From an uncultured virus (IMG/VR IMGVR_UViG_3300022700_000138) (taxonomy: Duplodnaviria; Heunggongvirae; Uroviricota; Caudoviricetes), in IMG/VR virus record IMGVR_UViG_3300022700_000138: a stretch of 39,221 nt of DNA, one strand, 5' to 3'. The notes beneath the pieces are model-generated. The model was not told where the DNA came from. It was given only the letters and a program-made list of their open reading frames with translations, and made no database searches. Positions 1 through 39,221 of the stretch are shown here, in pieces; position 1 is the first letter of the stretch, and each line of letters starts with the position of its first letter. A program made the position numbers and the translations under genes.

Positions 1-135
1 ACTGGCTTTTTCTTGACTACTAGAAGAAATTATGCTTATTGTAGATAGATCAGAATATATTGCATGGTGCATATCTGTTTGTAATATATGGATAGTAGAT
101 ATTGCACTGCAATGGAACTGCAATGGAGAGGCGTC

Positions 136-423
136 ATGGACATTGATCGAAAAGCTGACAAACTAGAAACTCCTGTTTGCCCACGCTGTGGCAACGAAAT
201 GACCCCGACCATAACAGAAGCCGTGTATCACGATGGTCAAAACATTCCAGTTAGAGGTGGTGGCCTTCAAACGTTCGTACCCATTGCGCACCGCCACTGC
301 TTTCAATGTGAGCAATGCACTCCACCACGCGCAGTGATTGAAGTCCCTTATACTGCAGAAAGAGACTACTGCGTCTGGAGTAACAACCATGAACCCAAAC
401 GAGACACTAACGAAAATTCGTGA
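136..423 (+). CDS. hypothetical Zn-ribbon protein
   Basis: CPRCG and CEQC motifs; GGAG/GAGG RBS before ATG at 136. Confidence 0.55.
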   Translation: MDIDRKADKLETPVCPRCGNEMTPTITEAVYHDGQNIPVRGGGLQTFVPIAHRHCFQCEQCTPPRAVIEVPYTAERDYCVWSNNHEPKRDTNENS

Positions 424-616
424 AGTGGTGAACCTTGTTCGGTTACCGCTGAAATGGTTAATACCTGGGCTAGGCAGGATCCCTTTGGACACGATGAGGT
501 AAACCGCCGCATTTGTGTTGAGGCCCGCGCCAAGCGTTTGGGTTTCTGGGGGTCGTACGAAAAGTGCGACGGTGAGGGAGTTATTTACCCGACTGATAAA
601 GCTCAGGTGAACTTGA

Positions 617-991
617 TTTTGTGGATGCTGCATCCGACACCCTCCGTCCGGAGCAGTGGCAGAATCCACCGAAGAACGTCACCAGCACACGAACAAAAAG
701 ATCGCGTTCAATCGGTTGGTGAAGACGAAAGAGTTTCAGAATTGGGCTCGGTTGCAAGCGGCAGCAGTAGAGCAAGGCTACCGTAATATCGAAGAGAAGG
801 TCGAAAAGTCGATGACGCCCAACAACCTGAAAGTAGAACACGTAACGACTTACACTTGTGACTCTTGTGGTAGGTCGGAAACAGTTACTTCTACGGATCC
901 TCTTGACGTGCCTACTTGGTTGGTGTACAGTGGAGAGGATCCCCGAAAGGTAGAGCAACACAGATGTACTGCCTGTGAGAGCAGGAAATGA
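617..991 (+). pseudogene. 5'-truncated peptide chain release factor-like (RF-1 domain) gene with C-terminal Zn ribbon
   Basis: Frame reads CCIRHPPSGAVAESTEERHQHTNKKIAFNRLV, resembling the post-GGQ part of RF-like domains; in-frame TGA at 614 upstream and no GGQ. Confidence 0.55.
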
Positions 992-1239
992 GCAAGCGTG
1001 CACTAAGGCGACACCACCGTCGGAGGCTTTTCCAAAAGCGCAGACGCTACTGGTCTAGTTTGTCTGATCATCCGAGGATGCTTCGTGTTATAGCTAAAAC
1101 ACCCCAGAGATGTTCTTGTGTTATGTGTAGCGGTAGCGCAGGTCGGAAACACGGCGAGGTTACACTACAGGAGCGAGCGGCCGAAATGGACGAAGAAGAA
1201 CAAATCTCTGCTCATATAGTGAGTGCGGAAGAAAAATAA
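988..1239 (+). CDS. basic hypothetical protein with CSCxMC motif
   Basis: ORF overlaps the upstream stop (ATGA); Arg-rich N-terminus. Confidence 0.65.
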   Translation: MSKRALRRHHRRRLFQKRRRYWSSLSDHPRMLRVIAKTPQRCSCVMCSGSAGRKHGEVTLQERAAEMDEEEQISAHIVSAEEK

Positions 1240-1244
1240 AATAA

Positions 1245-1319
1245 CGGGGCGTAGCGCAGTCTGGTCAGCGCGCCTGGTTTGGGTCCAGGATGTCGGAGGT
1301 TCAAATCCTCTCGCCCCGA
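1245..1319 (+). tRNA. tRNA-Pro(TGG)
   Basis: Cloverleaf; anticodon arm CCTGG-TTTGGGT-CCAGG; T loop TTCAAAT. Confidence 0.95.
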
Positions 1320-1321
1320 AT

Positions 1322-1399
1322 GGTGCGCAGCATACAACTCGGTATTCATGCCAATCTCCTGTTCCTCGTTGGAATTGCGAAGTGGTTTGGCTGCGTACC
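1322..1399 (+). ncRNA. candidate hairpin RNA directly after tRNA-Pro
   Basis: GGTGCGCAGC/GCTGCGTACC closing stem; inner C/U-rich loop CCAATCTCCTGTTCCTCGTTGG. Confidence 0.45.
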
Positions 1400-1412
1400 T
1401 TTACTGAGAGTC

Positions 1413-1574
1413 AGTGGTCATTGAGACCTGCTAGGTGCCTCAATAGTGGAGACGCAGTGAGTGTCTCCCAGATCACTTCATTTGTCTCACCTAAGTAAGT
1501 GAGGCAAATTGAGTGTGGCTGGGCATGCCATGCTCTCCTTACACCTGGGCAAGTGATTAAACTGCCCACTTTTT
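1413..1574 (+). ncRNA. five-hairpin RNA, copy A (homologous to 6755-6935)
   Basis: Same order of helices and shared motifs GGAGACGC, GAGTGYGGC..GCCRTRCTC, CCTGRGCA..TTAAACTGCYCACTTTTT. Confidence 0.65.
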
Positions 1575-1633
1575 GACCTCATCGGGCCACCCCAATATTG
1601 CTACGTGGTCAGAGGAGAGACGCCATCATTATC

Positions 1634-1661
1634 TTGACATTTGAGTCTAGCTTGGTACAGT
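1634..1661 (+). promoter_or_regulatory. sigma70-like promoter
   Basis: TTGACA-N16-TACAGT. Confidence 0.55.
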
Positions 1662-1715
1662 GGTAGGTGAGCTAGTCAACGTGGTAGCAATTTTAACGTG
1701 TAGGAGAGGATCATA

Positions 1716-1941
1716 ATGGACGCATCCCAACTCATCAGATTCGGGGAAATGTCTTTTCTGTTTGCCTTTTCCTTGGGTGGTATTTACTGGACGCTGTTGG
1801 TGCCGCTGGTTCCGGTCGTCAGCAGGTCAGCGTCGACGATTGGTGCAATGAGCACTATGATTTATTTGGCAAAAAGTTCGGAGTCGTCAGGTTTCCATTC
1901 GATGGGTACGTAACCTTCTCTATTGTTCGAGTTACTGACTG
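1716..1941 (+). pseudogene. frameshifted remnant of the 3' end of the ImmA/IrrE-like gene at 8815-9435
   Basis: ~1768-1935 nearly identical to ~9258-9425; one T fewer in GCCTTTT shifts the frame. Confidence 0.7.
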
Positions 1942-1963
1942 ACGACGTAGGAGGAGCTTCAAA

Positions 1964-2155
1964 ATGGATCCAAACGTGTACCTTACGACCATGCGCGAGA
2001 TCGCGGCTTTGGTTCGTAAAGGAGAGATTGACGGAGAAGCTCACTACGACCACAACGATGTTGAAAAGTTAGTGGAATGCTTTCTTAGTTTAGATGAGTG
2101 GCTGAGTAAAAATGGATGTCTCCCTGAGGATTGGGCTTCAGATGATTTCAAATAA
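1964..2155 (+). CDS. small acidic hypothetical protein (MDPN-type)
   Basis: AGGAGG RBS; related starts at 389 and 10784. Confidence 0.7.
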   Translation: MDPNVYLTTMREIAALVRKGEIDGEAHYDHNDVEKLVECFLSLDEWLSKNGCLPEDWASDDFK

Positions 2156-2181
2156 ATGTAGATTTCTTTGTCATTACACTT

Positions 2182-2317
2182 CGGGCGAGTGGCGTACGCG
2201 CCCGTCGTAGTGGGAACGAGGGATAGACCACTATAAATGAGCGTTGAATGGACCCTCCCGGCCTGAGCAAAACTATCCCGGGCACTTGTTTTGCTTGGAG
2301 CGCCTCCTCAACGCTCG
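2182..2317 (+). ncRNA. structured RNA upstream of tRNA-Lys, copy 1
   Basis: Four helices plus GGGATAG/CTATCCC loop-loop complement; compensatory changes relative to copy 2. Confidence 0.7.
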
Positions 2318-2321
2318 CTAC

Positions 2322-2394
<73 letters not shown>

Positions 2395-2409
2395 AAAGGA
2401 GATGGTTCC

Positions 2410-3063
2410 ATGAAAGCATTTTTTACGTCAGACACCCATTTTGGTCAAGAGCGTACCCTTCGATTGTCTAGGCGTCCTTTTAATTCAGTGGACGACATGG
2501 ATCGAAAGATGGTTGAGAATTGGAATGCCTGCGTGAGTGATGACGATGCTGTTTATCACTTAGGAGATTTCGGTAATCCTGAAATGGTCGAACGTCTAAA
2601 TTTCAGCCGTCTTTATCTAGTATTGGGAAACTATGACACCGAGGACGTTCTGAGCCGCCTGGAGACAGATCCACGGGTGGCGGTACTCCCTTATCAACCA
2701 TTTCAGCTCATGCCTCCATGGGATGATGGTACGAAAGATCTTCCGCTCCTGCACCTTGTTCATGAGCCCGAGAAAGCTCAAAATCCAAGAGACTTTTATT
2801 TGTTTGGGCATATACACCAACTTCAAATGGTGAAGCGTAATGGGCTTAATGTAGGAACCGATTGTCATCAATTTCGCCCACTTTCGTATTCAACGATCGT
2901 GTTTTACTACAACGCAATAAAGCGTCATTATGACCACAATGTATTTATGGAATACCTTGGAAAACCTTCCATTGGCTGCGCAAATTGTGACTACTACGAT
3001 GATGATGGGTGCGTCATGCTAAATACCCCGAGCCCATGGTGCCTAGACTTTAGACTAAAGTAA
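2410..3063 (+). CDS. calcineurin-like metallophosphoesterase
   Basis: SDTHFG, HLGDFG, LGNYD, FGHIH motifs. Confidence 0.9.
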   Translation: MKAFFTSDTHFGQERTLRLSRRPFNSVDDMDRKMVENWNACVSDDDAVYHLGDFGNPEMVERLNFSRLYLVLGNYDTEDVLSRLETDPRVAVLPYQPFQLMPPWDDGTKDLPLLHLVHEPEKAQNPRDFYLFGHIHQLQMVKRNGLNVGTDCHQFRPLSYSTIVFYYNAIKRHYDHNVFMEYLGKPSIGCANCDYYDDDGCVMLNTPSPWCLDFRLK

Positions 3064-3098
3064 AAACTTTTGTAAAGGGATTCGTAAGGAGATAGTTG

Positions 3099-4142
3099 AT
3101 GGCACTCACCACTAAAGCCCTGCTAGATCAGCGCTTCATGACTCGCCGGGATAAGCGATTTCCTAGGTTCAGCTACCTAGGATCTGCCGCAAAGCAGCCC
3201 CTTATGGATGATTGGATTAACCTATTAAAAGGAATTAAGAAGTACGTCGATCCGGTAGCTGGGAGCAACAATCAACCTTATGCCATTGGCAGCACCCACA
3301 ATATCCCAGTGTTGGTAAACGATGGAAGTTACTACAGTCACTGCATTGCTTGCGGGTTGTTCCATCGTAGGCAAAAAACTCGACTCTCTGGGCTCGCCGG
3401 TACCCTGGTGAAGACCAAGAAAAATAAACATGAGGGCATCTTCACAACTGAGTACGCTCCCAAAACGTTTAGCAAGACTTTTACGACCTACGTTGATGGA
3501 TTCTTGGTCCTACTCAATGAAGGAATCCTGGAAGAACATGCTCAATTCGCTAGAGCCTGTGTTGGCAAGACTCTCATGAATCTTTGCTCCTTCAGGAGCG
3601 TTAGCTTCTCCTTAGCACCTAAACTTAGGGACCTCAAGCCAAGTCAACAGGTGGAGGAGTTTGCTAGCACAGTACTGCGTACCGCTCACACGATGAACAC
3701 GTACCGAACTCCAGGGGAAGCGTGGTTTGGAGATGCGCGGAGATTTCTCAAAAAGGCGGATCTCAAAGGGGCGACGGTAAGTTTTGACCCAGCTTGGCCG
3801 TTTGCAAAAGAGAGGAAAGCGACGAACCCCTACCATTTTTATAGGAAGATTGGAGACATCTTACATCAGCAGGTACATGAAGAGATCCAATTCTGGACAA
3901 ACCCAGATAGTTCAAAAGCCGTAGCCAACGAGTTCGCTGGTTGGGTTCGACTGTGCTTCAAGCGTGGAGCAGATCAGGTGTTTGCCTGGAACCAGGATTC
4001 GAACCTTCCTAGTAAGAAAATCCTCATGAAAACTCTCAAGAAGGAATTTCGAGTTAAAGGGATTATGAAGATTGTAATGGACCGGGTGACTAGGAGTGGA
4101 AAGGTGTTTGAAGATTACGTGCTCCATATTCGGGCAGACTAA
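3099..4142 (+). CDS. DNA adenine methyltransferase-like protein (alpha-type motif order)
   Basis: YLGS motif X, DPVAGS motif I, FDPAWP in the place of DPPY. Confidence 0.65.
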   Translation: MALTTKALLDQRFMTRRDKRFPRFSYLGSAAKQPLMDDWINLLKGIKKYVDPVAGSNNQPYAIGSTHNIPVLVNDGSYYSHCIACGLFHRRQKTRLSGLAGTLVKTKKNKHEGIFTTEYAPKTFSKTFTTYVDGFLVLLNEGILEEHAQFARACVGKTLMNLCSFRSVSFSLAPKLRDLKPSQQVEEFASTVLRTAHTMNTYRTPGEAWFGDARRFLKKADLKGATVSFDPAWPFAKERKATNPYHFYRKIGDILHQQVHEEIQFWTNPDSSKAVANEFAGWVRLCFKRGADQVFAWNQDSNLPSKKILMKTLKKEFRVKGIMKIVMDRVTRSGKVFEDYVLHIRAD

Positions 4143-4225
4143 CCGGCACTTTTTGCTTGCTCTCGCGACCCTCATAAATATAATGAGGGTATTGAAAACA
4201 GAATAGCGGTGGATGGATAGTTTTC

Positions 4226-4596
4226 GGGCCCGAAATGGTTTCGACGAGGATGCATGAAGCCCTAGTTGCAACCGGAGGATTCTAGAGACCTCCTCAAACC
4301 TCTAGAGCCCATAAACGCGAACGACAACAACGTTCCCCTGGAGGTCGCTGAGGCGGCTTAAACTCCAGCGTCCTGCCAAGAGCCCTGCCTATGGCACTTG
4401 GTAAGGGCGTCGTTAAAGTAGGCTAGCTTTCCGGGAATCTTGCGACGGACGAGGAAGGCGAAAATTTCAGTCGCTATGCCGATGTTAGGTCGTTACCCTA
4501 CCTCGTGCAAAGGCGAAATGACAGAAAGTGGTAACTATGGTTGTAGAGGCTACGGTGGATCATCTTCGGACTCCGGTTCGACTCCGGACGGGTCCA
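4226..4596 (+). ncRNA. ssrA: tmRNA
   Basis: 5' GGGCCCG pairs with 3' CGGGTCC incl. G3:U; GGTTTCGAC; T arm GGTTCGACTCC; tag frame ANDNNVPLEVAEAA* at 4317-4361. Confidence 0.95.
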
Positions 4597-4674
4597 TGGA
4601 AACAACAACCGGTAAATAGAAAGGAGGGAGTCCATGCGATATTGTAGTATAATCAACCTCTAGACCTTCGCTGT

Positions 4675-4748
4675 TTCCCAGTCGGCAGCACTTGCCGGAG
4701 GAGTATTCATGGTGGTTAGGCAAGGCCACTGTGGGTATAGACTGGGAG
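4675..4748 (+). ncRNA. candidate multibranch small RNA upstream of tRNA-Glu
   Basis: TTCCCAGTC/GACTGGGAG closing stem with two inner hairpins. Confidence 0.4.
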
Positions 4749-4753
4749 CCTTT

Positions 4754-4825
4754 GGCCCCATCGTTCAGTGGTTAGGACACTGGCCTTTCACGCCAGCGAC
4801 ACGGGTTCAAATCCCGTTGGGGTCA
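4754..4825 (+). tRNA. tRNA-Glu(TTC)
   Basis: Cloverleaf; CTGGC-CTTTCAC-GCCAG. Confidence 0.95.
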
Positions 4826-4827
4826 GT

Positions 4828-4905
4828 GCCAATTACTCAGATTACCTACATCCTCTACAACTGTTTGATTCGACTCCTGTCGTAGAGGCCTCCTGAGTAG
4901 TTGGC
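4828..4905 (+). ncRNA. candidate hairpin RNA between tRNA-Glu and tRNA-Arg
   Basis: 13-bp stem GCCAATTACTCAG/CTGAGTAGTTGGC; inner CCTCTAC/GTAGAGG. Confidence 0.5.
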
Positions 4906-4908
4906 TTT

Positions 4909-4982
<74 letters not shown>

Positions 4983-4986
4983 CAAA

Positions 4987-5126
4987 TGGCGGACCTAGTG
5001 AAGTAGCCCCCTAATTACCTCGCTAAAGTGAGGGTGGATTGGGGGTGTCACTTGGGTGAAACTCTAGGAGGCTTTGTAGGACGTGACACTCTTACAGGGT
5101 CGGTCCCTCCCTTGAGGGGCTCGCCG
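4987..5126 (+). ncRNA. candidate two-arm structured RNA
   Basis: TGGCGG/TCGCCG closing stem; two long arms; loop GTGACAC complementary to GTGTCAC. Confidence 0.55.
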
Positions 5127-5134
5127 AATTTATC

Positions 5135-5235
5135 GAAGGACTGTTGCGACCTCATTCCAATTTGGTAGCTGTTGTCCCCCCTTACCAATTGGGCGCTTAC
5201 CTGAATTAGCCACCCTTGGGGTTCTTGAGTCCTTC
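5135..5235 (+). ncRNA. candidate hairpin RNA upstream of tRNA-Val
   Basis: GAAGGACT/AGTCCTTC; inner CCAATTTGGTAG/TTACCAATTGG; C-rich loops. Confidence 0.45.
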
Positions 5236-5239
5236 CTTT

Positions 5240-5312
5240 GGGTGAGTAACTCAGATGGAAGAGTGGTTGCCTTACAAGCAACAAGGCGGGGGTTCAAGTC
5301 CCTCCTCACCCA
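5240..5312 (+). tRNA. tRNA-Val(TAC)
   Basis: Cloverleaf; GTTGC-CTTACAA-GCAAC. Confidence 0.92.
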
Positions 5313-5388
5313 CTAGGTAGTTCAAACATTGTATATGCGCCTCGTCCATACTTACTAAGCGCGTTGGGGATGAGGAATGAGGTAACTC

Positions 5389-5694
5389 ATGGCACACAAA
5401 GCAAGGTATCGAATCGTACCCAACACTCCAACATCTATCGCCTTGGCTGAAGAGCATGGATTCGAAGTCCGTGGTTACAGCGAGTATTCCTCCGATGGGT
5501 TTCCCTCGAAAGCGGAACTGGTAAGGTACGAACCCGTTCCGGATATCCACCGCAACGAGGATGACCAGTGGTACTGTCGGACTTGTGGTGGAGTAGGTGG
5601 TTGTTCTTGTTTGCGGGGCACAAAGGATCTCGTATGGGAAGATCCCATCTGTGATTGTGGTCAGTTGGCTTCTGCTTGTGGGTGTTCCCAGTAG
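5389..5694 (+). CDS. hypothetical Cys-rich protein
   Basis: GAGG RBS; CRTCG, CSC, CDCG. Confidence 0.65.
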   Translation: MAHKARYRIVPNTPTSIALAEEHGFEVRGYSEYSSDGFPSKAELVRYEPVPDIHRNEDDQWYCRTCGGVGGCSCLRGTKDLVWEDPICDCGQLASACGCSQ

Positions 5695-5705
5695 ATGCCT
5701 GTTTT

Positions 5706-5778
5706 GCCAGTGTAGCTCAGTTGGTAGAGCAGTTGATTTGTAATCAACCTGTCGCGGGTTCGACTCCTGTCACTGGCT
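5706..5778 (+). tRNA. tRNA-Thr(TGT)
   Basis: Cloverleaf; GTTGA-TTTGTAA-TCAAC. Confidence 0.95.
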
Positions 5779-5801
5779 TACGAATTTGGAGGTATCTACT
5801 C

Positions 5802-6131
5802 ATGGATTTTCGGTGCGATGTGTGCGATACTCAGCAAACTGATTATATCAACAGTGTGGGTTGTTGCGCAGCTTGCGCTAAGAAAATCTTGCTCGACATT
5901 CCCGCATCCTTTGACTGGTCTTTCGGAGAGCACTTCTTGGTGCAAACTGCTAAGTATGGCAATTTTATCTGGAGTGACCCAGAGTATGGTGGTGACAACA
6001 CTATCACCGAGTTCACTGGAGATCTTGAGGATTTCTGCAAAGACAGTGGAATCCCATACGTGCGAGATAAAGGAATCCACGTCATCGAAAGGTATGTGGG
6101 CGGAGATTTTGTAGTGAAACCTAAGCTGTAA
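5802..6131 (+). CDS. hypothetical protein
   Basis: GGAGG RBS before ATG at 5802; the longer ORF-track start overlaps tRNA-Thr. Confidence 0.7.
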   Translation: MDFRCDVCDTQQTDYINSVGCCAACAKKILLDIPASFDWSFGEHFLVQTAKYGNFIWSDPEYGGDNTITEFTGDLEDFCKDSGIPYVRDKGIHVIERYVGGDFVVKPKL

Positions 6132-6160
6132 AACTGAAGTGACAAGTACAGGAGAACAAT

Positions 6161-6391
6161 ATGATCGTCGTAGACAGAGCTGAGTACATGGCGTGGTGTG
6201 AAGGTATACTCCTTGACCGAAAAGCAGACGGATCGATGGTGGTAGGAGATCAAGCCAACCACGAAAAAGCAGACGAAGCTCTAGCCGATGGTGAGCCCGT
6301 AGGCATGACAGTTAACGGTAATCTAATATCTGTCATCCAATTTGATGAGGAGCAGGAAGCCTACGTAGAAAAAGAAATTGAGCTGACTTAG
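6161..6391 (+). CDS. acidic hypothetical protein
   Basis: AGGAG RBS. Confidence 0.7.
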   Translation: MIVVDRAEYMAWCEGILLDRKADGSMVVGDQANHEKADEALADGEPVGMTVNGNLISVIQFDEEQEAYVEKEIELT

Positions 6392-6412
6392 GTAGATTAT
6401 TAACTGGTACTT

Positions 6413-6485
6413 GCTGGGGTAGCCTAGTGGTTCAGGCAGCTGACTGTTAATCAGCCCTACGCAGGTTCGAATCCTGCTCCCAGCG
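6413..6485 (+). tRNA. tRNA-Asn(GTT)
   Basis: Cloverleaf; GCTGA-CTGTTAA-TCAGC. Confidence 0.93.
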
Positions 6486-6525
6486 TTATGCAACACGTAA
6501 AACCTGCAATAGGGAGCAAGCCATA

Positions 6526-6753
6526 ATGAGAAAAGACGCCAATACTGTAAAAAGTTGGAAAAAGCTACGTGCAGGTATCGTGTGCAAGGGCATTGAGGTG
6601 GTGGCAATTTACCCAGAGGAAAGTAGTTGGTCTGGCCCTGGGTTGAATTACCCGCAAAAGCCGACCGATGAAATTGCTTTCAGAGACTATAAAAAAGGAG
6701 AATGGTCGAGCTGCAACGCTGCCGCATTCATAAAAAGACTGAAACGTAGGTAA
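6526..6753 (+). CDS. hypothetical protein
   Basis: GGGAG RBS. Confidence 0.6.
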   Translation: MRKDANTVKSWKKLRAGIVCKGIEVVAIYPEESSWSGPGLNYPQKPTDEIAFRDYKKGEWSSCNAAAFIKRLKRR

Positions 6754-6754
6754 A

Positions 6755-6935
6755 GCCGCGAGGTGTTTACACCTCGTTATGGAGACGCGTTAAGCGCCTC
6801 CTGGCCTTCTCCCTCTCGCTTTGCGCCGTCCGGTTTAGCCGTGAGGCGGTGGCCGGCGAGGGGATACGAGTGCGGCTTCCTAGGACGTGCCGTACTCCAC
6901 CCCGCCTGAGCACGCGGTTAAACTGCTCACTTTTT
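6755..6935 (+). ncRNA. five-hairpin RNA, copy B
   Basis: Helices 6758-77, 6781-6801, 6810-64, 6868-97, 6907-29 then T-tract; motifs shared with 1413-1574. Confidence 0.65.
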
Positions 6936-6949
6936 AACTTCATCGGGAG

Positions 6950-7351
6950 ATGCCAATCATGTCCTGTGTAGATTGTGGGATTTGTGGTGAGTCGATCGAC
7001 CTTAACCAGAGTGGCTATACGACGGGCTTTGCTGTTGACGGTAAGACGTACGCACACATCGCCTGCTGGGTTCAAGACCGCCCTAATCCAACCGATGGAC
7101 TAGATGCAACTGACGTAGATTTTGACTTGCATCCCATCGTTTGGATTTGGGATGAGGTAATTGCCGGCAACAAAGTTGATGTAACTGTGCGCATGTACTA
7201 CAGCGACATGTTTTGTTGGGTAGCCGAGTTTGACGACGGAGACTTTGAAAATACACGAACAGGTATATGCAGTACAGGAATAGGGACCACCCTAGAAGCA
7301 GCAAAAAGGGAGGCCACCGGCTTTATAATGTGGCACCTCATGCGGTACTAA
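6950..7351 (+). CDS. hypothetical protein
   Basis: ORF with CGICG..HIAC. Confidence 0.6.
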   Translation: MPIMSCVDCGICGESIDLNQSGYTTGFAVDGKTYAHIACWVQDRPNPTDGLDATDVDFDLHPIVWIWDEVIAGNKVDVTVRMYYSDMFCWVAEFDDGDFENTRTGICSTGIGTTLEAAKREATGFIMWHLMRY

Positions 7352-7397
7352 GTTTGTTTCCTCTGAGCAGCATTGAAGCTGCAAAGGAGGTACAGCG

Positions 7398-7649
7398 ATG
7401 GATACGCTGAGCATTGGAAGTCTAGTTATCTACACCGACAAGCACTTCGTGGATCGAGAGGTACTCGTTACCGCGATCTGGGCAGCTCCTAACTGGAGGG
7501 ATACGGGTCAAATACCTTGTATCAATCTGGTCTTCGTCTCAGGAGACGATACCAGGGATGACCAGTATGGGCGTCAAGTGCTGGAGGCGCTGCTGTGTAA
7601 TTTTTTCGGGAGTACTGTTCATTCTTTTCCTCCGATAGTAATTGTGTAG
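7398..7649 (+). CDS. hypothetical protein, probably truncated near 7580
   Basis: AGGAGG RBS; composition becomes T-rich after GRQV. Confidence 0.5.
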   Translation: MDTLSIGSLVIYTDKHFVDREVLVTAIWAAPNWRDTGQIPCINLVFVSGDDTRDDQYGRQVLEALLCNFFGSTVHSFPPIVIV

Positions 7650-7958
7650 CGTATACTCCTTCCCGGGGTCAAGCGGTTTTGTATTGTTTTTGGCGGCTCT
7701 CGTAATGTTTTCATCGTTAGATTATCCTGTGCCTTTCGTAGTATCAGTATTGTATATTTCAGAATCAAAGGTAATAAAAATCACCCATGACCACCAACAT
7801 ATTGATTTAATGAAAGAATTAGAGATGATTTTCGGTGAAAAATCACTCGCGGAAGCGATCGCCGCCGAGAACACTGCTGACTATTCACAGCATTCTGTCT
7901 TCCGCCATCCGTGGTATTCCCTCCTACTGAGCCAGATTCTGGCTGTAAATAGTAAGAT

Positions 7959-8303
7959 ATGAGCCAAGAGAACAAAAACTATCGGTGCCGCTGTCGCGGA
8001 CACGGTGCCCCGGAAATAATAGAGCCCTGCATACGCGAGCTGGTTGACTGCTTGAACCGCCACGGCGTCAGAACTGTGCAGAGTTGCTGCGGCCACGGTG
8101 AGGAAGGGGGCATTATTTTGTCCCTGGATTCAATCCAGCCCAATATTGTCGCGTCTGGTGAACAGATGGGATGGCGCTTGGTGCTGGCCGCAAAGCCAGT
8201 ACGTAAACCCTACGATGACGAAAAGGGTGAGTGGGTCGAGGAGTACCCAACAGGCGGGATGGCTTGGTACGGTCGGTATCCGGGCGCCCCCGAACACGGG
8301 TAA
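7959..8303 (+). CDS. hypothetical protein with G.RT..SCCGHG motif
   Basis: ORF and motif. Confidence 0.65.
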   Translation: MSQENKNYRCRCRGHGAPEIIEPCIRELVDCLNRHGVRTVQSCCGHGEEGGIILSLDSIQPNIVASGEQMGWRLVLAAKPVRKPYDDEKGEWVEEYPTGGMAWYGRYPGAPEHG

Positions 8304-8471
8304 CTATTTCTTTTTCCGATCAATGGCCTTGCAGTGGTTGCATTTTTCACGTCCGCTGGGCGGTTTGTTGCCTTTGGTCCAACCACTGGCCGGGTAGTGA
8401 TTAACGTGGCAGCTCGTGTGCCAATGGTATTCATCCTCGCCCTTTGTCGTCTTCCAGTAGTACGTGGCCAT
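8304..8471 (-). CDS. 55-aa putative Zn-binding protein (not in ORF track)
   Basis: MATYYWKTTKGEDEYHWHTSC...EKCNHCKAIDRKKK*; GAGGTG RBS. Confidence 0.65.
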   Translation of the reverse strand: MATYYWKTTKGEDEYHWHTSCHVNHYPASGWTKGNKPPSGREKCNHCKAIDRKKK

Positions 8472-8814
8472 TTTTCACCTCTTTGCTGTTGTTGCGGCTT
8501 GAGGCTACCTGACCGAATATTGTAGAGTCAATGGATTTTCGGAGACCAAAAAGATTATAAAGTCTGTGGTTAATTAGTATAAAGCGATCTCTGGGGAGAG
8601 AGAAATCAAATTAGGACAGTGCCGGGCGTCAGATCGAACGGGAGACTTCAGTGGTCCATGTGAGTGGGAATCCTGCTGGAGGGTTTTGCTGGCGCATGCC
8701 AAATGAACCAAAGCCCCCAATGGGACTGTTGAGAAGTAGATAGCGACAGCCGCGGACTGGTGCCGAGCAGGTGCCTGCCACCACGGTTTCAGTGCTGCGC
8801 AGAGGAGGACAAAC

Positions 8815-9435
8815 TTGCCAAATCGCAGATCATACGACAAGCTTTCGGAGGCTATTGCCGAGGAAGCCAAGTGCCTTTTATCAAATACAGCTCCGACCGG
8901 AGCTGACCTATTTCTGTCTTGGATGGGCTCCAATCCAGAGAGTCCCGACGCACCAGGTCCGACTGACAGGGATAATGTAGGATTCGATCAACCTTTTTGT
9001 GCCGATGGTCATGCCCTGTCGGATTACATTTACGCTTTGAGGGATTTGTTGCACTTGTTGGGAGCAACTGTTTATTTACATGAGCACGATCTGCCCGTTG
9101 CGGGTCAGTGTAATTATGTGTGTAAAACAATACGAATCAATGATCCATCTGCAAAGTCAGCATTAATGACCCTTGCGCATGAAGGTGGGCACTGGTGGAG
9201 TTACTTACTCTGGTCGGGTGAAAACTTTAACGATGTGCAGCGAGAGCAGCTAGCCTTTTTCCTTGGGTGGTATTTACTGGACGCTGTCGGTGCCGCTGGT
9301 TCCGGTCGTCAGCAGGTCAGCGTCGACGATTGGTGCAATGAGCACTATGATTTATTCGGCAAAGAGTTCGGAGTGATCAGGTTTCCATTCGATGGATACA
9401 TAACCTTCTCTATTGTTCGAGTTACCGAGGATTAA
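8815..9435 (+). CDS. ImmA/IrrE-like HExxH metallopeptidase
   Basis: G.C......I.IN...TLAHEGGH..E..A; GGAGG RBS before TTG. Confidence 0.7.
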   Translation: MPNRRSYDKLSEAIAEEAKCLLSNTAPTGADLFLSWMGSNPESPDAPGPTDRDNVGFDQPFCADGHALSDYIYALRDLLHLLGATVYLHEHDLPVAGQCNYVCKTIRINDPSAKSALMTLAHEGGHWWSYLLWSGENFNDVQREQLAFFLGWYLLDAVGAAGSGRQQVSVDDWCNEHYDLFGKEFGVIRFPFDGYITFSIVRVTED

Positions 9436-9436
9436 A

Positions 9437-9817
9437 ATGCAGTTACTACCGACTATGGTCTATAAATTTCGTTATAGATTCTTGCGTAGGCTACGTAACA
9501 GATTAAGGCCCATTTTTAGGTTCAAGGAAATCTGGAATTGGGAAGCTGAAACATGCGATCGTTGTGGTAGTTGTTTTCATTTAGCCTACAATTTAAGAGA
9601 TGATGTCTGGATAAAAATAAACGGGTCCGAGACTGGTTGTCTGTGCTTCAACTGTGTAGTAGCTGTAGCTTTATTGAGAGGAATTGCGTTGTCCCGTGAA
9701 GATATAGAATTTATGTTTTTGTTCTCTGATGAAGGACAAACACCAGAACTTTCCGACCACTTGCTACCTTGGGACGAAAACTGGACAATTCATAACCACT
9801 GCCACAAGCGTAAGTAG
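9437..9817 (+). CDS. hypothetical Zn-finger protein
   Basis: CDRCG..CLCFNC; GAGG before ATG at 9437. Confidence 0.6.
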   Translation: MQLLPTMVYKFRYRFLRRLRNRLRPIFRFKEIWNWEAETCDRCGSCFHLAYNLRDDVWIKINGSETGCLCFNCVVAVALLRGIALSREDIEFMFLFSDEGQTPELSDHLLPWDENWTIHNHCHKRK

Positions 9818-9827
9818 GTGAATAAAA

Positions 9828-10103
9828 ATGGATACGGGTCTAATCGTTAGGTTGTGGATAGCATTAATAGCTCTTAGTGTACCAGCTGCTATCATTGGGA
9901 TCCCTTTGTTGGGCTCATCGCTTGATAGTTGTAACAAGTATGCTAGTCAGCTAGCCTCTTTATTTCACACTCAGAAGATCCAGTCGGTGCACAAATGTTA
10001 CCGCAGATCCAAGCAGACGCTAGTTGTAGGTGCTACGCTTTGCGTGATGGCAGCAGTCATGCTGGTCTCTGGAGCGGCTCTATTCGTGATCTATGGATAT
10101 TAA
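9828..10103 (+). CDS. two-TM membrane protein
   Basis: Hydrophobic N- and C-terminal segments. Confidence 0.6.
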   Translation: MDTGLIVRLWIALIALSVPAAIIGIPLLGSSLDSCNKYASQLASLFHTQKIQSVHKCYRRSKQTLVVGATLCVMAAVMLVSGAALFVIYGY

Positions 10104-10104
10104 C

Positions 10105-10732
10105 ATGGACACTCTGGCCAAGTTTTGTATATTGACCCATTTTGTTTTTTGGTTTGTTGTGGTTAATTATTGACACAGAGATAACCAAAACATACGCGAA
10201 ACCTGATCGGGTTGTACAAAGTGCTAGACTAGATGCCGAGCGCGTCTCCGGGCTGTTGCTCAGGCTTATTAGGTACGAACCGTTTTACGCTTTCGCATTT
10301 TTGATCTCGTTTGCTTCCATAATTATTGGCGTCGGGGCCTGGCTTGTGTATATTATGGGGAACGGGAGATATACTATGCTGGTTGACACGTATGGTCGAA
10401 TCCTCCTTAATTGTCAAGTATGCGGTGGCGAGCCAGATGACGATAACCATGGGCATACCATACGTTGTACTAGATGTAACAATATGTTACGTCCAACAGA
10501 TTGGCCATCCTTGGGTTACACTATGACCGCCCCTTCGGGAGCAAGTACATGGCAGTACATTATGAAACGGTGTTTTTGTACGTGAAACGACGATGACGAT
10601 GCTAAGAATCTGGTCTTGTTGAGCAGTGAAATGGGTCACGAAGGATGGGAGCTGACCACCCAGTACCTTCACAATGATCGTGAGAATGGCCGTAAATACT
10701 ACAATCTCTTCTTCAAGAGAAAATTATCTTGA
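10105..10732 (+). pseudogene. disrupted membrane/Zn-ribbon/DUF4177-like coding region
   Basis: ATG at 10105 out of frame with 10142-10585; frame continues past TGA 10583-85 as ..EMGHEGWEL..FFKR*. Confidence 0.5.
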
Positions 10733-10872
10733 CGATTATGGCCAAACGTATTAAATTTGAGTGGAGTTATGAAGAGTTGTACAATGGATCCAGATGCATT
10801 CCTTACGACCATGCGTAGGATCGAGGCTTTGAGAAGACTTCAAATAATGTAGATTTACTTGTCATTACAATT

Positions 10873-11005
10873 CGGGCGAGTGGCGTACGCGCCCGTCGTA
10901 GTGGGAACGAGGGATAGCCCACTATAAATGAACGCTGAATGGACCCTCCTGCCTGAGCAAAACTATCCCGGGCACCTGTTCTGCTCAGAGCCTCCTCAGC
11001 GTTCA
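10873..11005 (+). ncRNA. structured RNA upstream of tRNA-Lys, copy 2
   Basis: Homologous to 2182-2317 with compensatory substitutions. Confidence 0.7.
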
Positions 11006-11012
11006 CTACTAC

Positions 11013-11085
<73 letters not shown>

Positions 11086-11102
11086 AAAGGAGATGGGTTT
11101 CC

Positions 11103-11753
11103 ATGGAAACATTCTTTACGTCAGACACTCATTTTGGTCAAGAGCGGACACTTCAGCTCTCTAAACGCCCTTTTCATTCAGTGGACGAGATGGATCGGGA
11201 GATGGTTGAGAATTGGAATGCCTGCGTGAGTGACGATGATGTTGTTTATCACTTAGGAGATTTTGGTAATCCTGAAGCGGTTGAACGTTTGAACTTCAGA
11301 GATCTTCATCTCATAACAGGCAATTACGAGACTCCGGAGGTACTGGAAAGACTCGTCAAGGATTCGCGTGTGGATGTATACGTAGATCAGCCAGTGGCAG
11401 TGCTACCTCCAGGCAATTCTGGATTACCCACTGAGCTTCATCTAATCCACGAGCCAGAAAGAGCTGATCGCTCAACTAACTTTTACCTTTTTGGGCATAT
11501 ACACAAGTTGCAGATGGTAAAGCTTAACGGTCTAAACGTCGGAGTTGACTGCCACCACTTTCGTCCTATAGGGTACTCAACAATTGAGTTCTACTACAAC
11601 GCAATACATCGTCACTATGATCGCAATGTGTTCATGGAGCGTCTTGGAAAACTACCCATCGACTGCGCAAATTGTGACTACTACGATGGTGATGGGTGCG
11701 TCATGCCAAATACCCCGAGCCCATGGTGGTGCCTAGACTTTAGGTCGACGTAG
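11103..11753 (+). CDS. calcineurin-like metallophosphoesterase (paralog of 2410-3063)
   Basis: SDTHFG, HLGDFG, TGNYE, FGHIH. Confidence 0.9.
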   Translation: METFFTSDTHFGQERTLQLSKRPFHSVDEMDREMVENWNACVSDDDVVYHLGDFGNPEAVERLNFRDLHLITGNYETPEVLERLVKDSRVDVYVDQPVAVLPPGNSGLPTELHLIHEPERADRSTNFYLFGHIHKLQMVKLNGLNVGVDCHHFRPIGYSTIEFYYNAIHRHYDRNVFMERLGKLPIDCANCDYYDGDGCVMPNTPSPWWCLDFRST

Positions 11754-11813
11754 ATTCGGAATCTTGTAAATACGTAATATAGGTTGTGTGGTGCTTTGTA
11801 GCTAATATATTAC

Positions 11814-11887
11814 GCCCCGGTAGCTCATATGGTTAGAGCACTCGCCTTATAAGCGAGAGGTTGGCGGTTCAAGCCCGCCCCGGGGTA
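11814..11887 (+). tRNA. tRNA-Ile(TAT)
   Basis: Cloverleaf; CTCGC-CTTATAA-GCGAG. Confidence 0.9.
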
Positions 11888-11918
11888 TAGTTACTTCCTA
11901 AGGTAGGTACTGCAATCA

Positions 11919-11990
11919 TGGGACATGCTGTAATTGGTAGCAGCGGAGATTTTGGTTCTCTGAGTCTGGGTTCGAGTCCCAGTGTCCCAA
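11919..11990 (+). tRNA. tRNA-Gln(TTG)
   Basis: U1-A72; GGAGA-TTTTGGT-TCTCT. Confidence 0.9.
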
Positions 11991-11993
11991 ATC

Positions 11994-12066
11994 GGGCGGT
12001 TAGCTCAGTTGGAAGAGCACCGGCCTTACAAGCCGGTTGTCACTGGTTCGAGCCCAGTACCGCCCA
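11994..12066 (+). tRNA. tRNA-Val(TAC), second distinct gene
   Basis: CCGGC-CTTACAA-GCCGG. Confidence 0.95.
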
Positions 12067-12126
12067 TACATCGCAACTCGCGAAGCTGCTGTGGAGGGGG
12101 CCTCATTGGAAGAAGGGTGTAACAGT

Positions 12127-12374
12127 ATGACTACTCAAAAGTGGTACAGACAGTGCAAGTTCGTGACCGACACAGAGCGCGGAAAGAAGGTCGCGAGGTC
12201 GCGTGGATCCCAGAGAAATTCGTCAAGGTAGGCAAGCGCATCTATATCGGCGATAAGCGCCCCAACCCCGAACCGATCTGGACAGTGACCGAGTTGCACG
12301 GGCGGCGCACCGCTGAGTGGGTCAATGCACACGCCATGGATCACAGGAATCAGCGGAAGGTGTCTGACATTTGA
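12127..12374 (+). pseudogene. frameshifted small hypothetical gene
   Basis: MTTQKWYRQCKF.. continues as EVAWIPEKFVKVGK.. in another frame at tandem AGGTCGCG-AGGTCGCG. Confidence 0.55.
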
Positions 12375-12377
12375 TAC

Positions 12378-12405
12378 TTGACGGGCGAGATATTCGGTGT
12401 ACAGT
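12378..12405 (+). promoter_or_regulatory. sigma70-like promoter
   Basis: TTGACG-N16-TACAGT. Confidence 0.55.
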
Positions 12406-12444
12406 TGAGTCTGTAGACTGCAAGGATGGATTGCCCTATCTGCG

Positions 12445-13254
12445 TTGTTCTGCAGAAATCATATAGAAGGATTATTCAAGCCCCGTACCAACCGTATTAT
12501 TAACAAGGAGAGTCCAAAGTTGTCCACCAAATTTAATACCGGATTCTTTCTTCTTGATCGTCTGCTCCATGGCGGATTTAAACCAGGCAAAGTAGTGCTA
12601 GTCAGCGCGCCTAGGGGAGAGGGGCGCACCAATTTTGCGCTAAACATGGCGCTCAATCAAGCGAAGGATGGACGTAGGGTGGTGTACGTATCTCCTAATG
12701 AAGGATATACGATCACTCGGCGTAAAGTAGCAGCTGCGTTGTCTGGTATACCCCGTAAAGAGCTAGCAAAGCCCAGTGCTGAGATTAAACGCCATGCTCA
12801 GTTGACTACCAAACGTATCGAAAACACGTTCAAGATTTTCTGTCCTACAAACGGCTCGTTTGACGAAGCGCTAGAAGCTATGCTCGCGCTCCCTGATGGA
12901 CTGGACGTGCTCTTCTTGGACGACTTGGATGTACCTTACTGGTCCGGTAATATACGGACAAGAAACATAGTCAAGGTAAAAGAAGCAGCCGAGAAAAAAG
13001 GGATTGTAATCGTTGTAGTGGTAAGAGATAAAAGGATTGCATCTAGTGGAAAGATCCAACGGATGCCTAAAACACTCAAACAAAATGTAGAATACTGGTT
13101 GCGTATATCTCGATATTCAGACCCTTACTATTCGGTAACTGTCATGACTGATTTGGAGAATGAGCGTGGTATTCCCCTTAGGGGGTATATGGATAGTTCA
13201 AGGTACAGAGTGGCATTGAGTGTCGGATCTGATGAATTGGCCGTTCAGGGTTGA
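12445..13254 (+). CDS. DnaB/RecA-fold ATPase domain protein (degenerate)
   Basis: TGF..LD.LL.GGFKPG, APRGEGRT Walker A, LFLDD Walker B. Confidence 0.75.
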   Translation: MFCRNHIEGLFKPRTNRIINKESPKLSTKFNTGFFLLDRLLHGGFKPGKVVLVSAPRGEGRTNFALNMALNQAKDGRRVVYVSPNEGYTITRRKVAAALSGIPRKELAKPSAEIKRHAQLTTKRIENTFKIFCPTNGSFDEALEAMLALPDGLDVLFLDDLDVPYWSGNIRTRNIVKVKEAAEKKGIVIVVVVRDKRIASSGKIQRMPKTLKQNVEYWLRISRYSDPYYSVTVMTDLENERGIPLRGYMDSSRYRVALSVGSDELAVQG

Positions 13255-13278
13255 CGTGCGCAGTAATATGCGTATAGT
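13251..13278 (+). promoter_or_regulatory. sigma70-like promoter for large ncRNA/tRNA unit
   Basis: TTGACG-N16-TATAGT. Confidence 0.6.
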
Positions 13279-13285
13279 CTACAGA

Positions 13286-13699
13286 TGAAACACGGAGATA
13301 AGAGGCAGAGAATAGTTTGACATCTCCTGTGTTTTACGGTGCGGGCTTGGAGATCCATGTGTAGGTTTACGATAAGTAGTTGATATGGACGCATACCAAC
13401 TACACAGCCTGATAAAATACACTTGAATCTGAGCAACGGAACTAGGTATCATTTCCGTGTATCCGCACATTGCCTCTAGGACGTCGCAAAGTGTGACGTC
13501 GTGATACCACAAAATATGGTGAGTGTGCTGGCCTTCTTACCATAGTATTGTGAGGTGCAGTGGTTAAATTTATAGGTCAGCGGGTTTAAGGCTACTCCCT
13601 AAAAAGTGGCCAAGCTAGCTGCTACAAAAATAAGTCAACCGTAGCAGCATGGGCTACCATATGTGGTTTTACGGGGTTCCCACTATAAAAAGAACCCCG
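13286..13699 (+). ncRNA. large ornate ncRNA candidate (~415 nt)
   Basis: About ten helices and three 8-9 bp loop-based long-range complements; own promoter; ends 8 nt before tRNA-Arg. Confidence 0.75.
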
Positions 13700-13707
13700 A
13701 TAGTTTT

Positions 13708-13780
13708 GCCCCCATAGTTCAGTTGAAAGAACACAGGTCTTCTAAACCTGAAGTCCCTGGTTTGAGTCCAGGTGGGGGCG
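13708..13780 (+). tRNA. tRNA-Arg(TCT)
   Basis: CAGGT-CTTCTAA-ACCTG; atypical D and T loops. Confidence 0.88.
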
Positions 13781-13783
13781 CTT

Positions 13784-13867
13784 GCTGCTGTGATGGAATA
13801 GGTAGACATAGCGGTCTCAAAAACCGCTGGGCTGATGCCCGTGAGAGTTCGAGTCTCTCCAGCAGCA
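13784..13867 (+). tRNA. tRNA-Leu(CAA)
   Basis: GCGGT-CTCAAAA-ACCGC; long variable arm GGGC-TGAT-GCCC. Confidence 0.93.
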
Positions 13868-13905
13868 ACCAAGTGAAAATAGTAACTAGCGGACCAGGAA
13901 TCGTA

Positions 13906-14370
13906 ATGAGCAAAAAAGTCATAGGATTCATATCAGATCGCGCTACTTATGGGTGGTTATCCAACTTTCATCGTGCTCCTTTTCGTTTTGCTGGCATCGA
14001 GTGGCCAACGGTAGAACATGCTTTTCAAGCGGCAAAAAATGGGGGAAAGCAGCCATGGCTCACTAGAATAAGGAAAGCAGCAACACCTATGGAAGCTAAA
14101 AGAATTGGGCGCAAAGTGCCGTTGCGCAGAGATTGGGAACAGGTCAAAGTGGGAATAATGGAAAAGCTGGTCACAGCTAAATTCGAAGCACACGAAGACC
14201 TAATCAAAAAATTAATAGCCACCGGTAACGTAGAGATTAAGGAAGACGCGCCGTGGGACGCATTTTGGGGTACTGGTAAAAACGGTAACGGGCGCAATGA
14301 AATGGGAAAGATACTCATGCGCCTCAGGGCTAAGTTGAAACAGGATCCAAGATACGGTGCAGGAAGCTAA
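13906..14370 (+). CDS. NADAR family protein (YbiA-like)
   Basis: LSNFH, WPTVEHAFQAAK, DWEQVK..IM, D.FWG.G..G.G.N.MG.ILM. Confidence 0.93.
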   Translation: MSKKVIGFISDRATYGWLSNFHRAPFRFAGIEWPTVEHAFQAAKNGGKQPWLTRIRKAATPMEAKRIGRKVPLRRDWEQVKVGIMEKLVTAKFEAHEDLIKKLIATGNVEIKEDAPWDAFWGTGKNGNGRNEMGKILMRLRAKLKQDPRYGAGS

Positions 14371-14582
14371 TGCGAACGCGCTGCGATAAATGTGGTAGTA
14401 CAAAATTCCGTCTAACCAAAAGTAAAAGTTCACGAAATACACCTGTTAGTTGGGTATTTAAGGATATACTAACTCCAGCATTCTGCGAGGATTGCCAACA
14501 CAGACAACTGGTACCAGCCAACGAGTTTGGGGACAGTAGGGATGAAAATTTCAGCTATCTCAAGCATCATAGTACTGAGTAG
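14370..14582 (+). CDS. Zn-ribbon hypothetical protein
   Basis: CDKCGS..CEDC; start overlaps upstream stop. Confidence 0.6.
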   Translation: MRTRCDKCGSTKFRLTKSKSSRNTPVSWVFKDILTPAFCEDCQHRQLVPANEFGDSRDENFSYLKHHSTE

Positions 14583-15144
14583 TATTATTACCTGTGGGCC
14601 AAATTTTTATAGTGCCCCCTTACTGGACGTTACATACTATAATTTAAAAAATGTAGATGACTGGAATCGTACACCAAGGGGTACGTACATCAACGTCCCA
14701 CAGAAACAGTCTACTGTAAACTTCTACCGTAGGGTAGACAGTGAGATACATAATTTAAGCAACTGTCTGCTTGGCGAGAGAATGATAGATAAACCACTAG
14801 AGTATGACAGGATCGCTGTGTACATTCCACACGACTGGTATAACAGTGAGTGCAGCCACGAACAACTTATCCCCAGCCGTGTAGATTATCGACTATGCGA
14901 AGCAAAAGGGTTAGAGATAAAAGAAGAATGCCGTGGATTGGTAAAACCGACAACAAAGTGTCCTTGCGTCTGCAACGTTAGGTCTGCTGTAGTTGATCGG
15001 TATGTGGTGTGCACGACCCCCAACCTAAAGCTATTTCGGGCAGAGTTAGCAAGGTTGGTGCTATATCCAAAGTTTAACAACCCGTGGAAATTACCGGTCA
15101 GTAAATGCCTAAAGGTAGGAACGCAACACGATGCCCAAAACTAA
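14542..15144 (+). CDS. putative lipoprotein/secreted Cys-rich protein
   Basis: MKISAISSIIVLSSIITC signal-like N-terminus. Confidence 0.6.
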   Translation: MKISAISSIIVLSSIITCGPNFYSAPLLDVTYYNLKNVDDWNRTPRGTYINVPQKQSTVNFYRRVDSEIHNLSNCLLGERMIDKPLEYDRIAVYIPHDWYNSECSHEQLIPSRVDYRLCEAKGLEIKEECRGLVKPTTKCPCVCNVRSAVVDRYVVCTTPNLKLFRAELARLVLYPKFNNPWKLPVSKCLKVGTQHDAQN

Positions 15145-15763
15145 AAAGACTAGCAAGACTACCTGCCGTTACAAAACTAAATCTGGAGTTTGCGGGAACA
15201 AAACAGATAATAGTTGGAAATGTAAAGAACATAAAAAACTAAAATGCTCCAATTGCAAAAAGTCGGCTTACATAGACTGTCCCTGGCCACAATGCTCAAA
15301 ACAATTCTGCCGAGATCCAGCATGCCTCAAAAAGCACATAGAGGATGCGCATGACGGTAATTGGCCTAAAATTAAACATGCACGTCGAGGGCAACGTGAG
15401 GCAAGGGAGAAAAACGCAAATGCCGCACCTTGTCCATACTGTGAACAGGTAGCGGATATAGTAACATGGTACCCGGGAGAAGATAGTGGCAAAGCTTCGC
15501 ATTCATATGTAGAATGCACCAACTGTAAAATGCGAGGGCCAGAAAAAAGGACCCCCGAAGATGCTGTAACGCAGTGGAATTCACTACCACGTAGCCGACC
15601 ATTAGTTTACGAACGGATTAGAAATAATGCGCTCGAATTCCTAGATCGTGAGCTACAGTTTTACATCGACAACGTAGAGACTGGGCAGGCAACAGTCGAT
15701 GATTTGGATGCCGTGGCAAAAGCCTTGGAAAGTGCTACCGTAGCTGTGGACACTTGGGGTTAA
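15131..15763 (+). CDS. Cys-rich protein with Lar-like (restriction alleviation) Zn finger
   Basis: PCPYC..YVEC..C..RGP...EDAV..WN. Confidence 0.65.
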   Translation: MPKTKKTSKTTCRYKTKSGVCGNKTDNSWKCKEHKKLKCSNCKKSAYIDCPWPQCSKQFCRDPACLKKHIEDAHDGNWPKIKHARRGQREAREKNANAAPCPYCEQVADIVTWYPGEDSGKASHSYVECTNCKMRGPEKRTPEDAVTQWNSLPRSRPLVYERIRNNALEFLDRELQFYIDNVETGQATVDDLDAVAKALESATVAVDTWG

Positions 15764-15844
15764 AAACCTGTTGACTTTTGCCGGCGGTATGGTTAGAAAT
15801 AGAGTTACGGGCCCGTAGCACAATGGTCAGTGCGGCGGACTCAT

Positions 15845-16615
15845 TTGAGCCTACTTTCTCGGTTCGGACTAAGTTACTTCTGGTTGGGAAGTACTTAGGA
15901 GAAAGAGGCCAGCTATGCGTGTTAGAAGACTGAACGGCTATCGTGTGATCTACCAACCAGATCACCCGGCAGCAATGCAAAGTGACAATTGGAAAGGCTT
16001 CGTCTATGAACATATTGTCGTGGCCGAAGAATTTTTACAAAGGAGGTTAAAAAACGAGGAGGTGTGTCACCATCTCGACGGTAATCACAGCAACAACCGG
16101 AAAGAAAACATCATTGTGTTGCTGCGATCCCAACACGCAAAACTTCACGCATGGCTGAACAGTGGTGCGCCTGGAGTCGAAAGTTCCAGGTTGAAGAGGG
16201 TGAATTCAGGGAAATCTAAGGTAGGTAGAGAACACGATACTGATTGTTGCCTAACCTGTGGACGCGCCTTGAAAAAGACACAGATCAAATACTGCTCAAA
16301 CAAATGTCGTGCAAGAAAGCGACGCAAGGTCAAATGGCCGACTAAAAGAAAACTGACCGAGGATTTGAGTAAAATGTCTTATTGCGCTGTTGGCAGGAAG
16401 TACGGTGTTTCAGATAACACGGTACGTAAGTGGGCCAAGAAGCATCGCCTACTATGACAACCTTGAGCTAAGCTTCCAGTACACTGGGAGAAAGTGCAGA
16501 GACTACTGGGTTTGGGTGCAGTCCCAAGTAATACCAGCTAGAGCGCCCTCCACCCAAACAGTATGGCTGTGGGTGATGAGATAGTCCAGGGAGTGAGGAA
16601 ACTCACACAAACCGG
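15845..16615 (+). mobile_element. group I intron with homing endonuclease ORF
   Basis: P GAATTCAGGGAAA, Q CAACCTTGAGCTAAG, R GCAGAGACTA, S GAGATAGTCC; P3 GAGGGTG/CGCCCTC; terminal G at 16615. Confidence 0.9.
15915..16457 (+). CDS. intron-encoded HNH endonuclease with C-terminal Zn finger and HTH
   Basis: YEHIVVAE..L.R.L...EVCHHLDGN..NN..EN; CLTCG..YCS..C; VGRKYGVSDNTVRKW. Confidence 0.9.
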   Translation: MRVRRLNGYRVIYQPDHPAAMQSDNWKGFVYEHIVVAEEFLQRRLKNEEVCHHLDGNHSNNRKENIIVLLRSQHAKLHAWLNSGAPGVESSRLKRVNSGKSKVGREHDTDCCLTCGRALKKTQIKYCSNKCRARKRRKVKWPTKRKLTEDLSKMSYCAVGRKYGVSDNTVRKWAKKHRLL

Positions 16616-16674
16616 AATCCGAAGGTTGTAGGTTCGAATCCTACCGGGCCCAAAGTTGACCATCGAGTGCAAAA

Positions 16675-16869
16675 ATGCAAGATCGTAAAGTAGCACGTAC
16701 CGACTGTCCCTACTGCTTGAAGCAGTTTGGTGTACCAGATGTAGAGGATGTATTCGAGCTAGCTGGTACAGTTTTAGGGTGCCCACATTGCAGCATTTAC
16801 TTGTACGTCCATCCCGAGGGGCGTGTAGTAGTGTACAATGAAAGGAAACATGGCCCTATTGAAAAATAG
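16675..16869 (+). CDS. Zn-ribbon hypothetical protein
   Basis: CPYC..CPHC. Confidence 0.6.
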   Translation: MQDRKVARTDCPYCLKQFGVPDVEDVFELAGTVLGCPHCSIYLYVHPEGRVVVYNERKHGPIEK

Positions 16870-16939
16870 GAACCACCATACACGTTAATCGGTACTTAGG
16901 TGGGATTAACGAACCAGCAACATTAGGAGCGACATTACC

Positions 16940-17383
16940 ATGTATCGGAACACACTCGAACTCAATTCAGTTGTCCAATCCCTAAAGGCCACTGTAAAGC
17001 AGAAGGTGGCTGAGAGAAACGCGCTGGCACTACAGCTGCAGCAATACGATCGTGAGCTACACAAGATTCACAGCAAGATCGATCGACTCATCCAACGAGT
17101 AGACAAGCATGAAGTCGACCGGCCCAAAAAAGACCAGAAGAGTACCAAAACATTCCCTGTTGATACATGTCAAGGTATTCTGCATTTGACAAAACTACGC
17201 TATCGAATTCTAAAAATCTTGGTAGACAATGGTGAAATGCAGTATAACGAGATCATACACGAACTACGCCGTAGGTACAAAGAAAAGGCGTCGTACGACA
17301 CCACTCGTACAGTTCTATATGCTTTGGAAGCTCTCAAGCTGGTAAAACACGTAGACCGAGCCACATGGGACGCGGTAGGCTAA
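16940..17383 (+). CDS. coiled-coil plus winged-helix protein
   Basis: Heptad-like N-terminus; ILKIL...M.Y.EI...T....L..L...LV. Confidence 0.65.
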   Translation: MYRNTLELNSVVQSLKATVKQKVAERNALALQLQQYDRELHKIHSKIDRLIQRVDKHEVDRPKKDQKSTKTFPVDTCQGILHLTKLRYRILKILVDNGEMQYNEIIHELRRRYKEKASYDTTRTVLYALEALKLVKHVDRATWDAVG

Positions 17384-17423
17384 CCTACCTTGTGCGAGAA
17401 TTGGGGGGGGGAGGAATTAAAAT

Positions 17424-17729
17424 ATGTGCTGGCCGAATCCGATTGTAACTTTTGTGGCCAAAAAGGTCAGACAACCTATTATGGATAGGTATACAAAAAT
17501 AATACAAGACAAATGGTTTTCCGATCCTGGTGCACGAATCGGCATTGAAAAAGACCGCTTGGACTTAACAGAAGCCCGTCACTTAGCCTACGTGGAACTG
17601 TTGCGGGTGCTTCTAGATCATACTGAGTTTGCTGAGCGGTACATGCAAATCGTGCTGCTGTACCTTCGTACACTTTCCGGCCGCGCGGGCTATATCGATA
17701 TCTTACGTGCTAGACCTTGGCAGACTTAG
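17424..17729 (+). CDS. hypothetical protein
   Basis: G9-AGG RBS. Confidence 0.55.
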   Translation: MCWPNPIVTFVAKKVRQPIMDRYTKIIQDKWFSDPGARIGIEKDRLDLTEARHLAYVELLRVLLDHTEFAERYMQIVLLYLRTLSGRAGYIDILRARPWQT

Positions 17730-17796
17730 TGGGAAACCACGGAAGTCTGACGGCTAGAACACATAACCAGTTTACTGCTGGCTAGACTGAGACTAC

Positions 17797-18153
17797 ATGA
17801 TATATGCCATTTTGTACGACTTTGAAAGTCGGGATGTGCTACCACCGGCAACAGCGTACTCCCCATATTCACTTTTGGGTAGGTTGGTTTACAAGGATCC
17901 ATCTTCAGCCATAGAAGCAGCACGGAGCTTTCACGATTTTCTGTCGTATGCGCTTGATCACAACTACACTCGGTTGAGTATCTATGAAATTTATGCTGAC
18001 TGGGAAGTTGATACTGTTGAAGTACCTGAAGTGGGTGAGGAAGACCGACCAACAGGTCCGGAACCTGCTATGGCGATGGTCCAGGAACTGCCCGATGAAG
18101 AGCGCTATTTAACTAGAATGGCAAAGATATGGAAGTTGGTCATGGAGGTGTGA
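17797..18153 (+). CDS. acidic hypothetical protein
   Basis: ORF. Confidence 0.6.
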   Translation: MIYAILYDFESRDVLPPATAYSPYSLLGRLVYKDPSSAIEAARSFHDFLSYALDHNYTRLSIYEIYADWEVDTVEVPEVGEEDRPTGPEPAMAMVQELPDEERYLTRMAKIWKLVMEV

Positions 18154-18220
18154 CCGGCGCAGTGTACTTAGCGTAGGTACAACAGAAGAGTATGTACTAC
18201 AACGCAACCGCAAACTGTGG

Positions 18221-18293
18221 GCCAGTGTATGCCAACGGCAGAGCAAACCGACTTAAAATCGGTTGGATGGGGGTTCGAATCCCCCCGCTGGCA
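18221..18293 (+). tRNA. tRNA-Leu(TAA) with short variable loop
   Basis: ACCGA-CTTAAAA-TCGGT; 5-nt variable loop; A73. Confidence 0.85.
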
Positions 18294-18365
18294 AAATCTC
18301 CCCCAAGACTGTATCGCCAGTTCGGCTCCGGATGCTAGCAATAAAATAAGGCGCACAGGTGTACT

Positions 18366-18998
18366 ATGCCACCTAGGTCTAAATTCCACAAAATCATACC
18401 AGAGGGTGAAGTAAACACGGCTCGTATTGTACATCGTACAGTTGCCCGGGGTACACCCAACAAGATCCACAAAGTGGCAGATCAAGATAAAATACCTCCC
18501 GGAAAATACTGCTGCCTTTACCTAAACAATGAACTTTCTGTCGCCGACACACCTATAGAACATGAAATATACCTCCGATTCGCTAAGAAAGCGAACGGCG
18601 CGGCGCTGGTAGCTGGATTGGGAATTGGTATGTGCATATTACCGTTAGTTCGAAACGCCGGTGTATCCCACGTAACTGTAGTGGAAAAATCTGAAGAGGT
18701 TATCAAACTGGTTTTTCCGAGCATACTCAAGTACCTGCAGCGCAGCGGACAACAGGATAAAATGGTAATATTCTGCGATGATATTCATACTTGGCAGCCG
18801 CAAACACCGCAACGGTTTGATACAATCTATTTCGATATATGGCCTACAACACAGAACAGCGACGAGAATGAAAGACTGCAGCTTAAACAGCAGTACTTCA
18901 AATATCTGGTACCTGAGCATGTTAACCGCCATAGACTAATCGATTACTGGAAGAGATTTGAAAAGCAGATAACGGAGGTAAAGCGTTATGGGATCTAG
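18366..18998 (+). CDS. class I SAM-dependent transferase (spermidine synthase/methyltransferase-like)
   Basis: LVAGLGIG, VTVVE, FDTIYFDIWP. Confidence 0.85.
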   Translation: MPPRSKFHKIIPEGEVNTARIVHRTVARGTPNKIHKVADQDKIPPGKYCCLYLNNELSVADTPIEHEIYLRFAKKANGAALVAGLGIGMCILPLVRNAGVSHVTVVEKSEEVIKLVFPSILKYLQRSGQQDKMVIFCDDIHTWQPQTPQRFDTIYFDIWPTTQNSDENERLQLKQQYFKYLVPEHVNRHRLIDYWKRFEKQITEVKRYGI

Positions 18999-19629
18999 TT
19001 TCGTTCCTATGCATACAGTCATTCCAGAGGGTAGACACGGGCATGCTCATATATCTCACCAGGTGGTCAGCCAGTCAGAATCTGACCTGACGAGACTACG
19101 TGCAGCTATCAACGGCCGACCGGAAGAGTTTGTTCGGCCAGGCACATACTGCAGACTCTTTGTGAAAGAAGAGCTTGCGATGTCCGACACAATTATGGAG
19201 CACAATACCAACAACGAAATCGTACATCGTGCTACTGGAAAGGTGCTTATCGCTGGACTTGGTATTGGTATGATTCTGGTGCCTATTGCCAAAAAAGAGG
19301 ATGTAACTGAGATTGTGGTGGTGGAGCAATCTGCAGACGTAATAAAACTGGTGTATCCAAATCTGGTCGCATACTTTAAAGGAACCGGAGACGTAAACCA
19401 TAAAAAGTTCCGAGTGGACTGTGCAGATATTCATGAGTGGGTACCGCTGGGAGACGAACGATTCGACACTATCTACTTTGACATATGGCCCACAATATGG
19501 CCCGACAACTTGGAAGAGATGGTATATCTAGAGAGCCGATTCCGTCCCCTACTCAAAGACAACGCGACTGCGTGGATGGATTGCTGGTCTCGGACACTCA
19601 TAGAACGCGAACTCAGGTCCTACCGCTAG
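18988..19629 (+). CDS. class I SAM-dependent transferase, tandem paralog
   Basis: LIAGLGIG, IVVVE, FDTIYFDIWP. Confidence 0.85.
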   Translation: MGSSFVPMHTVIPEGRHGHAHISHQVVSQSESDLTRLRAAINGRPEEFVRPGTYCRLFVKEELAMSDTIMEHNTNNEIVHRATGKVLIAGLGIGMILVPIAKKEDVTEIVVVEQSADVIKLVYPNLVAYFKGTGDVNHKKFRVDCADIHEWVPLGDERFDTIYFDIWPTIWPDNLEEMVYLESRFRPLLKDNATAWMDCWSRTLIERELRSYR

Positions 19630-19752
19630 ACCCCTACTGATCGTATTTCCTCAACAAGCAAAGTAGTTAGAATATGGTGGACCCCCTACTTGTTGGCTTG
19701 GAGTGACCAGCTGGTAGCCACCATTATGTTTTAACAGCTCCGCTTCCCTCTT

Positions 19753-19786
19753 GAGCCCCAGGTAACCCCTGGGGCTCTCTTTATTT
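19753..19786 (+). terminator. intrinsic terminator
   Basis: GAGCCCCAGG/CCTGGGGCTC then TCTTTATTT. Confidence 0.8.
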
Positions 19787-19840
19787 CGCCTAGACAAGTT
19801 ACACTCTTGTAAGGATCGGTGTATCCGCAAGAGAGATGCT

Positions 19841-20554
19841 GTGTCTATCGAAGAAGCCCTTTTCGACGATCTACTCGCCGTAGCTCAGAAATATAGCCCT
19901 AAGACCAAGGTGGTACCGAAAGCCACGGTGTGGTGGCACAAGGCTATTGCAAAAATCCTGGCGATCGTAGGTAATGATAGCTACCTTGATGGTTACTGGA
20001 CGACGATAGGCTATACAATATACCAACCTGGAAAACAAGTGGACAAAAAGAGATGGTCTGTAGTCCCGCATGAGGGAGGGCACTCTGTACAGGCTAAGAC
20101 GTGGACACGCCCACTATTCGGTAGTTTGTACCTGATGGGCACCCCTGTATGGCTGCTGCCTGCTTTATTGTTTAGCTGGCCGTTTTTTGTTTGGCTGCCT
20201 TGGTGGTCAGGTCTTATATTTACTCTTTCGTTCCTTCTTCTCTCCTTTCCACCCTTCGGTTTATGCCGTGCCCACTGGGAGTTCCAGATGTACGGATTGT
20301 CGTTAGCAATTCAGTACTGGCGTGGGTACAGCATCGATAGCGGATATATCGAAGACAGAGCTAGGCAGTTTACTGGACCGGACTATTTTTACATGTATCC
20401 GTGTAAAAGTAGTGCCGAGAAAAAGTTACGTGCATACCTAAACGATGCCAAAACCGGAAAGATATTTGATGGTCCCTACGGAGAATACATGAAGGAAGTG
20501 TACAAAGTATTAGTAAAACATAATCAGGTCAGGAATCACCCGGCGAGGGCCTAA
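19841..20554 (+). CDS. membrane HExxH metallopeptidase-like protein
   Basis: PHEGGH, hydrophobic stretch, HWEFQMY. Confidence 0.7.
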   Translation: MSIEEALFDDLLAVAQKYSPKTKVVPKATVWWHKAIAKILAIVGNDSYLDGYWTTIGYTIYQPGKQVDKKRWSVVPHEGGHSVQAKTWTRPLFGSLYLMGTPVWLLPALLFSWPFFVWLPWWSGLIFTLSFLLLSFPPFGLCRAHWEFQMYGLSLAIQYWRGYSIDSGYIEDRARQFTGPDYFYMYPCKSSAEKKLRAYLNDAKTGKIFDGPYGEYMKEVYKVLVKHNQVRNHPARA

Positions 20555-21559
20555 ATGGACGACGTAAGACCAAAACCTCACTTCATCCGGCTAGACGCAC
20601 TTGATGAATCGTCAATCCGCGGATTACATTCACAAGACATAACTCAATATCTAAAGATAACCAAAATAACCCTACAGAAATATCTGGAAGCTTGTCTGCA
20701 TCCTGAGGGTCAGTTCCGGGAATTCTTCAAGCAATTCGCATCTTTTTCTGTTCAATATACTATCAACGAAGCGCTGTCACAAGACCCACAAGTGCGCAGT
20801 ATCCAAATTGGGCGCTTTTTCGATAGAACTCGAGAGGCCCCACCGCAAATAATCATTCAAGATGGTGGATATAGTTATGTTCCTGCATCGTTAGGCAGCC
20901 TAACAGGGGGGTACAACACCTTAACCCAAAATGGGGTGCAAATAGTCCGGGTTATGGATGTAATTCCAATTCCAATTGAGATTGCATGCGCCGCCACGCA
21001 GGAGAGGGATCTACAGGACCTGCTAGCAATTATATCTGCGGCTTTCGGGCAATTGATACGTTTTACTACCAACTACGTGCTAAGACCCCCCAAAAATCAG
21101 CAAGGGGCTTATTGGGAAGTGCGCGTACCCTTACAACATAGTGTCAGCGCCAAGAGCAGGTCTGCTCTACATGGTGACCCACAAAAGTCGTTCTGGTCTG
21201 CGACCGTGTCCATGGAAGTGGAATTCGAGAACTCCACCTATATAGGTTACCGTGCAGCACCAACTATCCTAGAACAAGCAGGCAGTATTTCACTTGAGTT
21301 GCCGGACCGTATCCCGATATCTGGCCCCGTGCCGTTTACCATAAAAGATATGCCCTATCCGGTGAACGTACACACTGATGATTCTAGAATAGCTATTGTA
21401 ACTTCTGGAACTGGACATACTTCTTTCGTAATTCGCCCAAAAAGATTAGGGACATGCAAAGTCTTGGTGACTAGGAACCCAATCACAACGGGAAAACCAG
21501 TACGCGAAGACGATAATAAGATCATAGCAGAAAAAGAAGTCGAAGTCGTATCACGCTGA
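20555..21559 (+). CDS. putative tail completion/terminator-type structural protein
   Basis: Directly upstream of the sheath gene; beta-rich C-terminus; positional inference. Confidence 0.45.
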   Translation: MDDVRPKPHFIRLDALDESSIRGLHSQDITQYLKITKITLQKYLEACLHPEGQFREFFKQFASFSVQYTINEALSQDPQVRSIQIGRFFDRTREAPPQIIIQDGGYSYVPASLGSLTGGYNTLTQNGVQIVRVMDVIPIPIEIACAATQERDLQDLLAIISAAFGQLIRFTTNYVLRPPKNQQGAYWEVRVPLQHSVSAKSRSALHGDPQKSFWSATVSMEVEFENSTYIGYRAAPTILEQAGSISLELPDRIPISGPVPFTIKDMPYPVNVHTDDSRIAIVTSGTGHTSFVIRPKRLGTCKVLVTRNPITTGKPVREDDNKIIAEKEVEVVSR

Positions 21560-21688
21560 CCGCGTTCCAAACAAACTAGTTACTTTATTTTGGGCGCAAC
21601 GCCTGCCGTTGTCTATTCGCTCAGTAAATACAAGCGGATTGGGTCGGCACGATAATAAACAGATCCTGGAAACAGAGGAGATTTCATC

Positions 21689-24600
21689 ATGGCAATTGGT
21701 GACTTCCGCTTGAGCACAACTAGATACGTGCGGCCTGGAACATTTATCGGATTTGTCCAGATCCCGCGTCCGACTGCAACGCCTGACGAGGTAAGACTGC
21801 CTGGTTACGTGGCTCGTGGGCACCGCCTTGCTCAAGTGTTTTCTGTTGAGTTAGTACGCTCATACATAGAAAACGAAGAGCTAGATTTTACCACCGTGGT
21901 TCCGTATCAGGCGCAGCTAGATCACGACGCATTGAACGACCAAACGGTAGCGTTCGTCTACAAACTGAACCGCGAGGTTGTACAGAACTGGGTTTTCAAG
22001 GAGAGCAACCCCGGATCTGGGGTGTATGACCTGGTAGAAATCTCCGCGCTAGAATTCGACAAAAACGCTACGTACTACATTGATTACCAGAGTATTGAGC
22101 GTGACCGACTTGATCCGTTACCATTCGACGAAGTCCGTCAAATGGTTAATGTCGGAGATGCAGAAGGGCAGGCTAAATACGACGAATTTGTAGACTATCG
22201 AGTCGTAACCGAGTTAATCGGCGATTCCGAAGGTGGAGATCCGGATGCACTAGTTGCTGCCGATACCAACTCAGCAACTGGCGGATCGGTGTCTAGTGTT
22301 GGCGGTACGGGACCCGCCGGCGCTGTAGCCTTTAATGCGTCAAACAATGACTATGTATTCCCGTACAATATGGACTACGAACTTGAGGTACTTGCATTTA
22401 CCGCTACTACGTCAATTACCTTCGAGATAAAAATAAACCCGGCCTCTGGCGGAAACGACCAAGCAAACAAAGTACCATTTCATTCAAGTCTAGTCGGTGT
22501 AACAGGGCAAAACGCCGAGATCACAATACTATCTGGAAGTGAAACAAACGTAGCTCTAGATACCGAGTATCCATTTACTGATGGTATCCGCATTGATGTG
22601 GATCTTACTGCAGCAATTAGTGTTGGGGATACTTTCACCTGGTCTGCGTACGGACCTGGATTGGTAGAAATTGCTAGTCCACACGACAACGATAACCAGT
22701 TTGCTGAAGTACCAGACCCCGATTACGAAAATAACTTCGACCCCAGTGTTGACGAGCAGAGTTCTGGTACTATTACTGTAAGTGATAAAACTGCCTACGA
22801 TGACATGTTCAATAGGGACTACTGGTTCCGCGTGTACGATGCAGGCGGATCAACGGGTGACGGACCCAATGGAAACCGGCAGTTTACTATTTTGTGGTCT
22901 TCGTATAACGAACTTCCTTACACAGAAGGCCAGATCCAAGTAGACGAGACAAATCCTGATTCCTATACCGCAGTCTCTCTTGAGAAGGGAATATATGTCG
23001 ATGTTAATTTGGGTGCAGGTCACGACATAGACCTGCAGAACACGACAGAACTGGTTAGTGCTGCTGATGCATCGAATCTAACCACTGCGTTGGCACTGGC
23101 GGTAGATTCTAAGGCACGATACGACGACCACGACAATGATGGAACGTTTGCGCGCCACCAAGCTGGATCTACCGGAAACCACCAAACTACTATTACCCCT
23201 ACAGACGAAGCCACGCTAGTTGCGTTCTGTCAGGAACTTCAGACGTTATACTTGGAACATCGTACTGACAGTGCTATGCATATTCCAATTGATGACATCT
23301 GGACGCTGGATTCTACGATCACGCCAACAAATATCAATACGTGCATCGCATTCCTAAATGATTTCAAAGTCAAGTTTAACCGCCATGTCAAGGCGTTTAA
23401 CTTTACCCAAGGCGATGAATGGAGCATGGCTGTCAAAGCTCCACGACGGGAGTTCACTGCCAAGGACGATAGAGAATACACACTAACGCTTGGATCGGTG
23501 TCTGCTACGGACGTGTCGGTCAGTTGGTACACCGATACTTACGAAGGTAGGTTTGGCAGCTTTGTAGTACCTGCAACAGACATCTATGTCGATCTTCCGG
23601 ACAATGTACTGCTGTCATGGAGAAATTATCCTATTGGTACGTCTCCGCAACGTTTTGCGACCGGCGACAAGTTCTCGTTCTCTGGCGTAAACCGGGATCA
23701 AATTGATTGGTCGCTGGAACAGCGTACTTCGGAAACTATACAAAACGACGACATCCAGCAAGACACACTTGGTCGAATCACAGGCACACCGACAGCATGG
23801 TTTGTGACGCTTCTATCTACCCCAAGTGAGATTATCCGCGTGGAAGACGCGAGTACCGGGAATCTTATCTCATATAGCCACGTTTTAAATCCAGACGGTA
23901 GTACAACACCCTACGTAATGTTTACGAGTAGTACCAAGCCGTCCAATGACGTCATTATCTATTACTCGTATATAGGACAGGAACCTTCTCCTGGGCAGTC
24001 ATACTTTGTCACCGCATATCGATTGAGAGCTTCTACAGATTATAATCGACCAACTCTTTACCTTACACGCGAGGAGATGGCCAGAGGGCTCTCTCCAAAA
24101 ACCACGGACAACCATCTATGGCTGGCTGGTGATATTGCCTTCGACACAAACTTCTTCGGTGCTTATTTCTGCCAAGTCGAGGACAGTGCTGGAAACCAGA
24201 CGTTCTCTATTGCTGATTACCGAAAAGCAATCGATGCAACTGAAAAGGTCAAGGCTATCACCGACCTGGTAGTGGTTGGGTATTTCAATGCCGTGCCATA
24301 TGCAAAGCTTTCTATCGAGAAGATGGCGGACCCCTTCCAACGTGCCGAACGGATGCTATGGGTTGGCGCACCGGTAGGCACTGAAGTAGGTGACCCAGAC
24401 ACGCCAGACACTCTAGTGTACCTAGCCAAGAAGACACTCCAATTTCAGGGGAACAATCCTGGAAGAGGGCACATTGTCCTTGTCGGTAACTCCGAGGCGG
24501 AAAGAACAGTAGTATTGGACGATGGTACTACGACACGAGTCACTTTGGACGGCTCGTTTGTAGCTGCTTATACTGCGGCAAGAAACGCCGGATTTAGGGA

Positions 24601-25135
24601 TCCTGCTAATACCCTATTACGGAAAGAAACTGCATCGTTCGACACCATGCAGACGTTTAGCGAACCCGAGCAGGACATTCTGGGAGCTGCACGGGTTTTA
24701 TTCCTCAGAGAGATTGGTACTGGCACTTATCGATACGGTGAATCTACTACTGTAGACTCGAGTGCGCCAGACTTAGAAGAAATCAGTGCGATGAACCAGA
24801 AAATCTTTGTCACCAGAAAGGTGGCCAAAGACATGGACAACGCGTTGATTAGCATTGTTCCACCTAGTCCGGCAGCGGGCGTTGCGCTCGTTAAGGCTTA
24901 CTTAACCGACGAGCTTTCCACGATCGTTTCTTCCGGAGTGGCGGCGCCGTACGGTTCCGAAGAAAATCCCCCGACCACACGCGAGATCAGTCCTGGAACT
25001 GACTTGTACGTGTTCGTAGACGAAAATGACCGAAGGTTGTATCACTTCGGGTATTTCATCAACTTGCGGTACCCCATCAAACGGCTGTTTGGCCTTTACT
25101 CGGTGGACACACGCTTCTGGGATGCAAGGCAGTAG
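21689..25135 (+). CDS. contractile tail sheath protein
   Basis: 1148 aa acidic; N-terminal YVRPGTFI; sheath-like C-terminus (..YRYGESTT..EIS..YPIKRL); tube gene downstream. Confidence 0.85.
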   Translation: MAIGDFRLSTTRYVRPGTFIGFVQIPRPTATPDEVRLPGYVARGHRLAQVFSVELVRSYIENEELDFTTVVPYQAQLDHDALNDQTVAFVYKLNREVVQNWVFKESNPGSGVYDLVEISALEFDKNATYYIDYQSIERDRLDPLPFDEVRQMVNVGDAEGQAKYDEFVDYRVVTELIGDSEGGDPDALVAADTNSATGGSVSSVGGTGPAGAVAFNASNNDYVFPYNMDYELEVLAFTATTSITFEIKINPASGGNDQANKVPFHSSLVGVTGQNAEITILSGSETNVALDTEYPFTDGIRIDVDLTAAISVGDTFTWSAYGPGLVEIASPHDNDNQFAEVPDPDYENNFDPSVDEQSSGTITVSDKTAYDDMFNRDYWFRVYDAGGSTGDGPNGNRQFTILWSSYNELPYTEGQIQVDETNPDSYTAVSLEKGIYVDVNLGAGHDIDLQNTTELVSAADASNLTTALALAVDSKARYDDHDNDGTFARHQAGSTGNHQTTITPTDEATLVAFCQELQTLYLEHRTDSAMHIPIDDIWTLDSTITPTNINTCIAFLNDFKVKFNRHVKAFNFTQGDEWSMAVKAPRREFTAKDDREYTLTLGSVSATDVSVSWYTDTYEGRFGSFVVPATDIYVDLPDNVLLSWRNYPIGTSPQRFATGDKFSFSGVNRDQIDWSLEQRTSETIQNDDIQQDTLGRITGTPTAWFVTLLSTPSEIIRVEDASTGNLISYSHVLNPDGSTTPYVMFTSSTKPSNDVIIYYSYIGQEPSPGQSYFVTAYRLRASTDYNRPTLYLTREEMARGLSPKTTDNHLWLAGDIAFDTNFFGAYFCQVEDSAGNQTFSIADYRKAIDATEKVKAITDLVVVGYFNAVPYAKLSIEKMADPFQRAERMLWVGAPVGTEVGDPDTPDTLVYLAKKTLQFQGNNPGRGHIVLVGNSEAERTVVLDDGTTTRVTLDGSFVAAYTAARNAGFRDPANTLLRKETASFDTMQTFSEPEQDILGAARVLFLREIGTGTYRYGESTTVDSSAPDLEEISAMNQKIFVTRKVAKDMDNALISIVPPSPAAGVALVKAYLTDELSTIVSSGVAAPYGSEENPPTTREISPGTDLYVFVDENDRRLYHFGYFINLRYPIKRLFGLYSVDTRFWDARQ

Positions 25136-25138
25136 TAA

Positions 25139-25540
25139 ATGAGCATTGAGATTGCATGCATTGCTAGGTATGAGGGGCGGCAGAATATGGTACACGTATC
25201 TGCTATTCTTCTCGACGATGACGGCAATCCAATTCCAGAAAAGATTAGAAAAGCGTCTGTGGCATTACTACATAACCGAACACCGATGCTAACTAAAGAA
25301 GTAACTGAAAAAGAGTACAACGAAGGTGAGAAAGCCTTCTATGTATTTTTTGTAAATCCACCTGTGCAGACAAACATGTTTGTCAAGTTCGAGGTGGAAC
25401 TAGACGACGACCAAACCGCAAAAGTAATCAACGAAGTAAACCCAGAGCATCTTCTGCCTTACAAAGGGTTTTCTAGCAACCCAATGTTAGCTGGGCGGCC
25501 GGTCCTGGACTATACAGACTCGGATACGAACCCACTTTAA
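25139..25540 (+). CDS. hypothetical (tail module)
   Basis: Tightly packed ORF. Confidence 0.7.
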   Translation: MSIEIACIARYEGRQNMVHVSAILLDDDGNPIPEKIRKASVALLHNRTPMLTKEVTEKEYNEGEKAFYVFFVNPPVQTNMFVKFEVELDDDQTAKVINEVNPEHLLPYKGFSSNPMLAGRPVLDYTDSDTNPL

Positions 25541-25549
25541 GGAAGTGCC

Positions 25550-26002
25550 ATGTCGTTGACTCCAGTGAAAATGCTATGGCCTATTAGGCTAGATCCAAAT
25601 GGCACTCCAGGCGGGTCATACGCGTTTGTTGTAGAAGACCGTATTCGCACAGCTAAGGCAGTCTTTTCACCCTTACTGAGATTCTACAACACAAACACTT
25701 CCGGTGATATTAATCTCAAAGTTACGCACACCCTAGATTTGGGATACGGTGACGATCCACTCTATAGTGGCGCCTGGACTTTCGAAGTTGTCAATGAAGA
25801 CATCCCAGCAGTAACAATTAGAGATTATGCCTTTACCCCACAAATAGACTTGGATCAAGTAGCAGTAACACGGCATACAGTAACCGTCACGAACTTAAGT
25901 GCTACCGAACAGAAAATAGTGCGGCTGATACTCTTCGGAACTGCCGAGATTGAGGCACAGTTACCTGCAAGTCAGCAGATCGTGCGGGCTGCAACTGTAT
26001 AG
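25550..26002 (+). CDS. hypothetical beta-rich virion protein
   Basis: Tightly packed ORF with RBS. Confidence 0.7.
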   Translation: MSLTPVKMLWPIRLDPNGTPGGSYAFVVEDRIRTAKAVFSPLLRFYNTNTSGDINLKVTHTLDLGYGDDPLYSGAWTFEVVNEDIPAVTIRDYAFTPQIDLDQVAVTRHTVTVTNLSATEQKIVRLILFGTAEIEAQLPASQQIVRAATV

Positions 26003-26009
26003 GTGATTC

Positions 26010-26378
26010 ATGAGTCTGCGTAAGAAAGCTGACGCTCTACAAAAACTTAAAAGTGTCCGGCACGAGATGGCAGTCGACTGCCTACACAAAGAAGCAACCG
26101 CTTTGCTACCCAAGCTGGTAGAGCACCAATTAAAGGTTGCCACAGCTTATCTAGGAAAAGAGCTACAAGCAGAAGGCGCCCAGCAACGATTAGTTGTAGA
26201 GCTAGCTTGTGAAGCTGCGTATGTAGATCCAGATCGTCAGAATACTGAGTTTAGAAAAGCCCTGGCATTTGCCATGGAATCAACTCATCCGGCTGTATTA
26301 GCAGCACTCAGAAACGCGCAAGCAGAACTGCCGAATTTAGATGCGGCAAGAAAACAACTGCTTAGGATAATGAGGTAA
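26010..26378 (+). CDS. hypothetical helical protein
   Basis: AGGTG RBS. Confidence 0.7.
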   Translation: MSLRKKADALQKLKSVRHEMAVDCLHKEATALLPKLVEHQLKVATAYLGKELQAEGAQQRLVVELACEAAYVDPDRQNTEFRKALAFAMESTHPAVLAALRNAQAELPNLDAARKQLLRIMR

Positions 26379-26381
26379 CCA

Positions 26382-26930
26382 ATGGCAGCCCCTCCCGAAC
26401 TCAACAGAACATTTGCCGGAAACAACTACGGTGTTTTCTCACCGCCAGTATTTTTCGATGCGGATGACTCTCCAACTAGTAAAACGTACCATGGCATTAC
26501 CATTTCTGTTAATGGAAATGTGATTGGTAGGGTACAAAACTGGGACACTAGCGGTGCATACGCACGTGAAGGCGAGCATGTTTACGAGTTGAACAACCTC
26601 ACGTGGGGCAAGCCAGTTGACTACGTGCCTGGCCGATGGACCGGTCTTACTATATCAGCAACTGTTGCAGAGATGTGGGATGCGGAGATTGAAGTCCAGA
26701 TAGGGCTTGTTCCTGCAGGTGATCAGATCTCCGACCTTATCCAGCAGACTACCCCCTTTACAGCCCATGAGTTCTGGTTCAGGCACGTAGATATCTATAG
26801 AATCTGGGTATATCGGGGGTGCTGGCTCACAGACCGGAACGAAACGGCGTTCACCAGTGACGGAAACGCAAGGGTGATTGCTAACTTCAACTTCAACTAT
26901 GTGAGCCGCCAACTGGTTTCTTCTGGCTAG
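26382..26930 (+). CDS. tail tube protein
   Basis: ISVNG..IG..Q, VYEL, YRGCWLT pattern; 182 aa; follows sheath. Confidence 0.8.
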   Translation: MAAPPELNRTFAGNNYGVFSPPVFFDADDSPTSKTYHGITISVNGNVIGRVQNWDTSGAYAREGEHVYELNNLTWGKPVDYVPGRWTGLTISATVAEMWDAEIEVQIGLVPAGDQISDLIQQTTPFTAHEFWFRHVDIYRIWVYRGCWLTDRNETAFTSDGNARVIANFNFNYVSRQLVSSG

Positions 26931-27061
26931 TGTGTAGTTGTACAGTCCTACTGTAAATACATTCAAACTTTTGTACGTTACTACATGGCCTAAATATAAA
27001 TTACGTCGGCCCCAATACTGGTCTAAGCTGTAAAGGCAGCTTTAAGAATGCAGGTGTCGAC

Positions 27062-28219
27062 ATGAAAACTATACCCGTCTCAAGCTCTAATTTTACCTTC
27101 CAAGAGTTCACCCGCGAAGACCGCCCCGCCAAAGAAACCGCTAAGAAGTCTAAAGGTAACAAGGCTCCTTTGGAACTGTTGTTACGTCTAGTAGAAAGCG
27201 CAAACGCTAACCTCGACATTATCCAAAAAGCAGCCGGACTGGGAAGTATAGACAAAAAGATCGAAAAAGGTCATGCCCTACCGGTACCTCTCTTCAGATC
27301 TGTCCGGTCTTTTTTAGAAACGATTGTTAACACAGAGACTGTCTTACACAGCTGCTACGCACGGATAGACGCTGACAAACCTGACATTGGTAGAAGGCTC
27401 GCAGCGGCAGCGGAAGACAGTCGTAGACTGCTATCTTCCATAGAAGAGATAAATACGTTTAGGTCTACGTCGCATGTAATACAGGAGAAGCGGAAACAGA
27501 GAGTAAATGACGCTATACTCCGTATAACAAAACACCTGGCATTGGTAAAAGCCTTCCTGAAAGAGGAGCTAGCGGTAATAAAAATGGAGGACAATGTCCA
27601 GTCTAGCAGTAAAGTAGAAGAGCTAAAAAAGAATGTGAAAACTCAGAATATGGAACCAATTTTAGAGGCGTTTAAAGAAAAGGGCTGGAAAGTACCCGAG
27701 AATCAAAACGTAGAGAATGGAATTGCCGATGTAGATACAGGATTGCAGTTGAGTAATATGTTACTTAAGTCTATACAAAAACCTAGCACCGAATTGCTAC
27801 CCGATAACTGCCTTATAGGCGTGATCCGCTTCCCCAGTATATTAAGACTGATGAAAAGACCCAGAGATCTGGTGATACAGAAATGTCTGGAGCCTACCAC
27901 AGGATATAATCTGTATATGGTGTTCGGTTCTTATCTTGTCGTGGATCATGCAATTGCTATTGGTATCAATAGGAAGCTTATGCGCATTTACGGAGAAAAA
28001 GGTAAGGTGGAAATAGATGTGGAAAAATTTGATAAGTTATTACCATATGTAATGAACGAGTTCCCAGATTGGCGCGATAGCCTTAGTTCTTTACTTCCCA
28101 CTCTTCCTATTCATGCTAGCGGAAAACACTACTATAGTCTAATGCTGCCCAAGTCGGTGGTTAGCGCAAACGAGATCCGGATAGGTGACTGGCAATTCGT
28201 ACGACAACGAACCCACTAG
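27062..28219 (+). CDS. hypothetical protein
   Basis: 385-aa ORF with AGGTG RBS. Confidence 0.75.
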   Translation: MKTIPVSSSNFTFQEFTREDRPAKETAKKSKGNKAPLELLLRLVESANANLDIIQKAAGLGSIDKKIEKGHALPVPLFRSVRSFLETIVNTETVLHSCYARIDADKPDIGRRLAAAAEDSRRLLSSIEEINTFRSTSHVIQEKRKQRVNDAILRITKHLALVKAFLKEELAVIKMEDNVQSSSKVEELKKNVKTQNMEPILEAFKEKGWKVPENQNVENGIADVDTGLQLSNMLLKSIQKPSTELLPDNCLIGVIRFPSILRLMKRPRDLVIQKCLEPTTGYNLYMVFGSYLVVDHAIAIGINRKLMRIYGEKGKVEIDVEKFDKLLPYVMNEFPDWRDSLSSLLPTLPIHASGKHYYSLMLPKSVVSANEIRIGDWQFVRQRTH

Positions 28220-28232
28220 GAGACCTACACAA

Positions 28233-29483
28233 ATGCCTACGCAGAAAACAAGAATAGGTGGTGGAAATCCGCCTGACGAACCACAGAACCTAGAAGACGA
28301 CTTTTCTGAGGTACTAGACACGCCAGATAACACACCGCCCCAAGAAGACGAAGATCTGGGAATACCAGAAATGTCCGATATGGCAGAGGACCCTACTGGA
28401 TACGCACCGCCTACCAGTCCCGTTACCCACGCTGGCCGGCAAATGCGGCCTATGGAATCACAACACCTAAAAGAGGCGCACGAGCGCTATGCAGGTAAAA
28501 ACGTTCGAATGACCGGTGAACACGTACGTGATGATCCGGCACATTTTGAAACCACGCCACAGCCACCTCGACCAGATAATGACGTGGCTGCCCAGGCCCG
28601 TAACATAATGCCCCAAGCTTTTCAAACGCAGCAACAACCGCACCAGCCTAACAGACACTCCAGCCCAACTTCGCCGCACGCTACCAATGCGGCCCAACCT
28701 AGCTCAGAACTGGCAGCCGCAAGTCAATTGCAAACGGAAGCAGAAACACAAGAAGCTGCTAATAATTACGAGTACCTGTTGGAAGCGTTGGCGTACGCTG
28801 AAGACGCTGGCGACATAAAAGCGATTGCCTACATCAAATCTATGCTGAATCGTCTCGAAAAGGAATTCAGTATAGAGGAAGAGATAGACAAGAGGGAACG
28901 TCACCCTGTACTCCAAAAGTTCTTATCCAATCTCGGTATCGAGCGGATAAAACCTGCGGAGCGGGAATGGGCTGGGACAAAGTGGATGTTTTATCCTGTT
29001 CCGCCAAGAATTGATAGGTGGGTCAACGCGACCATTGAAGATTCGTACAATGTCGCCGCCGTAGAAATTGCAGCTACTGTGGTTGGTCTCGATGGTGTAC
29101 CACTTTTCGAGGTACTAAATATTCCTGTAAGGAAAAAGCATAAGGTAGCAGCTAAAGAGGGTACAGGCTCTTCTGAAGTATCGGTTACTTTATATAGTAA
29201 GAAATGTGATTGTGGTAAGCTTATCGACGCAGACGCGGAGGAATGTAGTCGCTGCGGAGCAAAGAATGATAAGTTCGACATGCCGCCTGAACTAAGATTA
29301 CTATGCACCCAACAGTTCTACGACATCCTGGATAGCAAGTTTGGTCCTTACGAAGAACTACATCAACTTGTTGAAATAAAGGACAGTGCTCTAAAGAGCC
29401 GTAGATTCGATAAGGAGGATCTGTACGGCCCTTTCTTAACAAGCTTACAGAGTGGGTCGAGCGAGCCTGGGAAGACCCCCTAA
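28233..29483 (+). CDS. tail assembly chaperone (lambda G analog)
   Basis: Between tube and tape measure; ends over a slippery site; AGGAG RBS. Confidence 0.7.
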   Translation: MPTQKTRIGGGNPPDEPQNLEDDFSEVLDTPDNTPPQEDEDLGIPEMSDMAEDPTGYAPPTSPVTHAGRQMRPMESQHLKEAHERYAGKNVRMTGEHVRDDPAHFETTPQPPRPDNDVAAQARNIMPQAFQTQQQPHQPNRHSSPTSPHATNAAQPSSELAAASQLQTEAETQEAANNYEYLLEALAYAEDAGDIKAIAYIKSMLNRLEKEFSIEEEIDKRERHPVLQKFLSNLGIERIKPAEREWAGTKWMFYPVPPRIDRWVNATIEDSYNVAAVEIAATVVGLDGVPLFEVLNIPVRKKHKVAAKEGTGSSEVSVTLYSKKCDCGKLIDADAEECSRCGAKNDKFDMPPELRLLCTQQFYDILDSKFGPYEELHQLVEIKDSALKSRRFDKEDLYGPFLTSLQSGSSEPGKTP

Positions 29484-29920
29484 TACAAATATGGGGTAAG
29501 GTAATTACCAGAAACGGGCTGTTACCAACAGACCCAAAAGCTATCCAGCTCTGGCATAACCCCACTGCGCTATTCTTCGCAGATAAATGTCAGCAGGAGG
29601 TAGAAGCCGAGAAACTGGAAGAGCTTTCAAAGATACTCGGCGTTATATGGACCCGAGAAGATGTAGAAGACACCGAAGGTGCAAAGACGCCTCCAGACCG
29701 TATATTTATCCCACTTGCCAATATACTTAAACCCGAAATACGTGACAGTATCAAAAAGATGTTTGGAAGCTCTCAAGGAATTGAACCTCCAAGTTGGGCC
29801 AAGGATACTGAGCTGGTTAATCTTGGTGGTCTGGATAGCTCCAGAGACAACTTCCTGCAGTTTGTACGGCAATTTGTTGCGCCAAAAATGCCAATGGCAC
29901 CAAGGGAACCTAGCCGGTGA
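29429..29920 (+). CDS. -1 frameshift extension of the chaperone (lambda GT analog)
   Basis: 163-codon open -1 frame without an early ATG; begins at C-CCT-TTC. Confidence 0.8.
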   Translation, partial: PFLNKLTEWVERAWEDPLIQIWGKVITRNGLLPTDPKAIQLWHNPTALFFADKCQQEVEAEKLEELSKILGVIWTREDVEDTEGAKTPPDRIFIPLANILKPEIRDSIKKMFGSSQGIEPPSWAKDTELVNLGGLDSSRDNFLQFVRQFVAPKMPMAPREPSR

Positions 29921-29935
29921 TCGGAGTAGGCAATC

Positions 29936-32900
29936 ATGGCTAATGGAGAAGGAAGAGGAGGGGGCGCAGGAGATGTGTTCTCGGACAAAAAACAAGCTCT
30001 ACAAGAAAATGCTAGGGCTACGGAAGAAGCGAACAAATCCACTTCTCAATATTCCGAGACGCAAGAGGAGCTGACGCGATCTGTAACCGCTAATGTAGAC
30101 GCACTTAAACATTATAAGCAGGCTATAGAAGAAAACGAATCAGTACTTTCTGGCATAGTTGCTAAAAGTAAAGAGTGGCTCAAACAACAAACAAGTCTTA
30201 GAGGTGCGCTTAGCGGCGTAACGAACGAGTTAAACGCGCTTACTATACTCCAAAAGAGATATCATGCCAGATTAGAAGAGCTAGGGCGCTCGCAAAAAGA
30301 GTTCAATGCATCACTATTCCAGTCTAGTAAAAGTATTGAACAATCCCGCAAGAGACATGACGCATACTTAAAAACGATAAAACAAGGACATATTGATGCT
30401 ATAGCACTGGCTAATAAATACAATTTGTCTATGGACGAAACCAAAAAGATGACGGAGGAGTTAACTGGAGCGTTTGCGAATCAAATACAATCCTATGGAG
30501 ATCAGAGCAAAGCGCTCAAAGGATTACAGGAACAGACTCTGGTATTCTCGAAGGTAATGGGAGTAGATACCTCTAGGTCTATACAATTCATGCGGCAGCA
30601 GTTAGAAGCTAGTGGACGTACGCTAGATGAGGTGCAAAACCTTACCAAGGCCGCCGCAATTGCGGCGGACAGCTACGCTAAATGGTTGGATACACTTGGC
30701 GACAAATCAAAAAGAGTGGCTAGAGTTACCAAAGAAGACCTACTTGACGCAATCCAAAAAGCGACCGATGCCTACAGTAAAGGCAAGGTGGAGATGGAGG
30801 GATTTATAGCTATACAAGATAATTTAATAAAGGGTTTTGAAAAGGCAGGAATTAATGCAAGAGACGCCAAGAAAATAATGGGGGAATTTGGTACCGCTCT
30901 GGCAAATCTGCAAGATGATGAGTTGCAGCAATACTTGTCAATTGATGCTCTTGAGCAGGCAATGCAGTATGCAATGCAGTATGGAGATGAAACACTAAAG
31001 AGGCGTATACAAACTGCAGAGAGAATACGTACTGGGCGGGGCGAGGAAAGAAGTAGCCCACTTGCAATGCGTAGGATGCTAGGAGCACTAAAGGGTAGCG
31101 CAGCTATGCAAGTAGCAGTAATGCAGAGCTTGAATAAGATGCCTGAGCAGCTCAGGACAGAATTTTTGAAACAGGCTGGTGTTGAGGGACAATTCAGCGT
31201 TGACGTACTTTTGGAACAGCTCGCCCCTGGTTCAGAAGCCATGAAAGAGATGAAAGAGGCTATGCAAACTCAAGCAGATAAAGATGCTGCTGCCAAAGGA
31301 GAGCAGAAGAGTGCTTGGGATCAGATGATTGCTACTACGAAGGCGGGGCACGAGACTCAACAATCCGAGTATCAAGTTGCAGTAGAAATAAGAAACCAAA
31401 TGCAGAATCTTCATAGTCTTCTGCACCTTACACAGTATGGTATAATGACCGCTATTGGCGCCGCTGCAATTGGTGGAATTGCACGCGCTGTTGGCGGAAA
31501 GCTCGTGCGCCGTGCCGCAGGTAGAGCGATTACACGCAGAGCAGTAACAAGTACCGCAAGACGCACCGCAACTAGCGGCGTTGTTAGGGGGGCAGGAAGA
31601 AGCGCTCTACTAAGAACCGGAGCAAAAACCGTTGGTGGTACAGCATTGGCTGCGGGCGGGGCGTACGGAGTGTCTGAGGCGATACCTGGCGCGGTATCAG
31701 CGGCTGGATCTACTGCCGAAAAGAGGGCTGTTGCGGGGACGGTATCGCTTACAGGTGAACAGTTCGCTAAGGTTGCTGGGAAAGAAACCGCTGAAAAAGG
31801 TATAATGAAGCGGTTGAGCAAAAAGGTTATGCAAAGCGGCGCGGTGAAGCTCGCAGGCCGCGGCGCATCCCGCGCCATTCCAATTATTGGTACTGCTCTT
31901 GCCGCTTACGATGCTTACCAGCTCATCGAACATGCTGGAGGAGCCATCGCTGCTAGCCTCGATAAAGAAGCTGGTGCTATCATGCGTCGGAGCAAAGACA
32001 CAACCTTAAGTGGTTGGTTCGGCGCTCAGGCGGCTAAGACCAGTGAGGATGCAGGAACCATGTTTGCTGATACTGTCATGTCGATGGTATCACCATTATC
32101 TGTTCGAGGCGAAAGGAAAAAGATCGGCGGCGCATATCGAGCCGATGCCCCAAAGTGGATCGATAAGATCTCCAACGAAGAAATGAATGTTCGTCTTAGA
32201 ACATTAGAAACCAGAAAAGAACAGTTAACCGCTTTAAAGAAGCGACAAGAACAAATTAAAAAATTTACGTTGGAAGAGGATGAGGTGCTAAATGAGAAAA
32301 TCAATACTATCGAAAAGGGTATAAAACAAGACGAAAAGATAATAGACCTAAAGCGGCAGGTGATCGATGTGGATGAGAAGGCCAGTAAAAGCTCCGCAAT
32401 AATGGAAGGCCGCAAAGGTTTAACCGGTCTTATGAAAAAGGTGAGGGAAAGCGGCGGTAAGTTAACCCCAGAAAAACTGGCTAAACTTTCACAAGAGTTC
32501 TTCGGGGATACTGGGCGCTTGATGGCCAGGAAGGGGTTCGGGCAAGATGTGTTAAAAGAGCTGCTCACTGGCCGATTTGGTAAAGGTGAAGAACTACGCG
32601 CGTTGGCTGCAGAGCATGGTATGGACTATGAAACGTTCCAGAAAGTAATGGGCCAGCAGCTAACACAAGCGCAACTTGGTCAGCAGGGCTATCTTAGAAG
32701 GGGTATAATGGCCGTCGGTTACACTCCCGAGGAGAGACGGGCGTCGATGAAAAAGGGACGGTTGTCAAAAGAAGAGGCGCGTAAGTTGTCCACCAAAGAA
32801 GTGGCGGCTAAGTGGCTTCAACTTAAGAAAGCTGGCGTGGTAGGACAAAAGACCCTGCACTCTCCCTGGATAAACGTGGCCACGGAAGACATCAAAGCTG

Positions 32901-33112
32901 CTTCTAAAGGAGCAGGTATTTCACTAACCCCAGAAGTCTCATTCGCTGATACGGGAAGTGCAGACCTACCGCAAGAAGTGCAATCAGACCCCGCCACGGG
33001 CGTACTGTCTTTCAAGGTTCCATTTTTCGAGCAGACGGTTACGCTACGTAGCGCTGGGCTCTCCAAAGCCGTCACAGCAGACCAATACAACATGAGTGAC
33101 AAACATCGGTAA
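29936..33112 (+). CDS. tape measure protein
   Basis: 1058 aa helical A/K/E-rich with Gly/Ala hydrophobic segments; follows chaperone. Confidence 0.85.
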   Translation: MANGEGRGGGAGDVFSDKKQALQENARATEEANKSTSQYSETQEELTRSVTANVDALKHYKQAIEENESVLSGIVAKSKEWLKQQTSLRGALSGVTNELNALTILQKRYHARLEELGRSQKEFNASLFQSSKSIEQSRKRHDAYLKTIKQGHIDAIALANKYNLSMDETKKMTEELTGAFANQIQSYGDQSKALKGLQEQTLVFSKVMGVDTSRSIQFMRQQLEASGRTLDEVQNLTKAAAIAADSYAKWLDTLGDKSKRVARVTKEDLLDAIQKATDAYSKGKVEMEGFIAIQDNLIKGFEKAGINARDAKKIMGEFGTALANLQDDELQQYLSIDALEQAMQYAMQYGDETLKRRIQTAERIRTGRGEERSSPLAMRRMLGALKGSAAMQVAVMQSLNKMPEQLRTEFLKQAGVEGQFSVDVLLEQLAPGSEAMKEMKEAMQTQADKDAAAKGEQKSAWDQMIATTKAGHETQQSEYQVAVEIRNQMQNLHSLLHLTQYGIMTAIGAAAIGGIARAVGGKLVRRAAGRAITRRAVTSTARRTATSGVVRGAGRSALLRTGAKTVGGTALAAGGAYGVSEAIPGAVSAAGSTAEKRAVAGTVSLTGEQFAKVAGKETAEKGIMKRLSKKVMQSGAVKLAGRGASRAIPIIGTALAAYDAYQLIEHAGGAIAASLDKEAGAIMRRSKDTTLSGWFGAQAAKTSEDAGTMFADTVMSMVSPLSVRGERKKIGGAYRADAPKWIDKISNEEMNVRLRTLETRKEQLTALKKRQEQIKKFTLEEDEVLNEKINTIEKGIKQDEKIIDLKRQVIDVDEKASKSSAIMEGRKGLTGLMKKVRESGGKLTPEKLAKLSQEFFGDTGRLMARKGFGQDVLKELLTGRFGKGEELRALAAEHGMDYETFQKVMGQQLTQAQLGQQGYLRRGIMAVGYTPEERRASMKKGRLSKEEARKLSTKEVAAKWLQLKKAGVVGQKTLHSPWINVATEDIKAASKGAGISLTPEVSFADTGSADLPQEVQSDPATGVLSFKVPFFEQTVTLRSAGLSKAVTADQYNMSDKHR

Positions 33113-33126
33113 ACCTGGAGGAAAAG

Positions 33127-33357
33127 ATGAGTAAAAGACTGATGAAAGCGATCGCTGAAGGAAAAGTAGTAGTACGCAGTAAAATACCTGGAGAGCTACA
33201 CATAACGGTACCCAGTGACACTCCTGGAAAGCGACGAAGTATTCTAATACCGCCGTATGCCATAATGGAGATAGCCCCAAAGTACGTAGAAGCTTCTTTA
33301 TTACGAAACAGTAACATCCAAAGTCGGGCTGAAAACGGTGACCTGGTGGTACTGTAG
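33127..33357 (+). CDS. hypothetical protein
   Basis: GGAGG RBS. Confidence 0.7.
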   Translation: MSKRLMKAIAEGKVVVRSKIPGELHITVPSDTPGKRRSILIPPYAIMEIAPKYVEASLLRNSNIQSRAENGDLVVL

Positions 33358-33383
33358 CACAATACGGCCAGGATCAGCACAAA

Positions 33384-33986
33384 ATGCCCAAAGACTACAT
33401 ACAAACCGCCAACTGTCACGTACATGGTGGTGATCAAATTGATACCAGGTTGCTACACGAACATCATATAGTACCACGCGGGTATGGAGGAGAGGACACG
33501 TCCACAAATACGGTTTGGTTGTGCGGAAGCTGCCATGACATAATACACCGCATGGCGCATTGGATAAACACAAAAAAGACCGGGCTGGCCAAAGACCTGG
33601 CTATGCAGTATATTCCACGCCGTCCGGCGGCTAGAGACCGGTTATTTGAGCTTGCTCAAACCGTAGCTAAAGCTATGACAGAGTTCTCACCGGAAATAGG
33701 TGAGCTGGACGACGAGGACGACCTGGTTATTGTTCAACTGCACATCCCGGCTTCTCTTCATAGGAAACTGAAAACGTTAGCATCAAATTATAAACACTCC
33801 AATAGTGGCAGAAAGATGGGATTGTACAAATATATCACAAATGTGCTACGGAATCATGTCCGTGTTGCGACTTATCAGCCCACTGTAAACACCGAGTCAG
33901 AGTTATATGGGGTCAAGGAGAACGAGGAACCAGAAAAAACAAACATGGTACGTGGTCGGCCCCAAAGAATGGTAGACTTGACTTAG
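33384..33986 (+). CDS. HNH-domain protein with possible C-terminal ribbon-helix-helix
   Basis: HHIVP..YGG.D...N..WLC.SCH..IH; VQLHIPASLHRKLK. Confidence 0.75.
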   Translation: MPKDYIQTANCHVHGGDQIDTRLLHEHHIVPRGYGGEDTSTNTVWLCGSCHDIIHRMAHWINTKKTGLAKDLAMQYIPRRPAARDRLFELAQTVAKAMTEFSPEIGELDDEDDLVIVQLHIPASLHRKLKTLASNYKHSNSGRKMGLYKYITNVLRNHVRVATYQPTVNTESELYGVKENEEPEKTNMVRGRPQRMVDLT

Positions 33987-34027
33987 CGCTCTCTATACAA
34001 AATTATATTGCGCTCTCTATACAAAAT
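33986..34027 (+). repeat. 18-bp direct repeat x2 (GCGCTCTCTATACAAAAT)
   Basis: 33986-34003 and 34010-34027; core CTCTATACAAAA recurs at 39181. Confidence 0.85.
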
Positions 34028-34039
34028 CGGGTTAGTAAT

Positions 34040-34702
34040 ATGACTTCCAGCTTGCTCACCGTCGTAATGGCCGCTACGTTCCTTGCCGCCCCTTATCCGA
34101 AAAACTTGCGGGGCCTGCCGTATCAGGATTTGCGGTTGCTGGGCAAATCACATAGGTTATACTGGACGTTTGATGACCATCCAGTCCCAAGAACACCTAA
34201 GTTTTTAGCGATACTTAGAAAACACAAAATTAAAGGGACGTTTTTCGTAGTAGGTTATCCGTTATATGCGTATTACGTGACGCCTCTATACAAACCTGCC
34301 GAGCACCGTTTGTACTCAATTTTACGTATGGTGAAAGACGGGCATACGCTTGGAAATCACTCGATTACCCACCGTAGACTGTGCCGTTTACCGCAGTATA
34401 AAGTCAACTGGGAAATCGAATACACACAACGTCTTGTAAAGATGGCAACCGGAATTACGATGGCTCATTGGCGCCCCCCGCATGGCCATCGGTGCCCACG
34501 TATAGCGAGAGCTGTCAAGAACAATAATCTAACGACCGTAATGTGGAATGTAGACGACTACCGACGCCCGGTCAGTAAAATCATCAGGGAAGTACTCGCC
34601 CGAGTCCGTAGCAATTTCAAGTACACTGTACTATTATTTCATATAAATCCCGCCAAGTTGCATAGGTTTATCCTACGGCTCAAAAGCTACCAGACCCCAT
34701 GA
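34040..34702 (+). CDS. polysaccharide deacetylase (NodB/CE4 family) with signal peptide
   Basis: TFDD, GNHSITH, RPPHG, WNVD, LLFH motifs. Confidence 0.9.
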   Translation: MTSSLLTVVMAATFLAAPYPKNLRGLPYQDLRLLGKSHRLYWTFDDHPVPRTPKFLAILRKHKIKGTFFVVGYPLYAYYVTPLYKPAEHRLYSILRMVKDGHTLGNHSITHRRLCRLPQYKVNWEIEYTQRLVKMATGITMAHWRPPHGHRCPRIARAVKNNNLTTVMWNVDDYRRPVSKIIREVLARVRSNFKYTVLLFHINPAKLHRFILRLKSYQTP

Positions 34703-34777
34703 ATCCATTAAATTTTCTGTGCTGCTTGACTCCGAACCCGAACAGACTTAATGTAGGGTTAACGAACGGAGGTTTTC

Positions 34778-36190
34778 ATGCAGCACCGAATCGATCCATG
34801 GGAAACCAAAGCCTGTAAAATTTTCAAAAATGCTGTGGTACACAAGGTCCTGGCGCGTACGGCCGGGCTCCCACGCCTACCACAATACGTGGTGGAGTAC
34901 CTGGTAGCAAACCACGTCGACGCACGTAATCCCCAAAAAGATCTTAACAAGGTTCGAGAGCGCGTAGCAGAGGTTCTGCCCGAAGCCGAAAAGCGTGAGC
35001 TTTTCAAGGCGGAGCTAGTAAACAAGGGCAAAATCCTAGTATTCGACAAAATGGACGGTCACGTAGACATGAAGTCTGGGGAGTTCCTCGGTACACTAAC
35101 ATACCTCGGTTTGCAGGGTGTTACGGTACCGAAAAAGATGGTAAAACGAATTCCCCGACTGCTCACAGGTGGTGCGTGGGGCGCCATCGAACTACGGTAC
35201 TACCCTGGACAAGGCAAGAAAAAGGGAGTCACCGAAGCCTATGCAATGACTGCGTTCCAACAGGATGCAGCACTACGTAAGTACGTCAAGAATCGTAAGC
35301 ATTTCACTACGGATGAATGGGTAGACCTACTCCTGTCCTCTGTTGGGTATGCCCCAAATGCGTACACGGATTTTCGGACGAAGTTGCTTCTACTCTTGCG
35401 CTTGCTTCCGGCTGTGGAGCCAAACTACAATAGCGTAGAACTTGGACCCCGACAAACGGGAAAGACGTACCTCCTACGAAACTTCAGCCCCTCTGTCTAC
35501 ACAGCGTCGGGCGCACAAGTCACGGCCGCCAACCTATTCGCTAATGCAGCAACTGGAATGCTGGGTGTAATCGGTACTTACAAGATTGTAGTGCTAGATG
35601 AGATCGCCCACACCAGGTTCGATGGTCCGTCAACAGTGTCGGCTATGAAAGACTACATGGAATCTGGACAATTTGCGCGTGGTGGTCGGACCTACTCGTC
35701 AGATTCCAGCATCGTGCTGGCTGGTAACTTGGACGTGGCCGGGATGCAACCTTCCAGTATGTACCGCCACCTGTTCGAGCCATTGCCTAACGATTTGGAT
35801 GACACCGCATTTCTGGATCGGATCCATGCTTATCTTCCCGGTTGGGAGATTCCTAAAATCACCGCGGAGTCTATCAGTACTGGATATGGTTTATCGGTCG
35901 ACTACCTGAGCCAGATCCTCCAAAACTTGCGAGATCGGGACTTCAGACATACTTGCTATGAGCTGGACATGCAACAGTTTATACCATATGCGACCCATCG
36001 GGATGTCGTAGCTGTGGAAAAGACAGTATCGGGGCTCATGAAACTGCTATACCCAGACGGTGAGTACACACGGCAAGAACTGGCGCAGGTATTGGGGTTT
36101 GCGGCAGAACACAGACAGCGTGTTACAGAGCAGTTAGCGGAGATGTCCCCTGGTGAATTTCAAAAATACAGACGGAGCACCGCTTCGTGA
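34778..36190 (+). CDS. brxL: BrxL-like AAA+ ATPase lacking the Lon-like C-terminal domain
   Basis: LLTGG.WG, ELGPRQTGKT, LDEIA, MKDYMESG.F.RG, DTAFLDRIH.Y.PGWEIPK. Confidence 0.85.
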   Translation: MQHRIDPWETKACKIFKNAVVHKVLARTAGLPRLPQYVVEYLVANHVDARNPQKDLNKVRERVAEVLPEAEKRELFKAELVNKGKILVFDKMDGHVDMKSGEFLGTLTYLGLQGVTVPKKMVKRIPRLLTGGAWGAIELRYYPGQGKKKGVTEAYAMTAFQQDAALRKYVKNRKHFTTDEWVDLLLSSVGYAPNAYTDFRTKLLLLLRLLPAVEPNYNSVELGPRQTGKTYLLRNFSPSVYTASGAQVTAANLFANAATGMLGVIGTYKIVVLDEIAHTRFDGPSTVSAMKDYMESGQFARGGRTYSSDSSIVLAGNLDVAGMQPSSMYRHLFEPLPNDLDDTAFLDRIHAYLPGWEIPKITAESISTGYGLSVDYLSQILQNLRDRDFRHTCYELDMQQFIPYATHRDVVAVEKTVSGLMKLLYPDGEYTRQELAQVLGFAAEHRQRVTEQLAEMSPGEFQKYRRSTAS

Positions 36191-36203
36191 AAGGAGCGCT
36201 AAA

Positions 36204-36728
36204 ATGACAGAGTACCTCGACATGAGTACCTTACACCGCAAGGAAGCGATCCGGGCATTTTGCTTCGATTGCTGTTCAGATATGATTGACGGTAACGTCG
36301 ACTGTCGTGTTTACACCTGCCCTTTCTACGCCTTCCAGCCCTACGCCAAAGGCAAAGCCAATCTGGTGTGGGTTGAAGACGGCAGATTTCAGTGGGTGGT
36401 TAAGGGTGACGCACCTAGCGTAAAGGGTAAGATCGGAAAGGGCGGCCGGCCTTCACGCCGGATTGCCTGTGATGCTAAGTGCTGCGATTGCATGGCCAAG
36501 ACCAAGCAGGATTGTCAGATTGTCGGCTGTCCCATCTATAAATGGATGCGGTATCGAAAGTTGGATCCCGACATTACCTGGCGGATCGAGGGATCACACT
36601 TACAGAAAAACCGGAAGAAACTTCGACGTGACTACCGCCGCGCCGTGCTTACCGCGCGCGCCAACGCCAAGGGTATGCCAGTCAACGATCATTCTGACGG
36701 ATGGGAAGATGGGTGGGAAGATGCCTAA
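36204..36728 (+). CDS. hypothetical protein with duplicated Cys-rich module
   Basis: AFCFDCC..C....CPFY and AKCCDC..C....CPIY; AGGAG RBS. Confidence 0.7.
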   Translation: MTEYLDMSTLHRKEAIRAFCFDCCSDMIDGNVDCRVYTCPFYAFQPYAKGKANLVWVEDGRFQWVVKGDAPSVKGKIGKGGRPSRRIACDAKCCDCMAKTKQDCQIVGCPIYKWMRYRKLDPDITWRIEGSHLQKNRKKLRRDYRRAVLTARANAKGMPVNDHSDGWEDGWEDA

Positions 36729-37038
36729 TCTAAAACCTGTACTGATGCTTACAGATAATCAGATGCTAGCATCCAGTACGCAAGGGGATCAATACTACCT
36801 GGTGGACGAAAACGGTAGATCCGAAAAGATCCCATTGGAACGTGCCTGTAAAATTTACCTGGACAACAAAGATCGACCTGGATCCGAGCCCCCCGATTCA
36901 CCACCTGAAACGGACCCTAGTATGCCAGAATGGCGACGTAAATTGAACGAGACCCTGGGGATCGCAAACCGAGCTATCAACGCGCGTAGAGTAGATCCTC
37001 CGCAAGATCTCGAAGACGACCTGCCCGAATACGACTAG
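36721..37038 (+). CDS. hypothetical protein
   Basis: ATG overlapping the end of the upstream gene. Confidence 0.6.
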   Translation: MPNLKPVLMLTDNQMLASSTQGDQYYLVDENGRSEKIPLERACKIYLDNKDRPGSEPPDSPPETDPSMPEWRRKLNETLGIANRAINARRVDPPQDLEDDLPEYD

Positions 37039-37127
37039 CCCTCTAATCTCGTCCTGACTTCCTGTTTCCCCTCTTCCACTGTAAACCTTGCTATGTAGAG
37101 TCAATCCTACAACGCAAGGAGAAAACC

Positions 37128-37760
37128 ATGAAGTACACGGATTATGGGCCGTTTGAGGCCATCAAAAAATATGATGAAGCGTCCGCCACACAGTGCCGTT
37201 TAGCGGACATCCCGAAAGAATATCCTGTCCCGGATATAAAAAAGTTTGAAGAAACTCGTATGTTTGTAATTGATTTTTTTATTCACCCGCAACGCAGAGT
37301 CTTTGAAGAAAACTATCTATCCAAATTTGTAGACAAGCCCCTGTGGTATGCAATAAGTAGAAGTGTAGCAGAACAGATTGCGAGTAAACTGCTTCCCAGA
37401 GAGTTCTACCGTGTGCATGATGTCGAACTATTAAAAGACGATTACGGAATCCTCGCCACTATCGTAGTCCCAATCCATGGTGAGACTACGCAAGTAGATT
37501 GGTCATGGGTTTATCCGCATTGGGCGCAACTGGTCAGAAACTACCACAAGTTGCGCAATACAGCACGTTGGACCAAAAAGATGCTTGAATGGGAAGTCCA
37601 ACGTTACGGGGCTGTCCCAATTGTAGCAGTTAATCCTAGCGATCAAAAAAGGATGGCAATGGTCGCAGAAGATTTTTGTCTCACTAATGGATTCGACCCA
37701 GTGTGGGAAGTCTATCATTGGCCGAAACTGAGCGAAGAATTTGCTAGATACGCTTCTTGA
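37128..37760 (+). CDS. hypothetical protein
   Basis: AGGAG RBS. Confidence 0.75.
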   Translation: MKYTDYGPFEAIKKYDEASATQCRLADIPKEYPVPDIKKFEETRMFVIDFFIHPQRRVFEENYLSKFVDKPLWYAISRSVAEQIASKLLPREFYRVHDVELLKDDYGILATIVVPIHGETTQVDWSWVYPHWAQLVRNYHKLRNTARWTKKMLEWEVQRYGAVPIVAVNPSDQKRMAMVAEDFCLTNGFDPVWEVYHWPKLSEEFARYAS

Positions 37761-37804
37761 CTCTTTGTATCACCTGTTTATATTTGGGGGAACGGAGGTA
37801 CACT

Positions 37805-38869
37805 ATGGGTCTTTATCAGGATGCGCTAACACCCAGTAAGCCTATCTGGAAAACCGCGGTTACGTTAGTGGTGCGCTGGCTGCGTCCTCTTCTGTCGCCA
37901 GACGTGTCTATTAAAGATCTGCCAAATAGTATAGGGTCACCATTGGATCTGTCTACACTTTTGTTAGTGTTGCTTGATAGGTCATCTATTATTGCGGTAC
38001 CTGATAGTCTTAGTACGGATATTGAGTATGGAAAAGTGCGGGGCTTGTCAGTTGACAAAAAGCTATTCAATTTTTCGGTCATACTCGAGCAGACGGGCAA
38101 ATCAGGTTCTCTAAACTTGGATCTTTACGAGTCTAAGCTCGGTAAATGTAGAATTAATACATTGAACATCTTAAAAGAATCCGACGATAGTACATTGGAC
38201 GAAGATGAAAAAAGCGGAGACAGGAAACTGAATCTTCAAGGAAGTATGCATCCGTCGTGGGCTACTTCATTTTATGGTGCTCCTTATCTCCTGGCTAAAG
38301 TTATTATAAAACGTATGGAGATGGAGATTCAAAATAAGACGATAAGTCAGCTCCAGGTAGTGCCCCCCAGCAGAACCCCCCAAAAAGACGTAGCTCCGGC
38401 TTTTGTCGCGGAGATAGGTGGGATAGATTTTAATCAATATCGTAGCAACCCAGTTAACATAGTGGCTGCGAAAAGGTCGGACCCAGATCAGGATCTCGGC
38501 GACTACTTCCTCCTTATGCAGACGTTAAAGTTTATTACTAGAACAATCGAATTTGCTTTTTTACGCTATAGTGTTATACCCGTACTATGCGACACAGTCT
38601 ACCGAACCGACTCCTTCGACAGAGTTAGGGGTCCTAACACCACGGAAATTTTTGACATCATCAGGCAGTGGACAAGGGGTGAGACACCAAGCGTAATATT
38701 ACCGGTTCCCTCCTGGAGCAGGCCCTGGACCACCGGGTTCAAGCATAAACCCAACGCAAGAGTACGCTGGGCACGGCGTAAGCTAGGGTCGGGAGTACAC
38801 CTCCGTTGGCGGGCATGGCTGAAACAAACAGACTGGCCGTCGAAAGACTTGACAAGTTTACTGGTCTGA
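37805..38869 (+). CDS. hypothetical protein
   Basis: GGAGG RBS before ATG at 37805. Confidence 0.7.
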   Translation: MGLYQDALTPSKPIWKTAVTLVVRWLRPLLSPDVSIKDLPNSIGSPLDLSTLLLVLLDRSSIIAVPDSLSTDIEYGKVRGLSVDKKLFNFSVILEQTGKSGSLNLDLYESKLGKCRINTLNILKESDDSTLDEDEKSGDRKLNLQGSMHPSWATSFYGAPYLLAKVIIKRMEMEIQNKTISQLQVVPPSRTPQKDVAPAFVAEIGGIDFNQYRSNPVNIVAAKRSDPDQDLGDYFLLMQTLKFITRTIEFAFLRYSVIPVLCDTVYRTDSFDRVRGPNTTEIFDIIRQWTRGETPSVILPVPSWSRPWTTGFKHKPNARVRWARRKLGSGVHLRWRAWLKQTDWPSKDLTSLLV

Positions 38870-38877
38870 TTACATTA

Positions 38878-39018
38878 GGGATAGATAAGGTGGTGCGTGT
38901 AGCTCTGAAGGTCTTGGCCTATCGTGCCCATCCCACATCCTCCGTTCGTGGGACCTTTAACTGCATCCCCACCTATCCCACGGCAGGCATCCAAACAGGA
39001 TGCCTGCCGTTATTTTTT
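38878..39018 (+). ncRNA. candidate small RNA with own promoter and terminator
   Basis: TTGACA-N16-TACATT at 38849-38876; closing stem; hairpin with CCTCC loop. Confidence 0.5.
38980..39018 (+). terminator. intrinsic terminator
   Basis: ACGGCAGGCATCC/GGATGCCTGCCGT then TATTTTTT. Confidence 0.85.
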
Positions 39019-39221
39019 CATAAGGCTCACCCGAGCACGTGTCTGTGCTCGAGATTCTCGGTATAAACAGTGCTGCAAGTACCTGTAATCACTACAGTAA
39101 TGTAAACTCGAACCCACATCGCGACGTAGATGATTTCGTCAAGGTTCGAGTTAGGTATTCAGATATGTTGTACTAGTAGGCTCTATACAAAAATTAATGC
39201 TGTAACAATTAACCGTATTAT

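Follow-up and report, generated by a model that had tools for sequence, protein, structure and literature searches.

The window examined here, the whole 39,221-nucleotide stretch of DNA, is a segment of an uncultured large phage and carries 14 tRNA genes within its first 18 kb, together with a tmRNA gene (4226–4599, 156.9 bits by Rfam cmscan and also called by ARAGORN) and a group I intron (16143–16608, 73.3 bits, the only Rfam Intron_gpI match in the window). Phage-family proteins are encoded besides the tRNAs and tmRNA; the majority of the window's proteins have no Pfam or PHROG family match, and those long ORFs of the six-frame lists that do match a family all lie on the + strand. A recent segmental duplication and a mobile intron were also seen in the window. 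Our subject is the stretch 13286–13699, which an earlier note, made from the letters alone, had described as an ornate non-coding RNA of ~415 nt. The features of the locus are as follows, those of the fold being predictions.

12445..13254, + strand: gene for a small ATPase (RecA/RadB/KaiC/DnaB-C-like) behind a promoter of its own (12378–12405)
13251..13278, + strand: predicted sigma-70-like promoter TTGACG-N16-TATAGT (10 of 12 consensus positions; one of four copies of the motif)
13286..13336, + strand: 5′-terminal hairpin H1, in both MFE and centroid structures, starting at the predicted first transcribed base
13339..13468, + strand: multi-branched domain, its helices common to the earlier note's list, the MFE structure and the centroid
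13339–45/13462–68 and 13345–51/13428–34, + strand: closing helices of the branched domain
13376–87/13392–403, + strand: long hairpin of the branched domain
13436–41/13453–58, + strand: further hairpin of the branched domain
13480..13500, + strand: hairpin H6, GACGUCGC / GUGACGUC, from the fold and the complementarity check
13500..13671, + strand: 3′ domain with two competing folds (z −7.02 for 13479–13699)
13672..13699, + strand: 3′-terminal hairpin H10, eight perfect pairs and a 12-nt loop with CCACUAUAAAAA
13708..13781, + strand: tRNA-Arg(UCU) (tct), 66.3 bits with the Rfam tRNA model, also found by ARAGORN
13783..13871, + strand: tRNA-Leu(CAA), by Rfam and ARAGORN, 1 nt after tRNA-Arg
13906..14370, + strand: gene for a NADAR-domain protein (Pfam NADAR, 3.7e-34)

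The stretch is flanked by an intact stop codon upstream (13254) and an intact tRNA downstream. The upstream ATPase matches Pfam KaiC (5.2e-08) and DnaB_C (4.2e-06) and, in the PDB, RecA (3.8e-13) and RadB (6.9e-05), and a search of 5.8 billion protein clusters returned no relative of it but itself. The gene caller's record for this protein lists a contig of 163,221 bp. At the other end, the tRNA pair reported by the earlier note lies where it was said to: tRNA-Arg begins 8 nt past 13699, the end of the last hairpin, such that H10 is followed by AUAGUUUU and then by the tRNA. No terminator-like site was called on the + strand between 13699 and 14100, and the NADAR gene is possibly on the same transcript as the candidate RNA.

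The promoter named in the earlier note was recovered directly upstream of the stretch, overlapping the last codons of the ATPase gene. When written as TTGACR-N16/17-TAYAGT, the motif occurs four times in the window (at 903, 1634, 12378 and 13251), each time on the + strand and never on the − strand; shuffled sequences contain 0.03 copies on average and 0 of 100 reach four, a contrast inflated by the pattern having been written post hoc from its own hits. The three other copies sit 33–50 nt 5′ of the ORF starts at 988, 1716 and 12445, a placement that is what a real promoter class would be expected to show, and the fourth copy (13251) points into the ORF-less stretch, for which we infer a transcription start at ~13285–13287. 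A T4-late-like promoter reading of CCACTATAAA was also considered and was dropped, its independent copies being too few.

The earlier note had seen no credible ORF in the stretch, and this holds up well: across 13255–13707 the stop-to-stop frames of the + strand do not exceed 32 codons, and reassignment of any single stop codon opens a longest + strand frame of 72 of the ~150 codons.

Predicted fold of the ORF-free stretch

Set against shuffled controls, a comparison that the earlier note had proposed, the 414-nt stretch has an MFE of −147.8 kcal/mol at z −5.77, a stability that none of 100 dinucleotide shuffles equals (a second script, using 60 shuffles, gave z −5.2). Both parts of the stretch contribute: the 5′ half (13286–13478) has z −3.04, with 1 of 200 shuffles equally stable, and the 3′ half (13479–13699) has z −7.02, with none of 200 equally stable; in the models the two halves fold independently. 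The centroid is nearly identical to the MFE structure, and the ensemble diversity of 32 lies below every one of 60 shuffles (99 ± 25, minimum 36), such that the modeled fold is both stable and sharply defined.

We further placed these values within the window by a sliding scan of positions 1–22800 (300-nt windows in steps of 150, 20 shuffles for each). Nine of the 151 windows reach z −3.4 or below, and four of them, covering the candidate, are consecutive (13201–13950, z −3.4 to −4.4); the other five comprise 1351–1650 (−5.25), two windows within 6601–7050, 19651–19950, which contains a strong terminator, and 22051–22350, which lies inside an ORF. Control regions folded as follows: the gap 10586–11012, the sole other + strand ORF-free gap of at least 250 nt in the first 20 kb, has z −1.55; in the related phage G006, two gaps without ORFs have z −0.56 and +0.96, one of the two lying immediately 5′ of a tRNA; and the genuine tmRNA of the window has z −1.83. 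The reverse complement of the candidate itself has z −5.35, with the + strand more stable by 19 kcal/mol. As both strands fold well, the strand is not fixed by thermodynamics alone, and the + orientation rests mainly on the promoter and on the shared direction of the surrounding genes and tRNAs. Several of the candidate's helices use G-U pairs, which become mismatches on the opposite strand.

All ten helices that the earlier note had listed are complementary as given. Eight of them are continuous, with no more than one mismatch and some G-U pairs, and the remaining two (13286–99/13322–36 and 13508–23/13536–52) require a bulge or internal loop. The predicted architecture runs from H1 through the branched domain and H6 into the 3′ domain, for which two folds compete. 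In the MFE version 13500–13524 pairs with 13650–13671 and encloses 13526–34/13574–82 as a nested helix; in the version of the earlier note a hairpin (13508–23/13536–52) is combined with a pseudoknot; the hairpins 13590–95/13606–11 and 13618–25/13641–48 occur in both. Two sets of mutually exclusive pairings can be written, 13287–99 with either 13322–36 or 13451–63 (the alternative partner of the H1 5′ strand, 13451–13463, is 85% complementary) and 13509–20 with either 13536–52 or 13656–67. The two ends of the stretch do not pair with each other; each forms a local hairpin of its own. H10, with a loop longer than 8 nt and a T run of only four, was not called as a terminator by the scan.

The description of the RNA as “multi-pseudoknot” fared less well. 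Complementarity does exist for each of the three long-range loop pairings proposed (two of 7 bp, and one of 9 bp that includes two G-U pairs), although it does not rise above chance: when the helices were kept and the unpaired bases shuffled, 26% of 2000 trials produced at least one perfect 7-mer loop match and 11.5% produced two or more. Only 13301–07/13471–77 is compatible with the best nested fold, at small cost; 13445–51/13502–08 and 13526–34/13574–82 use bases that the MFE structure pairs elsewhere, the last of these being an ordinary nested helix in the MFE. With the duplex energies of the pseudoknots added but the pseudoknots not yet penalized, the totals come to −147 to −157 kcal/mol, where the nested fold has −147.8; once a pseudoknot penalty is allowed for, the modeled pseudoknotted and nested energies are similar. 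Pseudoknots are thus possible in these models, and the labels “multi-pseudoknot” and “ornate class” exceed the evidence.

Known RNA families and searches for relatives

Membership of a known class, the other half of the earlier proposal, found no backing in Rfam. A cmscan of the whole window against the 4227 families of Rfam 15 gave 16 matches at gathering score, none of them in 13286–13699. When the threshold was relaxed to E 10 over 13100–13900, we recovered the two tRNAs and five unrelated noise matches (E 3–8, 10–17 bits), three of which fall inside the candidate stretch. The GOLLD, ROOL and OLE models gave no match even at E 10 in this region, a result for which those models had no positive control, and the RNase P families were likewise absent among the matches at E up to 10. 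Rfam detected no riboswitch or T-box signature in the stretch. There was no Intron_gpI match at the candidate and no exons of an interrupted gene flanking it; neither ARAGORN nor Rfam, which both call the tmRNA at 4226–4599, calls a tmRNA here, and the stretch has no end-to-end acceptor-like pairing, T-arm, tRNA-like domain or tag reading frame. A paralogue of the window's tmRNA was considered and rejected, the alignment of the two giving scattered identities and no shared block.

Several known RNAs nonetheless share the setting or the proportions of the candidate. ROOL is about 580 nt long, and T4 RNA C and RNA D, of roughly 120–140 nt, are cut from the same precursors as tRNAs. Terminal hairpins protect RNAs against end-dependent decay, the ompA 5′ UTR being an example of a 5′-terminal stabilizing stem-loop on bacterial transcripts. 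GOLLD and ROOL are described, in the portions of 10.1101/2024.12.08.627333 drawn on here, as phage or prophage RNAs, often beside tRNA islands, that contain multiple pseudoknots and form RNA-only cage assemblies; the same portions describe GOLLD as often >800 nt and sometimes covalently linked to tRNAs in a precursor, and GOLLD, ROOL and OLE as represented in Rfam. The T4 RNAs C and D are, in the corresponding part of PMC3014915, non-coding RNAs from the phage tRNA gene cluster whose roles are unknown.

The candidate resembles GOLLD and ROOL, so described, in being a large, elaborate, protein-free phage RNA beside tRNA genes with function unknown, and the setting of that kind of RNA (phage-encoded, adjoining tRNA genes, large and protein-free) is found here. 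It differs from them in being shorter (~415 nt), in having no Rfam match, and in being a single sequence, so that it has no covariation-backed structure; multimer-forming loops are not in evidence. An 8-nt palindrome, AGCUAGCU, can be read off the sequence at 13612–13619, and by our own estimate a palindrome of this length is to be expected by chance within 414 nt. From the T4 RNAs, to which no relation in sequence is to be expected, the candidate differs in that they are much smaller and in having its own promoter directly upstream. It is comparable with RNase P RNA and tmRNA in length (350–420 nt), in its predicted pairings of long-range or pseudoknot type and in a putative functional tie to tRNA, but unlike them it has neither an Rfam match nor end pairing nor a tRNA-like domain. 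H1, like the ompA-type 5′ stem-loops, is a hairpin at or beside the first transcribed base; those elements are short and sit on mRNAs, whereas H1 would be one part of a 420-nt ORF-free RNA. By this comparison, the candidate is akin to GOLLD, ROOL and T4 RNA C/D in setting, and by the Rfam family test it lies outside the GOLLD and ROOL families.

Searches for a second representative came back blank at every distance that we could reach. Blastn against GenBank phages gave no match at 1e-5 (at E up to 10, four records from two phages, each listed twice, covered 8% of the query at E 5), and exact patterns derived from the window occur nowhere in IMG/VR, JGI metagenomes or GTDB genomes. The adjacent tRNAs, scanned for in IMG/VR, were not found there, and paralogues of the candidate elsewhere in the window were limited to matches of 10–23 nt (best E 0.16). 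Of the flanking proteins used as anchors, NADAR led to one unrelated high-GC locus with no tRNA, and a phosphoesterase led to eight loci, all without the RNA.

A 1148-residue protein encoded at 21689–25135 served as a clade marker, with 49 homologues. The best of these is 79% identical and sits on an 8.7-kb contig; others are at most 58% identical, on contigs of up to 350 kb, and the sole match in GenBank is Virus Rctr197k (31%). On this marker the phage is placed as a member of an environmental huge-phage clade with no close sequenced relative. The loci collected with the marker comprised 13 from IMG/VR, 51 from metagenomes and one from GTDB (a contig already among those collected), plus Rctr197k. 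Nhmmer and blastn on the flanks of these loci did not find the candidate RNA, and BLAST on whole records yielded only matches of 13–24 nt (E 0.09–3). Two single-sequence covariance models of the candidate, R1 and R2, matched none of 16 whole phage records; across the 51 metagenome loci and the window they gave three weak non-self matches (9.7, 8.5 and 7.2 bits, E 2.4–9.8) and, at 23.9 bits (E 0.0003), a palindromic echo on the minus strand of the window itself. A further match of these models, in locus L066 (21.3 bits), was discarded, as it lies inside a 668-residue ORF on that strand and breaks many of the pairs. In the closest large relative, an unfiltered run of the models over its tRNA region (55 kb) reached a best E of only 0.35.

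The relatives whose relevant DNA could be reached are at most 58% identical in the marker protein, and the window's tmRNA and intron likewise have no DNA match among 92 loci (~1 Mb). Given this distance, and given that even tmRNA and intron go unmatched, the blank shows only that the candidate has no long-range conservation. The closest relatives (L042, L055 and L056, 72–80% in the marker protein) are contigs of 2–10 kb that end short of the syntenic site. In G006, the closest large relative, the 77-residue gene that lies just upstream of the ATPase in our window is matched by an orthologue (63%); the ATPase is missing there, as are the RNA and the gap, and tRNA-Arg(tct) is immediately preceded by ORFs. 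In Rctr197k a 387-nt interval 5′ of tRNA-Arg(tct) holds an unannotated tRNA and bears no similarity to the candidate. The ATPase–RNA–tRNA module looks lineage-specific in these comparisons, and the element could be young or dispensable. No second representative that could lend the helices covariation support, as the earlier note had envisaged, was found in any of these searches.

A candidate leader RNA and its proposed release

The geometry of the locus brings these observations together: the first hairpin opens at the predicted +1, the last one closes 8 nt short of the tRNA, and the scan called no terminator in the intervening DNA. What the sequence supports is a large non-coding transcript with a strong and sharply defined fold, bounded by a promoter of its own on one side and the tRNA pair on the other, and the stretch is probably a stable non-coding RNA; in strength this amounts to a well-supported candidate drawn from one sequence, short of a demonstrated RNA. 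The reading that we favor, at slightly better than even confidence, is that of a promoter-driven, hairpin-capped leader RNA that is released by RNase P and persists as a stable stand-alone molecule, an orphan of the GOLLD/ROOL/T4 RNA C–D kind.

From this arrangement we infer transcription, a start site, release by RNase P, stability and action in trans for the candidate RNA, along the following lines. The promoter at 13251–13278 would start a transcript at ~13286, the first ~420 nt of which would be non-coding and compact, comprising the 5′ hairpin, the branched domain, the very stable 3′ domain and the 3′ hairpin. Transcription would continue into tRNA-Arg(UCU) and tRNA-Leu(CAA), and cleavage by host RNase P at the 5′ end of tRNA-Arg (13707/13708) would free the ~420-nt leader. 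This manner of generating the 3′ end, which the earlier note had also proposed, can soundly be expected from the known 5′ maturation of tRNAs and the 8-nt spacing. The hairpins capping both ends should shield the freed RNA from end-dependent nucleases, and the RNA would be made in step with the phage tRNAs.

A bolder extension of this scheme, which we rate as quite unlikely when taken as a whole, would make the candidate the first example seen of a novel class, one of large phage RNAs that fold autonomously, are co-made with tRNAs, freed by RNase P, capped by hairpins and active in trans. As part of that same improbable whole, the RNA might assemble into an RNA-only particle like those of ROOL and GOLLD, or might act as a decoy or sponge for a host factor (a tRNA-targeting defense nuclease or the ribosome, for example), and its relatives might lie hidden in poorly assembled environmental huge phages.

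The RNAs of phage tRNA islands (GOLLD, ROOL, T4 RNA C/D) are abundant and elaborate and pose a long-standing functional puzzle. Were the candidate to prove real, it would supply a compact further example whose promoter is clear, whose ends are defined and whose mechanism of release is simple, found in a clade of huge environmental phages with their own tRNAs, tmRNA and mobile intron, and it would suggest that such RNAs arise repeatedly where phages build islands of translation-related genes. At 420 nt and behind a sigma-70-like promoter, it would be easy to transcribe, probe and image, and hence cheap to test.

Competing explanations

Of the other ways to account for the stretch, a purely cis-acting leader, serving only the downstream genes and having no life after cleavage, is one that we consider unlikely while granting it a real chance. 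Such a leader might be a processing platform for RNase III or RNase E, a 5′ stabilizer of the tRNA precursor, or an attenuator in which the 13672–13699 hairpin, the U run behind it and the alternative pairings might gate read-through to the tRNAs and the NADAR gene. Its position between a promoter and the genes to be controlled, the mutually exclusive pairings of 13287–99 and 13509–20, and a last hairpin followed by AUAGUUUU would all suit this role; yet 420 nt of stable, sharp structure go far beyond the known needs of tRNA leaders or attenuators, the ensemble is not bistable but unusually uniform, the terminal hairpin, whose loop spans 12 nt and which is followed by only four U, drew no terminator call, and Rfam finds no riboswitch or T-box signature. 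We doubt that the stretch is a non-functional spacer, left by the decay of a gene or mobile element that came in with the orphan ATPase and holding hairpins that are relics or arose fortuitously. Such a spacer would accord with the lack of any relative found for the RNA or for the neighboring ATPase, with the module missing from the closest large relative, with a segmental duplication and mobile intron that mark the region as in flux, and with one window within a long ORF that also reaches z −4.14; but it sits poorly with four consecutive windows at z −3.4 to −4.4 (−5.8 for the whole stretch, −7.0 for its 3′ half), with an ensemble tighter than all 60 shuffles, with other ORF-free gaps that fold near the level of their shuffles, and with a copy of the phage promoter motif that points into the stretch. 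The terminal hairpins at both ends lead us to favor the stand-alone RNA over both of these readings.

The other explanations appear far less probable. That the stretch is a very divergent RNase P RNA, second tmRNA, group I or II intron, GOLLD, ROOL or OLE strikes us as barely credible: a size of ~415 nt, long-range pairings and a tRNA-adjacent site do recall RNase P RNA, tmRNA, GOLLD and ROOL, and the phage carries a tmRNA and a group I intron elsewhere, but the search that scored these two genuine RNAs at 156.9 and 73.3 bits gave no gathering-score match here among the 4227 families and only noise at E ≤10, and the acceptor-like end pairing, the T-arm and any block in common with the window's tmRNA are all missing. 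A protein-coding gene has an equally minute chance in our estimation, whether as a minus-strand frame of 77–85 codons (13279–13536) or as a + strand gene with a recoded stop; the 85-codon frame does stay open, but it has no Pfam match at E up to 1, the collection of 5.8 billion clusters contains no protein with as many as three 5-residue words in common with it, the long ORFs that match a family lie on the + strand, and on that strand the reassignment of one stop opens, as above, less than half of the codons. Only marginally better are the prospects of an element acting at the level of DNA (an origin, a packaging site or a protein-binding array), its inverted repeats working in the duplex. The stretch does contain many inverted repeats and its complementary strand folds well too; however, iterons and direct-repeat arrays are absent, the only direct repeat being one 9-mer in two copies, the cumulative GC skew makes no turn here, several helices depend on G-U pairs, and the + strand folds more stably than its complement.

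Short repeats at the candidate RNA and a segmental duplication

Two short repeats touch the candidate, an ORF-free structured RNA stretch (13286-13699, + strand) that lies upstream of tRNA-Arg(tct). The first, CCACTATAAA, has three + strand copies in the window (at 2228, 10919 and 13680), each of them inside or adjoining a hairpin upstream of a tRNA; the copy at 13680 forms the loop of the candidate's last hairpin. Because two of the three fall in a segmental duplication, only two copies count as independent. The second, GTTTTACGG, is found at 13331-13339, directly 3' of the candidate's first hairpin, and at 13666-13674, directly 5' of its last, with no further copy in the window; by our estimate, about 0.3 repeats of this kind would be expected by chance in 414 nt.

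The segmental duplication comprises the following elements:

1767-3063 and 9257-11753: the duplicated segments, with phosphoesterase paralogues at 76% identity and upstream blocks at 77-95% identity
2322-2394 and 11013-11085: an identical tRNA-Lys(ttt) pair, with 88-nt surroundings at 100% identity

A second structured stretch

The window holds another stretch without a convincing gene, at 1320-1633, which begins directly 3' of tRNA-Pro and is limited on its 3' side by a copy (at 1634) of the TTGACR-N16/17-TAYAGT promoter motif. Its folding z-score is -3.47 overall and -5.25 for 1351-1650, and its ensemble (centroid -74 versus MFE -114) is far more poorly defined than that of the candidate. 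The tRNA-Pro and the gene flanking this stretch are syntenic in G006, the closest large relative of the phage.

Further tRNA genes and a tmRNA

One tRNA-Ile gene specifies an uncommon isoacceptor:

11814-11887: tRNA-Ile, anticodon TAT, clustered with genes for tRNA-Gln and tRNA-Val

The anticodon loop of another tRNA gene, at 15809-16652, is interrupted by an intron of ~770 nt (771 nt in ARAGORN with introns allowed), within which lie a group I match (Rfam, 16143-16608, 73.3 bits) and an HNH endonuclease ORF (15915-16457, PHROG 8e-30). Our reading of the exon junction would give this split tRNA the anticodon CAU; the ARAGORN label differs. The phage also encodes a tmRNA at 4226-4599 (Rfam, 156.9 bits; predicted tag ANDNNVPLEVAEAA), and no full-length tmRNA scored above the cut-off of the Rfam model in any of the five related phage records searched.

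Protein genes and a possible hint of the host

An orphan RecA/RadB/KaiC-like ATPase is encoded at 12445-13254, with no relatives in a large protein collection; by our reading of its translation, the Walker A-like loop is GEGRT, placing arginine at the usual lysine position. The gene at 34778-36190 carries BrxL-like Lon protease domains (BrxL_ATPase, 6.8e-106; BrxL_N, 3.2e-24), which belong to the BREX defence system. The 1148-aa marker protein of the clade is encoded, at 44% identity, by a 78,067-bp contig (L093, L028 and L060 in our numbering) that is assigned to a Patescibacteria MAG in GTDB/NCBI, and which may be phage sequence that was sorted into a bacterial bin, or may point towards the host.
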